DNA of 64,000 nt from a plasmid. Under the pieces are notes generated by a model that saw only the letters and a list, made by a program, of their open reading frames with translations, searched no databases and was not told the origin of the DNA. The stretch lies in the sequence record CP099787.1; one strand, written 5' to 3'. Of the stretch, positions 1-64,000 are shown in pieces. Position 1 is the stretch's first letter; the number at the start of each line of letters is the position of its first letter. The translations under genes were made by a program, and so were the position numbers.

Positions 1-198
1 ATAAGCTCGACCATATAATTGACTTTGTTGTCAAAGTCATCAATTAAGATTTGGACTTTAGATAATGTAAGGTTTTCAATTAAGATTTTTTCAAGTAACT
101 GACTTGTAGAGATTCCTAATCTATTAGCCATATCATCATAGTATTTCTTAATTTCAGGGCTAACCTTACCTCCAATTGAAACTTTCTTTTGGGTCATG
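1..198 (-). CDS. partial CDS (N-terminal part; continues past the window start), small protein of unknown function, possibly DNA-binding
   Basis: The reverse complement of 1-198 translates to MTQKKVSIGGKVSPEIKKYYDDMANRLGISTSQLLEKILIENLTLSKVQILIDDFDNKVNYMVEL... with an ATG at 198-196. No stop codon is reached before the window edge. Confidence 0.4.
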
Positions 199-623
199 AG
201 TTTGACACTCCTCAAGAGCTGTGGATAAACAAAAGATGAAAAAATTGTAGCACTTTGATGCATTTTTTTTAAATTTCATTTTAGTTCTTTTGGAAATATT
301 TATATTTTTATGTTCAAAATAGTTGTGTAACTATAGTTTTTACATATATTTCAATAACATAAATCAAAAACTTTCTGTTTTTATAAAATAAAGTCGGTTA
401 CTCCATATATATTATTTAAAAACAAGTTCTTACATTGTTTTTATGGGTTTATTGGTTAACTTTAAATAAAATGAAAGTTAACACCTATTTCTATTTATAT
501 ATTAATAACATATAACAGTTTATAGATCATAAAAGTTAACCATATTTACCTAGTGTTTTATCCACTCAAAACCTTGCACCATAAAGGCTTGAGCTAAAAG
601 CACCGTTAGGTGCGTGGTGTGTG

Positions 624-651
624 AGAAAAAAAATGAGCGGGGTGTCCCGCA
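624..651 (-). terminator. rho-independent terminator (minus-strand sense)
   Basis: A GC stem gcggg/cccgc (637-650) with a 3-nt loop is followed on the minus strand by a U-run (an A9 tract at 625-633 on the plus strand). Confidence 0.45.
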
Positions 652-775
652 TCATTTAATCAATCTTAAGTTTTTTTAAAAAATTCTGTTGCTAGATTGG
701 TGAAAATATTTAGTATGTAGTTGTCCCCAAACAAAGAAGTTTTGTTTGCTAGTTAAAATTTGAGATGGTGTAAAT

Positions 776-1105
776 ATGAATAATGTTGCTCAAACAAATG
801 ACGAATCTGTTAAGGCTGAAAATGATGCAGCCAATACAAATTCTAATGAAACAAAAGCAAAAGATGAATCAGGTAATATTGAAGATTATTTATCGCCGAA
901 ATGCAAAAAATTAGCTCAACGAAAAGAGCAAATGAAAAGAGAATTAGAATTACTTGATGAACAAATTGCTCAAGAAGTTGAACAAGCAAAATTAAAAGTA
1001 AAAGATGATTTGTTTAAACTTTTAGATAGAAATAAGCTTCTTGAAATATCTCCAAAAGTTTGGAAAAAACATATGGACGATATTAAAAAGATTTTATTAG
1101 GATAA
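776..1105 (+). CDS. hypothetical protein (109 aa, charged/coiled-coil-like)
   Basis: A 330-nt ORF with a clean ATG at 776, followed directly by a strong hairpin terminator. Confidence 0.55.
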   Translation: MNNVAQTNDESVKAENDAANTNSNETKAKDESGNIEDYLSPKCKKLAQRKEQMKRELELLDEQIAQEVEQAKLKVKDDLFKLLDRNKLLEISPKVWKKHMDDIKKILLG

Positions 1106-1137
1106 AAAAAAGCTGGCTTAAAGCCAGCTTTTTTTAA
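1104..1137. terminator. bidirectional rho-independent terminator
   Basis: A8 + agctggctt / aagccagct + T7 forms a perfect 9-bp stem between convergent genes. Confidence 0.7.
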
Positions 1138-1328
1138 CGTTGTGTCCAGCAATTATTCCTTAATGCATATTCTGCTTCCTCACTGGTCTTGAAGTATTCC
1201 GATACACGGCTAACAGGACCATAATTATCAGAATCATAATCAAAAGTTCCAATGTAAAAACCTGCTGCACTTTTTAAAACTTCAAGTTTTAGTTCTTCAG
1301 TTGAATCATTAATTCGATGAGCAATCAT
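1134..1328 (-). CDS. hypothetical protein (64 aa)
   Basis: An ORF with an AGGAG Shine-Dalgarno 7 nt upstream of the ATG. It sits immediately downstream of, and is probably co-transcribed with, 1344..1676. Confidence 0.5.
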   Translation of the reverse strand: MIAHRINDSTEELKLEVLKSAAGFYIGTFDYDSDNYGPVSRVSEYFKTSEEAEYALRNNCWTQR

Positions 1329-1343
1329 TGAGTCTACTCCTAA

Positions 1344-1676
1344 TCAAATTAAAGCATTTATTAAAGTTTCTGGTGCAGCTTTTTCAAATTCACGCTTTAC
1401 CAAAAAGCTAAGTGGAATTGAAAAACCTAAAGATTTTCTTTGATGGATTTTATAACGTTTGACTGTTTTGCCTTCCTCATCACGGCATACTTCTATATGA
1501 TAAATAGTATAAATAATATTCTCTTTAGTAAGTGCTAGAGTTAAAATTTTAGAACCAGTAATAACGCTTTTTTTGTCTTTACCATCAATAAAGACTTTCT
1601 CTTTTTCCAATAAAGTTTCATTGCGAAATTCATTGATAAGATTTTTAATGTCGATCATATTATTTGATTTAATCAT
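1344..1676 (-). CDS. hypothetical protein (110 aa)
   Basis: ORF preceded by the conserved HP1/HP2-SD leader (gagctgaaaagcttatggag + 7 nt + ATG). Confidence 0.6.
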   Translation of the reverse strand: MIKSNNMIDIKNLINEFRNETLLEKEKVFIDGKDKKSVITGSKILTLALTKENIIYTIYHIEVCRDEEGKTVKRYKIHQRKSLGFSIPLSFLVKREFEKAAPETLINALI

Positions 1677-1682
1677 TTGTAA

Positions 1683-1735
1683 ACTCCATAAGCTTTTCAG
1701 CTCAAAAAATAGAAATCAGCCTATCCGATTTCTTG
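1683..1735 (-). promoter_or_regulatory. conserved structured 5' leader (HP1 with GGAUAGGCU loop, plus HP2 abutting the SD)
   Basis: In minus-strand sense: gaaatcggataggctgatttc, then a U-rich spacer, then gagctgaaaagcttatggag. It is one of about 11 full copies. Confidence 0.6.
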
Positions 1736-1777
1736 CTTAAATTATAACATTTTGCTTAATTTTTTCAAGCACTTTGA

Positions 1778-1812
1778 AACAAAAAAAGCCGTTATTCACG
1801 GCTTTTTTTTTG
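1778..1812. terminator. bidirectional rho-independent terminator
   Basis: aaaaaaagccgttattcacggcttttttttt is a stem gccg..cggc flanked by A and T runs. Confidence 0.65.
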
Positions 1813-1820
1813 TTTCAAAA

Positions 1821-2105
1821 TTAAATCCAAATTGCCTGTTTACTATCCCATTTTACGATTTTATAACTATCACTAATTTCACTCTTCTTATAGTCAAAAG
1901 CATTTTGATAAGCCATGTGAATAGCATTGCATATTTCTGGATCACTTAGTTCATCTATTTCAAATTCATCTTGCTTAACTCTTTCAGCTTGACGACCAAA
2001 ATTGTGAGCTATCCAAAACAATTTATCAGCCAATTTATATTCTAATTTAATTTTACAAATCGAAGTATCAATGACATTCATATTTGAATCAACAATTGCA
2101 TACAT
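1821..2105 (-). CDS. hypothetical protein (94 aa)
   Basis: ORF preceded by the conserved leader (copy at 2113-2162). Confidence 0.55.
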   Translation of the reverse strand: MYAIVDSNMNVIDTSICKIKLEYKLADKLFWIAHNFGRQAERVKQDEFEIDELSDPEICNAIHMAYQNAFDYKKSEISDSYKIVKWDSKQAIWI

Positions 2106-2112
2106 CTTAAAA

Positions 2113-2162
2113 CTCCATAAGCTTTTCAGCTCAAAAAATAGAAATCAGCCTATCCGATTTCA
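2113..2162 (-). promoter_or_regulatory. conserved structured 5' leader (HP1 + HP2-SD)
   Basis: Near-identical to the copy at 1683-1735. Confidence 0.6.
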
Positions 2163-2207
2163 CAAATAAATTATATCATATATGTTGTTGAAATTATACA
2201 TTTTAAG

Positions 2208-2241
2208 TTAAAAAAAGCCGATTTTGTCGGCTTTTTTTTGT
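2208..2241. terminator. bidirectional rho-independent terminator
   Basis: aaaaaaagccgattttgtcggcttttttttg. Confidence 0.65.
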
Positions 2242-2250
2242 AGAAAATAG

Positions 2251-2748
2251 TTAAGCAATTTTCTTAATTTTGCTACTAGTTTTTACCTTTTCATTTCCGT
2301 ATTTTGCTCTAAGCTCGTCCATATCTTTGTTTCCTCGTCCTCTGCATTCTGTACCTACATATATCCAAAGTTTTCTAGCATGTGCCCATTTTAAACCAGC
2401 CTCTTTTAATGCTTCCTTATGCGCTTTTGTATTGCCTGAAACATATAACCATAGCCCTATTCTCTCAATCTCTAACCCATCCAAGATTTCTATCTTTTCT
2501 AAAACTTCTCTCAATCGAATTTCTGCTTCAATTTCTTCATCTCGGTTTTTAAAAGTAGATTTCTCTGAATAGTTACTGTCTGCCTTTTTATTAATTAGAA
2601 CTTTTAATAGCTGCTCATATTCTGAATTTATGGCTTGCATATTTTCAGTCGAGCCGCCCATGTCTGGATGATGTTTAAAGCAAAGTTTACGGTATTCTTT
2701 CTTTAAATCATCAAGGTTGTTTACATCAGAACTAAACCATTTTTTCAT
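2251..2748 (-). CDS. J-domain (DnaJ-like) protein
   Basis: The N-terminus carries the HPD motif ...YRKLCFKHHPDMGG.... The true start is probably the ATG at 2748 (MKKWF), because the ORF-track start lies inside the conserved leader. Confidence 0.7.
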   Translation of the reverse strand: MKKWFSSDVNNLDDLKKEYRKLCFKHHPDMGGSTENMQAINSEYEQLLKVLINKKADSNYSEKSTFKNRDEEIEAEIRLREVLEKIEILDGLEIERIGLWLYVSGNTKAHKEALKEAGLKWAHARKLWIYVGTECRGRGNKDMDELRAKYGNEKVKTSSKIKKIA

Positions 2749-2783
2749 TTTGATCTCCATAAGCTTTTCAGCTCTAATTTTTA

Positions 2784-3098
2784 TTATTCACAATTCAAGA
2801 TAGTGTAATGATTTTCACAGATTAGACGAAAATTATTAGTAGCAATTTGAGCGGCATCCTCTATAGAATTAGATGTAAAATCTAAAATTCCATCTATCCG
2901 ATAATTTGAAACTGGACCATATTTACAATCAATAAATACAATTGAGTCATCAATTTGAGTAATGAAATAAATAGTGTCATTGGCTACTAAATGTTTTGGA
3001 TTTTGTGGTGATTCTGAGAAAAATATCCCATGTTCTTTTCCACATGCAGAAATTAAATTTCTGAAGTAATTAAGGGCAATTTTTGTATAAATTTTCAT
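2784..3098 (-). CDS. hypothetical protein
   Basis: The ORF-track N-terminus MKSDRLISIYELKSL is simply the conserved leader translated. The real start is the ATG at 3098 (MKIYTKIAL), 7 nt after the aagg SD. Confidence 0.55.
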   Translation of the reverse strand: MKIYTKIALNYFRNLISACGKEHGIFFSESPQNPKHLVANDTIYFITQIDDSIVFIDCKYGPVSNYRIDGILDFTSNSIEDAAQIATNNFRLICENHYTILNCE

Positions 3099-3103
3099 AG
3101 TAC

Positions 3104-3150
3104 ACCTTAAGCTTTTCAGCTCATATATAGAAATCAGCCTATCCGACTTC
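3104..3150 (-). promoter_or_regulatory. conserved structured 5' leader (HP1 + HP2-SD)
   Basis: gaagtcggataggctgatttc ... gagctgaaaagcttaaggtg, with a G-U wobble in the HP1 stem. Confidence 0.55.
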
Positions 3151-3236
3151 ACCCCTTAATTATACTATATTCTCATGTCTTTTTATTAAGAAAAAACATA
3201 TATTTAGTGTATTTTTTCGTGTTATAAAAGACATTT

Positions 3237-3661
3237 GCAGAGCAACGTGTCCACGTTGCGAACTGATGAAATTTGCGAGCATCCCCCTCCTTGATTACCG
3301 TTTCAAACTTCGAGCGAGTCAGTCAAAATCTGTGATTTTGACTAGACGACCGAAGAAGTGAAACTTCTCCCATTGGACCTTATCCGGTAATAACAAAGCA
3401 ATCCCGCAGGGTTGCGACAAATAGCCCTCTAAATCGCTCTAATTGCCCCTAGATTCAATTTTAAAGATAAACAGCATCCGATCATGCTGCGTTAGGGATG
3501 TTGCCAGTAAGGGGCGAAATACAAGCGTAAAAAAAGAGGATTTGAATCGAGTATTAAAATCAGGTTCAGGCTTTGCATGAAACTAGATTTTAAACTCGAT
3601 GGATCCTCTTTTTCGCTTGGAGTTCGAGCGAAGCCAACTAGCCCGGCCCGTAGGGAACGCC
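3237..3661. repeat. about 425-bp GC-richer, highly self-complementary repeat, copy A (full length)
   Basis: Near-identical to 9018-9442, with a single mismatch. It contains multiple perfect inverted repeats (caacgtgtccacgttg; gtcaaaatctgtgattttgac; aagaggat..atcgagt/actcgat..atcctctt). There is no convincing ORF. Confidence 0.8.
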
Positions 3662-3689
3662 CATAAAAAGATTAAAAAAAAATCAAGTA

Positions 3690-4080
3690 AGATTATTTTT
3701 TACTTTATAAAGCTCAAAAATTTCTTTCGTATGAAGCTGCTCATAATCAAAAAATAGAACTTTATTTTCTCTCGCTTTTCGTACTTCATCAACTTTACGT
3801 CTAAACACCATATTTTTATTGCATAGATAGTCAATCTGTTTGTAAAAGTCACTTTCTAATTCATTAAAAGAATCTGTATCTGATAGATATAGAATTTTAT
3901 TTTTTAAGCTTTTTAAACCTACTGAACCTTAATTTTCACCTACTAGATATCGCCTACAATATTCTTTTTGATGCACATTAGAATAGTGACCACAACCAAT
4001 AAAATTAATAAGATATACAACCACTTGCCTAAAATTATTTTCAACATATTTAAATTATCAATCGAAATTTTCATCTTTAA
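3690..4080 (-). pseudogene. degenerate coding remnants: a 43-codon hydrophobic ORF (MKISIDNLNMLKIILGKWLYILLILLVVVTILMCIKKNIVGDI) followed by about 70 in-frame codons with no start
   Basis: Minus-strand reading frames are too short or lack a start, and the region sits between repeat copy A and the next gene. Confidence 0.25.
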
Positions 4081-4090
4081 ATCCTCATGG

Positions 4091-4103
4091 TTGCGGATCC
4101 GCA
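4091..4103. repeat. degenerate copy (13/14) of the TTGCGGATCCGCAA palindrome
   Basis: The sequence here is ttgcggatccgcat. Confidence 0.4.
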
Positions 4104-4167
4104 TCACTTGAATATTTACCTCTATCGAGAGATTAAATGCGGGCCTCCGTTGGGAAGCCCCTAAAGT

Positions 4168-4926
4168 TTAAAAATTGGCTATTAAAGTTAAGTCTGTGTA
4201 TGGATAGAACTTTAAGAAACATTCAAAAGCCATCTTACTTTCTTCTGCTCCACCGTTATTGTACGTGTTAGAAAACTTCTCTATCTTGTAGTCTTTTCCG
4301 CTCTGTTGAAGGATATAGAAGTTAATTTCCGCTTCGTTAAATGTTTGATAAAAAGTATCTTCATCCATATCTAACGGAAATACATACCCTTTAGTTTGGA
4401 GATCAAATTCTAGTTTATTACCTATAATAAACTTGTCTGCCTGACGCTTGTTTCGAAGTAAAATATAGATAATGTAGTCAGCCCAAAACTGTAGAATCTC
4501 TTCTTGATGTTCATCAAAATATACCTTTCCATTATGTCTTACTTGGTATATTGCATGGAGATTTGCTCTAATGATCACATCGAATGTATTTATCACATAT
4601 CCCGTTTCTGGATCTTCATAATATTTTTCGTTTAGATCAAAATTAACTGGAAAGAAAAAACCATTTGCAGTCATCCATTTTGTATTCATGCAGCATTCTA
4701 CAAAGGTTTGATATACACAGTATTCGTAAACTTCCTCAAAAACGTCTTGCGCTAAAATTTGCAAAAGTCTGTTTTCATTACTGCCAAAATTGAGTTTTCT
4801 AATTTTGTCCAAAAATTCAGATTTATATTCATCTAAATTTGTCAACTCATCCAGCCCGTCATACTGAGCTACATTAAGATTCCTGATAAAAAATTCATTT
4901 TCGCTAATTAAGTCTTGTAAGTTCAT
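4168..4926 (-). CDS. hypothetical protein (252 aa); paralog of 5515..6213
   Basis: An HP2-SD leader precedes it. It shares the motif W-M-x-x-N-G-F-(F/Y)-x-P with the 232-aa product. Confidence 0.6.
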   Translation of the reverse strand: MNLQDLISENEFFIRNLNVAQYDGLDELTNLDEYKSEFLDKIRKLNFGSNENRLLQILAQDVFEEVYEYCVYQTFVECCMNTKWMTANGFFFPVNFDLNEKYYEDPETGYVINTFDVIIRANLHAIYQVRHNGKVYFDEHQEEILQFWADYIIYILLRNKRQADKFIIGNKLEFDLQTKGYVFPLDMDEDTFYQTFNEAEINFYILQQSGKDYKIEKFSNTYNNGGAEESKMAFECFLKFYPYTDLTLIANF

Positions 4927-4992
4927 TTATGCCACCTTAAGCTCTTCAGCTCATGTTAAAAAGTTTCAAAAAGGGTTTTGCTTTTGCTTTAT

Positions 4993-5376
4993 TCAAGCCT
5001 CTAAATAGCTGACTTCCTTTGCTTCCAATAGTTCTTGATAGACAAATAAAATCAGATCCCATCGATTCTTGCCATATGAACAATTGCCATACATGTTTTT
5101 GTTATTCTCATAATAGTCAAGGTATATCTCTGAGGGATCCTCGCCTTCAATTCTAACTGTATAACTTCGATCATTATTTTTCTCAGGCCATTTATCCATA
5201 ATTTCTAGAAAAGATAAGTATTCTTTGAATGGGACATTTCGTTCTACCAAAACACAAACACCTTCATTAAGATCGGTAATTGAGTAGCTGCCCTGACTAA
5301 CTGTAATCCCACACTGGATGAGTTTTTTATGGTTTAAGAGGAACTGGAATAAATCTTTTAGATTATTGTCTTTCAT
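4993..5376 (-). CDS. hypothetical protein (about 127 aa)
   Basis: The conserved leader precedes it, and the true start is probably at 5376 (MKDNNL). Confidence 0.55.
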   Translation of the reverse strand: MKDNNLKDLFQFLLNHKKLIQCGITVSQGSYSITDLNEGVCVLVERNVPFKEYLSFLEIMDKWPEKNNDRSYTVRIEGEDPSEIYLDYYENNKNMYGNCSYGKNRWDLILFVYQELLEAKEVSYLEA

Positions 5377-5388
5377 ATTAATCACCAT

Positions 5389-5432
5389 AAGCTTATCAGC
5401 TCAAATTTTGAAGTTAGCCTATCCAACTTCCT
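5389..5432 (-). promoter_or_regulatory. conserved structured 5' leader (HP1 + HP2-SD); compensatory HP1 stem variant gaagtt/aacttc
   Basis: ggaagttggataggctaacttc ... gagctgataagcttatggtg. Confidence 0.55.
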
Positions 5433-5484
5433 TTAATTATTATACATCAAAAACATATTTTTGTTTTAATATAAATTTAATTTT

Positions 5485-5517
5485 TTAAAAAAACGGGCAT
5501 TATTGCCCGTTTGTTTA
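5485..5517. terminator. bidirectional rho-independent terminator
   Basis: aaaaaaacgggcattattgcccgtttgttt. Confidence 0.6.
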
Positions 5518-6213
5518 GAAAGATGCCAGCAACTCAATATCTGGTAAAAGAGGTTTAATAGCACTTTTAAAATCAAGTGCATCATATACCCCTGAGACAC
5601 TGTGAAAAGTACCTACTGGAATAATCTCATTCTCATTTTCTTTCGCATACAGCAAACTTATCAAAATTTCTGAATCTAGAAATTGTTCATTAAAAATTTC
5701 ATCATCTGAAATTCTTTCTACGAAAATGTATCCTTCCTGATGTAACTCAAACTCATACTTATTTCCTAGTTCTAATTTAAAAATTTTATCATCTGAGCAA
5801 TGTACCGATTCTATTTTTTCAACGTACTTAATTAGAAACTCAACAAACCTTGTTTCGATTATTGCAGTATCAGTTTTGATCAATGTTTTTAATGCTGTGA
5901 TATTACAAAACAGTACTACTTCTAAAATAGAAATATTTGTTTTGTTATAATCTTCAACCATAGAAGGGACGTAAAAACCATTGCCAATCATCCAGCTAGA
6001 TGTAGATACATCAATGTTCATCATCTCCAAAGTATTTGACACAGCAGATTGATAAACATTCAAAAAAGCACGTTCTGCACTTGTAAGTTTCGCGCTTTCT
6101 AACTCAGAACCTTTTATTCTATCTAGAAAATCAACAAGCTCATCTTTTCCATCAGCAATTGCTAGAAGCTCGTTACGGGTATAAAAATATAAATTTGCTA
6201 TAAAGTATTTCAT
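5515..6213 (-). CDS. hypothetical protein (232 aa); paralog of 4168..4926
   Basis: Leader upstream; the paralogy is visible in the central region. Confidence 0.6.
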   Translation of the reverse strand: MKYFIANLYFYTRNELLAIADGKDELVDFLDRIKGSELESAKLTSAERAFLNVYQSAVSNTLEMMNIDVSTSSWMIGNGFYVPSMVEDYNKTNISILEVVLFCNITALKTLIKTDTAIIETRFVEFLIKYVEKIESVHCSDDKIFKLELGNKYEFELHQEGYIFVERISDDEIFNEQFLDSEILISLLYAKENENEIIPVGTFHSVSGVYDALDFKSAIKPLLPDIELLASF

Positions 6214-6217
6214 TAAC

Positions 6218-6268
6218 TCACCTTAAGCTTATCAGCTCAATATTAATAGAATCAGCCTATCCGATTCA
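6218..6268 (-). promoter_or_regulatory. conserved structured 5' leader (HP1 + HP2-SD)
   Basis: gaatcggataggctgattc ... gagctgataagcttaaggtg. Confidence 0.55.
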
Positions 6269-6279
6269 TACATATTTGA

Positions 6280-6462
6280 TTATTTTTCACTAATTACGAT
6301 ATTACTAATATCATAATTGTTTAAAAGTTCATTTAGAAGTTTTACATCTATATCACTACTGCCTAGTAAAACGTTCAAAAAAATTTCTATCCGATCATCT
6401 GGTGTTAGTTGTTCAAGTTTTTCATCATTTCTGAAAAAATCCATGAAGTGTTCGCGGTCCAT
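6280..6462 (-). CDS. hypothetical small protein (60 aa)
   Basis: A strong SD (ggaggtaaatATG), with the 22-bp palindrome immediately upstream. Confidence 0.45.
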   Translation of the reverse strand: MDREHFMDFFRNDEKLEQLTPDDRIEIFLNVLLGSSDIDVKLLNELLNNYDISNIVISEK

Positions 6463-6474
6463 ATTTACCTCCGT

Positions 6475-6496
6475 AGCCGTTGCGGATCCGCAACGG
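6475..6496. repeat. 22-bp perfect palindrome gccgttgcggatccgcaacggc (family core TTGCGGATCCGCAA)
   Basis: Read directly from the sequence; it is self-complementary. Confidence 0.85.
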
Positions 6497-6510
6497 CTAA
6501 AATATATGTC

Positions 6511-7077
6511 TTAAGCGTAACTAGTGAATTTTTGACGCTCATAAACTTTTGTTCCAGTTTCATCTATGACCGTAAATTTTAATAATCTAGCAATTTCACG
6601 ATTTCCAATCTGAACATATTCAGACTCTATTTTCTTTCTAAATGCTGGCCCTATAAATTCATTCGGTTTTGGAGTAACCCATCCTCTCATGTCTTCTTCA
6701 AAACGATATTTTTCAATCTCCCGAAGTGTTACAGTCTTTGCAGTAGATGAAATTACTTGATAAAAACTTACGTTTGTTTGTTCTGATCCCCAGCTAGAAA
6801 CAAGAATTGAACCTGGAATAAGTTTTTCTTTGAATGCGTTAGTTTTCTCTTTTTCTATAAGCTCTTTATTAAATATTTCTTTTACCAGATTCAGCCCATC
6901 AGACCAACAATTAAAATATTCCCATTTTAGCTTTTTTGAGTTTTTTTCAAAAATTCGTGCCGATAAATGAGAGGGTGATAAGTAAATTGTTTTGCCTGTA
7001 AGTTTGGACTTGAAAATTAGTGAGTCTGAATAAACTAGATGGCCTAGATTGTTAGTTATAAGAGTTGCTTTTTTCAT
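6511..7077 (-). CDS. hypothetical protein (about 188 aa)
   Basis: The conserved leader precedes it, and the true start is probably the ATG at 7077 (MKKATL). Confidence 0.55.
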   Translation of the reverse strand: MKKATLITNNLGHLVYSDSLIFKSKLTGKTIYLSPSHLSARIFEKNSKKLKWEYFNCWSDGLNLVKEIFNKELIEKEKTNAFKEKLIPGSILVSSWGSEQTNVSFYQVISSTAKTVTLREIEKYRFEEDMRGWVTPKPNEFIGPAFRKKIESEYVQIGNREIARLLKFTVIDETGTKVYERQKFTSYA

Positions 7078-7083
7078 AATATT

Positions 7084-7128
7084 CACCTTAAGCATTTCTG
7101 CTCATTTGAAACCAGCCTATCCGATTTC
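7084..7128 (-). promoter_or_regulatory. conserved structured 5' leader (HP1 + HP2-SD)
   Basis: gaaatcggataggctggtttc ... gagcagaaatgcttaaggtg, with a G-U wobble. Confidence 0.55.
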
Positions 7129-7199
7129 TCCTTTTAATTATAACATATTCTCGACCACTTACAAATTTATTAACGCAATATAAACAAACACTTAAGCAT

Positions 7200-7245
7200 A
7201 AATATAACCTAAAGGTTATGCTTGCAAATATAACCTAAAGGTTAT
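7200..7245 (+). promoter_or_regulatory. tandem 20-bp direct repeats, each containing the palindrome taacctaaaggtta (putative higBA operator/promoter)
   Basis: aaatataacctaaaggttat occurs twice, at 7200-7219 and 7226-7245, about 35 bp upstream of the toxin start. Confidence 0.5.
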
Positions 7246-7277
7246 AAAATAAAGTATCAACTTTATGATGATTTGTA

Positions 7278-7637
7278 ATGGCTTGGGATGTAGAAACAAC
7301 AGAACTTTTTGATTCTTGGTTGGCAGAACAAGATGAAAATGCTCAAGATAAAATCTTAGCGTCTTTGCTTGTTTTGTCAGAACTGGGGCCAAATCTAGGC
7401 CGGCCTCATGTTGATACTATTAAAGAATCAAAATATCCGAACATGAAAGAGATACGTGTGCAAGTTAAAGGTCATCCGATCCGTGGTTTCTTTGCATTTG
7501 ATCCAGAACGTAAAGCCATTGTTTTGTGTGCTGGAGATAAGAAAGGGCTAAATGAAAAAGCCTTTTATAAAGAAATGATCAAGATTGCAGATGAACAATA
7601 TGAGCAATATTTACGTGATAATTACGGAGATAAATAA
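7278..7637 (+). CDS. higB: RelE/ParE-superfamily toxin (HigB-like 'addiction module killer')
   Basis: A 119-aa product placed upstream of an HTH antitoxin, with a 1-nt ATGA overlap onto the next gene. The sequence pattern is typical of this toxin family. Confidence 0.6.
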   Translation: MAWDVETTELFDSWLAEQDENAQDKILASLLVLSELGPNLGRPHVDTIKESKYPNMKEIRVQVKGHPIRGFFAFDPERKAIVLCAGDKKGLNEKAFYKEMIKIADEQYEQYLRDNYGDK

Positions 7638-7936
7638 TGGCTAAATTAAACGATATAATTTCAAAACGCTCACCTGAAAGCCAACAACGCATCAAGAAAA
7701 TGGCAAATCAAATGCTATTGGATATTAACCTCTCGAACTTACGGGAAGAGTTAAAAATATCTCAAGCTGAAATTGCAAAAAATCTAGGTGTAAGCCAAGC
7801 TGCTATTTCAAAACGTGAAAAATTAGGTAAAGATCTTAAGATTTCATCATTAAAAGAATATGTTGAAGCTATGGGTGGCAAAGTAAGGTTAGATGTTGAG
7901 TTACCTAACGGAAAGCATGTTGCGATATCTATTTAA
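7637..7936 (+). CDS. higA: HTH (XRE-type) antitoxin, HigA-like
   Basis: The helix-turn-helix motif is LKISQAEIAKNLGVSQAAISKREK. A 99-aa product translationally coupled to the toxin. Confidence 0.6.
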   Translation: MAKLNDIISKRSPESQQRIKKMANQMLLDINLSNLREELKISQAEIAKNLGVSQAAISKREKLGKDLKISSLKEYVEAMGGKVRLDVELPNGKHVAISI

Positions 7937-8038
7937 TATGATCCCCAATATGATTGAAAATCTTTAAAACATCAAAAATCGTTTTAACTATTCAATCATT
8001 AGTTACAAAGTAGTGAATTCTAATAAAGGAAAATATAA

Positions 8039-8302
8039 ATGTCTGTCATAGATAGAGCTGTAGAAAAGAATGCTAATTTATCTTATGTTGCCTTAAAAGT
8101 GATCGAATGCTTTAAGGATGCTGGCTTAGACTTAAATTACATTGATGATAAGATAAGTGAATTTTCAGATTTAAGTAATTATGCTGCTCTACATCAAGCA
8201 TTACGTATTCTTGATGATAAGAATATAAATCGATTAGCAGATAAACTTGGTGTTTCGATTTCAGACCTTGAAACGACTTTGTTTGTTTTAAATAAAATTT
8301 AA
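8039..8302 (+). CDS. hypothetical protein (87 aa)
   Basis: ORF with an AAGGAAA SD, followed by a terminator. Confidence 0.5.
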   Translation: MSVIDRAVEKNANLSYVALKVIECFKDAGLDLNYIDDKISEFSDLSNYAALHQALRILDDKNINRLADKLGVSISDLETTLFVLNKI

Positions 8303-8307
8303 TTTTT

Positions 8308-8340
8308 AAGAGGTTGTGTTAACACAACCTCTCTTTTTTA
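8308..8340 (+). terminator. rho-independent terminator
   Basis: aagaggttgtgttaacacaacctct + T7. Confidence 0.65.
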
Positions 8341-8394
8341 TTTCTTTAATTAAAGCTACATGGCTCTTTATCTTTATTGCTCAATTCTTAATTT

Positions 8395-8883
8395 TTATAA
8401 ATTATTTTTCATAACCGAGTAAGTATATAACTGCTCCCAAGCCTCTAGTTTTAAAAACATCAGTGCTTTTTCATATGTAGCACCCTTAATATACATCCCT
8501 CCATCCTTGATCAATCCCTCTGACAAATTTTTCTCTATTTCATTTTGAGGTTCTAAATGCTCTTTTTTTAGGAAATCAATATGTTCTTGAATCACTAGGT
8601 TAAAGTTAATGCCTATATGGTTTAATCTTTCAGTCTGACTTAACTGATCATCATTTAAATCATAAGTAGTTAAAAAAGCTATCTCCTTGCTTCTAGCTAC
8701 ATTATGTTTTGCTACCGCAATGTAAAGTGAATGGCCTGTGACAATATTTGTGATTTTAGAATAATATGATTCAGGAAAATCTTTAATCAATTTCTTAGCA
8801 TTTGGATCTGTTGGCAAATTTTTATAATTTAGTTCTACAAATAGATAATTGTTTTTAAAACTTCTGTTTAAATTCATTTTCAT
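8395..8883 (-). CDS. hypothetical protein (about 162 aa)
   Basis: The ORF-track N-terminus is the translated leader; the true start is probably MKMNLNRS at 8883. Confidence 0.55.
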   Translation of the reverse strand: MKMNLNRSFKNNYLFVELNYKNLPTDPNAKKLIKDFPESYYSKITNIVTGHSLYIAVAKHNVARSKEIAFLTTYDLNDDQLSQTERLNHIGINFNLVIQEHIDFLKKEHLEPQNEIEKNLSEGLIKDGGMYIKGATYEKALMFLKLEAWEQLYTYSVMKNNL

Positions 8884-8886
8884 ACT

Positions 8887-8932
8887 CCATAAGCTTTTCA
8901 GCTCATCTATAGAAACCAGCCTATCCGATTTC
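8887..8932 (-). promoter_or_regulatory. conserved structured 5' leader (HP1 + HP2-SD)
   Basis: gaaatcggataggctggtttc ... gagctgaaaagcttatggag. Confidence 0.55.
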
Positions 8933-9017
8933 ACCCCTTAATTATACTACATTTCATGTCTTTTTATTAAGAAAAAACATATATTTAGTGTATTTTTTCG
9001 TGTTATAAAAGACATTT

Positions 9018-9442
9018 GCAGAGCAACGTGTCCACGTTGCGAACTGATGAAATTTGCGAGCATCCCCCTCCTTGATTACCGTTTCAAACTTCGAGCGAGT
9101 CAGTCAAAATCTGTGATTTTGACTAGACGACCGAAGAAGTGAAACTTCTCCCATTGGACCTTATCCGGTAATAACAAAGCAATCCCGCAGGGTTGCGACA
9201 AATAGCCCTCTAAATCGCTCTAATTGCCCCTAGATTCAATTTTAAAGATAAACAGCATCCGATCATGCTGCGTTAGGGATGTTGCCCGTAAGGGGCGAAA
9301 TACAAGCGTAAAAAAAGAGGATTTGAATCGAGTATTAAAATCAGGTTCAGGCTTTGCATGAAACTAGATTTTAAACTCGATGGATCCTCTTTTTCGCTTG
9401 GAGTTCGAGCGAAGCCAACTAGCCCGGCCCGTAGGGAACGCC
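9018..9442. repeat. about 425-bp structured repeat, copy B (full length)
   Basis: Identical to copy A except for one base. The listed ORF 9273..9455 lies inside it and is rejected as coding. Confidence 0.8.
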
Positions 9443-9499
9443 AAAATATTTCCAACAGATATTAAATTATTGTGAAGACACCTGGCTAATTACCACACA

Positions 9500-10036
9500 C
9501 TAAAGATCATGAATTTGTTTCTGATACCAAATTTTGTTTTCGGCTAGAGCTTGATTGAGACGTTTATTTTTAACTAAATCAAGTATTTCCTTTTGCTCAT
9601 GATAGGTTATAAGATTGTCTATCTTTGCTTTATTAATTATTTCTCTTACGTCAGGTTCATTCTTGTATTTTTCATAATAATGATTCGAAATTAGATCTTC
9701 CATTGCATCGTTTGAGACAGGTTTTTTTGCTAAATAATTATCTACACATTTTTTTAATGGTTGTGTATCTACACTTGATTTCAAGACATACCTTGTTTCC
9801 TTATTTAATTCAATTTTAACAAGCGAAAGTTGACTGATATTAATTACATCCATGCAATTATCGTAAATTTCTGAACTTAATTGATCAATTTCTAGCGACT
9901 CAATCGGATAATTGCTTGCTACATAATCTTTTATTTCTTTTTCTACAACCAATTTTTTTAAGGTATTAAGACTATCTTTTGTCATACAACCAGATAATAT
10001 CGAAGCAATGGCGATCATTACAGCTAGTTTTTTCAT
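9500..10036 (-). CDS. lipoprotein (signal peptide + lipobox LSGC); paralog of 10086..10640
   Basis: The N-terminus is MKKLAVMIAIASILSGC. A shared C-terminal block CVD(N/D)YL(A/V)K(K/T)P(V/I)S...NEPDVR..I(N/D)(K/N)AK(I/A)D(N/H)LI(T/S)Y is visible against the paralog. Confidence 0.65.
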   Translation of the reverse strand: MKKLAVMIAIASILSGCMTKDSLNTLKKLVVEKEIKDYVASNYPIESLEIDQLSSEIYDNCMDVINISQLSLVKIELNKETRYVLKSSVDTQPLKKCVDNYLAKKPVSNDAMEDLISNHYYEKYKNEPDVREIINKAKIDNLITYHEQKEILDLVKNKRLNQALAENKIWYQKQIHDL

Positions 10037-10085
10037 CAAATTCTCCTAAAGCTCTTCAGCTCTTTAATGCTCTGATAAGCTACTT

Positions 10086-10640
10086 TTAAAGACTTTGAAA
10101 GTCATGTTGGTATGCAGCTTTACCCAAATCAATTTCATGGTCGTAATGTTTCTTCAACACTAGTCCAAGTATTGTCTGGTATTCATAATAGCTGATTAAA
10201 TGATCAGCTTTAGCGTTATCAATTAACGAACGTACTTCAGGATCATTTTTGAATTGCTCAACTCTTGTATCCTCTTTCAGATTTTTCATTGACTCTTCTG
10301 AAATTGGGGTTTTTACCAAATAATCGTCAACACATGATTTGAGATCATTAATATTCACATCTTTATCTAAAACATATTCAGACTCGATACTTCTGATAGA
10401 TAATTTAACCCTCTGTTTCTTGATCATCCTTTTATTAATATTCAAATATTTACTACAAGTACTATATATCGATGGAGTTACATTTTTTATGTCGCTTATT
10501 ACAATCATCGAATATTGATCTTGAAGGTACGTATTGATAGTTTTTTCTACAATTTCTTCTTTTGCAAAAGCAAAATCTTCGTCACTCATGCACCCGGATA
10601 AAGCTAATACCAGGGCAAATATTAGAGGTATATTTTTCAT
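10086..10640 (-). CDS. lipoprotein; paralog of 9500..10036
   Basis: The true start is the ATG at 10640 (MKNIPLIFALVLALSGC). An HP2-SD leader precedes it. Confidence 0.65.
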   Translation of the reverse strand: MKNIPLIFALVLALSGCMSDEDFAFAKEEIVEKTINTYLQDQYSMIVISDIKNVTPSIYSTCSKYLNINKRMIKKQRVKLSIRSIESEYVLDKDVNINDLKSCVDDYLVKTPISEESMKNLKEDTRVEQFKNDPEVRSLIDNAKADHLISYYEYQTILGLVLKKHYDHEIDLGKAAYQHDFQSL

Positions 10641-10720
10641 CAGTATCACCTTAAGCCTTAGAGCTCCAGTATGAAAATTAAGTCCTATCTAGACTGATAA
10701 GACCTATTTAAAGCTGAACA

Positions 10721-11230
10721 TTAAATTTTTTTATTTGGCCTAATAACAATTTGAGCCAAAGTATCCTGGGATCTATCAATTATGTTTTCGGAAATATTCA
10801 ATACTTTTAAAGCCTCAAGTCCAAAATAACTTCTCACATAATTATTCCCGTCAGATGTTGTTAAGAATCTTAAAGTGTCAATTGCAGCAACAAAAAAGAG
10901 TATCTGAAAAGTGATTTCCGCTAATTGCCCTAAATAAGCATAACGTTCATGATTTGATGCGCTTTCTAACGCACCAACAATTTTCTGGATATCATCAAAG
11001 GGAATCATAATTGAGCAACATAGAATACCCATGATGAAAAAAGCAGGAAGGAGTTCAAGGCATTTACTAAAAGCATTCAGAAAATGCATCACTAATGGCC
11101 AAACATGTTTTTTTAAAAAAACTAAATCCGTATAAGCCTTCTTTACAATACTGAAGTATTCTTTAGCAGATAAAGTTCCAACAATTTCATTATTGAAGTC
11201 AACAGCATAGCTAAATTTAGATTTATTCAT
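10721..11230 (-). CDS. membrane protein (about 169 aa)
   Basis: The true start is probably MNKSKF at 11230, after the HP2-SD. It contains hydrophobic helices. Confidence 0.5.
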   Translation of the reverse strand: MNKSKFSYAVDFNNEIVGTLSAKEYFSIVKKAYTDLVFLKKHVWPLVMHFLNAFSKCLELLPAFFIMGILCCSIMIPFDDIQKIVGALESASNHERYAYLGQLAEITFQILFFVAAIDTLRFLTTSDGNNYVRSYFGLEALKVLNISENIIDRSQDTLAQIVIRPNKKI

Positions 11231-11269
11231 AACCTCTCCATAAGCCCTTCGGCTCGTTAAATAATTCAA

Positions 11270-11899
11270 TTATTTATTATCAACTTTTTCACAGTATGCT
11301 TTGATCTTTGCAAAGTCTTTATTTGATAGGTTTTCAATGTCATTAGACTTATGACCATTCTCTTTTAACCAGGTTTTGCAATCGACAACGATTTCTTTTG
11401 TTTCAACTGAAGAGTTTGATGCATGACTATTTGAAGAGCCGGACACGATCCAAGCTAACAACATCCAAGTCATCCAATCATTTGAAGATTTATACTTTTG
11501 ATGTTGTTCATGTTTAAATCTATCATAGCTGCTTAGGCTATTATTTTGCACCGGATACGGTTTTTGAACAGCTTGTTTTACTTCAGTACTTTTCACTACC
11601 GGTTTAACTGTTTTGGTTGTCGGATTAGATTTGGAGGTGGTATTAGCCACTGGTTTATATGTGGTGGTTGCTGAAGGTTTAGAAGGTGTGTAGCTTGGTT
11701 TACTTATGCTACTACTTGGTCGAGAAGTATAGGAGCTCGGAGAGCTTGAAGAATATGATTTACTACTCGATGATGATGAATACGAGCTTCTGCTTGATGA
11801 AGAGCTGTAACTAGATCTAGAAGCAGCATAGCTGGTAGAAACTAATGTTGAAACACTTAAACCAACTACAACAGCTTTAATAAAATAATTAATTTTCAT
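11270..11899 (-). CDS. secreted Ser-rich low-complexity protein (209 aa)
   Basis: Signal peptide MKINYFIKAVVVGLSVSTLVSTSYA followed by SRSSYSSSSS repeats. SD is aagagga. Confidence 0.55.
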   Translation of the reverse strand: MKINYFIKAVVVGLSVSTLVSTSYAASRSSYSSSSSRSSYSSSSSSKSYSSSSPSSYTSRPSSSISKPSYTPSKPSATTTYKPVANTTSKSNPTTKTVKPVVKSTEVKQAVQKPYPVQNNSLSSYDRFKHEQHQKYKSSNDWMTWMLLAWIVSGSSNSHASNSSVETKEIVVDCKTWLKENGHKSNDIENLSNKDFAKIKAYCEKVDNK

Positions 11900-12070
11900 A
11901 GGTAATCCTCTTAACTTAATACCCGGTGCATAACATTGAATGATCTATTGGGTTTTCAACTTTTGGATCTAAAATTTGATCACAAAGTGAACAATGGTAC
12001 TTCTCTGCCTTAATGAGAATTTTTTTGACATTCCCGCCTAAGCCTAAAGACAATATGTCTTCTTCCTTTT

Positions 12071-12643
12071 TTACTTCTGGATGCTTTGTTTCCATGTAAA
12101 TGCCTCCTGAGCTTTAATCGAAATATCAAGGTCAACTAATAACAAACTCAATTTATTCTTTGTTGTTCGTAAATCCTCGATACTACTTATTGAAATTTCA
12201 TCTGTTTTATTTTTATCGCTAGTAAAATTACCCATTTTTAAAATTTCAGAAATTTGATTATTAAAATCCCATCTAATAATTAAAATATCATGTACTATTA
12301 GCTTGTTACTCTTTCTCAATTTTGCCTTAACATTCTCAACATATTCTGGATAAACAGATAATATGTTTATTAGAGTTAAAACCCCATCATCCGTTAGCTT
12401 TCTTGAAAGATCCTCAATTTTATTAATCTTTATCATAAAAGTTGCAAAAGTTAATCCAGCTAAAGCAATTGAAGCTAGTTTCAAGGTATATGTGACTTCA
12501 TCTATAAAAAAATTCTGATTAAATGCGAATATTAAAAATACTATTGACACCAATATTGCGAGCCAATAATTATTCAACAATTCTTTAAAATTCATTTTGA
12601 AGAAATCTTTAGATGTAGGAGAATTCAATAATAAATTTTCCAT
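12071..12643 (-). CDS. membrane protein (190 aa)
   Basis: ORF with an SD aagaggtag and two predicted TM helices. Confidence 0.5.
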   Translation of the reverse strand: MENLLLNSPTSKDFFKMNFKELLNNYWLAILVSIVFLIFAFNQNFFIDEVTYTLKLASIALAGLTFATFMIKINKIEDLSRKLTDDGVLTLINILSVYPEYVENVKAKLRKSNKLIVHDILIIRWDFNNQISEILKMGNFTSDKNKTDEISISSIEDLRTTKNKLSLLLVDLDISIKAQEAFTWKQSIQK

Positions 12644-12647
12644 ATTT

Positions 12648-12905
12648 CTACCTCTTTTTTAAAATTTGACTATTATTTGAAGGGCATACCCAACCTTTTA
12701 TTTCAGTTGATGTACCGTCTTTCGGAGAAGTTATATAACCTACTGTTTTATATAAGCATGGCTCACCTTGAGCACTAACTTTAGGCCATAAAGCTGCTTG
12801 GATATGATCAAAATGTTTAATGAAAACAAATATAAAGAAGAGAAAAATAGCTATTATAAAAATAGTAGCTATTTTATTTTCAAAGCAATGTAGTTCACTT
12901 TTCAT
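12648..12905 (-). CDS. small membrane protein (85 aa)
   Basis: HP2-SD leader upstream and an N-terminal TM helix. Confidence 0.5.
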   Translation of the reverse strand: MKSELHCFENKIATIFIIAIFLFFIFVFIKHFDHIQAALWPKVSAQGEPCLYKTVGYITSPKDGTSTEIKGWVCPSNNSQILKKR

Positions 12906-13009
12906 GAGAACACCTTAAGCTTTTCAGCTCATCAATCTATTAATACTTTCAGTACCAATAATACAATATATCGGATTATATTTTAATCATTTTATTTAAA
13001 AATTAATCC

Positions 13010-14290
13010 TTAATTATGCTTATAATATGGCTCAATCATTTTTCTAATTTTATTTCTCAGTTCATATTGCCTTAATTCAGATAAACCGTTAAGTATGCCA
13101 AAAGGGATTAAAATAAATAAAAACCAATAAACTACGGCTTTATAATAAAAGTTCCAAAAGCCACTAAAATTATCATTCTTTTTTGTGATTCCTAAAGCAT
13201 ACTCATACGAATACTTAATATCAGGATTAATAGAAAAAGTAATATCATCCCTTTTTAAATCTGCTAACTGCAAAAGTATGGTATAACCTTTTTGAATAGC
13301 CTCCCTATTCTGTGGTGTCAAAGTTCGTGAACCGTTCAAATATTCTACTAAAACGTCCTGTGATTTATTATATGTTTGAACCGTACTTTCATAATTTTTT
13401 AGAAAGAATTCTTTGTTATGTTTTCCTATTGTTGAAGAAGGATTTGAACCATTCACCATGTTATAAACATCAAGTGCTGCAAAATGAACTGGTTCTTTAA
13501 TTTCGCTTTTATTATCACCTAACGTTAGTAATCCCGCTACAAGAAGAACAAGTACAAAAATTATGACGCAAACATAATTTACTAAAGATAAGTCTCTGAT
13601 ATTGAATTTGTCATATTTTTCAGGGTCTTTAGAAATTTCTATCAGGGCCTTATTATCACTCTGTAAAGCTTTAATAGAATAATTGGTGTTCCACATATCC
13701 CCGTGTGTCTTCGCTATATCAAAGTTACCCAATTTATCTTTAGCAAGATTAATAGCCATATCGAAAGACTTAAGGCTTAAGTCATTGTTCACAATTTGCA
13801 GGCTATTTAAATCATTAAGCTTAGATAGCTTTTTATACTCATCTTCATTATCAGAAGTCAGTTCACTTAATTTCTTTTGTAAGACCTCTCTAAGTCTTTG
13901 ACGTAATTCAAAGTTCCTTTGATACTTTTGTTTTTCAGCAATACAACCTTCGATAAGTTCTTTAAGTTTTCGCTCTGTATTTTCATACTGCTTAAGAATT
14001 AAAGGTAGTACATATTTAGCTTTCTGTATTGCTTGTATATGTTTATAAACTAGTTCTTTATCGTAGACGTATAGAATAGATCTCTTACTTTTTTCAAATT
14101 GTTGAAATGTGAATGAAGACATTACGTTAAAGTAATCTTCATGGATTACACCCATTTTATATCCGCAATCTTGTAAGGTCGTAAGGGATTGCGGATGACC
14201 TGGTAAATCCTGAATTTCACTTAATAATGAGTCTAGTTCGTTTTCATTAATGAAATTTGTTTTTAATGCAGATAAGTACTTAGTGTTCAT
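13010..14290 (-). CDS. hypothetical protein with TM segments (426 aa)
   Basis: A long ORF with the 16-bp palindrome about 35 bp upstream. Confidence 0.55.
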   Translation of the reverse strand: MNTKYLSALKTNFINENELDSLLSEIQDLPGHPQSLTTLQDCGYKMGVIHEDYFNVMSSFTFQQFEKSKRSILYVYDKELVYKHIQAIQKAKYVLPLILKQYENTERKLKELIEGCIAEKQKYQRNFELRQRLREVLQKKLSELTSDNEDEYKKLSKLNDLNSLQIVNNDLSLKSFDMAINLAKDKLGNFDIAKTHGDMWNTNYSIKALQSDNKALIEISKDPEKYDKFNIRDLSLVNYVCVIIFVLVLLVAGLLTLGDNKSEIKEPVHFAALDVYNMVNGSNPSSTIGKHNKEFFLKNYESTVQTYNKSQDVLVEYLNGSRTLTPQNREAIQKGYTILLQLADLKRDDITFSINPDIKYSYEYALGITKKNDNFSGFWNFYYKAVVYWFLFILIPFGILNGLSELRQYELRNKIRKMIEPYYKHN

Positions 14291-14302
14291 AACATTTCCC
14301 CG

Positions 14303-15406
14303 TTAATCTGCACTGATTTTTAATTGTTGCGGATCCGCAACGACCAGGCTTTTGAGCTGATCATTTAATTGTTGTGCCTGTAATTGTGTTTCTTTTCGCT
14401 TCTGAGCTGAAGTTTTGTTGATTGCCATAACTTCTTCAAAAGCAGTTAATGTATCAAGCTGCACCTTCTGAAGTGTCTCAATATCTATAACTTGGCGGTT
14501 GCTTTGTTTTGCAATATGAATTGAAGTTTCTTTAAAATCTTTCGCGCTTTCTAGAAGTGTTTCATTTGTGAAATTATCAATTTCCTCACCTAATTGTGAG
14601 TATTTCTTTTGATCTAAAATATTCAAGGCCAACATTAATTGTCTTTGCCAGGCTGGAATAGTTAAGCCAGATATAGTTTGGAACTTTTCAATTAACGCAA
14701 TATTATTGTTCTGCAAAAAAGTAATCTGAGGCAACGTTTGTAAGGCACTTAATCTCAACAATTCTAGATCCGTAATACGCTTATCTAAACGCTCTAAGAT
14801 TTGTGAATATGCATTTGCTCTTTGCTTTGCTAGATCTGTACCTTCACTGTTAAGTGACTCAATCAAGCCAATAAGCTCATTTTTTTTATATCGACCAGCT
14901 ATGACAGCAAAACCTAGTTGAGTATAAACAGAAATTGTATGCTCAAATAATTTCGTCAAGCTATCATTATTTAATTGCAACCCTTTTTGAGCTTCTGCTA
15001 CTTGCAATAAATTATCATTTAATTGTGATTCTACTGTCTTAAATTTAGTAATAAGCCTGTCTTTTGAATTACCAATTTTTGCTAACAGCCCCCCTATCAA
15101 CGGTATATTTGATTTATCACTACCAATGGAAAAGTCTGTTCTTTTTAATTTTACAGTAATATCCGTCATTAATTCTCCCATAACTCCCAACTGATCATTA
15201 GTAACTAATGACAGCATTTGGTTAGAAAGATCAGCTAACGAATCACGGTTATTAGCCCCCAACTCAAGTACCTTTTGTGGGTTCTTAATTAGATCTAAGT
15301 TTTCAACTATTGCTAAAACTTCATCTTTTCTATCAATATCAAGATCAAGTTTTTCCATTTCATTTTCAATTGAAAATACTTGTGTTGTTAATTCATTATT
15401 TAGCAT
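14303..15406 (-). CDS. alpha-helical protein, possibly TelA-like (toxic-anion-resistance family); tentative
   Basis: A 367-aa Leu/Glu/Lys/Gln-rich helical protein of about the right size, preceded by an HP2-like leader. The assignment rests only on compositional and length resemblance. Confidence 0.35.
   Translation of the reverse strand: MLNNELTTQVFSIENEMEKLDLDIDRKDEVLAIVENLDLIKNPQKVLELGANNRDSLADLSNQMLSLVTNDQLGVMGELMTDITVKLKRTDFSIGSDKSNIPLIGGLLAKIGNSKDRLITKFKTVESQLNDNLLQVAEAQKGLQLNNDSLTKLFEHTISVYTQLGFAVIAGRYKKNELIGLIESLNSEGTDLAKQRANAYSQILERLDKRITDLELLRLSALQTLPQITFLQNNNIALIEKFQTISGLTIPAWQRQLMLALNILDQKKYSQLGEEIDNFTNETLLESAKDFKETSIHIAKQSNRQVIDIETLQKVQLDTLTAFEEVMAINKTSAQKRKETQLQAQQLNDQLKSLVVADPQQLKISAD
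14326..14341. repeat. 16-bp palindrome GTTGCGGATCCGCAAC
   Basis: Read directly from the sequence. Confidence 0.85.
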
Positions 15407-15441
15407 TTTAAAACTCCTTAAGTCTTACGACTCGCAATTAC

Positions 15442-15720
15442 TCACCAGTTTATTAACTGAAGAAAAAGATTAAACGTTGTAAAGAGAACCATTGCAATGG
15501 TAGAAATTAGAAGAAGCAAAGAGATTGTACTATCATCATCATCACCATAAATCAAAGATATAAAATAAAGTCCAAAGCTAAGTATTATTAGAATAATATT
15601 TCTAAATACTACTTCGTCCCATATATACCTAATGAAAAATATTAAAGCAGCGTATGCAAGTAGGACGATTAAAACTCCGATCGAGAACCGAAGGATTTTG
15701 GCAAGTTTTTTCATAAACAC
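15442..15720 (-). CDS. small membrane protein (92 aa)
   Basis: HP2-SD leader upstream and two TM helices. Confidence 0.5.
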   Translation of the reverse strand: MFMKKLAKILRFSIGVLIVLLAYAALIFFIRYIWDEVVFRNIILIILSFGLYFISLIYGDDDDSTISLLLLISTIAMVLFTTFNLFLQLINW

Positions 15721-15752
15721 CTCAAGCTTTGCAGCTCTACTTTCAACATATT

Positions 15753-15986
15753 TTATTTAACCGGATATACGGGTAATTGTCCTTTTTCACAGCTATAGGA
15801 TCTTCGCTCTTTTACCTCTGAACCAAACTTAACGCTAATAATTTCGTTACCAGCATCATGTTTTAAACGCTTAAGTACTTCTTTTTTACACTCTTGTTCT
15901 GATTGGAACGGTATCGTATAAACAGCATGTTTATTCGGAGAGAAAATATTAATAACCAAGAACCAGGCACTAACCCATTTAACCAT
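15753..15986 (-). CDS. hypothetical small protein (77 aa)
   Basis: ORF in the operon immediately after 16001..17230; the SD is weak. Confidence 0.4.
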   Translation of the reverse strand: MVKWVSAWFLVINIFSPNKHAVYTIPFQSEQECKKEVLKRLKHDAGNEIISVKFGSEVKERRSYSCEKGQLPVYPVK

Positions 15987-16000
15987 TTTTTAATCACTAC

Positions 16001-17230
16001 TTATAAAGATGACCAATAAACCAACTGCCCAGGTACTTCTTTCTTTTTCCAAAATAAGTTGTCCGGCAAGTACTCTTCACTTAAATAACAAACTGCGTAA
16101 AGTATTTCTGCATAGCAGTGAAGTTTTGTTTCACTTCTTGAATAAGCTGAGAATGTAGGTGTATTTAATAGTGCATAACCGTTTGAAGTAACGGTATATT
16201 TATGTCTACTATCAACTATGTTTGTTCCATACAATTGCATTGCATAATCTAAAGTATCTGGTTGAAATACAGGAAAACCGGATACATAACGGTTTCTTAA
16301 ATCGTCATCTACTGTTTTTGGATCCGCCTCATATAACCAATAGGTATTTTCTGGTACAAAATCACAAATTGATTTCTGATAAACAAGTCCAGTTGCAATG
16401 CGTATATCTTCATTAAGTATATAATTTCGTACTTGATTGGCAGCACTTGGACTCTCACAGCTAATAATTAAATGTAGAGCTAATTTTCCATTGCTCTGAT
16501 CAACTTGGCCGACACCTACGTTTGTACGTGTTCTTGGATATTTAATTACTTTCTCACGCACTGAGACATTTTGATTTTTTTCAGTACCAGAAATTCCAAT
16601 CGCAAAATCAACTTTTTGGCCTGTCTTTAATTCAACATAATTAAAGAAGCTCGCAATAGATGTGACACTTGGTAAACCTGTTGCTATTAAATTACTGCTT
16701 AAATTAGCATCATCAATAAAAACAGTTAAACAAAACTCATCATCAGGTAGTTTTGATTTACTAAATTCAATAGGTCTTAAAGTAATTTCAGGTGTATTAA
16801 AGCTATTAATTTTTCCCTGTGAAATCTCAATTAACTCATTGTAATCAGAAAAGGATCTTTCTCGATCTTCAACTGTTACTTCTAAAAGTGCATTCCCATA
16901 GTCTTTATTTCTCTTATTAAGCTCATAGTAAATCCCAATTGCTGGCATCGGTGTGATTGCAACCGGCCCTAAGTCTTTAAGTGGAATTGAAACCTGCTTA
17001 ACTTTAGAATCAACTAGATCAGGAATACCCTTAAACGTTGCACAATTTAATTCCTTAAAACAATTTTTACGCAAGCTTACAGTTTTAGAGCTTATATAGT
17101 TTAACGGTATATCAAATTGGATTTCTGCATAGATTGGACTATGCATAGACTTCTTATGGAACAAAGCTGGTGAGTGTGTAGCCTGTTTTGCTGTAGCAAG
17201 GAATTCTTCAGTATTAAAATTAATATTCAT
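16001..17230 (-). CDS. hypothetical protein (409 aa)
   Basis: A long ORF preceded by an HP2-SD leader plus a 17-codon upstream ORF. Confidence 0.55.
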   Translation of the reverse strand: MNINFNTEEFLATAKQATHSPALFHKKSMHSPIYAEIQFDIPLNYISSKTVSLRKNCFKELNCATFKGIPDLVDSKVKQVSIPLKDLGPVAITPMPAIGIYYELNKRNKDYGNALLEVTVEDRERSFSDYNELIEISQGKINSFNTPEITLRPIEFSKSKLPDDEFCLTVFIDDANLSSNLIATGLPSVTSIASFFNYVELKTGQKVDFAIGISGTEKNQNVSVREKVIKYPRTRTNVGVGQVDQSNGKLALHLIISCESPSAANQVRNYILNEDIRIATGLVYQKSICDFVPENTYWLYEADPKTVDDDLRNRYVSGFPVFQPDTLDYAMQLYGTNIVDSRHKYTVTSNGYALLNTPTFSAYSRSETKLHCYAEILYAVCYLSEEYLPDNLFWKKKEVPGQLVYWSSL

Positions 17231-17231
17231 T

Positions 17232-17285
17232 TTAATCCTCGCTTTTAAATGTAATTAAACACATGTTGCAAGCTAACGATTTCAT
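17232..17285 (-). CDS. candidate 17-aa upstream ORF / leader peptide MKSLACNMCLITFKSED
   Basis: It starts 7 nt after the HP2-SD leader. Its stop is 1 nt before the SD/ATG of the 409-aa gene. Confidence 0.3.
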   Translation of the reverse strand: MKSLACNMCLITFKSED

Positions 17286-17365
17286 AGTTTCTCCTTAAGC
17301 TCTTCAGCTCTATAGCTTTTTGAATTATTAAATAAACAAGGAGGTCGCCCCCCTTGTTAGTTGTT

Positions 17366-18622
17366 TTAAATAAGGTCTTGTTGATTTAAAATAACTTGCA
17401 TACGAGAGTCTTCAACATTAGAAGATGGAACAAATACATGTAATTGCGCCATAGAATCTAAAATAGTCGCCAACTCATTAACTAGTACTGGATATTGAAT
17501 TAAGCTTTTCCACGAAAACAAATTAGCTGTATTTTCATCATTAAAGCTTCTTAAAAAGCCACAAGCTACTGATACTAAGTCTTCATCTTCGCTTTCTGTT
17601 AAATCTAAAATACTGACGTAACTTTCCAAAATACCATTAAAATAAGCTGTCTCAAGCTCTGAAAATGCCTTTTCATTTGCTTGTTTTACAATCTCTTTTG
17701 TTTGCTTTTGAGTAGTAGTCGTAAAAGATTTTTCATCTTTCACTGCTTCAGTATTTTCAACCGATTCTTGAACTTTTGCAGGTTGCTGTAAAGTCTCTTT
17801 AGTTTCGGTAATGAGCTCTTGAGTATTGTCCACTTTACTATCTTCATCTTTTTCACCAGCCTTTGGCGAATTCTGAAGTTCTAAAGATGACTGTGTTACC
17901 TCTGAAGTGCTTGAGGTAATAATTTCACCCTTCAGCTCTTTAGACCATACACGGGCTAATTTTGATGAAATAGCACCTTCATGATCTGCTACTAACGCTT
18001 TTACTTCTTCTGGATACTCAGCTAATAAGTTTTTAATGATCGTGCCAGTTTCAGCATCATTTACCATTTTATTAGCCATAAGGCTTTTTAGATAATCATC
18101 TGATTCAAGCAATTGTAATCTTCGAGAAACCCATGTCTTTGACTTATTAATTTCATTAGCTAAATCGTCATAACTATACTTTGGATTCTCTGCCACGCCT
18201 TCTTCTAGCATCAATTTTAAATTCGTAGCAACTTCAAGCAAACTCATGTCTTTTCTAAATAAGTTTTCTGACATTTTTACTCGGCGTGAACCAAGTTTGT
18301 TATCAATCGTTGCTTCGATAGTATCCAAGTTCAAATGTTTATGAGCTAAATAACGATAATGGCCCATATTAATAATATATTCACCAGGATTATCAGAATC
18401 GGCTCTAACTGAAATAGGCTGAAGTAAACCATCTCTCAAAATAGTATTTGCCAGTTCTTTTACATAATCTTGATCATATTCAAGACGTACATTCTGAGGA
18501 TCCAACTTAACCCGATTAAGCGGCAATTTTAGAATTGTGCGGTCAGAGTTATTGTTAGCATTTAAGTTTGCTGAAGTTAATGAGCTATCAACAGCGTTTA
18601 AATCACCTAATAAAGAAGACAT
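17366..18622 (-). CDS. parB: ParB-family partition protein (large, 418 aa, KorB-like size)
   Basis: It carries an N-terminal ParB/Sulfiredoxin-like box ...LLQPISVRADSDNPGEYIINMGHYRYLAHKHL.... It lies immediately downstream of parA and is translationally coupled to it. Confidence 0.8.
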   Translation of the reverse strand: MSSLLGDLNAVDSSLTSANLNANNNSDRTILKLPLNRVKLDPQNVRLEYDQDYVKELANTILRDGLLQPISVRADSDNPGEYIINMGHYRYLAHKHLNLDTIEATIDNKLGSRRVKMSENLFRKDMSLLEVATNLKLMLEEGVAENPKYSYDDLANEINKSKTWVSRRLQLLESDDYLKSLMANKMVNDAETGTIIKNLLAEYPEEVKALVADHEGAISSKLARVWSKELKGEIITSSTSEVTQSSLELQNSPKAGEKDEDSKVDNTQELITETKETLQQPAKVQESVENTEAVKDEKSFTTTTQKQTKEIVKQANEKAFSELETAYFNGILESYVSILDLTESEDEDLVSVACGFLRSFNDENTANLFSWKSLIQYPVLVNELATILDSMAQLHVFVPSSNVEDSRMQVILNQQDLI

Positions 18623-18625
18623 AGC

Positions 18626-19399
18626 TTAAACCCCCATTTTCTCTAAAACTAATTGATTAATTTTTTTGATTTTTCGCCCTACATCTTTTGCTGACGTTTT
18701 ATCAATTTTCCATACTGGAACTTGTTGTTCACTTGCATCAGCAATTGCAGATCGATTAGGTATGAAAGCAGTCTTATCAAGCATTAAATGACTCAGTTGT
18801 TTCTGCAATTCATTTAAAGTTGTTTTTTGAGTAACAGAGTTAGCACTAACCATATTTGGAAGCAGCCCTAGAAACTGAATTTTTGGGTTTACTTCTTTAA
18901 TTTCTTGTGTGGTATCAATAATACCTCTTAGCCCTAGAATTGAATATTTATCCAATAAAAAAGGAGATAGAGCAAATTCAGAAACTAACAAAGGTAATCG
19001 CTGAAACGGGCCGTCTGTAGGAGGTGTATCAAAAATACAGATATCAAAAAATTCGTTAGCCTTAGCAATATTTGATTTGAAATTACGTTGGTATTCTTCA
19101 ACTTTATCTAGCTTAAACTCTTGTTCTGTAGGATCAAAAAGTGATTTTAAACTCTTATTACCTTTAAAAAGAACAAAATATTTATCTAAAGTTTCAAAGT
19201 TTTGGATATCCGTAAATAGACTATGGGTATCTTTAATCTCAACCGCAACTTTACTAAGTGAGAAACCACTATTACCTTGTTTATCCATGTCTACAAATAG
19301 AACACGCATACCGCGCTCATAACAGTAATGTGCCAAATGAACAGCAACAGAGGTTTTGCCAATCCCACCCTTTTCGTTAGTGATTACGATTTTTTTCAT
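18626..19399 (-). CDS. parA: ParA-family partition ATPase
   Basis: The deviant Walker A motif is KGGIGKTSVAVHLAHY. A 257-aa product preceded by the conserved leader. Confidence 0.85.
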   Translation of the reverse strand: MKKIVITNEKGGIGKTSVAVHLAHYCYERGMRVLFVDMDKQGNSGFSLSKVAVEIKDTHSLFTDIQNFETLDKYFVLFKGNKSLKSLFDPTEQEFKLDKVEEYQRNFKSNIAKANEFFDICIFDTPPTDGPFQRLPLLVSEFALSPFLLDKYSILGLRGIIDTTQEIKEVNPKIQFLGLLPNMVSANSVTQKTTLNELQKQLSHLMLDKTAFIPNRSAIADASEQQVPVWKIDKTSAKDVGRKIKKINQLVLEKMGV

Positions 19400-19407
19400 T
19401 GTTCTTT

Positions 19408-19452
19408 ACTCCAAGCATTTCTGCTCAATTTTGAAATCAGCCTATCCGATTT
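19408..19452 (-). promoter_or_regulatory. conserved structured 5' leader (HP1 + HP2-SD) upstream of parA
   Basis: gaaatcggataggctgatttc ... gagcagaaatgcttggag. Confidence 0.55.
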
Positions 19453-19530
19453 CTGAATAAATTATACTACTAAAACATACTTTTTTGCAAGAAAAAGATT
19501 AAATTTTATAGCGCCAATTTGTCTTAAATA

Positions 19531-19554
19531 GGTTGTTGCGGATCCGCAACAACC
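19531..19554. repeat. 24-bp perfect palindrome ggttgttgcggatccgcaacaacc, about 135 bp upstream of parA
   Basis: Read directly from the sequence. Confidence 0.85.
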
Positions 19555-19591
19555 TAAGCTTGTGTAAGTTACATCTATGCATATAAAAAAA

Positions 19592-20369
19592 TCAATCATT
19601 AATTAAAATGAAATTAGGCACATAATCTTCAGCTTTATGTACAATTTCCTTTAATTTTTGACTATGCAATTTTATGTCCCACCCTTTTACGTAATACATT
19701 AAGCTACACCAGCATTCACGATACTTTAACTTGAGGGTATCACCAACAAAAATACGGCAAGGCACTGCCCACAAACTTAGTTGTATATAACACATTAAAG
19801 CAACGTTTCTATCAATGTCTGCTGCCTCAATATACAAGTGATCTTGCACTTGTATCTTAGATTCCAAACAGAGTTTTACAGTTGAAAGTAAAGTTGAGCC
19901 AGCTCCACAAGCTGGATCGGAAATCGAAATCACCCCCTCTTCCTCAAGTTGGTTTTTTAAGGTCGGTCATTACAACTTGAGCACATAAATTTGATACCTC
20001 ACTTGGTGTAAAATATTGGCCGATATGATCATTCCCAATTTCTAATTCCATGTAAATGCTACCTAACACATCATATGGCTCACCCTTTGCTTCGCATAAA
20101 TCCACCAACAGATAAAACAATTTTTTTATTTTTAAACGTCCACTAACGTCGTAACGATTGATACGTTGAAGATATTCATTTTCAATATTGTGGTTAAACA
20201 AATTTTGATATCTATGACCAATTGAGTTTCTTAATGCTGCTGCTGAACAAAAAACAAAGTCATGAAATATTTCATAAATGTTTTTAGATTGGTCGATACT
20301 TTTTAAGGTATGTATAAACTCACTTTTCAAAACACTATAAGTTTTACCAATGTTAACTTTTGAATTCAC
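19592..20369 (-). pseudogene. N6-adenine DNA methyltransferase-like gene, split into two ORFs and lacking a recognisable catalytic NPPF/Y motif
   Basis: The ORF 19944..20369 contains GQYFTP (HsdM/N6-MTase motif X). The ORF 19592..19933 contains DPACGAGSTLL (AdoMet motif I). The two frames are separated by a stop/frameshift near 19933-19944, and an HP2-SD leader lies upstream. Confidence 0.55.
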
Positions 20370-20397
20370 TTTTTTCTCCGCAAGCTCTTCAGCTCAA

Positions 20398-20895
20398 TCA
20401 ATTAATAGTTTTCAATGTATTGAATTGTATAAAACCATTTAAACCGGCTTTACGAAAAGTTTCTAAGACTTTGAAATACATTAATTGGAAATTAAGAGAC
20501 TCATCTGCTGTTTTAGTGAATTCTCCCAAGTGGTCAGGTCTGAATAATATATCTGCGTTATTATTAAACCAGGTCAAACATTCAAAAATGAAGTCACCAT
20601 AGAACTCATATGTTTCTTGAATAGCGGTTAAGAAAGGACAAGGAATACCAATCAATTCTTCAAGAACTTTTAATGTTGAAATAAACTTATTAAATGACTC
20701 TTTTGTACTTAATGTATAAACATTAAAGTCCTTACAATCATACATAGTAGTAGATAAGGCAACTAAGCCAGTATTGTATTCAAAAGATGGCTTCATAATA
20801 TCAATATGGCCAACAGCACATGCACAATGTGATGGAGTCTTTAAACGACCAATTTTTAAATCAGTTATGATTAATACATTAAAATAATTATTCAT
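20398..20895 (-). CDS. hypothetical protein (165 aa)
   Basis: The conserved leader precedes it. Confidence 0.55.
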   Translation of the reverse strand: MNNYFNVLIITDLKIGRLKTPSHCACAVGHIDIMKPSFEYNTGLVALSTTMYDCKDFNVYTLSTKESFNKFISTLKVLEELIGIPCPFLTAIQETYEFYGDFIFECLTWFNNNADILFRPDHLGEFTKTADESLNFQLMYFKVLETFRKAGLNGFIQFNTLKTIN

Positions 20896-20900
20896 TTTTT

Positions 20901-20948
20901 CACCATAAGCTTTTCAGCTCAAAATACGAAATCAGCCTATCCGATTTC
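20901..20948 (-). promoter_or_regulatory. conserved structured 5' leader (HP1 + HP2-SD)
   Basis: gaaatcggataggctgatttc ... gagctgaaaagcttatggtg. Confidence 0.55.
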
Positions 20949-21057
20949 TAACCCCAAAATTGTAATACAATGATGTATTTTAATCAAGATCTTTAAACGT
21001 TAATATTGTTAAAAAACATTAATTTAATGAAATATATTTTCGAATTAAACATTACTA

Positions 21058-21237
21058 ACAGAGCAACGTGTCCACGTTGCGAACTGAAGGAATTTGCGAG
21101 CATCTCCCTACTTGATTACCGTTTCAAACTTCGAGCGAGTCAGTCAAAATCTGTGATTTTGACTAGACGACCGAAGAAGTGAAACTTCTCCCATTGGAGC
21201 TTATCCGGGAGTAACAAAGCAATCCCGCAGGGTTGCG
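21058..21237. repeat. structured repeat, truncated copy C (about 180 bp, about 93% identical to the 5' part of copy A)
   Basis: It runs from acagagcaacgtgtccacgttgcg to gcagggttgcg. Confidence 0.75.
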
Positions 21238-21377
21238 CTTCTAAATTGCGAATCTAATTGATTTTAGGTTCATCCACTCTAGTTAATTAATGGAACTGAC
21301 AGCATTTTTTAATATTCTAGTGTGTTAGGGATAGATATACTTACCTACACCTACTTTAAAAATCACATAACACATGT

Positions 21378-22152
21378 CTAAGCTACATTCGCTTGGTTAA
21401 ACATATTTAAGATATCAATTGCTGAAGTATTTTGACGAAAAAAAACTCTATCAGGCCTGCCTGGTTGATTGTTAGTTTGCCCGTGGATCCTTTCCATTCG
21501 TAAATGAAACTCTAAAGCAAACGGATTTGATTCAAGCTGCTTCAATAATTTTGGAAATGATTTCTCAAAACACATATTACAATTTCCATCCCATTCATTT
21601 AGCTCTAGATCAAACGCTTGCTTTGACCACCAATCTAATATGAATTGCTTATCCACTGGATGTTCTGTGACTAATGGATAAATAAAGTTATTTGCTTCTG
21701 CATCCTTAGCACAACGTTTAGATTCATCAGCCCGGATACCGATTGCAGTAGGGATATCTTTAGGTTTCATCCCAATACTACGAATATATGAATCCATTGG
21801 TCTTATTTTTAATTCACGGGTGCAATGCTTATAAACTTTATTAGGAATTCCGTATTTCTCAATCATCTGTTCAAAAAGTACTGGCCCCCTGGTAGCTGTC
21901 TTAAAATTGACAACTTTATGCGTCGTACCTACTCTTTTTTTAGGGTGAATAACTTGCTTCTAACCAAACTGTATTGAAATTAAAATATTTATCACATTTA
22001 TCGACAAACTCTAAAGTTTTCTCATGCTCAATGCCTGTATTTGCAAATGTGACTATAAAGTTATAAAGGTGGCTATAGTTATTAAGCAAGTACCAGGTTA
22101 AATATGCTGAAGTACGTCCACCACTAAAGCTAATTTGATAATATGATTTCAT
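21378..22152 (-). pseudogene. PAPS-reductase-like (PP-loop ATP pyrophosphatase family) gene interrupted by a frameshift
   Basis: The ORF 21940..22170 carries the PP-loop SFSGGRTSA. The ORF 21378..21866 continues the family-like C-terminus. An HP2-SD leader precedes the 5' ORF. Confidence 0.5.
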
Positions 22153-22423
22153 TAATTTCACCTTAAGCATTTCTGCTCGAATCTCAATTGTTTTAGCCTT
22201 TTATAATTTTTAATCTGAACCGCATCCCTCTTTATTAAAGGCCCCCATAGGTAGCTCCCAGTTTTTTGTAAATATAGGCAAGGTATATTCTTTTCTCATT
22301 GCCTGATCCAAAGCTACTAAATCATTGATATTAAAAGGCTGAATACCCTCACTTATATTTATGACATTGATTTTTTTTCGACTAATTGTAGTTGCAAATT
22401 GTTCTTCGTATTTAAAAATTCGA

Positions 22424-23302
22424 TCAATACGATTGGGAAAATAATGTTTGATGGTTTGCCCAAACTTTCGGGCTATTATAGATACAAGTCATACAGCTTG
22501 ATCTCGACCATCCTAAGCGATATGGTACTGGCGCTGCGACATTATGACGCTCTAAAATTTCCCACACTTGACGTTCTGTAAAATCAAGAACTGGTCGATA
22601 TGCATCAATTAGACGACCTTTTTTCCCATTACGATTATCACAAAAATGTGTTTCTAATTGGAAGTATTTTGCTCGATTAGGACTTTCTTCTCGACGCTCT
22701 CCAGTAACAAATAAAACTTTAGAGTTATTAAAACGCTCCTGGTTTGATAAAGCTCTACGCCCTACCTCGATCTTCAGAGCTGAAGAACACCATCTAATAC
22801 GGAGATCTGCTGATTGTTGAGGAAACCGCAATCTCGTTCCAGCTTTTGCTCGTTTTCTTGGAATAATGATATTCCCACTCGGTGTTTCAATCTCATATTC
22901 ATGGCTTATGGAATTATTTTTTAGCATCTCCCCCTCGAAGCCATGCATTAACCAGCTATTATAAATTGGTAAATTAAATGCTTTGGCAAGCTGTTTGTTG
23001 TAGCTATCCATAAACAGCCAATCCATAAACGGCTCACTCTTACCGTCAACAAGGTTATGCCACAATTCAACCTTTGACATGTCCACGCCTTTCTCTATTA
23101 AATAGAGCAAAGAAGCAATACTATCTTTTCCGCCACTCATACTGACGATAATTAAATCATAAATATCTAAATCTATTTCTGAGACAGAGAACAACTTACC
23201 TTCAGATGCAAGTGCCTGTCCTATAGCATTTTTTAATACATTAGGAATAACATTCACATCATCATGTCTATCAAGCTCTTTATATAAAGCATTATTTTTC
23301 AT
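22424..23302 (-). CDS. PAPS-reductase-like / PP-loop family protein (292 aa)
   Basis: The PP-loop motif is SMSGGKDS. The conserved leader precedes it. Confidence 0.65.
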   Translation of the reverse strand: MKNNALYKELDRHDDVNVIPNVLKNAIGQALASEGKLFSVSEIDLDIYDLIIVSMSGGKDSIASLLYLIEKGVDMSKVELWHNLVDGKSEPFMDWLFMDSYNKQLAKAFNLPIYNSWLMHGFEGEMLKNNSISHEYEIETPSGNIIIPRKRAKAGTRLRFPQQSADLRIRWCSSALKIEVGRRALSNQERFNNSKVLFVTGERREESPNRAKYFQLETHFCDNRNGKKGRLIDAYRPVLDFTERQVWEILERHNVAAPVPYRLGWSRSSCMTCIYNSPKVWANHQTLFSQSY

Positions 23303-23307
23303 TCAAT

Positions 23308-23356
23308 TCACCTTAAGCTTTTCAGCTCATATATAGAAACCAGCCTACCCGATTTC
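23308..23356 (-). promoter_or_regulatory. conserved structured 5' leader (HP1 + HP2-SD)
   Basis: gaaatcgggtaggctggtttc ... gagctgaaaagcttaaggtg. Confidence 0.55.
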
Positions 23357-23442
23357 ACCCCTCAATTATACTACATTTTCATGTCTTTTTATTAAGAAAA
23401 AACATATATTTAGTGTAATTTTTCGTTTTATAAAATACTTTT

Positions 23443-23669
23443 GCAGAGCAACGTGTCCACGTTGCGAACTGATGAAATTTGCGAGCATCCCCCTCCTTGA
23501 TTACCGTTTCAAACTTCGAGCGAGTCAGTCAAAATCTGTGATTTTGACTAGACGACCGAAGAAGTGAAACTTCTCCCATTGGACCTTATCCGGTAATAAC
23601 AAAGCAATCCCGCAGGGTTGCGACAAATAGCCCTCTAAATCGCTCTATTTGCTCCTAGATTCAATTTTA
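23443..23669. repeat. structured repeat, truncated copy D (about 227 bp)
   Basis: Near-identical to the 5' half of copies A and B, including the same upstream flank. Confidence 0.75.
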
Positions 23670-23814
23670 TAGAAACAAGGTAGCCTAACTACCAAAGAAA
23701 TAAAACATGGCTAGAATTAACAAATATGATCAAAAACAAAATTAAACTTGTAATATTTTTTGTATATAAATTAAATAAATCACATATAATAAATTACTGA
23801 AAGGAGGATTTGTT

Positions 23815-24021
23815 ATGGGATCTACAGTACGTCTCCGGGATCCAACAGCTCAACTTGTTATGGATACCGCATTAGATATGCAACAAGAGCAACGTCAAAT
23901 GGTTAAAACTTCAGATATTGTTGAAACATTGGTTCAAAGATATATAAAGACAATTAGCTTTGAAGATGTTCAACAAACTATTGAAAATCGCAAAAAGAAT
24001 AAAAAAAATAAGGACAAATAG
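23815..24021 (+). CDS. hypothetical small protein (68 aa)
   Basis: A strong SD (gaaaggaggatttgttATG). It is the lone plus-strand gene inside the minus-strand array. Confidence 0.5.
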   Translation: MGSTVRLRDPTAQLVMDTALDMQQEQRQMVKTSDIVETLVQRYIKTISFEDVQQTIENRKKNKKNKDK

Positions 24022-24026
24022 AAAAC

Positions 24027-24263
24027 CTATTTGCCCTTATAAATTGTGTCAAACTCTGTCAACCAATCAAGCCTGTTAAAACCGGCTTCAACTTCATTGC
24101 CTCTTACATCTGCAATATAAAATTTCTTCTTACCATCTTTAAGAAACCATCCAGCTAATATATTTACATAATTACTCTTACAGTTCAGAACTCTCATGTA
24201 AGCATCCGGTGCAGCAGGATGAGCTGGATCAACATGCTCAAGTTGAGGATCAACGTTACTCAT
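24027..24263 (-). CDS. hypothetical small protein (78 aa)
   Basis: An ORF 4 nt downstream of 24268..24957. Confidence 0.45.
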   Translation of the reverse strand: MSNVDPQLEHVDPAHPAAPDAYMRVLNCKSNYVNILAGWFLKDGKKKFYIADVRGNEVEAGFNRLDWLTEFDTIYKGK

Positions 24264-24267
24264 TCAA

Positions 24268-24957
24268 TCAACTCAAGAAAATCTTTTTCGTTTCATTAGG
24301 ATCAATAGCATGATGTAAGTTCACCTTACTCCCGTCCGAATACCCTTTTACTCGTGCTTGATTAAGCATATCTTTATTATAATGTTTAACACTTTTAACT
24401 TCGCAATATATAAGATTAAGAGTTTTCTCATATTCGCTCAGTTTTTCCTTTAGCTCTTTATCTGGATTTAAGTTCCTACACTTTTTTTCAACTCCAAGAA
24501 TCCACCCTCTATGATAGCTTATGCCTAAACGTCTCTTAGATTTAAGTTTAGTATTTCCATGTAAAGTGGCTAAATAACTTTGTTTATTTTTAATCAAAAT
24601 AGGGAGTAAAACAGTATATGCATATGTTGCAATAGACACATTTGGTTCAACTCCATAAAAAACATGTTGTTGATATTTCACACCTTCTAAAGTGTAAAAA
24701 CCTGAGTAACTTCCGCATTCAAAGACATTTGCGATCATTACTTTAAGCCGTCTTTCAATATCTTTAGTTCTTTGAGTTTTTGTCTGAATAATTCGCTCTT
24801 TAATATCACTAATTAGTATCTGTTTTTCACTTATTTTGTACTTCTGCATCAATGTCTGTGCTTGCTTAAGTGCAACGGCTGCTTCATGCTCATTGGCACT
24901 TTTTGATAATGCTAGGCACTTACTAATTTTATCTATGATAGTTTGCATATCTTCCAT
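24268..24957 (-). CDS. DUF2786-like protein
   Basis: The N-terminal signature is KISKCLALSKSANEHEAAVALKQAQTLMQKYKI. The true start is probably MEDMQT at 24957, after the HP2-SD. Confidence 0.55.
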   Translation of the reverse strand: MEDMQTIIDKISKCLALSKSANEHEAAVALKQAQTLMQKYKISEKQILISDIKERIIQTKTQRTKDIERRLKVMIANVFECGSYSGFYTLEGVKYQQHVFYGVEPNVSIATYAYTVLLPILIKNKQSYLATLHGNTKLKSKRRLGISYHRGWILGVEKKCRNLNPDKELKEKLSEYEKTLNLIYCEVKSVKHYNKDMLNQARVKGYSDGSKVNLHHAIDPNETKKIFLS

Positions 24958-25006
24958 TTTTGGCTCCTTAAGCATTTCTGCTCAATTAAAATAAGTTTTA
25001 AAGATT

Positions 25007-25492
25007 CTAATCAATAAACATCAAGATCAATAAGAATAACCAAGCAACTAAACTCGCCCCTAAAGGTGTAAGTGTTATTACCCAAAATAAATCATTTGCA
25101 GTAAATTGATCAGATTTATCTTCCTTTGTCCTAGCTTCAACTTTGGCTGAAAATTTATCATTCACTTTTTCAACCACGCCAATAAAAGCTCCAATTTTCC
25201 ACCAAATAGAAATTGCAATCTGAACGAAGACTAATTTTACGGCAAATGAGATGAAATAAATGTCCACTAAATTAAATAGCGATTCAAAGGGCAGTAAACT
25301 ATCAATTGATTTTGAGTTATTAGCATTGTCAATACCCAAAATCTTATTTTCAAGATCTGACACGAATGCATCTATTTGCGTATTAAATACAAAAAATACT
25401 AAATATCCTGTTATTAACACTATCAATAAGTATCCTAAACGCCAAATTATATTCTCTTTGGTGTTATTCACACGACTAATCATCAGACTCAT
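25007..25492 (-). CDS. membrane protein (about 161 aa)
   Basis: Several TM helices. The probable start is the ATG at 25492, with a gaggtag SD. Confidence 0.5.
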   Translation of the reverse strand: MSLMISRVNNTKENIIWRLGYLLIVLITGYLVFFVFNTQIDAFVSDLENKILGIDNANNSKSIDSLLPFESLFNLVDIYFISFAVKLVFVQIAISIWWKIGAFIGVVEKVNDKFSAKVEARTKEDKSDQFTANDLFWVITLTPLGASLVAWLFLLILMFID

Positions 25493-25811
25493 AATTTCTA
25501 CCTCGTCTAGTTGTACCAACTAACATGAAATGTTCTGCTTCACCCTCGGAAAAAATACTCAATCCATATCTCGCCGGAGGAACAATAAAATTACTGGTAA
25601 AAATATCATCCTCCCTGTGCATCCAAAACTCATCAGTCACCCAAATTGGCTTACCAGCAGTTTTGCCTTTAAAGAATTTACCACGAGGTAAAATATCTCC
25701 ACGCTTTAACACGTTCTCTAACCAATATTTAAATGGTGCCTCATTGTTTCTTTTTGCTTTCAATATATTAATATTAAATTCGCGCGAATCTTGAGTAACA
25801 CTAACTATCAT
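25476..25811 (-). CDS. hypothetical protein (111 aa)
   Basis: SD aaggaaa + ATG. Confidence 0.5.
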   Translation of the reverse strand: MIVSVTQDSREFNINILKAKRNNEAPFKYWLENVLKRGDILPRGKFFKGKTAGKPIWVTDEFWMHREDDIFTSNFIVPPARYGLSIFSEGEAEHFMLVGTTRRGRNYESDD

Positions 25812-25913
25812 ATGTTTTCCTTCTTAATCAATTAAATAAATTACTATCAATTTAAGTAATAATTTTTGGAAGAATTAAATCAAAATGGAATCTTTTTAAT
25901 TCTTCCTTATCAA

Positions 25914-26102
25914 TCAAGATTTAATATCGGATATATTTTGTACAGCTAAATATCCACTTTGGCCAAATTTTCTAACTGTACTTAATGGTTTAATATCCTT
26001 AGCTGGTAAAACCACAAAACCATTATTTTGATGAGCATTTTGGAAGATTTTTTCAAGTGTCCAAAATGTACAACCAACATCTACAATCATTATATTTTCC
26101 AT
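25914..26102 (-). CDS. hypothetical small protein (62 aa)
   Basis: An ORF immediately downstream of hns. Confidence 0.4.
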   Translation of the reverse strand: MENIMIVDVGCTFWTLEKIFQNAHQNNGFVVLPAKDIKPLSTVRKFGQSGYLAVQNISDIKS

Positions 26103-26114
26103 ATTTTGATCCTT

Positions 26115-26441
26115 TTAGTTGATACGTAAATCTTCAAGTTTCGCACCTTTTTCAATTTCGGCTACTAACCAACGTGGTTGTTTACCGCGTCCAGTCCAAG
26201 TATCTTGTTCGTTTGCTTTACTACGATAGCGCGGTTTTACAGATTTACGAGCTTTCTTTTTAGAGTTCGCTGCGCCTACTTTCAAAAGATCCTCTACTGA
26301 ATATCCTACGCTTTCTGCAATTGAAATTATTTTCAAATAAGCATCCTCAATGGCTTGTTCTTTTTTGATTTCAATTAATTTGGCTGCTTCAAGCTGAAGA
26401 TCTTTTAACTCTTCAATTGATAATTCACTAATTTGCGACAT
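26115..26441 (-). CDS. hns: H-NS family nucleoid-associated protein
   Basis: The C-terminal DNA-binding motif is TWTGRGKQPRW. The true start is probably MSQISEL at 26441, after the agaggtg SD. Confidence 0.8.
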   Translation of the reverse strand: MSQISELSIEELKDLQLEAAKLIEIKKEQAIEDAYLKIISIAESVGYSVEDLLKVGAANSKKKARKSVKPRYRSKANEQDTWTGRGKQPRWLVAEIEKGAKLEDLRIN

Positions 26442-26470
26442 ATTCACCTCTTTATTAAACATTAATTACT

Positions 26471-26488
26471 TGTTGCGGATCCGCAACA
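26471..26488. repeat. 18-bp perfect palindrome tgttgcggatccgcaaca, immediately upstream of hns
   Basis: Read directly from the sequence. Confidence 0.85.
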
Positions 26489-26506
26489 TTCTTTCTCTAC
26501 TAATAA

Positions 26507-26983
26507 CTACTGTGATTGATTCTTTCGCCACATACTCGGATATACCGGCTTAGCATCTTGCCAAAGACCAATTTTATTTTTTCGCGCGTATGACTCTAGA
26601 TCCAGCATTATTGGATCATCTAAATATTCACGAAAGGCCCATGCCATACCATTTTTAACCATTATCCTATTAATAGGATCCACACCTACTAGAACAGTTC
26701 CTATCAATCGATGATACTTGTCATACCCTTTTTCCTGGATATAAACATTTCTATTAAAAGTTAAATCTGATAAAGCTTGCTTAGCCTTTGCTCCAAATGG
26801 CTGGCTTTTTTCTGGTGCATCAATATCTGCTAGACGCACCTTTATTTGATTATTTGATCTGTCTAAAACTGTTATTGTATCTCCATCAGTTACACCAATT
26901 ACTCTTGCAACAAAGTCTGCGTTAGCAATGTTACTTACTAACAATAAGCTACCTAAAAATATCTTTATTCCAGTTACTTTCAT
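26507..26983 (-). CDS. secreted thermonuclease (staphylococcal-nuclease-like)
   Basis: SNase-like motifs are present (GDTI.V, RL..IDAPE, GLW). The signal peptide MKVTGIKIFLGSLLLVSNIANA suggests the start is at 26983. Confidence 0.75.
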   Translation of the reverse strand: MKVTGIKIFLGSLLLVSNIANADFVARVIGVTDGDTITVLDRSNNQIKVRLADIDAPEKSQPFGAKAKQALSDLTFNRNVYIQEKGYDKYHRLIGTVLVGVDPINRIMVKNGMAWAFREYLDDPIMLDLESYARKNKIGLWQDAKPVYPSMWRKNQSQ

Positions 26984-26987
26984 AAGG

Positions 26988-27203
26988 TCAGTTTCCGCTA
27001 ACAATATATAGTTTTTTTGTTTTATGATGATCTTCAAGCATTTGTTTTTCAAGAATATCTATTCCGTTAGCTAGATCAATGCAATCCTGGCATATATATT
27101 CTTTATTAAAACAATTTTCATCTTGCTCAATTTCTTGAAAAATATGTGAATTTTGGTCACAAATCGAGCAAGTCTTAGGGAACTGAATTATTTCACCATT
27201 CAT
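26988..27203 (-). CDS. small Cys-rich (zinc-ribbon-like) protein (71 aa)
   Basis: CxxC...CxxC spacing is present, and it sits upstream of the nuclease gene. Confidence 0.45.
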   Translation of the reverse strand: MNGEIIQFPKTCSICDQNSHIFQEIEQDENCFNKEYICQDCIDLANGIDILEKQMLEDHHKTKKLYIVSGN

Positions 27204-27335
27204 AATTTTTTCTCACCCTCATCTGTTTTGGATCAATTACTGGAAATTAAAGATCTTTTTTTAAAGCCATTTTCTTCACAAGTTGTTTCACCAACATAGC
27301 TAGATCCGCTTTCACAAGCATGTTTAATAACCTGC

Positions 27336-27623
27336 TTACTCACTAAAAATACGAGAGCTAATGAAATTACTAAAGGAGCAAGTATTCCGATAATTTTCAT
27401 TTCTTATCACCCTTTCTTCTATTAACTCATAGCCTGAAAATGTTCTAACAATGGGCTTAGGTAAATTGTCTCTTTTGATAAATAGAAAATCTTGTTGCAG
27501 TTTTTGAAATACTTGCCAAGTAGTTTTCGTATCCTCATTAAGGTAATTACCATCTTGATCTTCAGTAAAATCTAAGGTTGAAAAATATTGTTCAAACAAG
27601 CCTTTATTAGTCATAGCCTTCAA
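27336..27623 (-). CDS. hypothetical protein (95 aa)
   Basis: ORF with a 4-nt overlap onto the upstream gene. Confidence 0.45.
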   Translation of the reverse strand: MKAMTNKGLFEQYFSTLDFTEDQDGNYLNEDTKTTWQVFQKLQQDFLFIKRDNLPKPIVRTFSGYELIEERVIRNENYRNTCSFSNFISSRIFSE

Positions 27624-28216
27624 CTCCAGACCTCATTTATCTCGGTCATCAAGTTTGAATCTTCTAAACATTTAAAAAACGATGATTGCTGCGACTCTGA
27701 TAAAATCACTTCAGTAAGATGTGGTTTCTTATCTACAATTTTTGAATTGTAAATAGATGCATAGAACTTATTTTCTTCATTAGCTGAAAGTATAAAAACA
27801 CTTTCATTTGAAGAATTAGGATCTAGAGAGCAACCGATCAAAGTTTTTGATTTAATGCAATTCATTTCATTAAAAAGGAAATGCTCAATAATATTTAAGT
27901 TATCTTCCAACACCTTGAAATTGTTTAGTTTTGTGCGGATAGACCAACTATTTGACCAAAGCTTTAAGATAACTGTGGAAAGAGCAAATATTGCTGTAAG
28001 AAAGTAATATCCTAACGTGGAGTTATCACTCGTTAATCCAGAATACCCAGCATATGCTGCTAAAATTACTAGTAAACAAAGTAGTATTAAATTTACTTGC
28101 TTCTTCTTAGTCGCTTCGATATCCGAAAAAATCTTATTAAAGCCACCCTCTGAATAACGACTGAGGTAGAAATTTATAACTTTAGATTTGTTAATAGTGT
28201 CTGTTTTTGAGCTCAT
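27620..28216 (-). CDS. membrane protein (198 aa)
   Basis: ORF with two TM helices. Confidence 0.5.
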   Translation of the reverse strand: MSSKTDTINKSKVINFYLSRYSEGGFNKIFSDIEATKKKQVNLILLCLLVILAAYAGYSGLTSDNSTLGYYFLTAIFALSTVILKLWSNSWSIRTKLNNFKVLEDNLNIIEHFLFNEMNCIKSKTLIGCSLDPNSSNESVFILSANEENKFYASIYNSKIVDKKPHLTEVILSESQQSSFFKCLEDSNLMTEINEVWS

Positions 28217-28387
28217 CAGTTACCCTTTTAAATTCAATTCAAGGATTGTTTGTTTTTGCTGAAGTTTAAAATCAAATTGTAGTAGGACTGGCTAATTCGG
28301 ATTTTTTTATAGCCAAAGTCTATGTAATAAAAAACCCTATGGTTTTTTATCCGTTTCTTTGGAATACAATTAAATTTCAATATATGC

Positions 28388-28762
28388 TTAACAGTCATTT
28401 TCATGGTCCACCTCTGTGTTAAATAGCTTTAACTCAACGAACCAGTAATTAAACTTACCTTCTACACTAGCAATTATTTCTGCATATACTCCCTTTGAAT
28501 TAACTAAAATTTTGACATCTTCTAAATCAATAGGACCTTTGAAGTTAAGAAGGCGTAAATGAATGAAGTTATGTAAATTGATTTCAGGTATACGATATGT
28601 AGTGAAGAAACAGGATTCCAAGCTTTTCAGCTTCGCAATACTCTGATCTAAGTCCTGAACTATTTTTTCAGGCAAATTAAGAATGAGGGTTTCAAAGTCT
28701 AAGTGACTTTTAAAATTTAGGATATTATCTGGGAAAGCTAGAAATTGAATGGTTTCTACCAT
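28388..28762 (-). CDS. hypothetical protein (about 124 aa)
   Basis: The true start is probably MVETIQ, after the HP2-SD leader. Confidence 0.5.
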   Translation of the reverse strand: MVETIQFLAFPDNILNFKSHLDFETLILNLPEKIVQDLDQSIAKLKSLESCFFTTYRIPEINLHNFIHLRLLNFKGPIDLEDVKILVNSKGVYAEIIASVEGKFNYWFVELKLFNTEVDHENDC

Positions 28763-28889
28763 CTTGAACTCCTTAAGCATTTCTGCTCATTAATTGCGTA
28801 GATTATACTACTAAAACATACTTAAAACAAACTGTTTATTATTTAGCTATACTAACAGACGGTTCTGTATATTTAAACAAAAAAAATAA

Positions 28890-28909
28890 CTGTTGCGGAT
28901 CCGCAACAG
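28890..28909. terminator. 20-bp perfect palindrome ctgttgcggatccgcaacag followed by T8 on the minus strand: terminator for 28916..29296 built from the palindrome family
   Basis: Hairpin plus U-run in minus-strand sense (A8 at 28881-28888 on the plus strand). Confidence 0.6.
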
Positions 28910-28915
28910 CTACTT

Positions 28916-29296
28916 TTACTTATTATCTCCGTCAATAAATTCTTTAGCCAATTGTGTAAACTTTGCGCTTCTATTTGGAGAAACGGCATCAATTCCAGTA
29001 ATAACACTCTTAGGTAAAGTTAAAGTAACTCTTTCTAATGTATCATCAAAGCAACTACTCGGAATTTCTAATAAAATCCCGCCACTTTTTAAACTTTTGT
29101 AAAGATCAAATACTGGTAATTTTTCTCCAGCATGGTGCAGAGCGACCACTTTTTCGATAATCCTGTTTTTCATTTGTTCAATACAATGTAGTAAATTGCT
29201 TGATTTTTCTACAATATCAAACGCTTCGCAATTTAAATAATAAATATTGCCCTGTCTTAAAACTTTAACCGGAATGTAACGAGTTTCATCAACCAT
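28916..29296 (-). CDS. HicB-like antitoxin-fold protein with C-terminal ribbon-helix-helix; tentative
   Basis: The N-terminus resembles the HicB/UPF0150 pattern (RYIPVKV...GNIYYLNCEAFDIV). The C-terminus (VTLTLPKSVITGIDAVSPNRSAKFTQLAKEFI) looks like an RHH. No hicA partner was seen. Confidence 0.4.
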   Translation of the reverse strand: MVDETRYIPVKVLRQGNIYYLNCEAFDIVEKSSNLLHCIEQMKNRIIEKVVALHHAGEKLPVFDLYKSLKSGGILLEIPSSCFDDTLERVTLTLPKSVITGIDAVSPNRSAKFTQLAKEFIDGDNK

Positions 29297-29341
29297 GATA
29301 TTTCTAATCTAAATCATACGAGTAAATCATACCAAAAAAAA

Positions 29342-29866
29342 TTATTTAGTAGAAAGTTTTTCAAGACACTTTTTTGCCTCTTCTAATAGACGAGTATCAA
29401 TTTCTCTTTTATGTGTAAGCATTCTTCTGAGATTTTGAGGATTCGCGTTCAAGAGATCTGCATATATACTACTTGTAAGCTCTTCACCATTCTGAGCTTC
29501 ATAAAGTTTTTTTGTTTTTTCATATATTTGCTTTAGATGGATAGCATTAATAAAGTCCTTTCTTTCTTGAACAACCCCTCTCTCAATATAATTCCAATCA
29601 AAATAATTTTTTTCAAAATCTTTATTTTTTGCTTTGGACTCAAGACGTTTAAGTCTATTTTGAATTTCGGGAACAGCTACTTGACTCAAAATAGTGAAGA
29701 CCTGACTATTATGATAATCAGGGTCCTCCATCACGACTTTATTTAGAAAATCATCACCGATTTTCTGAAGCTCTGGATATTGGGGAGAATTTTTTGGTAC
29801 ACAAGTTTCGAGAAATACATCATATAACCCCTTAACTTGTCCGATTTGTATCGAATAACTGCTCAT
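29342..29866 (-). CDS. hypothetical protein (174 aa)
   Basis: Last gene of the operon that starts at 32422. Confidence 0.5.
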   Translation of the reverse strand: MSSYSIQIGQVKGLYDVFLETCVPKNSPQYPELQKIGDDFLNKVVMEDPDYHNSQVFTILSQVAVPEIQNRLKRLESKAKNKDFEKNYFDWNYIERGVVQERKDFINAIHLKQIYEKTKKLYEAQNGEELTSSIYADLLNANPQNLRRMLTHKREIDTRLLEEAKKCLEKLSTK

Positions 29867-31097
29867 TTGGTTTTAAATTGTCCTCTAAAATTTCTGAATC
29901 TGTAGTTAATAATCCAAGTTTTGGAAGATCAGGCATCGCCATTTCAGCCTCCCATATCCAACCTTCATATTCACTAGCTTCAATCAAATTAACTACACTT
30001 TCTTTATACGTGTGAGATTGTGCTGCCGGAATGATATACATTGCCGTAGGAACAGGCAAAGTATCAAGAGCCACTAAACTCGACAACGGTTTTTTTCTAT
30101 CCAGATTGTAACGCAACCCTTTAATAAAAGGTCTATTTTCTCTGATCATTTCATTTATAAGATCATATTCATACATATTCTCATAAGGAATCCACTGTTC
30201 ATTTACAACAATTAAACTAACTTCTTCTAAATTAGCTACACCAGAAATTCCTCTAGTAAAAGTTGAGATAGTAATTAATTGAGAGTTTTCGTGAGCACCC
30301 CAAAGCTCTAAGTCCTCTTGGAACCGTTTAAATATTCTTTTATGTAGATCCTTATTCATAAAAAAATGGAAATCTGGACAATGCTTTATAACCATTTTGA
30401 AATCGTATCTGGCTTCTGAAATTTCTTTAACTATTCCTATTAAAATCATGAGGTTTTGTGATGCTTTGCCCGTATTCATATGGGCCATTTTTTCATTTCT
30501 TCTTGCTATTATTTCTTTTTTCTTCTGATCATTATATGTTTCAGGAATATAGAGATTATCGGTTAATGAAGCTCTTTTGGCGATTTTAGAATCACTAGCA
30601 TTAAGCAGTGCTTTTCTTACTGTATACCAATTTCTCTTCGGAATGTCTGGATTGAAATAATTTAACTTAGCTTCTTCAAAAAGATAATGAAGTAATCCAC
30701 GTAATGTAAGTTTTTTTCCATCAGTTCTTACCGAGTCACTATCTGCTCCAGAAGGGGCTGGCGGAGCTTTACCTGGCATTTTAGTTAAACTGAAATCTAA
30801 TTTTAAATTTGTAGTACCATCTTCAGGATTTTCTTGTATTGCCTGTCCTTGTACCTCTCCAAGCCCGGAAAGTTCTTCAGGAGGCTCAAAACTTAAACAG
30901 ACTGGTGAATGTCTTCCACCTGTTTTAGGCATTCTTTTTAGAATATAACTTTCATTTATTTTTGCTATGTACATTTCAACACCATTATTAGTACATAAAC
31001 AAAGTGGACGTTTCCGCTTCTCATAGTATTGTTTTAATAATGATTGTAGTCCTTCAAAATCACTACTAATTACATCTTCACCAAATAATAGTTTCAT
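29832..31097 (-). CDS. hypothetical protein (421 aa)
   Basis: A long ORF 16 nt after the zeta-like gene. Confidence 0.55.
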   Translation of the reverse strand: MKLLFGEDVISSDFEGLQSLLKQYYEKRKRPLCLCTNNGVEMYIAKINESYILKRMPKTGGRHSPVCLSFEPPEELSGLGEVQGQAIQENPEDGTTNLKLDFSLTKMPGKAPPAPSGADSDSVRTDGKKLTLRGLLHYLFEEAKLNYFNPDIPKRNWYTVRKALLNASDSKIAKRASLTDNLYIPETYNDQKKKEIIARRNEKMAHMNTGKASQNLMILIGIVKEISEARYDFKMVIKHCPDFHFFMNKDLHKRIFKRFQEDLELWGAHENSQLITISTFTRGISGVANLEEVSLIVVNEQWIPYENMYEYDLINEMIRENRPFIKGLRYNLDRKKPLSSLVALDTLPVPTAMYIIPAAQSHTYKESVVNLIEASEYEGWIWEAEMAMPDLPKLGLLTTDSEILEDNLKPNEQLFDTNRTS

Positions 31098-31112
31098 ATT
31101 AGTAACTCCAAA

Positions 31113-32196
31113 TTATCTGTCTAGTTCTACGCCAACATCATGTTGTAAGCTTTGTTCTTGAGTAATATGAAAATCTTGTATTTCCTTTTCATTCATTAAT
31201 TGCGGTATATCCCCAGCATGATTAATAAATAACTCTCGTCCACGATAAAAGTTATTGTCTTTTTCGAGTTGATCCTTTAATTGATCTTTACTGTATTTTA
31301 TTCCAACCAAGTTATTGATTTTGAGTGTAAAATCCCTTTCAGACTCATCCGTCACGATACCATGTACTACATCTCTAAATGAACCAGGATCTTTAATAAT
31401 CTTTGGTGGGTCTAAATTTATTTCTAAGTTCTTTTCTGATTTCCCGTTTATATTTTTATTTTGGTTTTCACGTGGATTAATTGTTAGATGAGCATTTTCA
31501 ATTTCTTTTAATTGTTGTTGCGTCAGCAAATTATAATCAGCCTCCGTTTTAGATAAAGTTTTATTCGTTTCTTGATTATAGATATTTAAACCAGCTTTTT
31601 TTTGGTTCCATACCCCTTCATCATTACGCATGTTTGAGTAAATTTCTTTACCAACACGATCATAAACTTTAAAACTATCCACAACTTTTGAATTTTCTAA
31701 TTCTTCTATTGCTCTTAAAGTTTCAGGATGTGTATTTTTATCTAAAGAGTTTTCATTAGGGGGGAATGAAGATACTGCTCTGATTTCAATCGTATAATTT
31801 TTACTCTTAAGCGATTCAGTAATATCATTTAAAACATTTTCATTTTTAAATTCATGATTTAAAAGCAAATTATATTTTTCATTACTAATAGTAGAAATCA
31901 ATTGATGAATTGAATGGTCTTTATCTTGTTGCGGATCCGCAACTTTAAAAAATTGATTGGTCAATTAAAATTGAACCACCTTTTTTATTTAATTCATCTT
32001 GTGCTTGTGCAACGATTACGTCTTTACCTGAATCATGAGTACCCACAGTTAATATAGCTGTTGGAGTTTCTTGACTAACAGCTAAAGCTTTAGAAAAACT
32101 AAAATACTTATCTACAAATTGAGTAAATTGTTGATTAATGCTTTCTTCCGAATTCAAACTAGAATTTAGAGAATTTTCAAAATTATTTGTTACCAT
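31113..32196 (-). CDS. zeta-toxin-family (UNAG-kinase fold) protein with an atypical Walker A; the reading frame is broken at a T6 run near 31950
   Basis: Across the ORFs 31945..32196 and 31113..31964, the sequence AVSQETPTAILTVGTHDSGKDVIVAQAQ...GGSILIDQSIF|KVADPQQ aligns with the zeta-toxin N-terminus [28 protein letters not shown]...[18 protein letters not shown]. Removing one T restores the frame. Confidence 0.55.
31928..31943. repeat. 16-bp palindrome GTTGCGGATCCGCAAC inside the zeta-like gene (it encodes VADPQ)
   Basis: Read directly from the sequence. Confidence 0.85.
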
Positions 32197-32422
32197 TATT
32201 GAGTTCCTTATTTAGATTTATAAGTTCATTTTTAAAAGAAATTAGACTAGAAAAGTCCATCTTATATAGGACACCGTTATTTAATATCCTTACTGACATA
32301 GATATCAATTTTTGATGCTCAATAGAGGCATCTTCAATAGAATTTTGTAGAAGTAAAAATATTAAATATTTGATATCTTTAAGATATTTATTTCTCTCGT
32401 TAAAAAAATAAAGATTTTCCAT
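32183..32422 (-). CDS. small helical protein, candidate epsilon-like antitoxin (79 aa)
   Basis: It sits immediately upstream of the zeta-like gene and overlaps it by 14 nt. Its size and helical character fit an epsilon antitoxin. Confidence 0.4.
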   Translation of the reverse strand: MENLYFFNERNKYLKDIKYLIFLLLQNSIEDASIEHQKLISMSVRILNNGVLYKMDFSSLISFKNELINLNKELNNGNK

Positions 32423-32460
32423 CTATAGTTCACCGTAAAACATCGTAAGCAATGAACATA

Positions 32461-32497
32461 CTATACTAAAAAAAATCAATCAAAGTGCTGCAATTAT
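32461..32497 (-). promoter_or_regulatory. conserved promoter/operator motif (TTGCAG-N17-TAGTAT with spacer GCACTTTGAT), copy 1 of 3
   Basis: taaaaaaaatcaatcaaagtgctgcaatt on the plus strand. The same motif occurs upstream of rep and of the tra operon. Confidence 0.5.
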
Positions 32498-33687
32498 TGA
32501 ATTGGAACTTTTAATTTGAATTTGATGGTAATTTTTAATTCTTCAGATTCATTAAAATCATAAATGTGCTCATCTAAAATAATAACGATTAAAGAAGCAA
32601 TGAAGCAGGCTAATATCTGATTTTGGGCATTGTCACATAACTTTTTTAATTCTGATAAATGCATTATTGCAGCTTGTACTTTTATGCCTTGAAGCCAACG
32701 GAGAACGCTTCTGTACGATACTTGAAGTAATTCTGATATATAGGTTTTAGTTTTACCAGAACGCAATAAACGCGCAGCCGTGCGCCTCATTTCAACATAT
32801 TTATCGGATTTTGCACGTCCACCTTTCTTTGCTTTAATATGTTGCCTTTCACAAAACTCTTGAAAGCAGTAGCTATCTTTTTTCCAACAATATTTTGCGA
32901 TTGATTTTGCTGTAGCACAAACTTCTGAATATGGTAGCGGAACGCTAAAATTCTTATTTGCATTTATTAATAAGCTTTTTACATGATCAAACCACTCAAC
33001 AAATGTTTTACTTCTATAACTTCTAATGTCGATATATGCTTGATGCCGTATTTCGTTAAATAGATGATCATTACGGCCGTTAATTACAAATTTCTCTATA
33101 CCGGGTTTTTCTGAATTTATATTTCTGTATTCATGTGGCTTAAGTTCTAAATGTTCAACAAGTTCATGCAATGAATACTTTTCTAATCGTGGTACTTCTA
33201 CAATCCATTTTTCATGTGCAGGATTCTTTGCTATTAGTCCCACGTACTTGCTGTCACCTTTTAATACTTCAGTGAGCTTTTTAGAAACTGAATTATAAAA
33301 TTCTTGAGCTCTCTTGCTGGAACTTTCAGTAAAACTTACTGGAGCTTCAAGTTCATAGTAAAAATGGCAATGAGTATTTTCTGGATTAACTACAATTAAA
33401 TTTGGTACTGGAATATTGTCATCAAAATCATACCGCCAAGCTGTTGCTGCGCCTGGATAATCAGCATCAATAACTATATATCTTTTAAAATTCGGATGAT
33501 TAATTTGTATATGTGAGTGACGTATAGCTTGTTTCTTGTCACGAATCTTTAATCCGAAGAAGTCACTGGTACAGTAAGGTTTTTTTGGTAGGTTTTCATA
33601 TAATCTATTGATTATAAAGTCTTTTTTAGAATTTAAATTAACAGAGTTTACAGTCATAAGTATGCCCATTGTACAATTTGGACACAC
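32494..33687 (-). CDS. rep: plasmid replication initiator, replicase-family with PriCT-like C-terminal region
   Basis: A 397-aa product. The C-terminal block LPYSEVCATAKSIAKYCWKK fits the primase-C-terminal pattern, and the N-terminal region resembles replicase-family Rep proteins. Its position next to the partition genes fits a rep gene. Confidence 0.6.
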   Translation of the reverse strand: MCPNCTMGILMTVNSVNLNSKKDFIINRLYENLPKKPYCTSDFFGLKIRDKKQAIRHSHIQINHPNFKRYIVIDADYPGAATAWRYDFDDNIPVPNLIVVNPENTHCHFYYELEAPVSFTESSSKRAQEFYNSVSKKLTEVLKGDSKYVGLIAKNPAHEKWIVEVPRLEKYSLHELVEHLELKPHEYRNINSEKPGIEKFVINGRNDHLFNEIRHQAYIDIRSYRSKTFVEWFDHVKSLLINANKNFSVPLPYSEVCATAKSIAKYCWKKDSYCFQEFCERQHIKAKKGGRAKSDKYVEMRRTAARLLRSGKTKTYISELLQVSYRSVLRWLQGIKVQAAIMHLSELKKLCDNAQNQILACFIASLIVIILDEHIYDFNESEELKITIKFKLKVPIQ

Positions 33688-33726
33688 TTTTCTTGGTTAT
33701 TATAATGATCTTTCGCATATAAAAGG

Positions 33727-33859
33727 GTTGCAAAAGATATGAAGTAGATGTACTATGAATCTACGTTATACAAATAACCGTTGTTAAGTATGCCCTGCGA
33801 AGGATCTTGACAACAACCAGAGAGACTGAACGTTGGCGCGTTCAGTCTTTCGTCTTTTT
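33727..33859 (+). ncRNA. candidate small antisense RNA in the rep leader (putative promoter TTGCAA-N17-TACTAT at 33727-33755; intrinsic terminator at 33820-33859)
   Basis: A perfect 9-bp stem gactgaacg/cgttcagtc + tttcgtcttttt lies on the plus strand opposite rep. No plus-strand gene is nearby. Confidence 0.35.
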
Positions 33860-33875
33860 AAGCATAGCATTTTTC

Positions 33876-33907
33876 TAATCAAAAAAAATCATCAAAGTGC
33901 TACAACT
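33876..33907 (-). promoter_or_regulatory. conserved promoter/operator motif, copy 2 (upstream of rep)
   Basis: aaaaaaaatcatcaaagtgctacaact. Confidence 0.5.
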
Positions 33908-34160
33908 TTTCGTATTTTATAGCACAAAATATTTTAGTTATCCACAATTTGTATAAATTTATTTTTTATCACAAATTACATTTTTCAACTCTAGCCTTAG
34001 TAACCTTATTCTAGTGCATCACTCTGCGTATTCATCTTTAAATAAATCATTCACTAAAAATGTTGAATTTTTAAACTTAACTTTTTTTTTGTATATGGTT
34101 ATCATATGATCTAAACATACACTTGATTTAAAAAATCCCACTCATTACAAGGAAACCATT

Positions 34161-34394
34161 ATGAAAAAAATCTTTTTATCTTTAACTTTGGGTTTAACAC
34201 TTGCTGCTTCAAATGCTGCTTTTGCTCAAAAAAAAGGAGGCGAATGTTATTCCCGTGATAACTCAACATATATGTGCCCTGCCATTAGCCAAAAAGATCG
34301 TTTAACTATCCAACAAATTTATGATTTGGGATGGAAAGTAGTAGGTTACTTTGGAACACAAACAGGTAGATCAATTATCATCGAGCAACAATAA
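34161..34394 (+). CDS. small secreted protein (77 aa)
   Basis: The signal peptide is MKKIFLSLTLGLTLAASNAAFA, and the SD is aaggaaa. Confidence 0.55.
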   Translation: MKKIFLSLTLGLTLAASNAAFAQKKGGECYSRDNSTYMCPAISQKDRLTIQQIYDLGWKVVGYFGTQTGRSIIIEQQ

Positions 34395-34461
34395 TTTGAT
34401 AATTGTTTAGACTTTGCCAACACGGTACTTCATGTATGTGTTGTACCTATTGGAGAATAAA

Positions 34462-34713
34462 ATGATTGAAAATAAGTTTATGAAATTTTTGTTATTTCTT
34501 TTATTTGCAATTATGGGCTCCACACTTAGCTACATGATTAACAATATAATTCCTTTAATTATTTTACTTGTTATTTATGGATTAATTGTTAAGGATCCAG
34601 CTTTAAGAGCTCATAAATTTCTAGAAAGAGAAGTGTATTTTGTTCCGTGCGATCCTAGTACATCATACAAATATGCTCCTTTTGCGCCTCCATTTTTTAC
34701 TTCAAGCAAATAA
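34462..34713 (+). CDS. small membrane protein (about 83 aa)
   Basis: The true start is probably MIENKF, after the ggagaa SD; two TM helices. Confidence 0.5.
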   Translation: MIENKFMKFLLFLLFAIMGSTLSYMINNIIPLIILLVIYGLIVKDPALRAHKFLEREVYFVPCDPSTSYKYAPFAPPFFTSSK

Positions 34714-34754
34714 CCAAAACACATTTTTGAGCCTCTCGGCTTCAGGAGTCAATA

Positions 34755-35420
34755 ATGCAAATCTCAGATAGAGTTGAAAGTTATATCCGTGAAGTTGTTC
34801 ATCTAAATGCTACCTCTTCTTATACATTATTGTCCTATATTGAAGGACCAATAAAGAATGAGTTCTTTTATCAAATTGATGACACTTACCAAAGACTTTA
34901 TTTTGAAGAATTACGGAAGCCCAGTGCATTAAGATTTATCCCGGGCGCAATGGAATTACTTTCAAATGATAATATTCCGTCAACCATAAAAGAACTTTTT
35001 GTGATCGCTGCAAGACAAAGAAAGAATTTTTATTTTTGGAAGCGGCCAATTAATGCAATAACAGACTTTCTTAAATCCATAGATCCGAATCAATTGAAAG
35101 ATTTATCTAAAATCAAATCATTGATATCAGAACATAACCTTAAAGCGCAAAAAAATAGCTCCATAATTCAGTTAAAATCTCTAAATGACAGATTTATAAG
35201 CGATTTAATACATTGCTACTTTGAATTGATGAAGTATAAGTCTGATACTATTCGAGTTATTACTATTTTCAAAACAATACAGAAAGATACTGAAGTATTT
35301 CTTGATCGAGTTGAGTATTTTCTGGAAAACATTGAAAACCAAGAAATTAATGAATATTGGAATAATATCCGTATAACGTTCGATGATTTTTTACAAATTA
35401 AATATGACTTCAAACAATAA
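34755..35420 (+). CDS. hypothetical protein (221 aa)
   Basis: ORF with the SD caggag. Confidence 0.55.
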   Translation: MQISDRVESYIREVVHLNATSSYTLLSYIEGPIKNEFFYQIDDTYQRLYFEELRKPSALRFIPGAMELLSNDNIPSTIKELFVIAARQRKNFYFWKRPINAITDFLKSIDPNQLKDLSKIKSLISEHNLKAQKNSSIIQLKSLNDRFISDLIHCYFELMKYKSDTIRVITIFKTIQKDTEVFLDRVEYFLENIENQEINEYWNNIRITFDDFLQIKYDFKQ

Positions 35421-35457
35421 CCTCTAAACACGGTCCTTCATTTTTTCGGGTTAATAA

Positions 35458-35961
35458 ATGATTAATTTGCTTGAGCTCCTTTATCTAGGAGATTTTTATT
35501 CCCTTGTGTTTATATTTTTCTTGATGTTAATGCTAGCTAGTTTAATTTTCTTTGCATTAAAAAAACGTCCAATTTTCTATAATTCATTCAGCTTATCATT
35601 CTTTCTTACTTTAATTGCTTGGTTGAGCATAAATGCAGCACCACTACCCTTTGCATTACAGGAAAATATTAAAACTCTTTTAATTCAACAAGCAAAAGCC
35701 GGTGTTGGGTCTAACGGTCTTGTAAATCGTATTCTAGTGCCATGTATGTATCCAAATAAAGGTTATATTAGAGGGTTTGATTATCACTATGCTTTAGATT
35801 CTTATAAAACTGACATGCAAAAACATCTTGATAAAACTGAAGCTTTTAAAGTTCAACCTAAGAGTGTCTTAAACATCGATACTAGTTTAGAGCTGTGTAA
35901 ATTTATTGAAGAATTTAATGTAATAAAAGTTAAAGAAATCACAGAAAATGAACCTAGATAA
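35458..35961 (+). CDS. membrane protein (167 aa)
   Basis: ORF with two N-terminal TM helices. Confidence 0.5.
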   Translation: MINLLELLYLGDFYSLVFIFFLMLMLASLIFFALKKRPIFYNSFSLSFFLTLIAWLSINAAPLPFALQENIKTLLIQQAKAGVGSNGLVNRILVPCMYPNKGYIRGFDYHYALDSYKTDMQKHLDKTEAFKVQPKSVLNIDTSLELCKFIEEFNVIKVKEITENEPR

Positions 35962-36040
35962 AAGTTGCAAAATATTCCATGGCCATTCTCCTTCAGCAGC
36001 TCCTGGATAAAAGTAATTAAATGTCATAACCTTTTGTTTT

Positions 36041-36090
36041 ATAAAAAAATGCCAAGAATAGTTATTAAAACTCTCTTGGCATTTTATTAC
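36041..36090. terminator. probable bidirectional terminator between convergent genes
   Basis: aaaaaaatgccaaga...tcttggcattttatt; the loop is large. Confidence 0.4.
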
Positions 36091-36122
36091 AAAAATATAA
36101 GAAGTTTAGCTTTAGATTTTTT

Positions 36123-37148
36123 CTAAGACTTATAAAAATCACTTTTGCATTTACTGGTCGACCTAATATTATCTGCCCAATTTATTAATTCGTTATTCGA
36201 TCTTGGTTTTGGCAATGTCTGAGCAATATTCAACCAACAACTTGTTGAATGCCCTTCATCGTCTTTTGTATTTTTTGCTCTTAATTTACTCCAATTATTA
36301 ACAGCTTGGTCTGCAATGCTAGGATGATTTACATACAGATAACCCGCCATATAAAGATCCGCAAAAACTTCTTTCCACAATGTAGAGGCGCTACCAAGCT
36401 CTTGGTAACTCATTAGATCTTTTACGTGGGATCTAAATTTTGGTGCTATAGCGTTTGTACCTAAAATTGTTGTCTTATCTGAATTTGCTGCATTTATATT
36501 GAATGTTAAATAATCTCTCTTAATATCAATACAATGTGCAAACTCATGCATCATTATTGCCATCTTTGGAATATCAAGTCTTTCCTTTGCAAGCTTATCT
36601 TTTGATATATTTTTTATCATTTCTTGCTTCATATCTTGGCTCGAAACATCAGAATAATTTAATGCACAATATCCGTTCATTAAATACATTGATGCGCCTG
36701 ATGCATCTGGTACAACTACTAATCTTGTTAGAGCCCAACTTGTCCTTGTATTTCCAAGTTTAATATATACATCATTTTCATGACCAAGCTTTTGAATAAT
36801 TCCGAATTCTTTACTCTTAGCATCTTGTTCATTTGTTTTTGTAAACTTTTGCTGATCTCTAATTGAGTACAAATGAAGAAATGTTCCTGAAGTGCCTACA
36901 ATAACTAAAAAAATCAATGATAGAGCACCATATACAAGTTTTATATCCCATCCTTTCAATACTTCTGAAAAATTTTTCCAAATAAAATACAATATATAAG
37001 CTACTGATATTATGGCTATACAAACATTTAACCCCAAAAAATTATTATTAGGTTGTATATAAAAATTCAGAATGACAATAAATATTGATGATATTACTAA
37101 TCCAATTTGTGCTAGAAATAGCAGGATCATATGCGAAATTGACTTCAT
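36123..37148 (-). CDS. membrane-anchored zincin-like protein (HEFAHC motif); paralog of 39431..40423
   Basis: It has N-terminal TM helices and the motif AIMMHEFAHCID. It shares SWALT.L....AS.ASM....GYC.LN with its paralog. Confidence 0.55.
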   Translation of the reverse strand: MKSISHMILLFLAQIGLVISSIFIVILNFYIQPNNNFLGLNVCIAIISVAYILYFIWKNFSEVLKGWDIKLVYGALSLIFLVIVGTSGTFLHLYSIRDQQKFTKTNEQDAKSKEFGIIQKLGHENDVYIKLGNTRTSWALTRLVVVPDASGASMYLMNGYCALNYSDVSSQDMKQEMIKNISKDKLAKERLDIPKMAIMMHEFAHCIDIKRDYLTFNINAANSDKTTILGTNAIAPKFRSHVKDLMSYQELGSASTLWKEVFADLYMAGYLYVNHPSIADQAVNNWSKLRAKNTKDDEGHSTSCWLNIAQTLPKPRSNNELINWADNIRSTSKCKSDFYKS

Positions 37149-37420
37149 TGTTGTTTGAACCGTATATCTTGTGTATGTTTAGGAGAGATGATACTAAAAT
37201 CACAATATATTGTGCTTATAAGGTAAAAAATCAACTTATATTTTTAAATTCCTGTATTTTCACCGCGCCTTTACTTCATAGATTCGCGTATATGAGCATT
37301 TTAATTGATCTGTATGAACATAGGTCTTAATCTTAAGTTAGGGCTTAAACAGTAAATGAACGCAATCTAGAGGGTATTTTTTATATTAGTTTGCTGAACT
37401 CCTAAAAAAAGAGGTTCCTA

Positions 37421-37648
37421 GTGAAGAAAAATCTTTTAAATATGCCACTTGATTTACAAATGAAAAGGGCTAATGAAGCTGGTCTAACTTTAGATCAATG
37501 GCAACAATCTATAAATGAAAAATTAGCAAATATGCATCAATGTGTTATTAAATCTATGGTTCCAACTGGTAAGTTTTGCTTCATCAAATTATCCGATTCT
37601 GAGCGATTCCAAAGGAAAATGGACTCGGCTATATTCGTAATAAAGTAA
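37421..37648 (+). CDS. hypothetical small protein (75 aa; GTG start)
   Basis: SD aagagg 6 nt before the GTG. Confidence 0.35.
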   Translation: MKKNLLNMPLDLQMKRANEAGLTLDQWQQSINEKLANMHQCVIKSMVPTGKFCFIKLSDSERFQRKMDSAIFVIK

Positions 37649-37673
37649 ACCATCGTAGCTAATTGGAAAAAGT

Positions 37674-37958
37674 ATGAAAACCAAAGAAATTATCCAAATG
37701 CCACTGAAATTGATCTCATCAAGTAAAAAAGATGATGTATACGAAAATATTGAAGCTCTTGTATTGAGCATAAAGAAAGATGGCTTTTTACTCCCTATCA
37801 GCGTGCGAATGAATCCCGATAAAACAGGAGAATTCATTGTTAATCTTGGGGAAAACCGATTTAGGGCAGCGCTAGCACTTGGTTTAAATACTATTCCTGT
37901 TTATATTGAGGAAGCTCCAAAAATTTCTATTGATTTCCTGTTTACGAGTCCAGAATAA
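37674..37958 (+). CDS. small ParB-like nuclease-domain protein (94 aa)
   Basis: ...LLPISVRMNPDKTGEFIVNLGENRFRAALALGLNTIPV... fits the ParB N-terminal domain pattern. Confidence 0.5.
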   Translation: MKTKEIIQMPLKLISSSKKDDVYENIEALVLSIKKDGFLLPISVRMNPDKTGEFIVNLGENRFRAALALGLNTIPVYIEEAPKISIDFLFTSPE

Positions 37959-37972
37959 TTAAATTTCGACTT

Positions 37973-39265
37973 TTAATTGTTAATTTTTAATAGCCCATCC
38001 CATGAAAAATAATTTTGGCTTAGGCTATTACGGCACATGGTCCATTTCCGATCCGGGAACATACATGTACCAACTGCAAGCTTTTTTTTACCAAATTTAT
38101 TAGTGATCGACTCGAACGCTAACATGAGATTTTCTTGTTTTGCTATATCATCCATATCTGTTAATAAGTCATATGTGAAAAGTGACTTTGGTTCCAGCCC
38201 GGTTAATATAAGCCCGCACTTTTTATATTCTATCCCTTCTGTATACACTTTCTCGATTAGCTTTACCGCAGCTTCAACCAAAGTTAAAACATTATCAGTA
38301 GGAATAACAAAACCACTTGTAGAGCTCTTATAGTAGTACTTTCTTTTATTATCAAATGGATTAGAGTGTGCGAATACAATGATACAACCACAAAGCAAAT
38401 TAGCTTTTCTAAGCCTTCTAAACGCATCTTGAGTATATCGAGAAATTGCTTCTTGTAAGTCTTCCAATGCTGTGACACGCTGACCAAAAGATTTTGATGA
38501 TATTATTTGCTTTTGACTTGGTGGACTATGCTCAATCTCAATACATGGGATTCCTCGCAGCTCCATTACTGTTCTTGCTAATACCACACTAAATTGTTTT
38601 TTTATCCATACTGGATTAGCAACAGCTAAGTCATAAACTGAAGAAAACCCAAAATTATTTAATTGCTTTGCTATTCGCCTTCCAACTCCCCACACTTCAT
38701 TCAAGGGAATATCCTGAAAAATGTCTTCTTTTATGAGTGGATCCATGTTAACTAAATCGCATACTCCATTGAAATGTTTCATCTTTTTTGCTAGAAAATT
38801 ACCTAATTTAGCCTCTGTTTTTGATCTACCCAATCCAACTGAGACGGGCAAACCAATTAATCGAAAGATTTCTTTTTTTATAGTATGTGCATATTCAGTT
38901 AGATCAAATAAACTCTCGTAATTAGTTAGTAAGAGCCAAGCTTCATCTATACTATAGACTTCCATTTCTTGATCAGTAACAAATTGATTTATAATAGAAT
39001 GAAAGCGTCTACTCATTTCACCATAAACTGTATAATTACTAGACAACATCACAACGTTATTACGCTTAATAATATCTTTTATCTTAAAGAGCGGAACGCC
39101 CATCTGAATTCCAAGCAATTTCGCCTCATTTGAACGGGCTACTACCGTGGCATCCCCATTTGACAAGACAATAACTGGTTTATCAATAAGTTGTGGATTA
39201 AAAAACCGCTCAATACTAGCATAGCAGTTATTAATATCGATTAGGGCGAAGACATGCTCTTTCAT
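37973..39265 (-). CDS. umuC: Y-family DNA polymerase (UmuC/MucB-like); no umuD seen upstream
   Basis: A 430-aa product. Its N-terminus (IDINNCYASIERFFNPQLIDKPVIVLSNGDATVVARSNEAKLLGIQMG) closely parallels the E. coli UmuC N-terminus. Confidence 0.85.
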   Translation of the reverse strand: MKEHVFALIDINNCYASIERFFNPQLIDKPVIVLSNGDATVVARSNEAKLLGIQMGVPLFKIKDIIKRNNVVMLSSNYTVYGEMSRRFHSIINQFVTDQEMEVYSIDEAWLLLTNYESLFDLTEYAHTIKKEIFRLIGLPVSVGLGRSKTEAKLGNFLAKKMKHFNGVCDLVNMDPLIKEDIFQDIPLNEVWGVGRRIAKQLNNFGFSSVYDLAVANPVWIKKQFSVVLARTVMELRGIPCIEIEHSPPSQKQIISSKSFGQRVTALEDLQEAISRYTQDAFRRLRKANLLCGCIIVFAHSNPFDNKRKYYYKSSTSGFVIPTDNVLTLVEAAVKLIEKVYTEGIEYKKCGLILTGLEPKSLFTYDLLTDMDDIAKQENLMLAFESITNKFGKKKLAVGTCMFPDRKWTMCRNSLSQNYFSWDGLLKINN

Positions 39266-39387
39266 GCTATCTTGAAAATGTTACAAATTCAAAATAAATG
39301 GTAGAGCTGAGTCTTAAAAAAAGCAAATTAAAAAAATTCTTTAAAATCATTACAACGACATTGATTGTCGTTAGTTATAATAATTAT

Positions 39388-39401
39388 TTGCGGATCCGCA
39401 A
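39388..39401. repeat. 14-bp palindrome TTGCGGATCCGCAA upstream of 39431..40423
   Basis: Read directly from the sequence. Confidence 0.8.
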
Positions 39402-39430
39402 CGCTTGAAACTAATTACCAGGATATAAAA

Positions 39431-40423
39431 ATGTCTAATCACAAAATTAACTTGAATGATTTGACTATCCCCGTCCTTTTCATTCTATTTGTGATTTCTA
39501 TCATGATATGGCCTCTGTTGGGCTTCATAATTCCGTTGCATTACCCGGTAATCGGTTTAACTATACTTTCTTTGATGACGATGACTCCCTTATTTTTTTT
39601 ATTAAATAGTCAAATTAAAAAGGGTCCTCATCCGGTTACTAGTAAATTAAAACAATTCATAATTTCAGGTTCTCTTTCTGCAAGTTTTACGCTGTTGATT
39701 GCATTGATAGCCGTTATAGTAGGTAATTCATTAAAACTCTATTCGCAAAAGCAATTTGATGATCAAAGGCAAGAATTTCTAAGTTCTGCAACCGGGTTTA
39801 AAATCTTAAAAGATTACGCTTTTAAAAATTATAAAACTGTGGTTGAGCTTGGCGACATAAATGATAGTTGGGCATTAACAACACTTAATATCCCTAATGC
39901 TTCTCCGGCTTCTATGCAAGCAGCATCGGGTTATTGCATTTTAAATCTATCACCCCAAAATGTCTTAAATACTGCACCTTCTTTAGTCGATAAGGACTTG
40001 TGGGTTCAAGGAATCATGATGCATGAATTTGCTCATTGTCTTGATAGGTCAAGAGATTTACCTAACAAAAACTCTTTGAACCCATTGTCCACTCTGTCCA
40101 TCGCTCCCGACCAAGCTAATAAAGTTACTGATCTGCAATCATATTTGCTTAATGAGAGATCTGAACAAACACAACTCTGGCGTGAAGCCGTCTCTGATAT
40201 TTTTGCTATCGGATACTGGAAAATAAAAGCTGATCACAATAATTATAATTCCTTAGTAAATTCACTATATAACTATAGAGCTGAAAGAAGTTCCGATGAT
40301 CCTGAGCATGGAACAATGTGTTTTATCAAGGCTGCTATGAATAGCAAAATTCCTTTATCTGAAGAGAAATTGTTTGAATGGTCAGATGAAATAAGACGAA
40401 CTGCTAAATGTAGAATTTCTTAA
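39431..40423 (+). CDS. membrane-anchored zincin-like protein (HEFAHC); paralog of 36123..37148
   Basis: Motif GIMMHEFAHCLD. The probable start is MSNHKI at 39431. A terminator follows. Confidence 0.55.
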   Translation: MSNHKINLNDLTIPVLFILFVISIMIWPLLGFIIPLHYPVIGLTILSLMTMTPLFFLLNSQIKKGPHPVTSKLKQFIISGSLSASFTLLIALIAVIVGNSLKLYSQKQFDDQRQEFLSSATGFKILKDYAFKNYKTVVELGDINDSWALTTLNIPNASPASMQAASGYCILNLSPQNVLNTAPSLVDKDLWVQGIMMHEFAHCLDRSRDLPNKNSLNPLSTLSIAPDQANKVTDLQSYLLNERSEQTQLWREAVSDIFAIGYWKIKADHNNYNSLVNSLYNYRAERSSDDPEHGTMCFIKAAMNSKIPLSEEKLFEWSDEIRRTAKCRIS

Positions 40424-40456
40424 AAAAATGCCCTCAATTTTGAGGGCATTTTATTT
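40422..40456. terminator. rho-independent terminator
   Basis: aaaaaaatgccctcaattttgagggcattttattt. Confidence 0.7.
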
Positions 40457-40539
40457 AATTTCTCTTTCCGTTCCTTAACTTAGCATCGATAACAACAAAC
40501 TTTCGATCGACCGTTTCCATATACTGTTTTGCCGTCGTA

Positions 40540-40980
40540 TTAATTCCCATTTTCGTAAAGTTGTGCATTGTTTCTCATAGCCTTCACAGATACACCGGCT
40601 AAAGCCATTTTACCTTGTCTTGCTGCTACAGCCATGCTTGGATTACCAATGTTATGGACTGTATAAATATCTGCAAGTGTTACGTTATCTCTTATACCAT
40701 TGGCTTTAAAAGCAGATTTAACACGGTCTTCTGCATCTTTAATATGTTCAGCTAAAGCTAGTGCTCCAATTCTTGGATCCTTCCTTTTTTCAAGTAGCTC
40801 TTCTCTAGATAAACCTCTTAGTGCTCGCAGTTCAGGATGTCTCGATTTAGCAATTCGTTCAGCAAACGTTCCAGCTACAAATTGGCCTAAGCCGGTTGCT
40901 TTAGTTGCTGATACAGCATCTTCTTTGAACGAGCTCTCTAAACCCGAAATTAAAATAACTTTCTGAGGGTCCACCCCCAC
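40540..40980 (-). CDS. SLT-domain lytic transglycosylase-like protein (146 aa)
   Basis: The catalytic region is LESSF...AVS..GA.GLGQF, and it lies downstream of traG. Confidence 0.6.
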   Translation of the reverse strand: MGVDPQKVILISGLESSFKEDAVSATKATGLGQFVAGTFAERIAKSRHPELRALRGLSREELLEKRKDPRIGALALAEHIKDAEDRVKSAFKANGIRDNVTLADIYTVHNIGNPSMAVAARQGKMALAGVSVKAMRNNAQLYENGN

Positions 40981-41045
40981 TTCCCTAGCAGCTTGAATTA
41001 GAAATCCTCCTGTTTTTTCATACTGCCTATAGAGTTGGGGGTCCT

Positions 41046-44000
41046 TTACTTTTTTGGGTCAATATCTCTTCTGTTCCACTGGCCAAATGAAGCACCATTA
41101 CTGTTTATATGGGTTTCATTTTTTGGCATAACCTTTTCTTTCAACTCGGTAAATGCTTCTTTCGCATGACCAATAGGATCAAAATCAATCGTGTCCTTAA
41201 TATCTTTACGTTTCCATTCTCCTACTTTTTCTTCAAGCTCAAAGTTTCTATCTTTTGTGTGCTCAGTTTTATTATGTTGATTCTGCTGAATAACTGACAT
41301 ATTACCTTCAATATCATCCAGACTATTTTTCACACCACTAATTGCTGAAGATGGCCCCGTATTCACTGACACTTGTTTAATTCCAGTACCAATATTGCTA
41401 GAATTTTTAGCAAAATCCGCACTGATCCCACTTCGGCTTCCCACATTGCCTTTATTTGATCTAAAGTCACTTGGCAAATTAAATTCAATTGGCTTTCCGT
41501 CAGCATATGTGCTTGGAGTCTCTTTAATTCGTGCAGTTTCATTAGCTAAATAATCTTGCATGTATTGGGTTTGTTGCTGCGGACTTAAATTACTAAATTG
41601 AATCTGGTCTAGGCCAAAATGTTGAGCAACTTCTTTTTTAAACTTAGGATCTTGTGCAAAGTTATAACCACTTTCCATTGAATGAGAGCTTGCAAAAGAA
41701 GTACTACGTGCTTCTTCATTTCTTGAACTTAATTGTGCATTTCTATTTTCTGCATAACTATTATTTTCATAAAGGCTGGCCGAACGTTCATGACCATTTG
41801 ATGAGGTGTGAGTTTCATTTTGACTTTCATGTTTGTTATGTTCTAGATCATTACGATAATTAACTCCGGTAGATACACCGCGATACTCATCAACTGCTGA
41901 AGTTCTGTTTTGACCTTCATCTTGTGTACCACTCCAGTTAATACCTTTCTGACCTTGTGCATAGACTCCAACACCAGCTTGAATACCAACTCCAGCTTTA
42001 CCACCTTTACCACCTTTACCACCTTCTCCTTTAGATACAGGTTGAACATTCCCTGGATTAGTTGGAGAGCCAGCAACACGTTTTTCTTCAGAGCCTCCAC
42101 CACCACTTCCGGCACCACCACCTAAGCCTAAATTTCCGTTTGCTCCGGCAGACATGGCCGTATAATCTGTCTTACTTAATGAAACACCCGTATGTGTAGT
42201 ATCTGATTCGTTTTGGTTCGTTCCAGTCGTATACCCTTTCGAATTTCCAACTCCTGTTAATGAAGAATTAGATACACCTCTCTCATCCGTTAAGCCATAT
42301 GTTTCAGATCTGTTATATGAGTTTGTATTCGTTGAACCGGTTGCTTTGTCATATGTCGCACCAACGCCATATACAGAATCTGTACTCTGTCCATATCGGT
42401 TTTCGTTGCTTCTGCTTATTGATTGGCCTGTATGAAGAGATTGCGCTGTTGTATCTTCAAGCTTTTGAGTATTCATAACTCCAGATGGGGTTAGTGTATG
42501 GCTAGTTCCATACTCATTTGTTAAAGTTGTTAAACCTCGGCTTTGTGAAAGATTGCTATCATATTTGTTCATTGAAGTGTTGTTGACTGAAGATGAATCA
42601 ATATTAGTTTCACCCAATGTCATATTACCCATTGCCATTGAACTGCCGATCGACGAACCTGCTGATGTAAAGCGCCCAACTATTTGATTTCCAATTGCAG
42701 CTATATCACCATAAAATCCTCGTGCTATCCATGCAGCTAGAGGTATAGTTAGAATTACAAATAATCCAATAACAGTTTGAATATCAACGACTGTGGAGTC
42801 TAATACCCCCATTTTAGTAAAGGGAATGCCCTCACTAAAATCTAGAGCTTCTGCTTTCCGTCTTAGATATAGCATTGAAGCATGATTAATTAATGCGAAA
42901 ATTAGAGGAAAAAGGCCAAGCGTTAAAAAGCTTGTAAAGTAACCGGATAAAATATTTACTGCCGTACTCGGTTTTAAAACTATTAACATGACCGCTATTG
43001 GGAATGTTGCATATAGAACAACTTCTAGCCAATTTCTCACTATCGGAATGACTTCAAATGCTAATTTTGATAAAACTGCGGCTGCACCTTTCATTTGTTC
43101 TGAAGCTGCTGCTGCACCTGCCGATGCCATTAATTCTTGTATACGAGTTTGATCATTAATAAGTGCCGGTAATTCAGTATTTGCATCTTTCATAATGTTA
43201 TTAAACATACTTTGTTTAACAGCATCAGAAGCACTTTGATTAGCTCCAAGTATCCAGCTATAACTTGTTCCAACAGCATTTGTATACATAGATAAAGCAG
43301 TCGCTTCATTAAAATCTATAAATGCATTTTTTCCGTAATAGCGCATTGCTGCTGCAATACCATCGTTAACTTGTTGCTTTAATCTTGTTGCTCCTTCGAC
43401 ACATGTGACGGTTTCAGGTGCACCTTTCAAAATACCCAGAGTTACAAATCGCGCTGGATTTGTATTGGAAAATAGCTTGTTCCAACTATCTGTTTTCTGC
43501 ATCAAATCTTCAGCATTCAATACCCCATCTTGCATGTCGTAAATTGAAACATTCTTTGATATATTGCATAATATCAGCACGCAAACTAGGACTAGTGATA
43601 CTCATTTTATTTGTGTTTCTTATTAGGGCTTGACCAAAGCCCATATCACCAGTTCCTGTTAAACTTAGGCTGCTAGGTACGGAAGTAAGTGTTTCATATT
43701 CTTTAGTTATCCATCCCGTTGTGAAATTTGTTGTGAATGCTCCCATTGCTAACAGCCAGGGAACATTACCCACAATTTTTGGAGGCTCTTGCTTAAGTTT
43801 ATCAACTACGGCCACTGAACTAACCGGCGCCATAATGATTACTACAATAAAGTAAGCCCAACCAAAATTTCTAACAAACTTTCCTAAATCTCTATCTAAA
43901 GCAAATACAAAAAGCGAAGCCATGATCGCAGTTAAAAAGATGAATTTTAAAGCCCCTACCCAGTCGCTACTTCCCATGAGAGATGCAACAGCATTAAGGA

Positions 44001-44049
44001 TTAAGTAGGTACTTTCAACGTTCCAGTACGTTTCAATTGTAAAGTCCAT
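41046..44049 (-). CDS. traG: TraG (F-type mating-pair stabilisation/entry exclusion protein), apparently frameshifted (ORFs 43510..44049 and 41046..43580 overlap)
   Basis: It has an N-terminal multi-TM region and a long C-terminal Gly/Ser/Thr/Asn-rich region. Its position after traH matches F-like order. Confidence 0.7.
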
Positions 44050-44064
44050 AATTATTATCCCTAC

Positions 44065-45492
44065 TTATTTATCTAATGTGTTAGCGAAGACAATTGACTG
44101 TCTTAAAGCTGGAGCTAAATTTGAATGTAAAGTTCGCTCCATATGCTGAACTTCCTGGGCGATATTAAATGAGACATTGGAACGTGCGTAAGCAACTTGC
44201 GTGCTTTGGTTCAAGTCTGCTCTTGTTTTATCTAAGGTTTCTCTAATCTTAGTAACTTCTTGAGCAGTTACAGCATCAGCCGTTCCAGCAATAATATTGC
44301 CTAAAGCAGCTTCAACCATCTTTGAAGTTATTTCAAAGTACGCAAGAGCATATTTTGCTGCTATCAGTTCTTTGTACTGGTCTAAGGCCATCATTGCAGC
44401 AGTACTATCACCACCATATCGAGTATTCAGTGCTATGATTTTATAGATCGGAATATCTGTTAAATTGATGAATTGAATGATTCCACCAGCATCAGTAATT
44501 GGGCGACGTTGCGAAATAGCATCCGCTAGTAATCTCATCTTTTCATCTACTAGCGAATAGAATGTTTCATTAGTTGTTAAGTTGTCTTGAACAAGAGATG
44601 TACATTCATCTTCACGTGTACCATCGACACAACGCCAAACTGGAAATTGTGCTTGTGAACTTGCACTAGTACCAATGAGTGTAGAAATATTATCGATTCT
44701 TCGCGGATAAGCGACTATTTTAGGCGTTCCATTGGTTGGATCTTCAGTTATAACTACTGTACCCACCATTGCCATGATTAAGTATTTTTGGTCTGTAGGT
44801 AATGCTGAAATTTTTGATAATGCTTTCCAAGTCAAGTTACCATCCGGTATATGATTTTTCATATTTGGATCTTGATTAGATAAATTATCTAAAGTTTGAT
44901 TTGTTTGTTGTGAATTTCCCTTATTCTTGGTCCATGCTTCTGTCATATCACTGAAGATATTTTTTATTGTTCCAAAATTCATTGAAGATTGTTCGCGTCC
45001 ACGCAATGCAACAGTAGAAGTTGCTGCATTAACAATCCCTTTCGCTGCCTCACACGAATCAATGTTCATTCTATTAATTTGTTGAGAGGCAGATTGAAGA
45101 GCTTGCAGAACGTTATCGCAAGTCGGACATAAATTTTGTAAAGCTAATTTAAAGCCATATCCCAATGCATTTGAGCCGATATTTTTTAGCATGGCTACAA
45201 ATTGTTCTTTATTTACAAAGCTGAAGCCACCCATATACAAGTCAATGCCGCCACAACCAGCATTAGCTGAAGGAGGGGTAATAGCAGCTAGATTATATGT
45301 GGTGTTGGGAGTTCGCATAAACAAACTCCCACCTGTCATATAATTCATAGTCTGGCCCTGGATTGCGGTTGGCTGAGTAACATTTCCACGCGCATTTATT
45401 TGGTCAAAAACTTCTTGCATTGAGGCTGGATCGGCATTTGCAGAAACCGTAATACCAAATAGAACACCTATAATTAATGCTTTAATTTTCAT
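44065..45492 (-). CDS. traH: TraH (F-type)
   Basis: A 475-aa product with a signal peptide, matching TraH in size and position. An HP2-SD leader lies upstream. Confidence 0.7.
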   Translation of the reverse strand: MKIKALIIGVLFGITVSANADPASMQEVFDQINARGNVTQPTAIQGQTMNYMTGGSLFMRTPNTTYNLAAITPPSANAGCGGIDLYMGGFSFVNKEQFVAMLKNIGSNALGYGFKLALQNLCPTCDNVLQALQSASQQINRMNIDSCEAAKGIVNAATSTVALRGREQSSMNFGTIKNIFSDMTEAWTKNKGNSQQTNQTLDNLSNQDPNMKNHIPDGNLTWKALSKISALPTDQKYLIMAMVGTVVITEDPTNGTPKIVAYPRRIDNISTLIGTSASSQAQFPVWRCVDGTREDECTSLVQDNLTTNETFYSLVDEKMRLLADAISQRRPITDAGGIIQFINLTDIPIYKIIALNTRYGGDSTAAMMALDQYKELIAAKYALAYFEITSKMVEAALGNIIAGTADAVTAQEVTKIRETLDKTRADLNQSTQVAYARSNVSFNIAQEVQHMERTLHSNLAPALRQSIVFANTLDK

Positions 45493-45525
45493 AACATCAC
45501 CTTAAGCCGTGAGGCTCCTTTATTA

Positions 45526-45855
45526 TTAAGATACTTGAATTGGTTTATCGCAATTCTCATCAGAGGTTTTAGTACCACTTAATTCTGGTTTTTTAAGTTT
45601 TCTGCTCCTTTCGTTTAATGAACTAGAATGTAAATGTTGCGGATCCGCAATCTTAGTTTTACTAGATGTTAATTCTTTATGTTCATTACAAAAACGGCCA
45701 GATTCAACTTTGATTAATCTATTTTTCTGAAGTGAATGAGCTGTTTCTCTTTCACTATTAATCTTCAAAAAAACATCTTGCATTGAGTTTGAGCCAGCGA
45801 ACATAGGGCCAGAACAAATCAAAGATAAGGAAATTACTATTAATTTTGCTTTCAT
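45526..45855 (-). CDS. small exported protein/lipoprotein (109 aa)
   Basis: Signal peptide with LICSG; HP2-SD leader upstream. Confidence 0.5.
   Translation of the reverse strand: MKAKLIVISLSLICSGPMFAGSNSMQDVFLKINSERETAHSLQKNRLIKVESGRFCNEHKELTSSKTKIADPQHLHSSSLNERSRKLKKPELSGTKTSDENCDKPIQVS
45637..45650. repeat. 14-bp palindrome TTGCGGATCCGCAA (inside ORF 45526..45855)
   Basis: Read directly from the sequence. Confidence 0.8.
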
Positions 45856-45889
45856 AGAGACACCATAAGCCCTTCGGCTCTAATTAAGT

Positions 45890-46703
45890 TTAAAAATCTT
45901 GACCTGGTTGGGTATTTGTAAGTACCCAAATTCTTTCTATGACTTCATTTAAAGACATTACACCAAATCCGATCGGTGCGTGATCTTTAGTTTTTTTAGA
46001 TGCAATAAAGGTAGCGGGTACTTTTTCAATACCCCATTTTTGTACCACTTGCACGGCCATCTACAGGATTTGGAAAGTCAGGTAATCCAGCTCCATCAAC
46101 ACTAACGCCAAGCACTTCAAAACCATACATTTGTGATAATTGTTTAAGTATTGGAGCCATTTGATGACAGTACGGACAATCTGATCTGAAGAAGAATATC
46201 AATCCTTGTTCTTTACTTAAGTTCTTAAGATATCCATCAATTTGCGTTTGCTTTGCCTGTGCTTGAACTTTAATCGCTGCATTATTAGATGGGTTTCTTA
46301 ATGAATAATCATAGTCTGGATTCTGATAAACTACTCGTCTCCATTGGTCTGTAAATACAGTTGCTTTGTTTTGTACAAGATGCCATGCATCAAGATAATT
46401 TTTGATGTTCTGTTCTGTCGGATACATGACTGCTATATCTTCTCGTTTTTTTAACTCAGCTCGAAGTTCAGTCGCAGTCTTTAATTTATTTAAATCAGTA
46501 ATAGGATCAAATAAAGGAGCTTGTTTAGGAGTTTCCTTTTTTACTTCCTGAACCGGCGTTTCTTCTTTTGGCTTATTACAATACCAGTTGACTTTAGTTC
46601 GATCACAATTCCAAACAGAGTCATAATCCAATACATTATTGGCTTTTGTTAGCTGAGTTAGCCCACTAAATACAACCATTGAAGCTAAGATTAATTTATT
46701 CAC
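45890..46703 (-). CDS. trbB: TrbB-like periplasmic thioredoxin-fold protein (CPYC); the 3' end is frameshifted near 46055
   Basis: The active site is SDCPYCHQ. After a +1 shift the frame continues ...VQVVQKWGIEKVPATFIASKK... (the cis-Pro/beta-strand of the thioredoxin fold), ending at 45890. Confidence 0.65.
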
Positions 46704-48755
46704 TGTAATAACCTCCGACGGCTTGCTTATTTACCCGTTCTCTAATCTTTTCTGCTTTATCTCCCAAATCAACGTTTTTTGGCACTACTGAGTTTTGAAA
46801 TTCAGTCATATCAATTTTAGAGAAATCTAATTTTTGCAATTGCTCAACAGTAATTCCTTCACAAGTTTCTAATGAAAGACCAAGCTGTTTTCTGCCCTCT
46901 CGGTTAATTATCTTTGCCAAGATACTTTTGAAACAGCAATAGGAACGACTCTCTTCAGTACAACCAAAAATGGTTTTTGATGAGCACCATGTCCGCGCAT
47001 GAGTACATAAACTACCGCCACGTTTTACGGCCAAGTCCCGTTCTTCTTCGTTACATTGAAGCCATCCACCAGTCAGATCTCCCTGAAGGTTTTTCATCAT
47101 TGAATCATCGTTATATAAATCATCATATTGATAAGTTGAGCCTTCTGTTTGCTGAGCTGCTTGTTCCGGGTTATTACCCATAGCTTGAGTTTGCTTACTT
47201 CCAGTTGCATTGTTTGAAGCTTTAGAAACGTCAACTTTTATTTCTTTACAACAGCTCATGATGTTATGACCAGCTAATAGCTTTACAGTACATGTTCCCC
47301 CTTCTCCATTGAATACTCTCAAGGAACCTGTAGAATCTTTTTCGCCATACACGCCCGCTTCTCGCGTAGCTTCCATCATTGCAATTGCTTGACCAAAATC
47401 TTTATCCGGTTCTGAAGATTCTTGATAGCATTTACCGTCAGTACATTTAGCCTCTACACATACTCTTCGATTTTCTTTTCGTGCTTCTGAAGTTTTGCAT
47501 TGATATGTTTGACTATAAGTTAAGCAATTACCTGCTGAGTCTTTGGATGAACAAACACTTTTAATTTGAGAACAACCAGCATCTATTAAGTTTTGACAAT
47601 CAGATACATTAGTTTTTTCCGCACACATGAATTGTTTTTCTTCATAAACACATTCGCCATCGATTGTTTTTTTGCATTCTGATTTTATCTCTTTGCATGG
47701 TTTAATAGTCGGGTTGTATTTATCATAACAACCATTAACCTTCTGTTTTTTACATGCGCACGCAATTCTTGTTTTAATATTTACACTTGTCCACCAATCT
47801 GTGCGTGCATTCCAGTTTTCAAGTCTAACTGTATTAATGCCTTCTTTGAGGAATGGTTTTAGATCCACATTCGTTGTTCCTGAGCAACAATGAGCGCCCC
47901 CCCAATTAAAACTCCATGCTTCTTTACCATTGATATAAAGTCTTGAACCGTCGTTATTCATAAAATCAGTGAGGCGAAATTCAGCCAAAGATTCCAGATT
48001 CTTAACTTCAAAACTATATTCGGCAGCATGTACTCCAGTAGAACCATCAGTTCCAAATAGGCCAATTTTTAAAAAGCCATTTTCCATTGTGATTGTTGAA
48101 TTATGAAATGGCTTAGTCACTTTTAAAGTAGTATGATCAATTCCGCTTCCATCTTCTCCACAAATCATGTCTTTTATTGGAGAAATACAATCAGTAAAGA
48201 GAATTTTGTTTATGCAGCTTTCTGTAGAACTAGTTGAAAATACTGAGCACTGTTTATTTTCAAAAACTGGTTTAACATCGAATTCTTTATTGAAGCAAAA
48301 CTGATTTGTAGAACCTTCAATGCTTGCTTGTGTAGCACTTTCACCAGATACCTTTATCGTTTCCTTAGAGTCTTTTACTAGGGGATCTTTTTTTGGATCA
48401 ATTTCATAAATTGGTCTAGATGTAGCACTTTTATTAACTAAATTAATAGCCTCACATTCCAAGTTAAGTTGATTGCTTCCACTCATATTTTGGTTTTGGC
48501 AGTTCGTAACTTTCTGGTTTCCAATACTATTAACGTTTCCCATTCCATTTTTTGATAATAGGCGGATTCAGGTGCGTTAGTTGAAAAATTAGGTACTGTA
48601 TTCTGACCATTTTGAGAATTTACTAAAGAGGATGTGGACTCAATAGAATTTTGGCCAAAATCTCTCCCTTCCTCTTCTGCTGTTTTTGCATGTATGACGC
48701 TTGACATACATGCAAAACTCAATATTGTTGCTAATACATGATGTTTCTTAATCAT
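46696..48755 (-). CDS. traN: TraN (Cys-rich outer-membrane mating-pair stabilisation protein), frame broken at an A6 run near 48545
   Basis: The 615-aa ORF is rich in conserved Cys. Its signal peptide lies in the overlapping upstream ORF 48483..48755, and a single-base indel joins the two. Confidence 0.7.
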
Positions 48756-49459
48756 TGATTAGCTCCTTTTAAAAAGGTCAGATATCTCTTTGCGATCTGA
48801 CTCAGTTCAGCCGTTTCTTTTTTCTCCATTTGTTCTAAGGCATATTCAAGACTTATATCACCCGTAATTTTGCTATGATTTTCGGGTAATACACAGCCTT
48901 CTTCATCTAGATTTTCTTCTGCCCGTGGTTTTACTAAAACTATAGCCGGTACTGAATCAACCCGGTATTGTTTAAACGCGTTAGGGTTAATTTGAATATT
49001 GGCTGATTTAACGCCTATCTGGGATATGGCTTTCGCCATTTCCATGTAGTTACCGTCTTTAAAACCTCTAAAGACAACTACGCCACCAGCCTTAGTAACA
49101 TCTGTCACTAGTTTGTTTAAAGCATCTTTGGGCATAGATAAGCTTGCAAAAGCTAAAATACCATCAACATTTTTCTTATTTTCTGCTTTACGTTTATATC
49201 TTGCTGCAATGTCATCAAGATTTATACCATTTGGTTTTTGAACATTAATATTTGGAAAGTTGTTAGGACGTGCCTCAACACTTTTTAAAATTTCAATTTG
49301 CTTTCTTGCTTTTTCTTGAGCCATTTCCCAATCAGACTTTTTGAAAGTCTGATTTTTTACTTTATCCATTTCCTTTTTAATTTCTTGTTCGCTAGGAAAA
49401 TCTGCACTGTGTACATTGCAAGACAACAAACAAATTGATGCTAGGATTAATTTTTTCAT
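48752..49459 (-). CDS. trbC: TrbC (F-type pilus assembly)
   Basis: Size, a signal peptide after the MKKLILAS start, and its position between traU and traN. Confidence 0.6.
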   Translation of the reverse strand: MKKLILASICLLSCNVHSADFPSEQEIKKEMDKVKNQTFKKSDWEMAQEKARKQIEILKSVEARPNNFPNINVQKPNGINLDDIAARYKRKAENKKNVDGILAFASLSMPKDALNKLVTDVTKAGGVVVFRGFKDGNYMEMAKAISQIGVKSANIQINPNAFKQYRVDSVPAIVLVKPRAEENLDEEGCVLPENHSKITGDISLEYALEQMEKKETAELSQIAKRYLTFLKGANQ

Positions 49460-49473
49460 TCTAGTTACTCCTT

Positions 49474-50517
49474 TTAATACACATAGAACGGTGAAATAGG
49501 GCCCAAACAGCAATTTTTCTTTCTGAATAATTCATAGGAGAAATGTTCGCCAGTTACCGGCCATGATTTCCCGGCACCCCATACACTTGTCGTTCTGCCG
49601 AATGGCTGGCAGCATTTACCATTAATTTTTTTAGTTTGTGCCACTGGATAGAGCATCTGATATTTATATGCTGTTTTATCCATAATTGGTTGCGGATAAA
49701 CGCCACACAATCCAGCTTCTCCATTGGTTCCCCAAGTTAGGAACTGACGATGCATTTTTGCTGCTAATCGTTGTGCAATTAGTGATGAAGCTTGAATATG
49801 ACTAACATGTGCGCCAACGTTCCCATTTAATGGATAAATTGAACCATTACATCCAGCACACCAGAACAGACCATTTGAACCAAAACCTGCTGATGCTAAT
49901 ACGCAATCCCCTGCACATGCAGCTTGTGTAAGTGGGTTTGTGAATAAGGCTGCTTCTGGAGATAAAATTGCAGACAACTCATCATCATTCCACATCGGAT
50001 CCAACTCAGTCATATATCCGATATCAAAGTATCCAGTTTCAGTACATGGATGCTCATAGATCACTTCTAACCACATCATGATTGGATCTGTATACCAGTG
50101 CGCTTGATAAAATGAGTGCCTATTGTTGTCATCATGCAAACGTACTTCACCTTCCGGTGCTTCTACACCTACGTCCAATTCAGTTCCTAATGAAACCATA
50201 CAATAAGGAGTACGAGTTACATCTACTCGTCTTACTGGCTCCCAAAAACCTGTTTGAATTCCTAGATAGATTCTTGGGATCGCACAACTACAGAACAATT
50301 GCGATGGATTACTATTATCTTCTTGTCCACCTTTCCACAATGGCATTCCTCCCATGCTGATAGGAAAAATGCAAGACCAACAGATATCGCTAATTGGATT
50401 AGCAAATTCGCCTGGGCAACGTAAGCTTTTAGATCCATTATTATTTGATCCAGAGTCAGCGGCGAAGCTTAAATTAGTGAAAATTAAAAGGAATAAAATA
50501 GTAAAAAATTTCTTCAT
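49474..50517 (-). CDS. traU: TraU
   Basis: A 347-aa Cys-rich periplasmic protein with motifs such as NPISDICWSCIFP, in the canonical position between traW and trbC. Confidence 0.75.
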   Translation of the reverse strand: MKKFFTILFLLIFTNLSFAADSGSNNNGSKSLRCPGEFANPISDICWSCIFPISMGGMPLWKGGQEDNSNPSQLFCSCAIPRIYLGIQTGFWEPVRRVDVTRTPYCMVSLGTELDVGVEAPEGEVRLHDDNNRHSFYQAHWYTDPIMMWLEVIYEHPCTETGYFDIGYMTELDPMWNDDELSAILSPEAALFTNPLTQAACAGDCVLASAGFGSNGLFWCAGCNGSIYPLNGNVGAHVSHIQASSLIAQRLAAKMHRQFLTWGTNGEAGLCGVYPQPIMDKTAYKYQMLYPVAQTKKINGKCCQPFGRTTSVWGAGKSWPVTGEHFSYELFRKKNCCLGPISPFYVY

Positions 50518-51152
50518 TTCACTAACTCCTTAGCTGGGACTTCACTAATCTCAAGCATTTTTCCATTTTGTCTAACAATCGATGGTACAGATGTAATTTG
50601 TAATCGCTTTGAGATATAACCGTACTGGTCAAAGTAGACTTGACGTTTCCAAGCTCTAGTCAAATCGAACCAAGAGCCATCTACTAAAATTGGAGTAATT
50701 CGATTTTTATACAATTCAGTTAATTTTTTTACCGCTTGTACTTGTTCTGGATCTGAGCCTTTAAAAAGAACTAGTGTTTTAGTCATGGTCACGGTATCCA
50801 ATGGATTTACACTTGTTCCTGCTCTAGCAACCACAACCCCTTCATCAGTTTTTATGTCATTAGATAAGTGCATGGTTGGGTCAAATAACCTGACCTTCTT
50901 TACTGTAACAGTAGAAATATTTTCAACTGGTTTTGGGTTTTTAGCAGAGTTCATGGCACGTGAAACAGCTTCTTGCTGTTTCCGCTTTAACTCACCGGTT
51001 TTCTCAAGAGCCTTTAATTTCGTATAAATTTGCTCTAATGCATCCGGCTCTTGAATTTTATATACAGCTCCATTAACCCCTAAATCTTTGGAATTAGAGT
51101 TAAATGAAATCGCTAAAATTGGTAATAAAAAAAGATATTTAGAAAATTTCAT
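50514..51152 (-). CDS. traW: TraW
   Basis: About 212 aa after the probable start MKFSKYLF, with a signal peptide; it is in the right position for traW. Confidence 0.6.
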   Translation of the reverse strand: MKFSKYLFLLPILAISFNSNSKDLGVNGAVYKIQEPDALEQIYTKLKALEKTGELKRKQQEAVSRAMNSAKNPKPVENISTVTVKKVRLFDPTMHLSNDIKTDEGVVVARAGTSVNPLDTVTMTKTLVLFKGSDPEQVQAVKKLTELYKNRITPILVDGSWFDLTRAWKRQVYFDQYGYISKRLQITSVPSIVRQNGKMLEISEVPAKELVK

Positions 51153-51639
51153 AAGCTTTCCCCAAAATATATTGCTTGTTAATTGTTCCGACCTTTGCGT
51201 AACGACTATCAAGCGAGTCTTTATGAGGAGTGCTTACAAATATTTCATTTTTAGGAATTACTTGTGATGAGATAACTTCGAGCTGAAGCTTTCCATCTGC
51301 ACTTTGTTTTTTTGCTCTACCAATGTATTTATCATTTATAAAGACGTCTCGATCTTTAACAACGATACGATCACCTTCAACACCTGATACAATTTTTACA
51401 AAAATAACGTCTTTAGGATATTTGATCTGGCCTTGCCATAAAAAACCAACTAAATCACCCTTTTGTACAGGCTCACCTTTTTTAATTACATATACTTTCC
51501 CACTCAAGCTTGTTGTGTGATTGACCGTATAGATAAACCATTTTTGGCATAACATTAGCCCTACACTGACAATCAACATCAAAACAAATGTCACTAGTAA
51601 GACGTTTACAACCTTAAACCTTTTAACTTCATTATTCAT
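51139..51639 (-). CDS. traF: conjugal-transfer signal peptidase (S26 family, TraF/TrhF-like)
   Basis: An N-terminal TM helix and an S26-like C-terminus (...DSRY.G.I....LGK). HP2-SD leader upstream. Confidence 0.65.
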   Translation of the reverse strand: MNNEVKRFKVVNVLLVTFVLMLIVSVGLMLCQKWFIYTVNHTTSLSGKVYVIKKGEPVQKGDLVGFLWQGQIKYPKDVIFVKIVSGVEGDRIVVKDRDVFINDKYIGRAKKQSADGKLQLEVISSQVIPKNEIFVSTPHKDSLDSRYAKVGTINKQYILGKAYEIF

Positions 51640-51686
51640 GAATACACCCTAAGCCGTCAGGCTCCTTAATCAAAAAATCTGTCTAA

Positions 51687-52082
51687 TTATTTTTGATAGA
51701 TTGTTTCTCTAACCTGTTGTGTGTAATCTTTTACACGATTAGTATCACTTAAAAGCGCTGCTTTATTAACCAAAATACATTTGCATTCATCACTGATTTT
51801 TTGAACTGCACTATTAAGTTGCTTAGTAAATTTTTGATTTTCGATATCTGCTATTTTTGATTGTTGAGCTAAATCAACATTTGCTGAATCAAGATTTTTA
51901 ACGCCTTGATATAACAAGTCTGTTAGCTTTTTCTCATGTTCTTTTACCAGTGTCAGAATATCGATCGTAGCTATCTTTGGACGTTTCATATCATTGTAAT
52001 AATCCATAGCTCCCGCAATAACTATTACGATGATTGTTAAAACTAAACCTTGAGTCATTTTTTGCATAGTTGAAAGTTTCAT
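51687..52082 (-). CDS. trbI: TrbI-like inner-membrane protein (131 aa)
   Basis: A single TM helix, a size of about 130 aa, and a position immediately after traC as in F. Confidence 0.45.
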   Translation of the reverse strand: MKLSTMQKMTQGLVLTIIVIVIAGAMDYYNDMKRPKIATIDILTLVKEHEKKLTDLLYQGVKNLDSANVDLAQQSKIADIENQKFTKQLNSAVQKISDECKCILVNKAALLSDTNRVKDYTQQVRETIYQK

Positions 52083-54805
52083 ACTTCTTCAGCCTCTTTT
52101 TTACGCATTAAAGCGTATGTTGCTTCTGTCATACTCATGCCTTTATTCGTGCATTCTTCAATGAAGTTGTAGTCGTCTTTGTTTGTTGATGCCATAGCTA
52201 AAGAAAACGGATCCGCAACATGTCTTACGATGTGCTGACCGTTTGGTGAAGTAACCATAATTTCTGAATACCAACCGTGGATACTTTCAATTGACTTAAT
52301 TTGTTTAATGACAGCTTCAGAAAAGTTCGCTTTTTTCTCTTGAAGTAACTTTTCAAAGCTTTGTTCATCTTGGCGTAAGAAGAATTTCCAGTCTGAAGAA
52401 TTATATGCAGCTCTAGCAGCATCATTCGCAAATGCGTCATCAATACCTTGAGTACCCATGCCAAATGAACCAAAGTATTTACGTGCTCTACGATAACCTT
52501 CTTCAATAAAAGCTGCTGTTTCTTCTGTATCATCAAGTAGTTGCCATGCTTCATCTACAAACACGATTTTCCCTTGAGATCGCGATAAATACATATCTCG
52601 CATGATTCGGTTCATAACACCGAAAAGCACAACCGTTTTTAATTCAGGTGAGTCTTTTAGTTCTTCCAGTTCGAGATATATCATCTCGTTATTCATATCG
52701 ATGTTGGCTTTACCATTAAAGTAACTTCCATACATCCCGTTTGTTTTGAAATTTTCTAACTGAGTACCAAGAGCCCAACCTCGTGCATCAATATTTCCGT
52801 TTTGATCTCTAATTTCTTTCAAGAAGTCAGAGATTTGGTCTACGCCATTGTTATTGCGGAATTTTAACCATGTCTCTCTAATAGCTCTTGAAAGGAGAGC
52901 TTTATCGTAATCGTCTAATGGTTTGGATGGTGAAGCCATTTTTGCATACATAGGCAAGAGCATTTTCATCTCTTGGGCAAATGTATTTAAGGTTCCTTCT
53001 TTTTCCGAAAGTTCCTCATCTTCAATTACCTCTAGCCATGTGAAAGGATTCATACAAATCTTTTCGCGCTTTGCGAAATCAATTGCTTGTCCTTTACCGA
53101 GCGCTACGAAGTTTTTAAATGAGCGTCCTACGTCAATAATATATATTTTGAAGCCCAAGCTTTTGTAAGCTGCCAAAATTTCAAGAGAGAAAACAGATTT
53201 ACCAGCGCCTGACGTACCACAAATATAAAAATTATAGTTCCCCTGTTTATTTGAAAATAAATCAAAAAAACAAGGTGTTCCTCTGCGGCCAAATACCATA
53301 ATTACCGGTTTACCGAAACCTTGCCATTCTGACAAAATTGGCATCATATCTACGGCATTAATAGTTGTTTTAGTCGTAATCAGCTTTAATTTCTTCAAAT
53401 CATCTCTTGCCTTTTTTGTCAAAATCATAGGCATTGATGAATAAAGAAGTGGCAGTTGTAAGCAAGATAACGGCATTACGCTAAAGCCGTTTGACTTCCA
53501 TAAATTGTCAACGTTTGCAGAATAACTATCTAGTTGTGATCTTGGAGCGAATATCCCGATTGTATGATAGAGCTCGCACATCCCTCCACCTTTATGTAGG
53601 TGATATGTGATCGCATTCCAATCTCTAGCAATTTCAGCATACTCAGGCTGCCATTTTGCCATTTTACTTTCAGCATTCTGTGTTGAACGAGCTTGCTTTA
53701 TTCTTGCTTTGGTTTCAGAAGATGTTTTATCTAAGATATGAATACCCATCGAAATTATGTAAGGGCATGGATACTGAAGGGAATTTTCAAAAAAATCGCC
53801 AATTACATTTCCCATTTCATAAAGATGTTTGAATTTTGGATACCTCATAACTCCAAAACCACGAAATGCAATTCGATTGTCTTCTTCTAGATCTTCATCG
53901 TCATCTTCTTCAATCCATTCAGAATCATAGACTCTTACTGATCTATTAGTTCCCTTAGTTTTATCAATTATAGGTTGACCAAATACTATTTCAGACACAC
54001 CAACTGTTGCTGAATGACCACGTGGTGTTAACTGACTTTTTATTGATTCTAGACGATTATAATCTTCACTGTAGTATGAGCGAGAAACTTGGAATTCATG
54101 TTCTGGTGGAACGGTTCTAAATAAACTCTCAGGGTCAAGCATTGGCTTAATTATTTTAAGCAGTAACATTGGTGTTAAAACAATATTAGGTAATTTAGCT
54201 TGTTGTAGTTGAGCACTTGTCTGATGCAACAACTCTTCCATTTGCTTAATTAGTTGTGGGTCTTTATAACTACCCGAACGTGTAACTGATAGAATAATTT
54301 TTGGTTTTTTAATAACGTAATATGAGTCTCTTCCGAACTGTGGCCGTCCTTTACGAGACTGGATATGTTTGATTCGATTCTTTGCAAATTCTATTGCGAA
54401 ATCAGACACTTTACCATTCTGATATTCCGCAACACGTAAATCCAAGTACTCTTGAAGATCATCTTCAAAAATTGTATTACCGAAGTTTAATATCTGAATA
54501 CCTGTTTCCGCAGGGAAACTTGAAATAATAGATACTATGCGAGAAACGAAGTCCTCATTTGATCCTGTCTGCGGTATGATTTCTAGAGCAAAGCTTACGG
54601 AAGGGCCATCATTATAATAAAGACTTCTTTTCACATTAAACATGTTGTATTTAAATATCTGATACATGCCGTAGCTTTCAAGAATCTTATTCGTTAAATC
54701 TACAGTTGAGAATTTTTTACCTGTCGGATCATCACCTAATACGTGGACCTTAAACCAGTTTGCGAGCATGGCTCTAAAATTGATTAGTTTGTTATTTCCA
54801 GTCAT
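52079..54805 (-). CDS. traC: TraC (VirB4-family ATPase)
   Basis: A 908-aa product with the Walker A motif GTSGAGKS and a Walker B region. Confidence 0.9.
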   Translation of the reverse strand: MTGNNKLINFRAMLANWFKVHVLGDDPTGKKFSTVDLTNKILESYGMYQIFKYNMFNVKRSLYYNDGPSVSFALEIIPQTGSNEDFVSRIVSIISSFPAETGIQILNFGNTIFEDDLQEYLDLRVAEYQNGKVSDFAIEFAKNRIKHIQSRKGRPQFGRDSYYVIKKPKIILSVTRSGSYKDPQLIKQMEELLHQTSAQLQQAKLPNIVLTPMLLLKIIKPMLDPESLFRTVPPEHEFQVSRSYYSEDYNRLESIKSQLTPRGHSATVGVSEIVFGQPIIDKTKGTNRSVRVYDSEWIEEDDDEDLEEDNRIAFRGFGVMRYPKFKHLYEMGNVIGDFFENSLQYPCPYIISMGIHILDKTSSETKARIKQARSTQNAESKMAKWQPEYAEIARDWNAITYHLHKGGGMCELYHTIGIFAPRSQLDSYSANVDNLWKSNGFSVMPLSCLQLPLLYSSMPMILTKKARDDLKKLKLITTKTTINAVDMMPILSEWQGFGKPVIMVFGRRGTPCFFDLFSNKQGNYNFYICGTSGAGKSVFSLEILAAYKSLGFKIYIIDVGRSFKNFVALGKGQAIDFAKREKICMNPFTWLEVIEDEELSEKEGTLNTFAQEMKMLLPMYAKMASPSKPLDDYDKALLSRAIRETWLKFRNNNGVDQISDFLKEIRDQNGNIDARGWALGTQLENFKTNGMYGSYFNGKANIDMNNEMIYLELEELKDSPELKTVVLFGVMNRIMRDMYLSRSQGKIVFVDEAWQLLDDTEETAAFIEEGYRRARKYFGSFGMGTQGIDDAFANDAARAAYNSSDWKFFLRQDEQSFEKLLQEKKANFSEAVIKQIKSIESIHGWYSEIMVTSPNGQHIVRHVADPFSLAMASTNKDDYNFIEECTNKGMSMTEATYALMRKKEAEEV

Positions 54806-54814
54806 AAGTTAATC

Positions 54815-55459
54815 TCACTGTCTAGTAAACTTAGAGATATCGACATTCAAGTCTTTTATTTCAGTATTTATTCCATTCAAAATTTCTTTACTATTTGGCT
54901 GGCTATTAACTGAAGCATTTACTGGTATAGGACCATCTGAACCTGTTTTAGTAGATTGCGGATCCGCAACTGTAATGGCTGGACTTGAATAGTTTGAAAT
55001 TGGGGCTCCAATTGGTGCGTATGCATCTTGTAGACGTCGAGAATTGTGTTCAATCATCCACTTCCAATTGTCGATTACTAGATAGAAATATTGTTGATCG
55101 AATAAAGTTCTATCCGAAGATTCCCACGGAGCTACCCAAATTCTGAGAGTTTTCGGTTGGCGTAGTAATGGTTCATCTGCGTATGGAGCTACTGGCATTG
55201 CATTATCTTTAGTCGCACGTGTACGCTGCATATATGTATTTGCAATTACTTCTTTACTATTGCCATGTTTAACCTGCTGTGACGGCAAATTGTTTGCATT
55301 CAAATTCGCCATTACACCTGACATTGAGTCACACAAAATTCCATCTGGCGCTTTGCATGAAAATGAGCTTTGACCATTTAAACCGTCGAACCCTCCGTTA
55401 AATGCTGCACATCCACTTAGATTGATTGCCAAGCAAAGTAAAATACCTTTTCTTTTCAT
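54815..55459 (-). CDS. traV: TraV lipoprotein
   Basis: Lipobox LSGCAAF. Its position before traC follows F-like order. Confidence 0.6.
   Translation of the reverse strand: MKRKGILLCLAINLSGCAAFNGGFDGLNGQSSFSCKAPDGILCDSMSGVMANLNANNLPSQQVKHGNSKEVIANTYMQRTRATKDNAMPVAPYADEPLLRQPKTLRIWVAPWESSDRTLFDQQYFYLVIDNWKWMIEHNSRRLQDAYAPIGAPISNYSSPAITVADPQSTKTGSDGPIPVNASVNSQPNSKEILNGINTEIKDLNVDISKFTRQ
54956..54969. repeat. 14-bp palindrome TTGCGGATCCGCAA inside traV
   Basis: Read directly from the sequence. Confidence 0.8.
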
Positions 55460-55717
55460 TTATAAATTCTCCAATGCTGTATGTGAATCAACGGCTTTTT
55501 CATTTTGGAAAGCCAAAATTGATTCATTGAATTTAGTTTCTTCATTCGGCTTCTTAGTTGTCTTAACAGGTGGACGAAGATGTACCTCAAGCTTAGAAAT
55601 TACTTGATTAACATTTTTTGAGTTATTGACTGTTAAACACTTTTCTTGATAAGGGCTCGTTGCTAGAGCACTGCATCCTGAAAGTAAAAGAATGAATGGA
55701 CAAATAATTAAATATTT
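55460..55717 (-). CDS. small lipoprotein (about 85 aa)
   Basis: The true start is MKYLIICPFILLLSGC, after the HP2-SD. The ORF-track start lies inside the leader. Confidence 0.5.
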   Translation of the reverse strand, partial: KYLIICPFILLLSGCSALATSPYQEKCLTVNNSKNVNQVISKLEVHLRPPVKTTKKPNEETKFNESILAFQNEKAVDSHTALENL

Positions 55718-55762
55718 CATTGACTCTCCTGAAGCCGTGAGGCTCACTATCTTTAGCTATCT

Positions 55763-56485
55763 TTATTTTGATTTCTGAGATGAATTGAGAAGTCGTTCTA
55801 GTTCAGAAACACCCACTGCTCCAGGCACCATTGAACCGTCTTCAAATATTAATGAAGGTGTACCTTGAATATTCATACTTGATGCAAATTCAATATTACG
55901 ATCTATTGGGTGAGCGCAATTTTTGGATGAAGGCTTAATATTTTCAATCATGTAATCTTGAAATGCTTTACCAGGATTCTTAGAACACCAAATTGATACT
56001 GCTGTTGTTTTAGCAGTTGGGTGAATACTCTCTAACGGATAAAGGAATGTATAAATCGTTACATTATCAATCGATTGCAAATTACGTTCTAATTGTTGGC
56101 AATATGGGCAATCAGGATCGCTAAATACTACGAGCTTTCTTTTCCCATTGCCTTTAACTGTTTTAATTGCATCTTTTAAACGATCAGCATTCGGGAAACC
56201 AACTTCAACTTTGTTTGAACTTGTTGGAGTCGTTGTTAAATCTGTTTGTGTTTTCATATCAAACAAATTTCCAAAAATGAAGTATCTACCATCTTTATCG
56301 GTATATGCCACATTTCTACCCATTACGACTTCATATATGCCGGTTAAAGGAGTTTTATTCACTTGAGTAACAGTAGTTGCCGGATAGTTTTTTTGGATAT
56401 TAGACTTAATATCTTCTGCTACATCTGCATATGCTATTGAATAGGAACTAATTGCTACGGCAAAAGTTAATAAAAATTTTTTCAT
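55763..56485 (-). CDS. dsbC: DsbC-like thiol:disulfide interchange protein
   Basis: The active site is CPYC, with a signal peptide after the MKKFLL start. Confidence 0.75.
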   Translation of the reverse strand: MKKFLLTFAVAISSYSIAYADVAEDIKSNIQKNYPATTVTQVNKTPLTGIYEVVMGRNVAYTDKDGRYFIFGNLFDMKTQTDLTTTPTSSNKVEVGFPNADRLKDAIKTVKGNGKRKLVVFSDPDCPYCQQLERNLQSIDNVTIYTFLYPLESIHPTAKTTAVSIWCSKNPGKAFQDYMIENIKPSSKNCAHPIDRNIEFASSMNIQGTPSLIFEDGSMVPGAVGVSELERLLNSSQKSK

Positions 56486-56535
56486 ATTAGTCATCCATTA
56501 AAATGCGTTTTTGTTGATTCATTGGAGTTGCACTT

Positions 56536-57805
56536 TTAGTTATTAAAACATTGATTCGCTACTGTGCCACCTTGTTGAACAACAATCTCTAAAGTTCGCC
56601 CTGCACTAACTTCAATAACAGGAAATAAGTCATTTGCCCGTTGCATATAGAAATCAGAAAGTTTTTCTGCTCCACCTGAAATCGCACCACCTACTGCGGC
56701 TTGCTTCAGTTCACTTCCTGAAATCGTTCTAACAGTACCTAGCGCCGATTGGCTTGCTGTACCAACTGTACTACCGTACAGTCCACCTATAGCCTCCATT
56801 GCGGATGCTAATGCAGCTTTAGCAAGAATTTGACCTTGTTTACTTACTACACGGCCACGAATACCAGTTTTGCCGTCTTCTCCAACGACTTGACCTTTAA
56901 TTTGAATTGGTACTGTTTGACCATTAATAATGCAGTTACCACTTTGAATTGTTGCTTTAACACGTTCACTCGATAATTCACCCCAAGCGGCTCCTACAAA
57001 ACGACATCCTTTGATGTTCATTTTATAATTATTTGGCATATCGAATTTCCCAACTGTTTGGAATACAACTGGAATTGGGTCCGACTGTGCTTGTCCACCA
57101 GTTGGTGCATCTACGCCATTAATCATTACGACACGAACAAAACTCCCATCCGGGATAAATGTTGTTTTCTCAGGTCGTTGGCTTTTAACTGAAGTAGATG
57201 TTGTATTTCCTTGTTCATCAATTGACTTATTCATGTCAATAATGCCAAAGGTTTTAACTGGAGCTATATTATTTGGTAAAGGTATTCGCTCGCCTGTCTG
57301 AGGATCGATACCAGTTCCATTTGGATCTGATAGAATACTTTGTCCATGCAATCCTTGTTTATTTGGATAAGCTGAAGATGTACCAGCTATTCCCCCAAGA
57401 TTTGGTGGATTTGTATTTGTTGGTTGTGCTACCACTCTTGATTCGGAACGATTAGCAATTTGACTAATACGCTCGTTCATTATTGATAGTTCTGACTTTA
57501 ACGCATCATTTTGAGCAACTTGAGAGTTAACGGTTTGAGTTAAATCATCGAATTTGCTTTTTTTGAGCTTCTTGATCAATTGCGGCCGTTTGTCTCCATT
57601 TATCTTGCTCTTCAGCATCACCCGGTTTTTCCACATTTACCGCATTTTCAGGTGCTTGAGTTTTATTCGTTTCTTCTGGTGGACTTCCAGAAAACAAGAA
57701 AATAGCAACAATAATGAATAATATTGTGCCTAATATGGCCAACCATTTAATTTGTTTTTTCTTGAGTTTGTCATTAGGATTTTCTAAATCGATATCGTTA
57801 CTCAT
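56536..57805 (-). CDS. traB: TraB (VirB10-like), apparently frameshifted (ORFs 57545..57805 and 56536..57636 overlap)
   Basis: The 86-aa ORF supplies the cytoplasmic N-terminus and TM helix. The 366-aa ORF supplies the coiled-coil, Pro-rich and C-terminal VirB10-like beta-domain. Confidence 0.7.
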
Positions 57806-57814
57806 TTATATCTC

Positions 57815-58537
57815 CTAATTATTTTCTCTAACAACATAAACAAATGTCGATCTGCCAGGGCTTAGTGTTAAATTTTGAATAGAAACAGCACTTACACCTT
57901 TTCTATAAAATTCCTGCTCTAACAAATTCATTGTTTTATTTGTTAAATTAGTTAGTTGATACATTTCGCCATACATACCGTCGGTATCGTAACGACGCAA
58001 CAAAACAAATTTAGACTCTTTCCACAAAGGGATTTCTGCTTTTACGAACGAACGGGATATCCCGTCTACGGCAAGTGTCTCTTGAGGATTTTCGGCATCA
58101 TCTCCCATGACATACATCAATTCTTTTATTTGCTGTAAATAGGATTGAGATCGTTTGCTTGTGCCCGCACCTGGTTTTGGCGGAACTAATACAACCTCTT
58201 CGGCCCCAACGCTACGTGGCTGCAATACAAGCTTGTAACGGGTTCCTTCATCATCAGTAACAAATAGAGTTATAGGTGTATTCTGGAAATATGGAGATAT
58301 TTTAAAATAGAGAGTCCCTTGCTCTTTATCTGGCAAGGTATCCAAAGCTGTTACATCTGATGGCACTAAATTAACAATTCGTCTTCCATCAACAACAAGC
58401 ACATTTGGCTCTGTATTCGACACAGTTACTTGAACAGTTTCTTGATCAGCTTTAGTAATATGTTGAGCCGCAAATGTAGATGTAGTCAGGAAGATAGAAG
58501 ATATAAACAATGCAATTTTACTGAGTTGCAATTTCAT
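57815..58537 (-). CDS. traK: TraK (VirB9-like secretin-like)
   Basis: A 240-aa product with a signal peptide, positioned between traE and traB. Confidence 0.65.
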   Translation of the reverse strand: MKLQLSKIALFISSIFLTTSTFAAQHITKADQETVQVTVSNTEPNVLVVDGRRIVNLVPSDVTALDTLPDKEQGTLYFKISPYFQNTPITLFVTDDEGTRYKLVLQPRSVGAEEVVLVPPKPGAGTSKRSQSYLQQIKELMYVMGDDAENPQETLAVDGISRSFVKAEIPLWKESKFVLLRRYDTDGMYGEMYQLTNLTNKTMNLLEQEFYRKGVSAVSIQNLTLSPGRSTFVYVVRENN

Positions 58538-59096
58538 CTTTCACCTCATTTAATGAATAAAGACATATCGTTCCCTTACTCATCACAAATTTAGTTTGAA
58601 TCTTTTGTGATTTTTCAGAGACTAAACGATCTGCCAAATAGGTTTTCCTTGTTCCTTCAATGGTTACGGCCTTATCTGCTTCTTGAAAAGTGAAAGCACC
58701 TGAAGATGACCACACACTGGTAAGGCCCTCACGTTTAATTTGTGCTTCAGATTGACTTAAATATTTTTGAATTTGTGGGAAGGATGGTTCACATGTAATG
58801 CCTAGAATTTTTTCAAAGTTCTTGGATACATTTATTGGTGTAACATTGAATAGATAATTAATTACATAGTTTGAAAAATCTAAATAATATTCTTTATTTG
58901 CCGAAGTACTTCCTAAGATATACGTTGGGCCTGAATTATCCGAAGGTTTAATTATTGTTTTGCCACTCAGTGCAAGTACAATATTTGCAATTATTGATAA
59001 AGTAAGTAAGCCTATTAAAGAAAAGATCACATAAGTCTGTGATCTATTTCTTAAATTAAGGCTTTCATTTGATGCTATTCCAACTTCTGAATCCAT
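58518..59096 (-). CDS. traE: TraE
   Basis: A 192-aa product with an N-terminal TM helix, positioned after traL. Confidence 0.65.
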   Translation of the reverse strand: MDSEVGIASNESLNLRNRSQTYVIFSLIGLLTLSIIANIVLALSGKTIIKPSDNSGPTYILGSTSANKEYYLDFSNYVINYLFNVTPINVSKNFEKILGITCEPSFPQIQKYLSQSEAQIKREGLTSVWSSSGAFTFQEADKAVTIEGTRKTYLADRLVSEKSQKIQTKFVMSKGTICLYSLNEVKDEIATQ

Positions 59097-59100
59097 AATG

Positions 59101-59400
59101 TCATCCGAAAAAGTGGCGATTGTTTGATTCAGGCAACTCCTTTAATTTCGGTGAGTTAGCCACCCAGTAAGTTAGGTGGAGCATATAATCAGGATGTAGA
59201 CCTGCTTTAGCTTTATTGAAGTAATAAGCTATTGCGAATCCCACAAAGAATCCCAAGAAGGGATGACCAAAAACAAAACCCAGAATGAAGATCAGAAATG
59301 AAGCTAAAGCAACATCTTGATCAAACATTAAGAACTTTGATTTAGCATCGATGTACGTTGGAACATAATGAGAAAGTTCTACACCTGAAGACATACCCAC
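59101..59400 (-). CDS. traL: TraL
   Basis: A 99-aa product with a central hydrophobic segment, positioned between traA and traE. Confidence 0.6.
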   Translation of the reverse strand: MGMSSGVELSHYVPTYIDAKSKFLMFDQDVALASFLIFILGFVFGHPFLGFFVGFAIAYYFNKAKAGLHPDYMLHLTYWVANSPKLKELPESNNRHFFG

Positions 59401-59415
59401 CCCACTAAAAAGTTA

Positions 59416-59769
59416 TTAGATAACGGCTGTAAACGAACCTGTTACTAACGACACAATAATTCCAACTACAACGGCAGCAACTGCTGGAATTACAATAACG
59501 CGAAGATCACGAGTCCAAGCGAATGCACCAATTGCGAATAATAAACTCGCAAGAATTGCTAATTTCCCGTATGGGCCTTTAATCCAGCCTTCCACTGTTG
59601 TCGCCCAAGTGTTAAATGTAGAACCAACACCTGTACCAGTACCTGCGGTTGATAAAGTCATCCAAATAAGCATTGCTGTGACAACCATCAAGGCGATTGT
59701 TACTGGACGTTTTAGTTTTTTGATATCAAAGTAAATTTGATGTGTTTGAGCTGGAACAACTAATTCCAT
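59416..59769 (-). CDS. traA: F-type propilin TraA
   Basis: A 117-aa product with a long leader and two hydrophobic domains; it is the first gene before traL. Confidence 0.6.
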   Translation of the reverse strand: MELVVPAQTHQIYFDIKKLKRPVTIALMVVTAMLIWMTLSTAGTGTGVGSTFNTWATTVEGWIKGPYGKLAILASLLFAIGAFAWTRDLRVIVIPAVAAVVVGIIVSLVTGSFTAVI

Positions 59770-59819
59770 ATTTTTATTCCTCTTAAGGTTTTAGGTTTTG
59801 CCCCCTTAAATGGGGTTAT

Positions 59820-60056
59820 TTATTTGGCTACTGCCAAATGCTTTTCACTGCGCTCTTGTTGAACGCAACTTTTATTTTCTGGATCACATAGAACAAATTT
59901 TGATTCTCTGCCTTCACCCTTTTGAAGAACATTCACATATCGGGTGATAGGGTTAGGTTCATTCATACTCTGCTGTTTTGTTTCATTTTTTTGTTCTTTT
60001 GCTACTGCTAAGGTTGCGGATCCGCAACATAGTAGAAGCAAAAAAAATCTATTCAT
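59820..60056 (-). CDS. small exported protein (78 aa)
   Basis: Signal peptide MNRFFLLLLCCGSATLAVA. It contains the 16-bp palindrome at 60013-60028. Confidence 0.45.
   Translation of the reverse strand: MNRFFLLLLCCGSATLAVAKEQKNETKQQSMNEPNPITRYVNVLQKGEGRESKFVLCDPENKSCVQQERSEKHLAVAK
60013..60028. repeat. 16-bp palindrome GTTGCGGATCCGCAAC
   Basis: Read directly from the sequence. Confidence 0.85.
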
Positions 60057-60072
60057 TTCATACTCCGTGTGG

Positions 60073-60699
60073 TTAGAATCGAATTATTTGGAAATTTGAA
60101 GTTTTCTTAATTGTTTGATTCACTGAAGAATAATTTGGAATATCTTCGTTATAATTAACTGACTGAGCTTTTATACTTTGAGGTTGTAATGGGGTATAAA
60201 CTGCTGGTAAGCCCGCTTTTCTTTTATAGCCTTCAAAGTATCTTCGAACATCGGCAGAATATTGATTCATTGCCGTATATGCTTTAGAAGCAGGTCCTCC
60301 GTAGTAACACCCTACTGCTCTCCAGACTTCACCAAATTTTTTTAAACAATCAGCAAGAACCCATGAAGCAATTTTTTGAGAAGTACAAGGATCGAATAAA
60401 TCATTACGAGTAATTCCTTGTTTTCTTAAAGCTGGTAAATGAATGGTATTTATCTGCATTAGTCCTAATGCTCTATTGCCATCTTTAAGTAAAGAACCAA
60501 CTGCACCAACATGGCCTCTACTCTCTTTCCATCCAATTGCTTTTAATAAAATAGGATCCGTACCATACATACTTGCGGCTTCATCCCAACAAACAGCATA
60601 TGTTGTTGATGTAACACAAGCTCCAAATACGATTGCTGAAAGTTTTATAATTGAGTTATGTATGTTGTAAGTTTTAGCTCTTTGCATAGCTTCAATCAT
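60073..60699 (-). CDS. lytic transglycosylase (orf169/P19-like), first gene of the tra operon
   Basis: SLT motifs are present (ESRGHVGAVGSL...GLMQI). Its position before traA matches F orf169. Confidence 0.75.
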   Translation of the reverse strand: MIEAMQRAKTYNIHNSIIKLSAIVFGACVTSTTYAVCWDEAASMYGTDPILLKAIGWKESRGHVGAVGSLLKDGNRALGLMQINTIHLPALRKQGITRNDLFDPCTSQKIASWVLADCLKKFGEVWRAVGCYYGGPASKAYTAMNQYSADVRRYFEGYKRKAGLPAVYTPLQPQSIKAQSVNYNEDIPNYSSVNQTIKKTSNFQIIRF

Positions 60700-60722
60700 G
60701 TACGAATTAATATGTTATTATC

Positions 60723-60754
60723 ATACTAAAAAATTACATCAAAGTGCTGCAATT
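60723..60754 (-). promoter_or_regulatory. conserved promoter/operator motif, copy 3 (tra operon promoter)
   Basis: atactaaaaaattacatcaaagtgctgcaatt lies about 25 bp upstream of the transglycosylase start. Confidence 0.5.
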
Positions 60755-60929
60755 TTTTAAAAATAAAACTGCTTGTTTTTATCTATAAATTTCAGTATGT
60801 TATAGATTTCATTAATATATTTTTACATTATTTGTTACAATAGGCATACACTTGCTGAGGTTAAATAAGCGATATTTAACACTCCCCAAGCCATAATGTT
60901 GTTTTTTTGTTTATACAAGCTTAAGAAAA

Positions 60930-61265
60930 ATGGCAAAAAAAGGCATAAATTCTTTAAATCTCATTAATAGTTATGAGTCAAAAATTATGAATGTTAAGTT
61001 ATCAACTGTTGAAGCAGCTCTCAATACTCCGTTAAAACCATTAGAATTAAATTCCGAAGTAAAATGTCCTAAATGTAAAAGTCGGAATCTCATATGCAGC
61101 GTTAGATACCAAACAGCAGATGTAATTCATTTTGAAAATGGATGTTTTCAATTAAAGGAATCAGAAGCATCAAAGATTTTCAAAAAAATTGATCTGGAAT
61201 GTAAAGACTGTGGCAATAAATTTGAAAATGAAAAAGTTAAGACACCCAATGAAGTGTTGTTCTAA
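60930..61265 (+). CDS. zinc-ribbon protein (CxxC...CxxC) (111 aa)
   Basis: The cysteine pairs are CPKCKS...CKDCGNKF. Confidence 0.5.
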   Translation: MAKKGINSLNLINSYESKIMNVKLSTVEAALNTPLKPLELNSEVKCPKCKSRNLICSVRYQTADVIHFENGCFQLKESEASKIFKKIDLECKDCGNKFENEKVKTPNEVLF

Positions 61266-61290
61266 ACAATAAGAATAGAAGGAGTGCAAG

Positions 61291-61722
61291 ATGCAAAGTA
61301 TTGTCAAACATATATTTAGACACTATCTGGTAGCTTTATTAAGTTTAGGAATATTTATTCTGAGTTACTTTGTTGGGATGGTATTTGGTAAATTGCTATT
61401 TAAAAACATGAATGCCGTAGAGATCGGATCTATTTTTACAGCCCTTGCCGTTAATTTTTACCTCTCCCTCCTACTGTGTACCTTCACTTTTGTTGGGCAA
61501 TTTTTTTTCAATTCATTAAAAAAAATTGCAGACACCCCTTTCCAAAATCTCTTAATTCTTTTAACTGGTAGTTTTTGGATGGTTGCTACACGAACTCCTG
61601 AAGTGATTACGAACAATATTCCCTTATATAATTTTAATATTAGCCTAATAACTTTATTTGCATTTATGTTGTTCATTAGCAATTCAAAATTTATAAAAGC
61701 TTTTATTTCTAAACAAGAATGA
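61291..61722 (+). CDS. membrane protein (143 aa)
   Basis: ORF with an SD aaggag and four TM helices. Confidence 0.55.
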   Translation: MQSIVKHIFRHYLVALLSLGIFILSYFVGMVFGKLLFKNMNAVEIGSIFTALAVNFYLSLLLCTFTFVGQFFFNSLKKIADTPFQNLLILLTGSFWMVATRTPEVITNNIPLYNFNISLITLFAFMLFISNSKFIKAFISKQE

Positions 61723-61735
61723 AAAAGTCTCAAAC

Positions 61736-61765
61736 AATTGTTGTTGCGGATCCGCAACAACAATT
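61736..61765. repeat. 30-bp perfect palindrome aattgttgttgcggatccgcaacaacaatt between convergent genes
   Basis: Read directly from the sequence; it is the longest member of the palindrome family. Confidence 0.85.
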
Positions 61766-62402
61766 ACTTTAAAGCTTGAGATGAATTTGATTCGCTATAT
61801 CTCTTCCAAACTAGCTTAACTAAAGAAACACTACAATTTGCTATTAATGCCGTTTTTGAAATACTAATATTCTGCTTTCTTAACTCTACAATTTTATCGT
61901 GAAGTTTTTTGTCAGCTTTTCTACCATTGTAAAGACCTTTATTTTTTCGAAGTTCAATTCCCTCTTCCCTTCTTTTTTTAATTAACAAATAATCTTCATG
62001 TGCCATTTGCAATGCAATTTTTAGCAACATGTCTTGTACTTGATCTAATACAATTTTAGAAATTCCACTAGCATCTTTTGAAAATTCAGATAAATCAATT
62101 ACACCGGGTATTGAAAGTTTTGCACCTTTTTCTTTAATTGCAACAATTAACTTCTCGGCTTCAGGTAATGGTAATCTACTAATACGGTCAATTCGCTCTG
62201 CAATAACTACTTCACCGGCTTGAAGGTCATGTATCATCCTATTAAGTTCTGGACGATCAGGTGTAATACCTGAAGCTTTTTCCCTATAGACTGCTGCAAT
62301 ATAATAACCAGCATTTCGCGCATCATTTATCACCTTCTCTTGTCGCTCAAGATCTTGTTTCTCTGTACTGACACGCATGTAAATACGAGCTACGTTATTC
62401 AA
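61764..62402 (-). CDS. serine recombinase (resolvase/invertase family)
   Basis: The catalytic motif is IYMRVSTEKQDLERQ, and there is a C-terminal HTH. Confidence 0.85.
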   Translation of the reverse strand: MNNVARIYMRVSTEKQDLERQEKVINDARNAGYYIAAVYREKASGITPDRPELNRMIHDLQAGEVVIAERIDRISRLPLPEAEKLIVAIKEKGAKLSIPGVIDLSEFSKDASGISKIVLDQVQDMLLKIALQMAHEDYLLIKKRREEGIELRKNKGLYNGRKADKKLHDKIVELRKQNISISKTALIANCSVSLVKLVWKRYSESNSSQALK

Positions 62403-62658
62403 CAGATCAGACTCCTACATTTATAAACAAATATCATGGGTAACTATAATTGCCATATTTACTATCAATATGGCTTTTTTGGGTATAGTTAAAAAGACCT
62501 CAGAATTATATATGGTTAAAATAGAATTTTGAGCATCTAAAATGGCCTAGCCAACCTTGCTGAGTTATATTGACCAAATATACATATTAAATTATATTGA
62601 TTCAATATAACATCATAAAACTTTATGAATGAGCTGAAAAGCTTATGGAGTACAAAAA

Positions 62659-63318
62659 ATGATCCATGAAAATATCTACATGCATGATGTAATCGATATA
62701 TTCGATGTTTATCAAAAAGACGATCTGCTTAAGAAATCCAAACTAGGACTCATGAAAAAATGGGATACTTTCTCAATTATAGCCATATTTTTATCCATAA
62801 TTGCTTTAATCGGTGGTTCCCTATGGTTAGTTGGTTTAGTTAGTCATGAAAAATCTAATAATGTTGATACTGCATTTATGATAGCAATTAGCGGACTTGT
62901 ATCGATCATTATTAATTACTATTTAAATAAAAAAATAACAGAAATAATTTTAAGAAAAGTTTTTTATTCTTCAAAAGAAAAAGAATTTAAATTATCTAGA
63001 CCAATGTATATTAACTTAGTATTACTTTCAGATTATGAGCGATGTTCAGCTCTCATTGAAAAGGAAATCAATGAAGATATGTATAAAAAGGTATTGTATC
63101 TGAAAGATAATTATAATCTCCCTTTAAAAAAACCAATCGAAAAGATCATGAAAGAAAGAGGGTATATATCCTATTTTGACTATGAATTTTTATTCATAGA
63201 ACATTTTTATAAAAGATTCAAAGATATGGAATTTGAGACGATACAGGAATCAAAGATCTTAGAAGCAAGAGAACGTATCGGTGAAGCTAACAATATCACT
63301 AATGATAAAAAGGAGTAA
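62659..63318 (+). CDS. membrane protein (219 aa)
   Basis: Preceded on the plus strand by an HP2-SD leader (gagctgaaaagcttatggag). Confidence 0.5.
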   Translation: MIHENIYMHDVIDIFDVYQKDDLLKKSKLGLMKKWDTFSIIAIFLSIIALIGGSLWLVGLVSHEKSNNVDTAFMIAISGLVSIIINYYLNKKITEIILRKVFYSSKEKEFKLSRPMYINLVLLSDYERCSALIEKEINEDMYKKVLYLKDNYNLPLKKPIEKIMKERGYISYFDYEFLFIEHFYKRFKDMEFETIQESKILEARERIGEANNITNDKKE

Positions 63319-63460
63319 CAGATTAAAAATGGTTCAAGAGATGTTATTGAATCAAATAAATAATACAATTCGGTATTATTACATTTACTTTTTCTTGAAT
63401 TTTGTAGATACTTAACCTAGATTTTTAAAGAATGAGCTCAATAGCTTAAGGAGATATACT

Positions 63461-63658
63461 ATGGGGTTTAAATTTAGTTTAATTACGCTAATTATTACAG
63501 CATTAGGTGTACTATTTATTTTGGTAGGTTTGTATTGGTACAAATCTAAAAAGTATCAAAATGATTTATGGGTTCAAAATGTAGGCCATATGACTTTAAT
63601 TATCGGTCTATTTCTGAGTATAAATGGCATTGGTTTTTCAATTAAATTTAATCAGTAA
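63461..63658 (+). CDS. small membrane protein (65 aa)
   Basis: SD aaggag; two TM helices. Confidence 0.45.
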   Translation: MGFKFSLITLIITALGVLFILVGLYWYKSKKYQNDLWVQNVGHMTLIIGLFLSINGIGFSIKFNQ

Positions 63659-63884
63659 GAGAGGGTTAATAAATTGGTCCATTATTCTATTTAACAGGAA
63701 TTTCAATTTTAATGGGCTGGCATATATTATTTATCCATAGATTTAATAATCATGTGACACCATGTCTTGCAGCGGTGTTAGCATTATCATTTATGTTAAT
63801 TCAATCCAATTTTCCGCCTTCAATATTACAAATTAATTAACCAATACCAAAATTTTAGAGCTGAAAAGCTTATGGAGTTAAACA

Positions 63885-64000
63885 TGGAATTATTGCAACC
63901 ACTAGACTTAATTAACAATTGTCTTATTACGCTTCCTAATACAGACACTTCATTTTTGAATCCAACATCTATTAATGTAGCAATGAATTGTGCTAGTTAT
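63885..64000 (+). CDS. partial CDS (5' end; continues beyond the window), hypothetical
   Basis: An HP2-SD leader at 63850-63880 is followed by ATGGAATTATTGCAACCA..., which stays open to the window end. Confidence 0.35.

Follow-up and report, generated by a model that had tools for sequence, protein, structure and literature searches.

A folded, portable repeat in the leading region of an Acinetobacter conjugative plasmid, a candidate complementary-strand start on entering DNA

Results

The locus and the gene layout of the window

The repeat copy described here (copy B, 8954–9442) lies within a 64,000-nucleotide stretch of plasmid DNA (CP099787.1), referred to below as the window. To its left is a leading-region gene coding for a hypothetical protein of 162 amino acids (8395..8883, minus strand; from the ORF list and an annotated near-identical plasmid). 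To its right are two adjacent genes for predicted lipoproteins (9500–10039 and 10086–10649, minus strand), whose products are 35% identical, in agreement with a preliminary description of this DNA, which had called them a paralog pair. The repeat cassette consists of three layers: a minus-strand promoter with its 5' leader, and two structured modules, M1 and M2.

Many Acinetobacter baumannii conjugative plasmids of the pACICU2/RepAci6 type (MOBF, MPF_F) match the window with 99–100% identity. A phage origin was considered for the window and rejected, since it is plasmid DNA of this type. According to the annotation of a near-identical plasmid, window position 1 lies just right of the end of the accessory-T4CP-mobF operon, and the 580-bp intergenic region that follows it corresponds to window positions ~15–594. 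The oriT of the family to which these plasmids belong (PTU-Pse5) has been placed in the 580-bp region of MG954379 adjoining the relaxase operon (bioRxiv 10.1101/2024.01.30.577996), and this published proposed oriT region maps approximately to the same interval, ~15–594. Almost every gene between 1.1 and ~30 kb is a minus-strand gene directed back at the oriT intergenic region. Among these are genes for a J-domain protein, an orphan N6 DNA methylase, a PAPS-reductase-family protein, ParA/ParB, H-NS, a thermonuclease, and a DUF2786 protein. The F plasmid has an equal layout, with leading genes, oriT, and tra genes running in one direction throughout, and for leading genes in that orientation the transferred strand is their template (PMC11541004). 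Because the gene layout matches that of the F leading region, we infer that the window + strand is the transferred (T) strand, entering from the left end. With the left end entering first, all four copies of the repeat would lie in the leading region.

One perfect palindrome of 14 bp, TTGCGGATCCGCAA, is present 12 times plasmid-wide (~0.02 expected), at positions 4091, 6480, 14327, 19536, 26473, 28893, 31929, 39388, 45637, 54956, 60014, and 61744, and is also present directly 3' of M2 in two related plasmids (L004 and L063). It looks like an operator or a parS-like site of a plasmid-wide DNA-binding regulator.

A recurrent promoter-leader element

The first layer of the cassette is a copy of an element designated D2 (8884..8970, minus strand; promoter scan and repeat search), which comprises a σ70-type promoter and a ~50-nt 5' leader with two small hairpins, HP1 and HP2. 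The boxes of this promoter, which serves the 8395..8883 gene, are a −35 element TTAATA (8970–8965) and a −10 element TATAAT (8946–8941), with a spacing of 18. The leader core, AGCCTAYCCRAYTTC, occurs nine times in the window, always on the + strand and always within 1718–23356 (0.01 expected), at positions 1718, 2147, 3136, 5416, 7114, 8918, 19439, 20934, and 23342. The promoter-leader, with its strong TATAAT, precedes nine different minus-strand genes, all of the leading region. Since only four of the nine cores adjoin a structured element, the other five having none, the promoter-leader is a separate unit. The promoter and HP1/HP2 leader that the preliminary description had included in the left flank of copy B are indeed there, but as an element distinct from the structured repeat. 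The nine-fold recurrence of the sequence suggests co-regulation, or a shared translation or RNA-binding signal.

The promoter-leader is followed by an AT-rich spacer (8954..9015, + strand), which folds as a weak hairpin pairing 8956–8964 with 9007–9015 (DNA fold −10.4 kcal/mol, z −2.5) and in which TGtTATAAA, an extended −10-like sequence of the + strand, is found at 9001–9009. Homologous spacers of other plasmids do not conserve this hairpin: those of L004 and L058 gave z +1.1 and −0.5, respectively. A promoter-mimicking hairpin in the spacer was accordingly rejected as a candidate, being weakly present in this plasmid type and absent from homologous spacers.

Four copies of the repeat upstream of unrelated genes

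Global alignment of 3050–3720 with 8832–9502 confirmed that copies A (3173–3661) and B differ by one substitution over 489 nt, A at 3506 (gccAgtaagg) in copy A versus C at 9287 (gccCgtaagg) in copy B. The A at 3506 breaks one C-G pair of the CCC/GGG hairpin in M2 of copy A. On the left, identity between the two copies reaches as far as the neighbouring gene's start codon; on the right, it ends exactly at ...GGGAACGCC (3661/9442). The left flanks (3104–3172 for copy A and 8886–8953 for copy B), previously described as the same, are similar (~90% identity; 89% according to the repeat finder) but not identical, with six substitutions and one indel in ~69 nt.

A repeat search and the covariance model bore out the existence of four copies, of which A and B are full length and C and D partial. 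Their distances from the oriT end are 3.2, 9.0, 21.1, and 23.4 kb, and the minus-strand gene that each of them precedes is a different one. In copy A, M1 occupies 3235..3369 (+ strand; covariance model R1, 148.6 bits) and M2 occupies 3489..3661 (+ strand; covariance model R2, 186.9 bits). Copy C (~21056–21240) is 71% identical and its 3' half is a decayed remnant: its M1 (21056..21190, + strand; R1, 147.7 bits; alignment A1) is followed by what is left of M2, GTGTTAGGGAT at 21322, located with a 5'-core regular expression. Copy D (23379–~23680) consists of the 5' 300 nt of the repeat, with M1 at 23441..23575 (+ strand; R1, 148.6 bits) and no M2, the sequence diverging beyond ~23680. Downstream of copy D, a + strand ORF of 68 amino acids (23815–24021) occupies the place of M2; it has its own promoter-like sequence and a strong ribosome-binding site, and is among the few + strand genes of the leading region.

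The products of the genes that adjoin the four copies have no BLASTP similarity to one another, as was claimed when the repeat was first noticed. Because these genes are mutually unrelated, the repeat is not a duplicated gene-plus-upstream segment. Portability, rather than simple segmental duplication, is likewise upheld by the independent presence of the modules in many unrelated plasmids. No target-site duplications at the repeat and no association with a transposase were seen.

M1 and M2 are conserved structures of the + strand

The core of M1 in copy B (9016..9150, + strand) is supported by alignments A2 and A3 with RNAalifold and scored 148.6 bits with R1. It comprises a hairpin, P1 (loop TGTCYA), followed by GCGAACTGA, a tract of pyrimidines, CCCTCCYTGATTACCGTT, and then P2/P3, a long hairpin whose loop is CTGTG and whose internal loop is AGCGA / GACCGNAG. 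The consensus contains 32 pairs, 15 of them with compensatory double changes among 16 diverse homologues. In a trimmed alignment of 15 sequences, 97% of the cells were paired, none of 500 shuffles reached the observed values, and slid-partner controls gave 31–45%. In most homologues M1 ends with a small hairpin, here GCAATCC-C(GCA)G-GGTTGC (9179..9196, + strand; identified from the alignment), whose loop varies between GCA, GAA, and GGA. Between M1 and M2 stands a linker hairpin, CAGCATCCGATCATGCTG (9253..9270), with a terminator-like score on the minus strand; it was seen in no other M1-M2 linker and is peculiar to this plasmid type.

M2 (9270..9442, + strand; alignment A4; R2, 189.9 bits) has its 3' end at the repeat boundary. 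It comprises a closing stem GCGTT/AACGC, helices GGG/CCC and GTTG/CAAC, a hairpin CCC-GTAA-GGG, a long hairpin of ~95 nt, a mini-hairpin GC-GAA-GC, and a 3' hairpin CCC-GTA-GGG. All M2 homologues have one shape: besides the closing stem GCGTT/AACGC, it includes GGG/CCC, a variable long hairpin, and a 3' hairpin with a GNA cap. Compensatory changes were found at 24 of the 64 consensus pairs in eight homologues; 94.7% of the cells were paired, no shuffle out of 500 matched this, and slid-partner controls gave 29–52%. Folding z-scores of the repeat were −6 to −8, and the DNA fold on the + strand had z −8.0. M1 and M2 are therefore selected structures, far beyond chance. They are also separable, since M1 stands by itself in copies C and D as well as in many plasmids, and M2 does so in A. 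seifertii and one metagenomic contig. In the former of these (pAS62-4; L059, 8002–8446), the apical part of the long hairpin of M2 contains a ~270-nt AT-rich insertion, while the conserved base is intact.

The functional strand of both modules is the + strand, opposite to the mRNAs of the neighbouring genes. For cells whose pair is possible on one strand only, the ratio of + strand (G.U) to minus strand (A.C) cells was 13:1 in M1 and 18:3 in M2, and the element-sense strand was more stable than its complement as a DNA fold in 16 of 16 M2 homologues tested. Loops of the d(cGNAg) type are classic extra-stable mini-hairpins of single-stranded DNA and are uncommon in RNA. C(GNA)G triloops cap four hairpins of the + strand, and their middle base varies between homologues (GCA/GAA/GGA; GAA/GGA/GTA; GC-GAA/GCA/GTA-GC in the mini-hairpin; GTA/GAA). 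Because the functional strand is opposite to their mRNAs, the structured part cannot be the 5' leader of the neighbouring genes. Of the "portable regulatory cassette" originally proposed, a repeated portable unit upstream of unrelated genes thus remains, but its structured part is not a cargo-gene leader, and any effect it had on the neighbouring genes would be indirect, through promoters made double-stranded early.

A search of Rfam 15 with the whole window gave no matches at the gathering threshold, and with region 8850–9520 at E≤10 only chance miRNA/lncRNA matches. The homologous M1/M2 loci had no Rfam match either, and no tRNA or tmRNA was found. Among homologues, promoter and terminator scans revealed no conserved promoter position and no conserved terminator for a + strand RNA. 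Literature searches with strings of the core sequence returned unrelated primers only, and nothing usable was found as published sRNA or transcriptome evidence for these plasmids. Two further candidates were rejected: a small minus-strand ORF behind AAGGAGG (the complement of CCCTCC), which is not conserved in the pNDM-type homologue, and a promoter mimic inside the M1/M2 hairpins, as the TTGACT of the M1 3' arm is not conserved.

Distribution of M1

M1 was found only in Acinetobacter plasmids and a few MAG contigs (exact-pattern scan and covariance model R1), and in no viral contigs. The plasmid backbones are unrelated to one another, with relaxases of the MOBF, MOBQ, and MOBP classes. In MOBF/MPF_F plasmids, the M1 copies are direct and all in + sense. 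MOBQ/MPF_T plasmids of the pNDM-BJ01 type carry an inverted M1 pair around 3.6 kb of genes beside traD. In pNDM-BJ02 (L057) the pair is at 41700–41834 (−) and 45420–45554 (+), beside traD and the presumed oriT, and the 3.6-kb block between the copies consists of small genes; the inverted copies could pair with each other on single-stranded DNA. M1 is present in MOBP/MPF_T plasmids too. An A. lwoffii plasmid (L087) has one + copy and two − copies; one of these three, at a distance of 4.8 kb from mobC, has the predicted T-strand sense, and the remaining two are on the opposite strand. M1 flanks a rep gene in this plasmid and in another, L050, and is also found in plasmids of 10–30 kb. Approximately ten of the 12 copies checked by eye are head-to-head with a gene start, separated from it by an AT-rich spacer of 115–230 nt. 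In small plasmids, M1 lies directly 5' of a co-directional gene.

M1 as an oriT was considered and rejected because of its copy number, four copies up to 23 kb from the relaxase operon, and its association with three MOB classes.

Distribution of M2

Unlike M1, M2 has a counterpart in phages. When phage genomes were searched with the element by BLAST, two inoviruses matched, Dulem virus 63 and Dulem virus 60. In them, the matching sequence is a full M2 within a non-coding region of 1 kb, on the same strand as Zot, the replication protein, and TspB, and with a compensatory change from GTTG/CAAC to GTCG/CGAC. The only other match of M2 in the phage collection was a weak one to a Pseudomonas Pf-type phage, a 24-nt partial resemblance that was not counted. 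Dulem virus 62 is a further inovirus with M2. An earlier, over-specific M2 pattern found none of the viral contigs, whereas a looser one, designed around the conserved base of the M2 fold, found nine IMG/VR contigs. Four of these nine (L082/L080 and L078/L076) are genomes of 4.7–8 kb encoding Zot, inovirus coat protein B, and Rep_trans or G2P; in both that were examined (L082 and L078), M2 is on the gene strand. Contig L078 also has a match to Rfam sRNA-Xcc1 at 6017–6100 on the minus strand (53.6 bits versus a gathering score of 53).

Covariance model R2, built only from Acinetobacter M2, recovers the inovirus M2 at full length with 38–96 bits, as well as M2 in Moraxella plasmids, in a Bacteroides plasmid, and in Bacteroidota-like contigs, where the neighbours are RadC and ArdC-like. 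R2 matches on opposite strands were partial and palindromic only. A diverged M2 in a Vibrio MOBF/MPF_F plasmid was recognised by BLAST and folding, not by R2.

In MOBF plasmids, M2 is always in the predicted T-strand sense wherever this sense can be derived from synteny with F. This is the case for two of two M2 copies in the window and for four of four in Moraxella bovoculi, all within 5 kb of the mobF operon, two of them inside the oriT intergenic region and none elsewhere in the 50-kb plasmid. It also holds for both copies in M. ovis pMOV1, the first of which is inside the oriT intergenic region. In the MOBF plasmids of A. indicus and A. seifertii, as well as in that of Vibrio (MOBF/MPF_F), M2 is antisense to adjacent leading-type genes. 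In the A. indicus plasmid (L058, 5790–5930), the DnaA-box-like sequences TTTTCCACA and TTGTCCACA are found between diverged M1 and M2, and GTTCGCTTGCGATT is common to this M1-M2 interval and to the intergenic region upstream of M2 in Dulem virus 63 (L073, ~1385–1405).

Discussion

The structured repeat (M2, and probably M1) probably does not serve as an RNA leader but acts on the T strand, in the form of folded single-stranded DNA. We put at roughly 0.55 the probability that the M1-M2 cassette is a single-strand initiation (ssi) signal, or complementary-strand origin, that makes entering DNA double-stranded and switches on the adjacent leading genes; this reading is better supported for M2 than for M1. 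Relative to the genes, M2 is antisense in plasmids and in the same sense in inoviruses. The packaged strand of filamentous phages such as Ff is the coding strand. By this analogy, plasmid and phage M2 would share the strand that enters the cell as single-stranded DNA. Being common to filamentous single-stranded DNA phages, M2 points to a signal for replication or establishment of single-stranded DNA, and the need common to plasmid and inovirus at entry is the initiation of a complementary strand.

A scheme of this kind would operate as follows. During conjugation, the window + strand would enter the recipient 5' to 3' with the oriT region at the left end first, so that each repeat element would come in just after the gene block on its left. 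Once inside, the element would fold into a junction or hairpin structure that a protein can recognise and that SSB cannot flatten, and would recruit a host priming activity, for which a PriA-type primosome, primase, and RNA polymerase are candidates; no feature of the repeat points to one of them. A primer made on M2 or M1 would be extended leftwards, toward oriT, across the adjacent promoter, leader, and gene block, which would be turned double-stranded and hence expressible. The four copies would divide the first 24 kb into back-filled segments, the promoter nearest to each becoming usable first. In filamentous phages, the M2 fold would be the complementary (minus) strand origin. The priming function and the priming enzyme are thus conjectural parts of the scheme.

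Several findings count against a complementary-strand start, and some of them favour its main rival, which concerns M1 above all and according to which M1-M2, or M1 alone, is a structured non-coding RNA of the + strand, transcribed from its own promoter divergently from the neighbouring gene and acting in trans, for example as a regulator, a decoy, or an anti-defence RNA. M1 orientation is mixed in MPF_T plasmids (pNDM-BJ02 and L087), and M2 is also carried by viral contigs of unassigned type (L075/L083). The head-to-head arrangement of M1 with gene starts, seen in either absolute orientation, is also how a divergent RNA gene would look, and in small plasmids M1 stands directly 5' of a co-directional gene. 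The extended −10-like TGtTATAAA is just upstream of M1 on the + strand, at a distance of 7–15 nt in copies A and B, with TATAAA lacking the TG in copy D. The nested multi-helix fold of M2 with its G.U pairs is typical of RNAs. The strong covariation and the long invariant unpaired tracts, such as CCCUCCYUGAUUACCGUU and the loop CUGUG, also speak for an RNA. We nevertheless regard such an RNA as unlikely, if to be taken seriously. Across homologues, −10-like hexamers occur at inconsistent distances from the structure, a conserved terminator is missing, and the modules match no Rfam family. The entering T strand cannot template a + sense RNA, yet M2 clusters at the start of the leading region and is there always in the T-strand sense. 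One RNA would have no obvious common role in conjugative plasmids and inoviruses, and the four C(GNA)G-capped hairpins are of a kind typical of single-stranded DNA. A fuller version, in which M1-M2 is an undescribed large (~430 nt) ornate RNA and M2 an RNA class common to conjugative plasmids, Bacteroidota elements, and filamentous phages, would assign it a role in establishment or anti-defence that needs no translation; we find it about equally unlikely.

A further alternative brings RNA polymerase directly to the folded T strand, as at an Frpo-like single-stranded DNA promoter, from which the adjacent leading gene would be transcribed before a complementary strand exists. The genomic logic of F is alike, with repeated, structured, non-coding copies on the T strand upstream of different leading genes (PMC11541004), and the spacer hairpin of copy B puts TGtTATAAA on the would-be non-template arm for leftward transcription. 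This hairpin is, however, not conserved in other plasmids, and inspection of alignments A3–A5 by eye revealed no conserved −35/−10 pair in the right orientation within M1/M2. The fold is a multi-helix junction rather than one long promoter-mimicking hairpin, there is no sequence similarity to the F leading region, and a good duplex promoter outside the structure already serves the gene; we therefore consider such a promoter improbable.

It is highly improbable that the modules are recombination or mobility sites, that is, ends of small mobile elements or folded recombinase sites that shuffle gene blocks between plasmids: M1 does occur on unrelated backbones and as an inverted pair around the 3.6-kb gene block of pNDM-BJ01-type plasmids, and the near-identity of copies A and B suggests gene conversion, but neither target-site duplications nor a transposase association were seen, the inter-copy segments are multi-gene blocks of 2.4–12 kb, M2 in inoviruses and in oriT-proximal intergenic regions would be left unexplained, and the covariation reflects selection for an intramolecular fold of 135–173 nt with conserved unpaired nucleotides.

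The conversion of entering plasmid DNA to double strands and the expression of its first genes have been worked out in detail for F-like and IncI plasmids only (Frpo/ssi), and prior searches for such signals elsewhere relied on similarity to Frpo. RepAci6-type plasmids are large conjugative spreaders of carbapenem and aminoglycoside resistance in A. baumannii, and their leading region is marked by a covariation-supported structure different from Frpo. Conceptually, the repeat of this window is nothing out of the ordinary for a leading region; the M2/M1 family, especially the M2 common to plasmids of several phyla and inoviruses, appears to be undescribed so far. If a complementary-strand start is the correct reading, there would be a cross-phylum family of complementary-strand origins that can be found with a covariance model, a concrete target for early establishment in Acinetobacter, and a link between the replication signals of plasmids and filamentous phages.

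Several known systems bear comparison. As in the ssi class in general, M2 is located on the strand predicted to be single-stranded and is strand-specific, and M1 and M2 form stable, conserved intrastrand structures. An oriT, in contrast, is one site beside the relaxase operon that goes with one relaxase family, which the repeat is not, and the proposed oriT lies separately at ~15–594. Like Frpo/ssi of F and ColIb-P9, the repeat is non-coding, strongly folded, strand-specific, and repeated upstream of different leading genes on the T strand, and its proposed role is the early conversion or expression of entering single-stranded DNA. The repeated copies upstream of leading genes are thus a feature in common with the Frpo/ssi family; sequence similarity and a single box-bearing hairpin are not. 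Frpo (in F, L071 6016–6622 and 11404–12012) is a single imperfect hairpin of ~330 nt, whereas M1 and M2 are multi-helix folds; Frpo is reported to carry −35/−10 boxes (PMC11541004), whereas M1 and M2 have no recognisable promoter boxes; and M2, unlike Frpo, is common to phages and other phyla. Comparison of M1/M2 with the F leading region (blastn with word size 7 and nhmmer with profiles) gave nothing significant, and R2 did not match it.

The minus-strand origin of M13 is a folded single-stranded DNA template for priming by RNA polymerase (PMC7948647). Ff-type origins are folded elements of the packaged strand, intergenic and near a replication gene, and several inovirus M2 are likewise. The Ff origin, however, consists of two hairpins recognised by RNA polymerase (PMC7948647), while M2 is a closed fold of a three-way type with the conserved base GCGTTAGGGAT ... 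AGCCCGNCCC-GNA-GGGAACGCC.

The n' sites of the phiX174 type and the primase sites of the G4 type are also short structured signals of single-stranded DNA that occur on either plasmid strand, near origins or leading regions, and M1, too, is found in both orientations and next to rep (L050 and L087). PriA n' sites share an AAGCGG hexamer. The junction loops of M1/M2 conserve AAGCGA, GAGCGG, or AGCGGAAA, which bear a tentative resemblance to this hexamer; n' and G4-type sites are functionally defined classes. The Rfam plasmid motifs PAGEV, GEBRO, and ARRPOF, which have been proposed to function in replication as single-stranded DNA (Weinberg et al. 2017, PMC5737381), are similarly conserved structures of 200–350 nt on plasmids, but M1/M2 match no Rfam 15 model even at E≤10. 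In the comparisons made by sequence or covariance model, M1 and M2 matched none of these systems, and they differ from them in architecture; their closest functional relatives would be Frpo/ssi, the minus-strand origins of filamentous phages, primosome assembly sites, and the Rfam plasmid motifs for single-stranded DNA.
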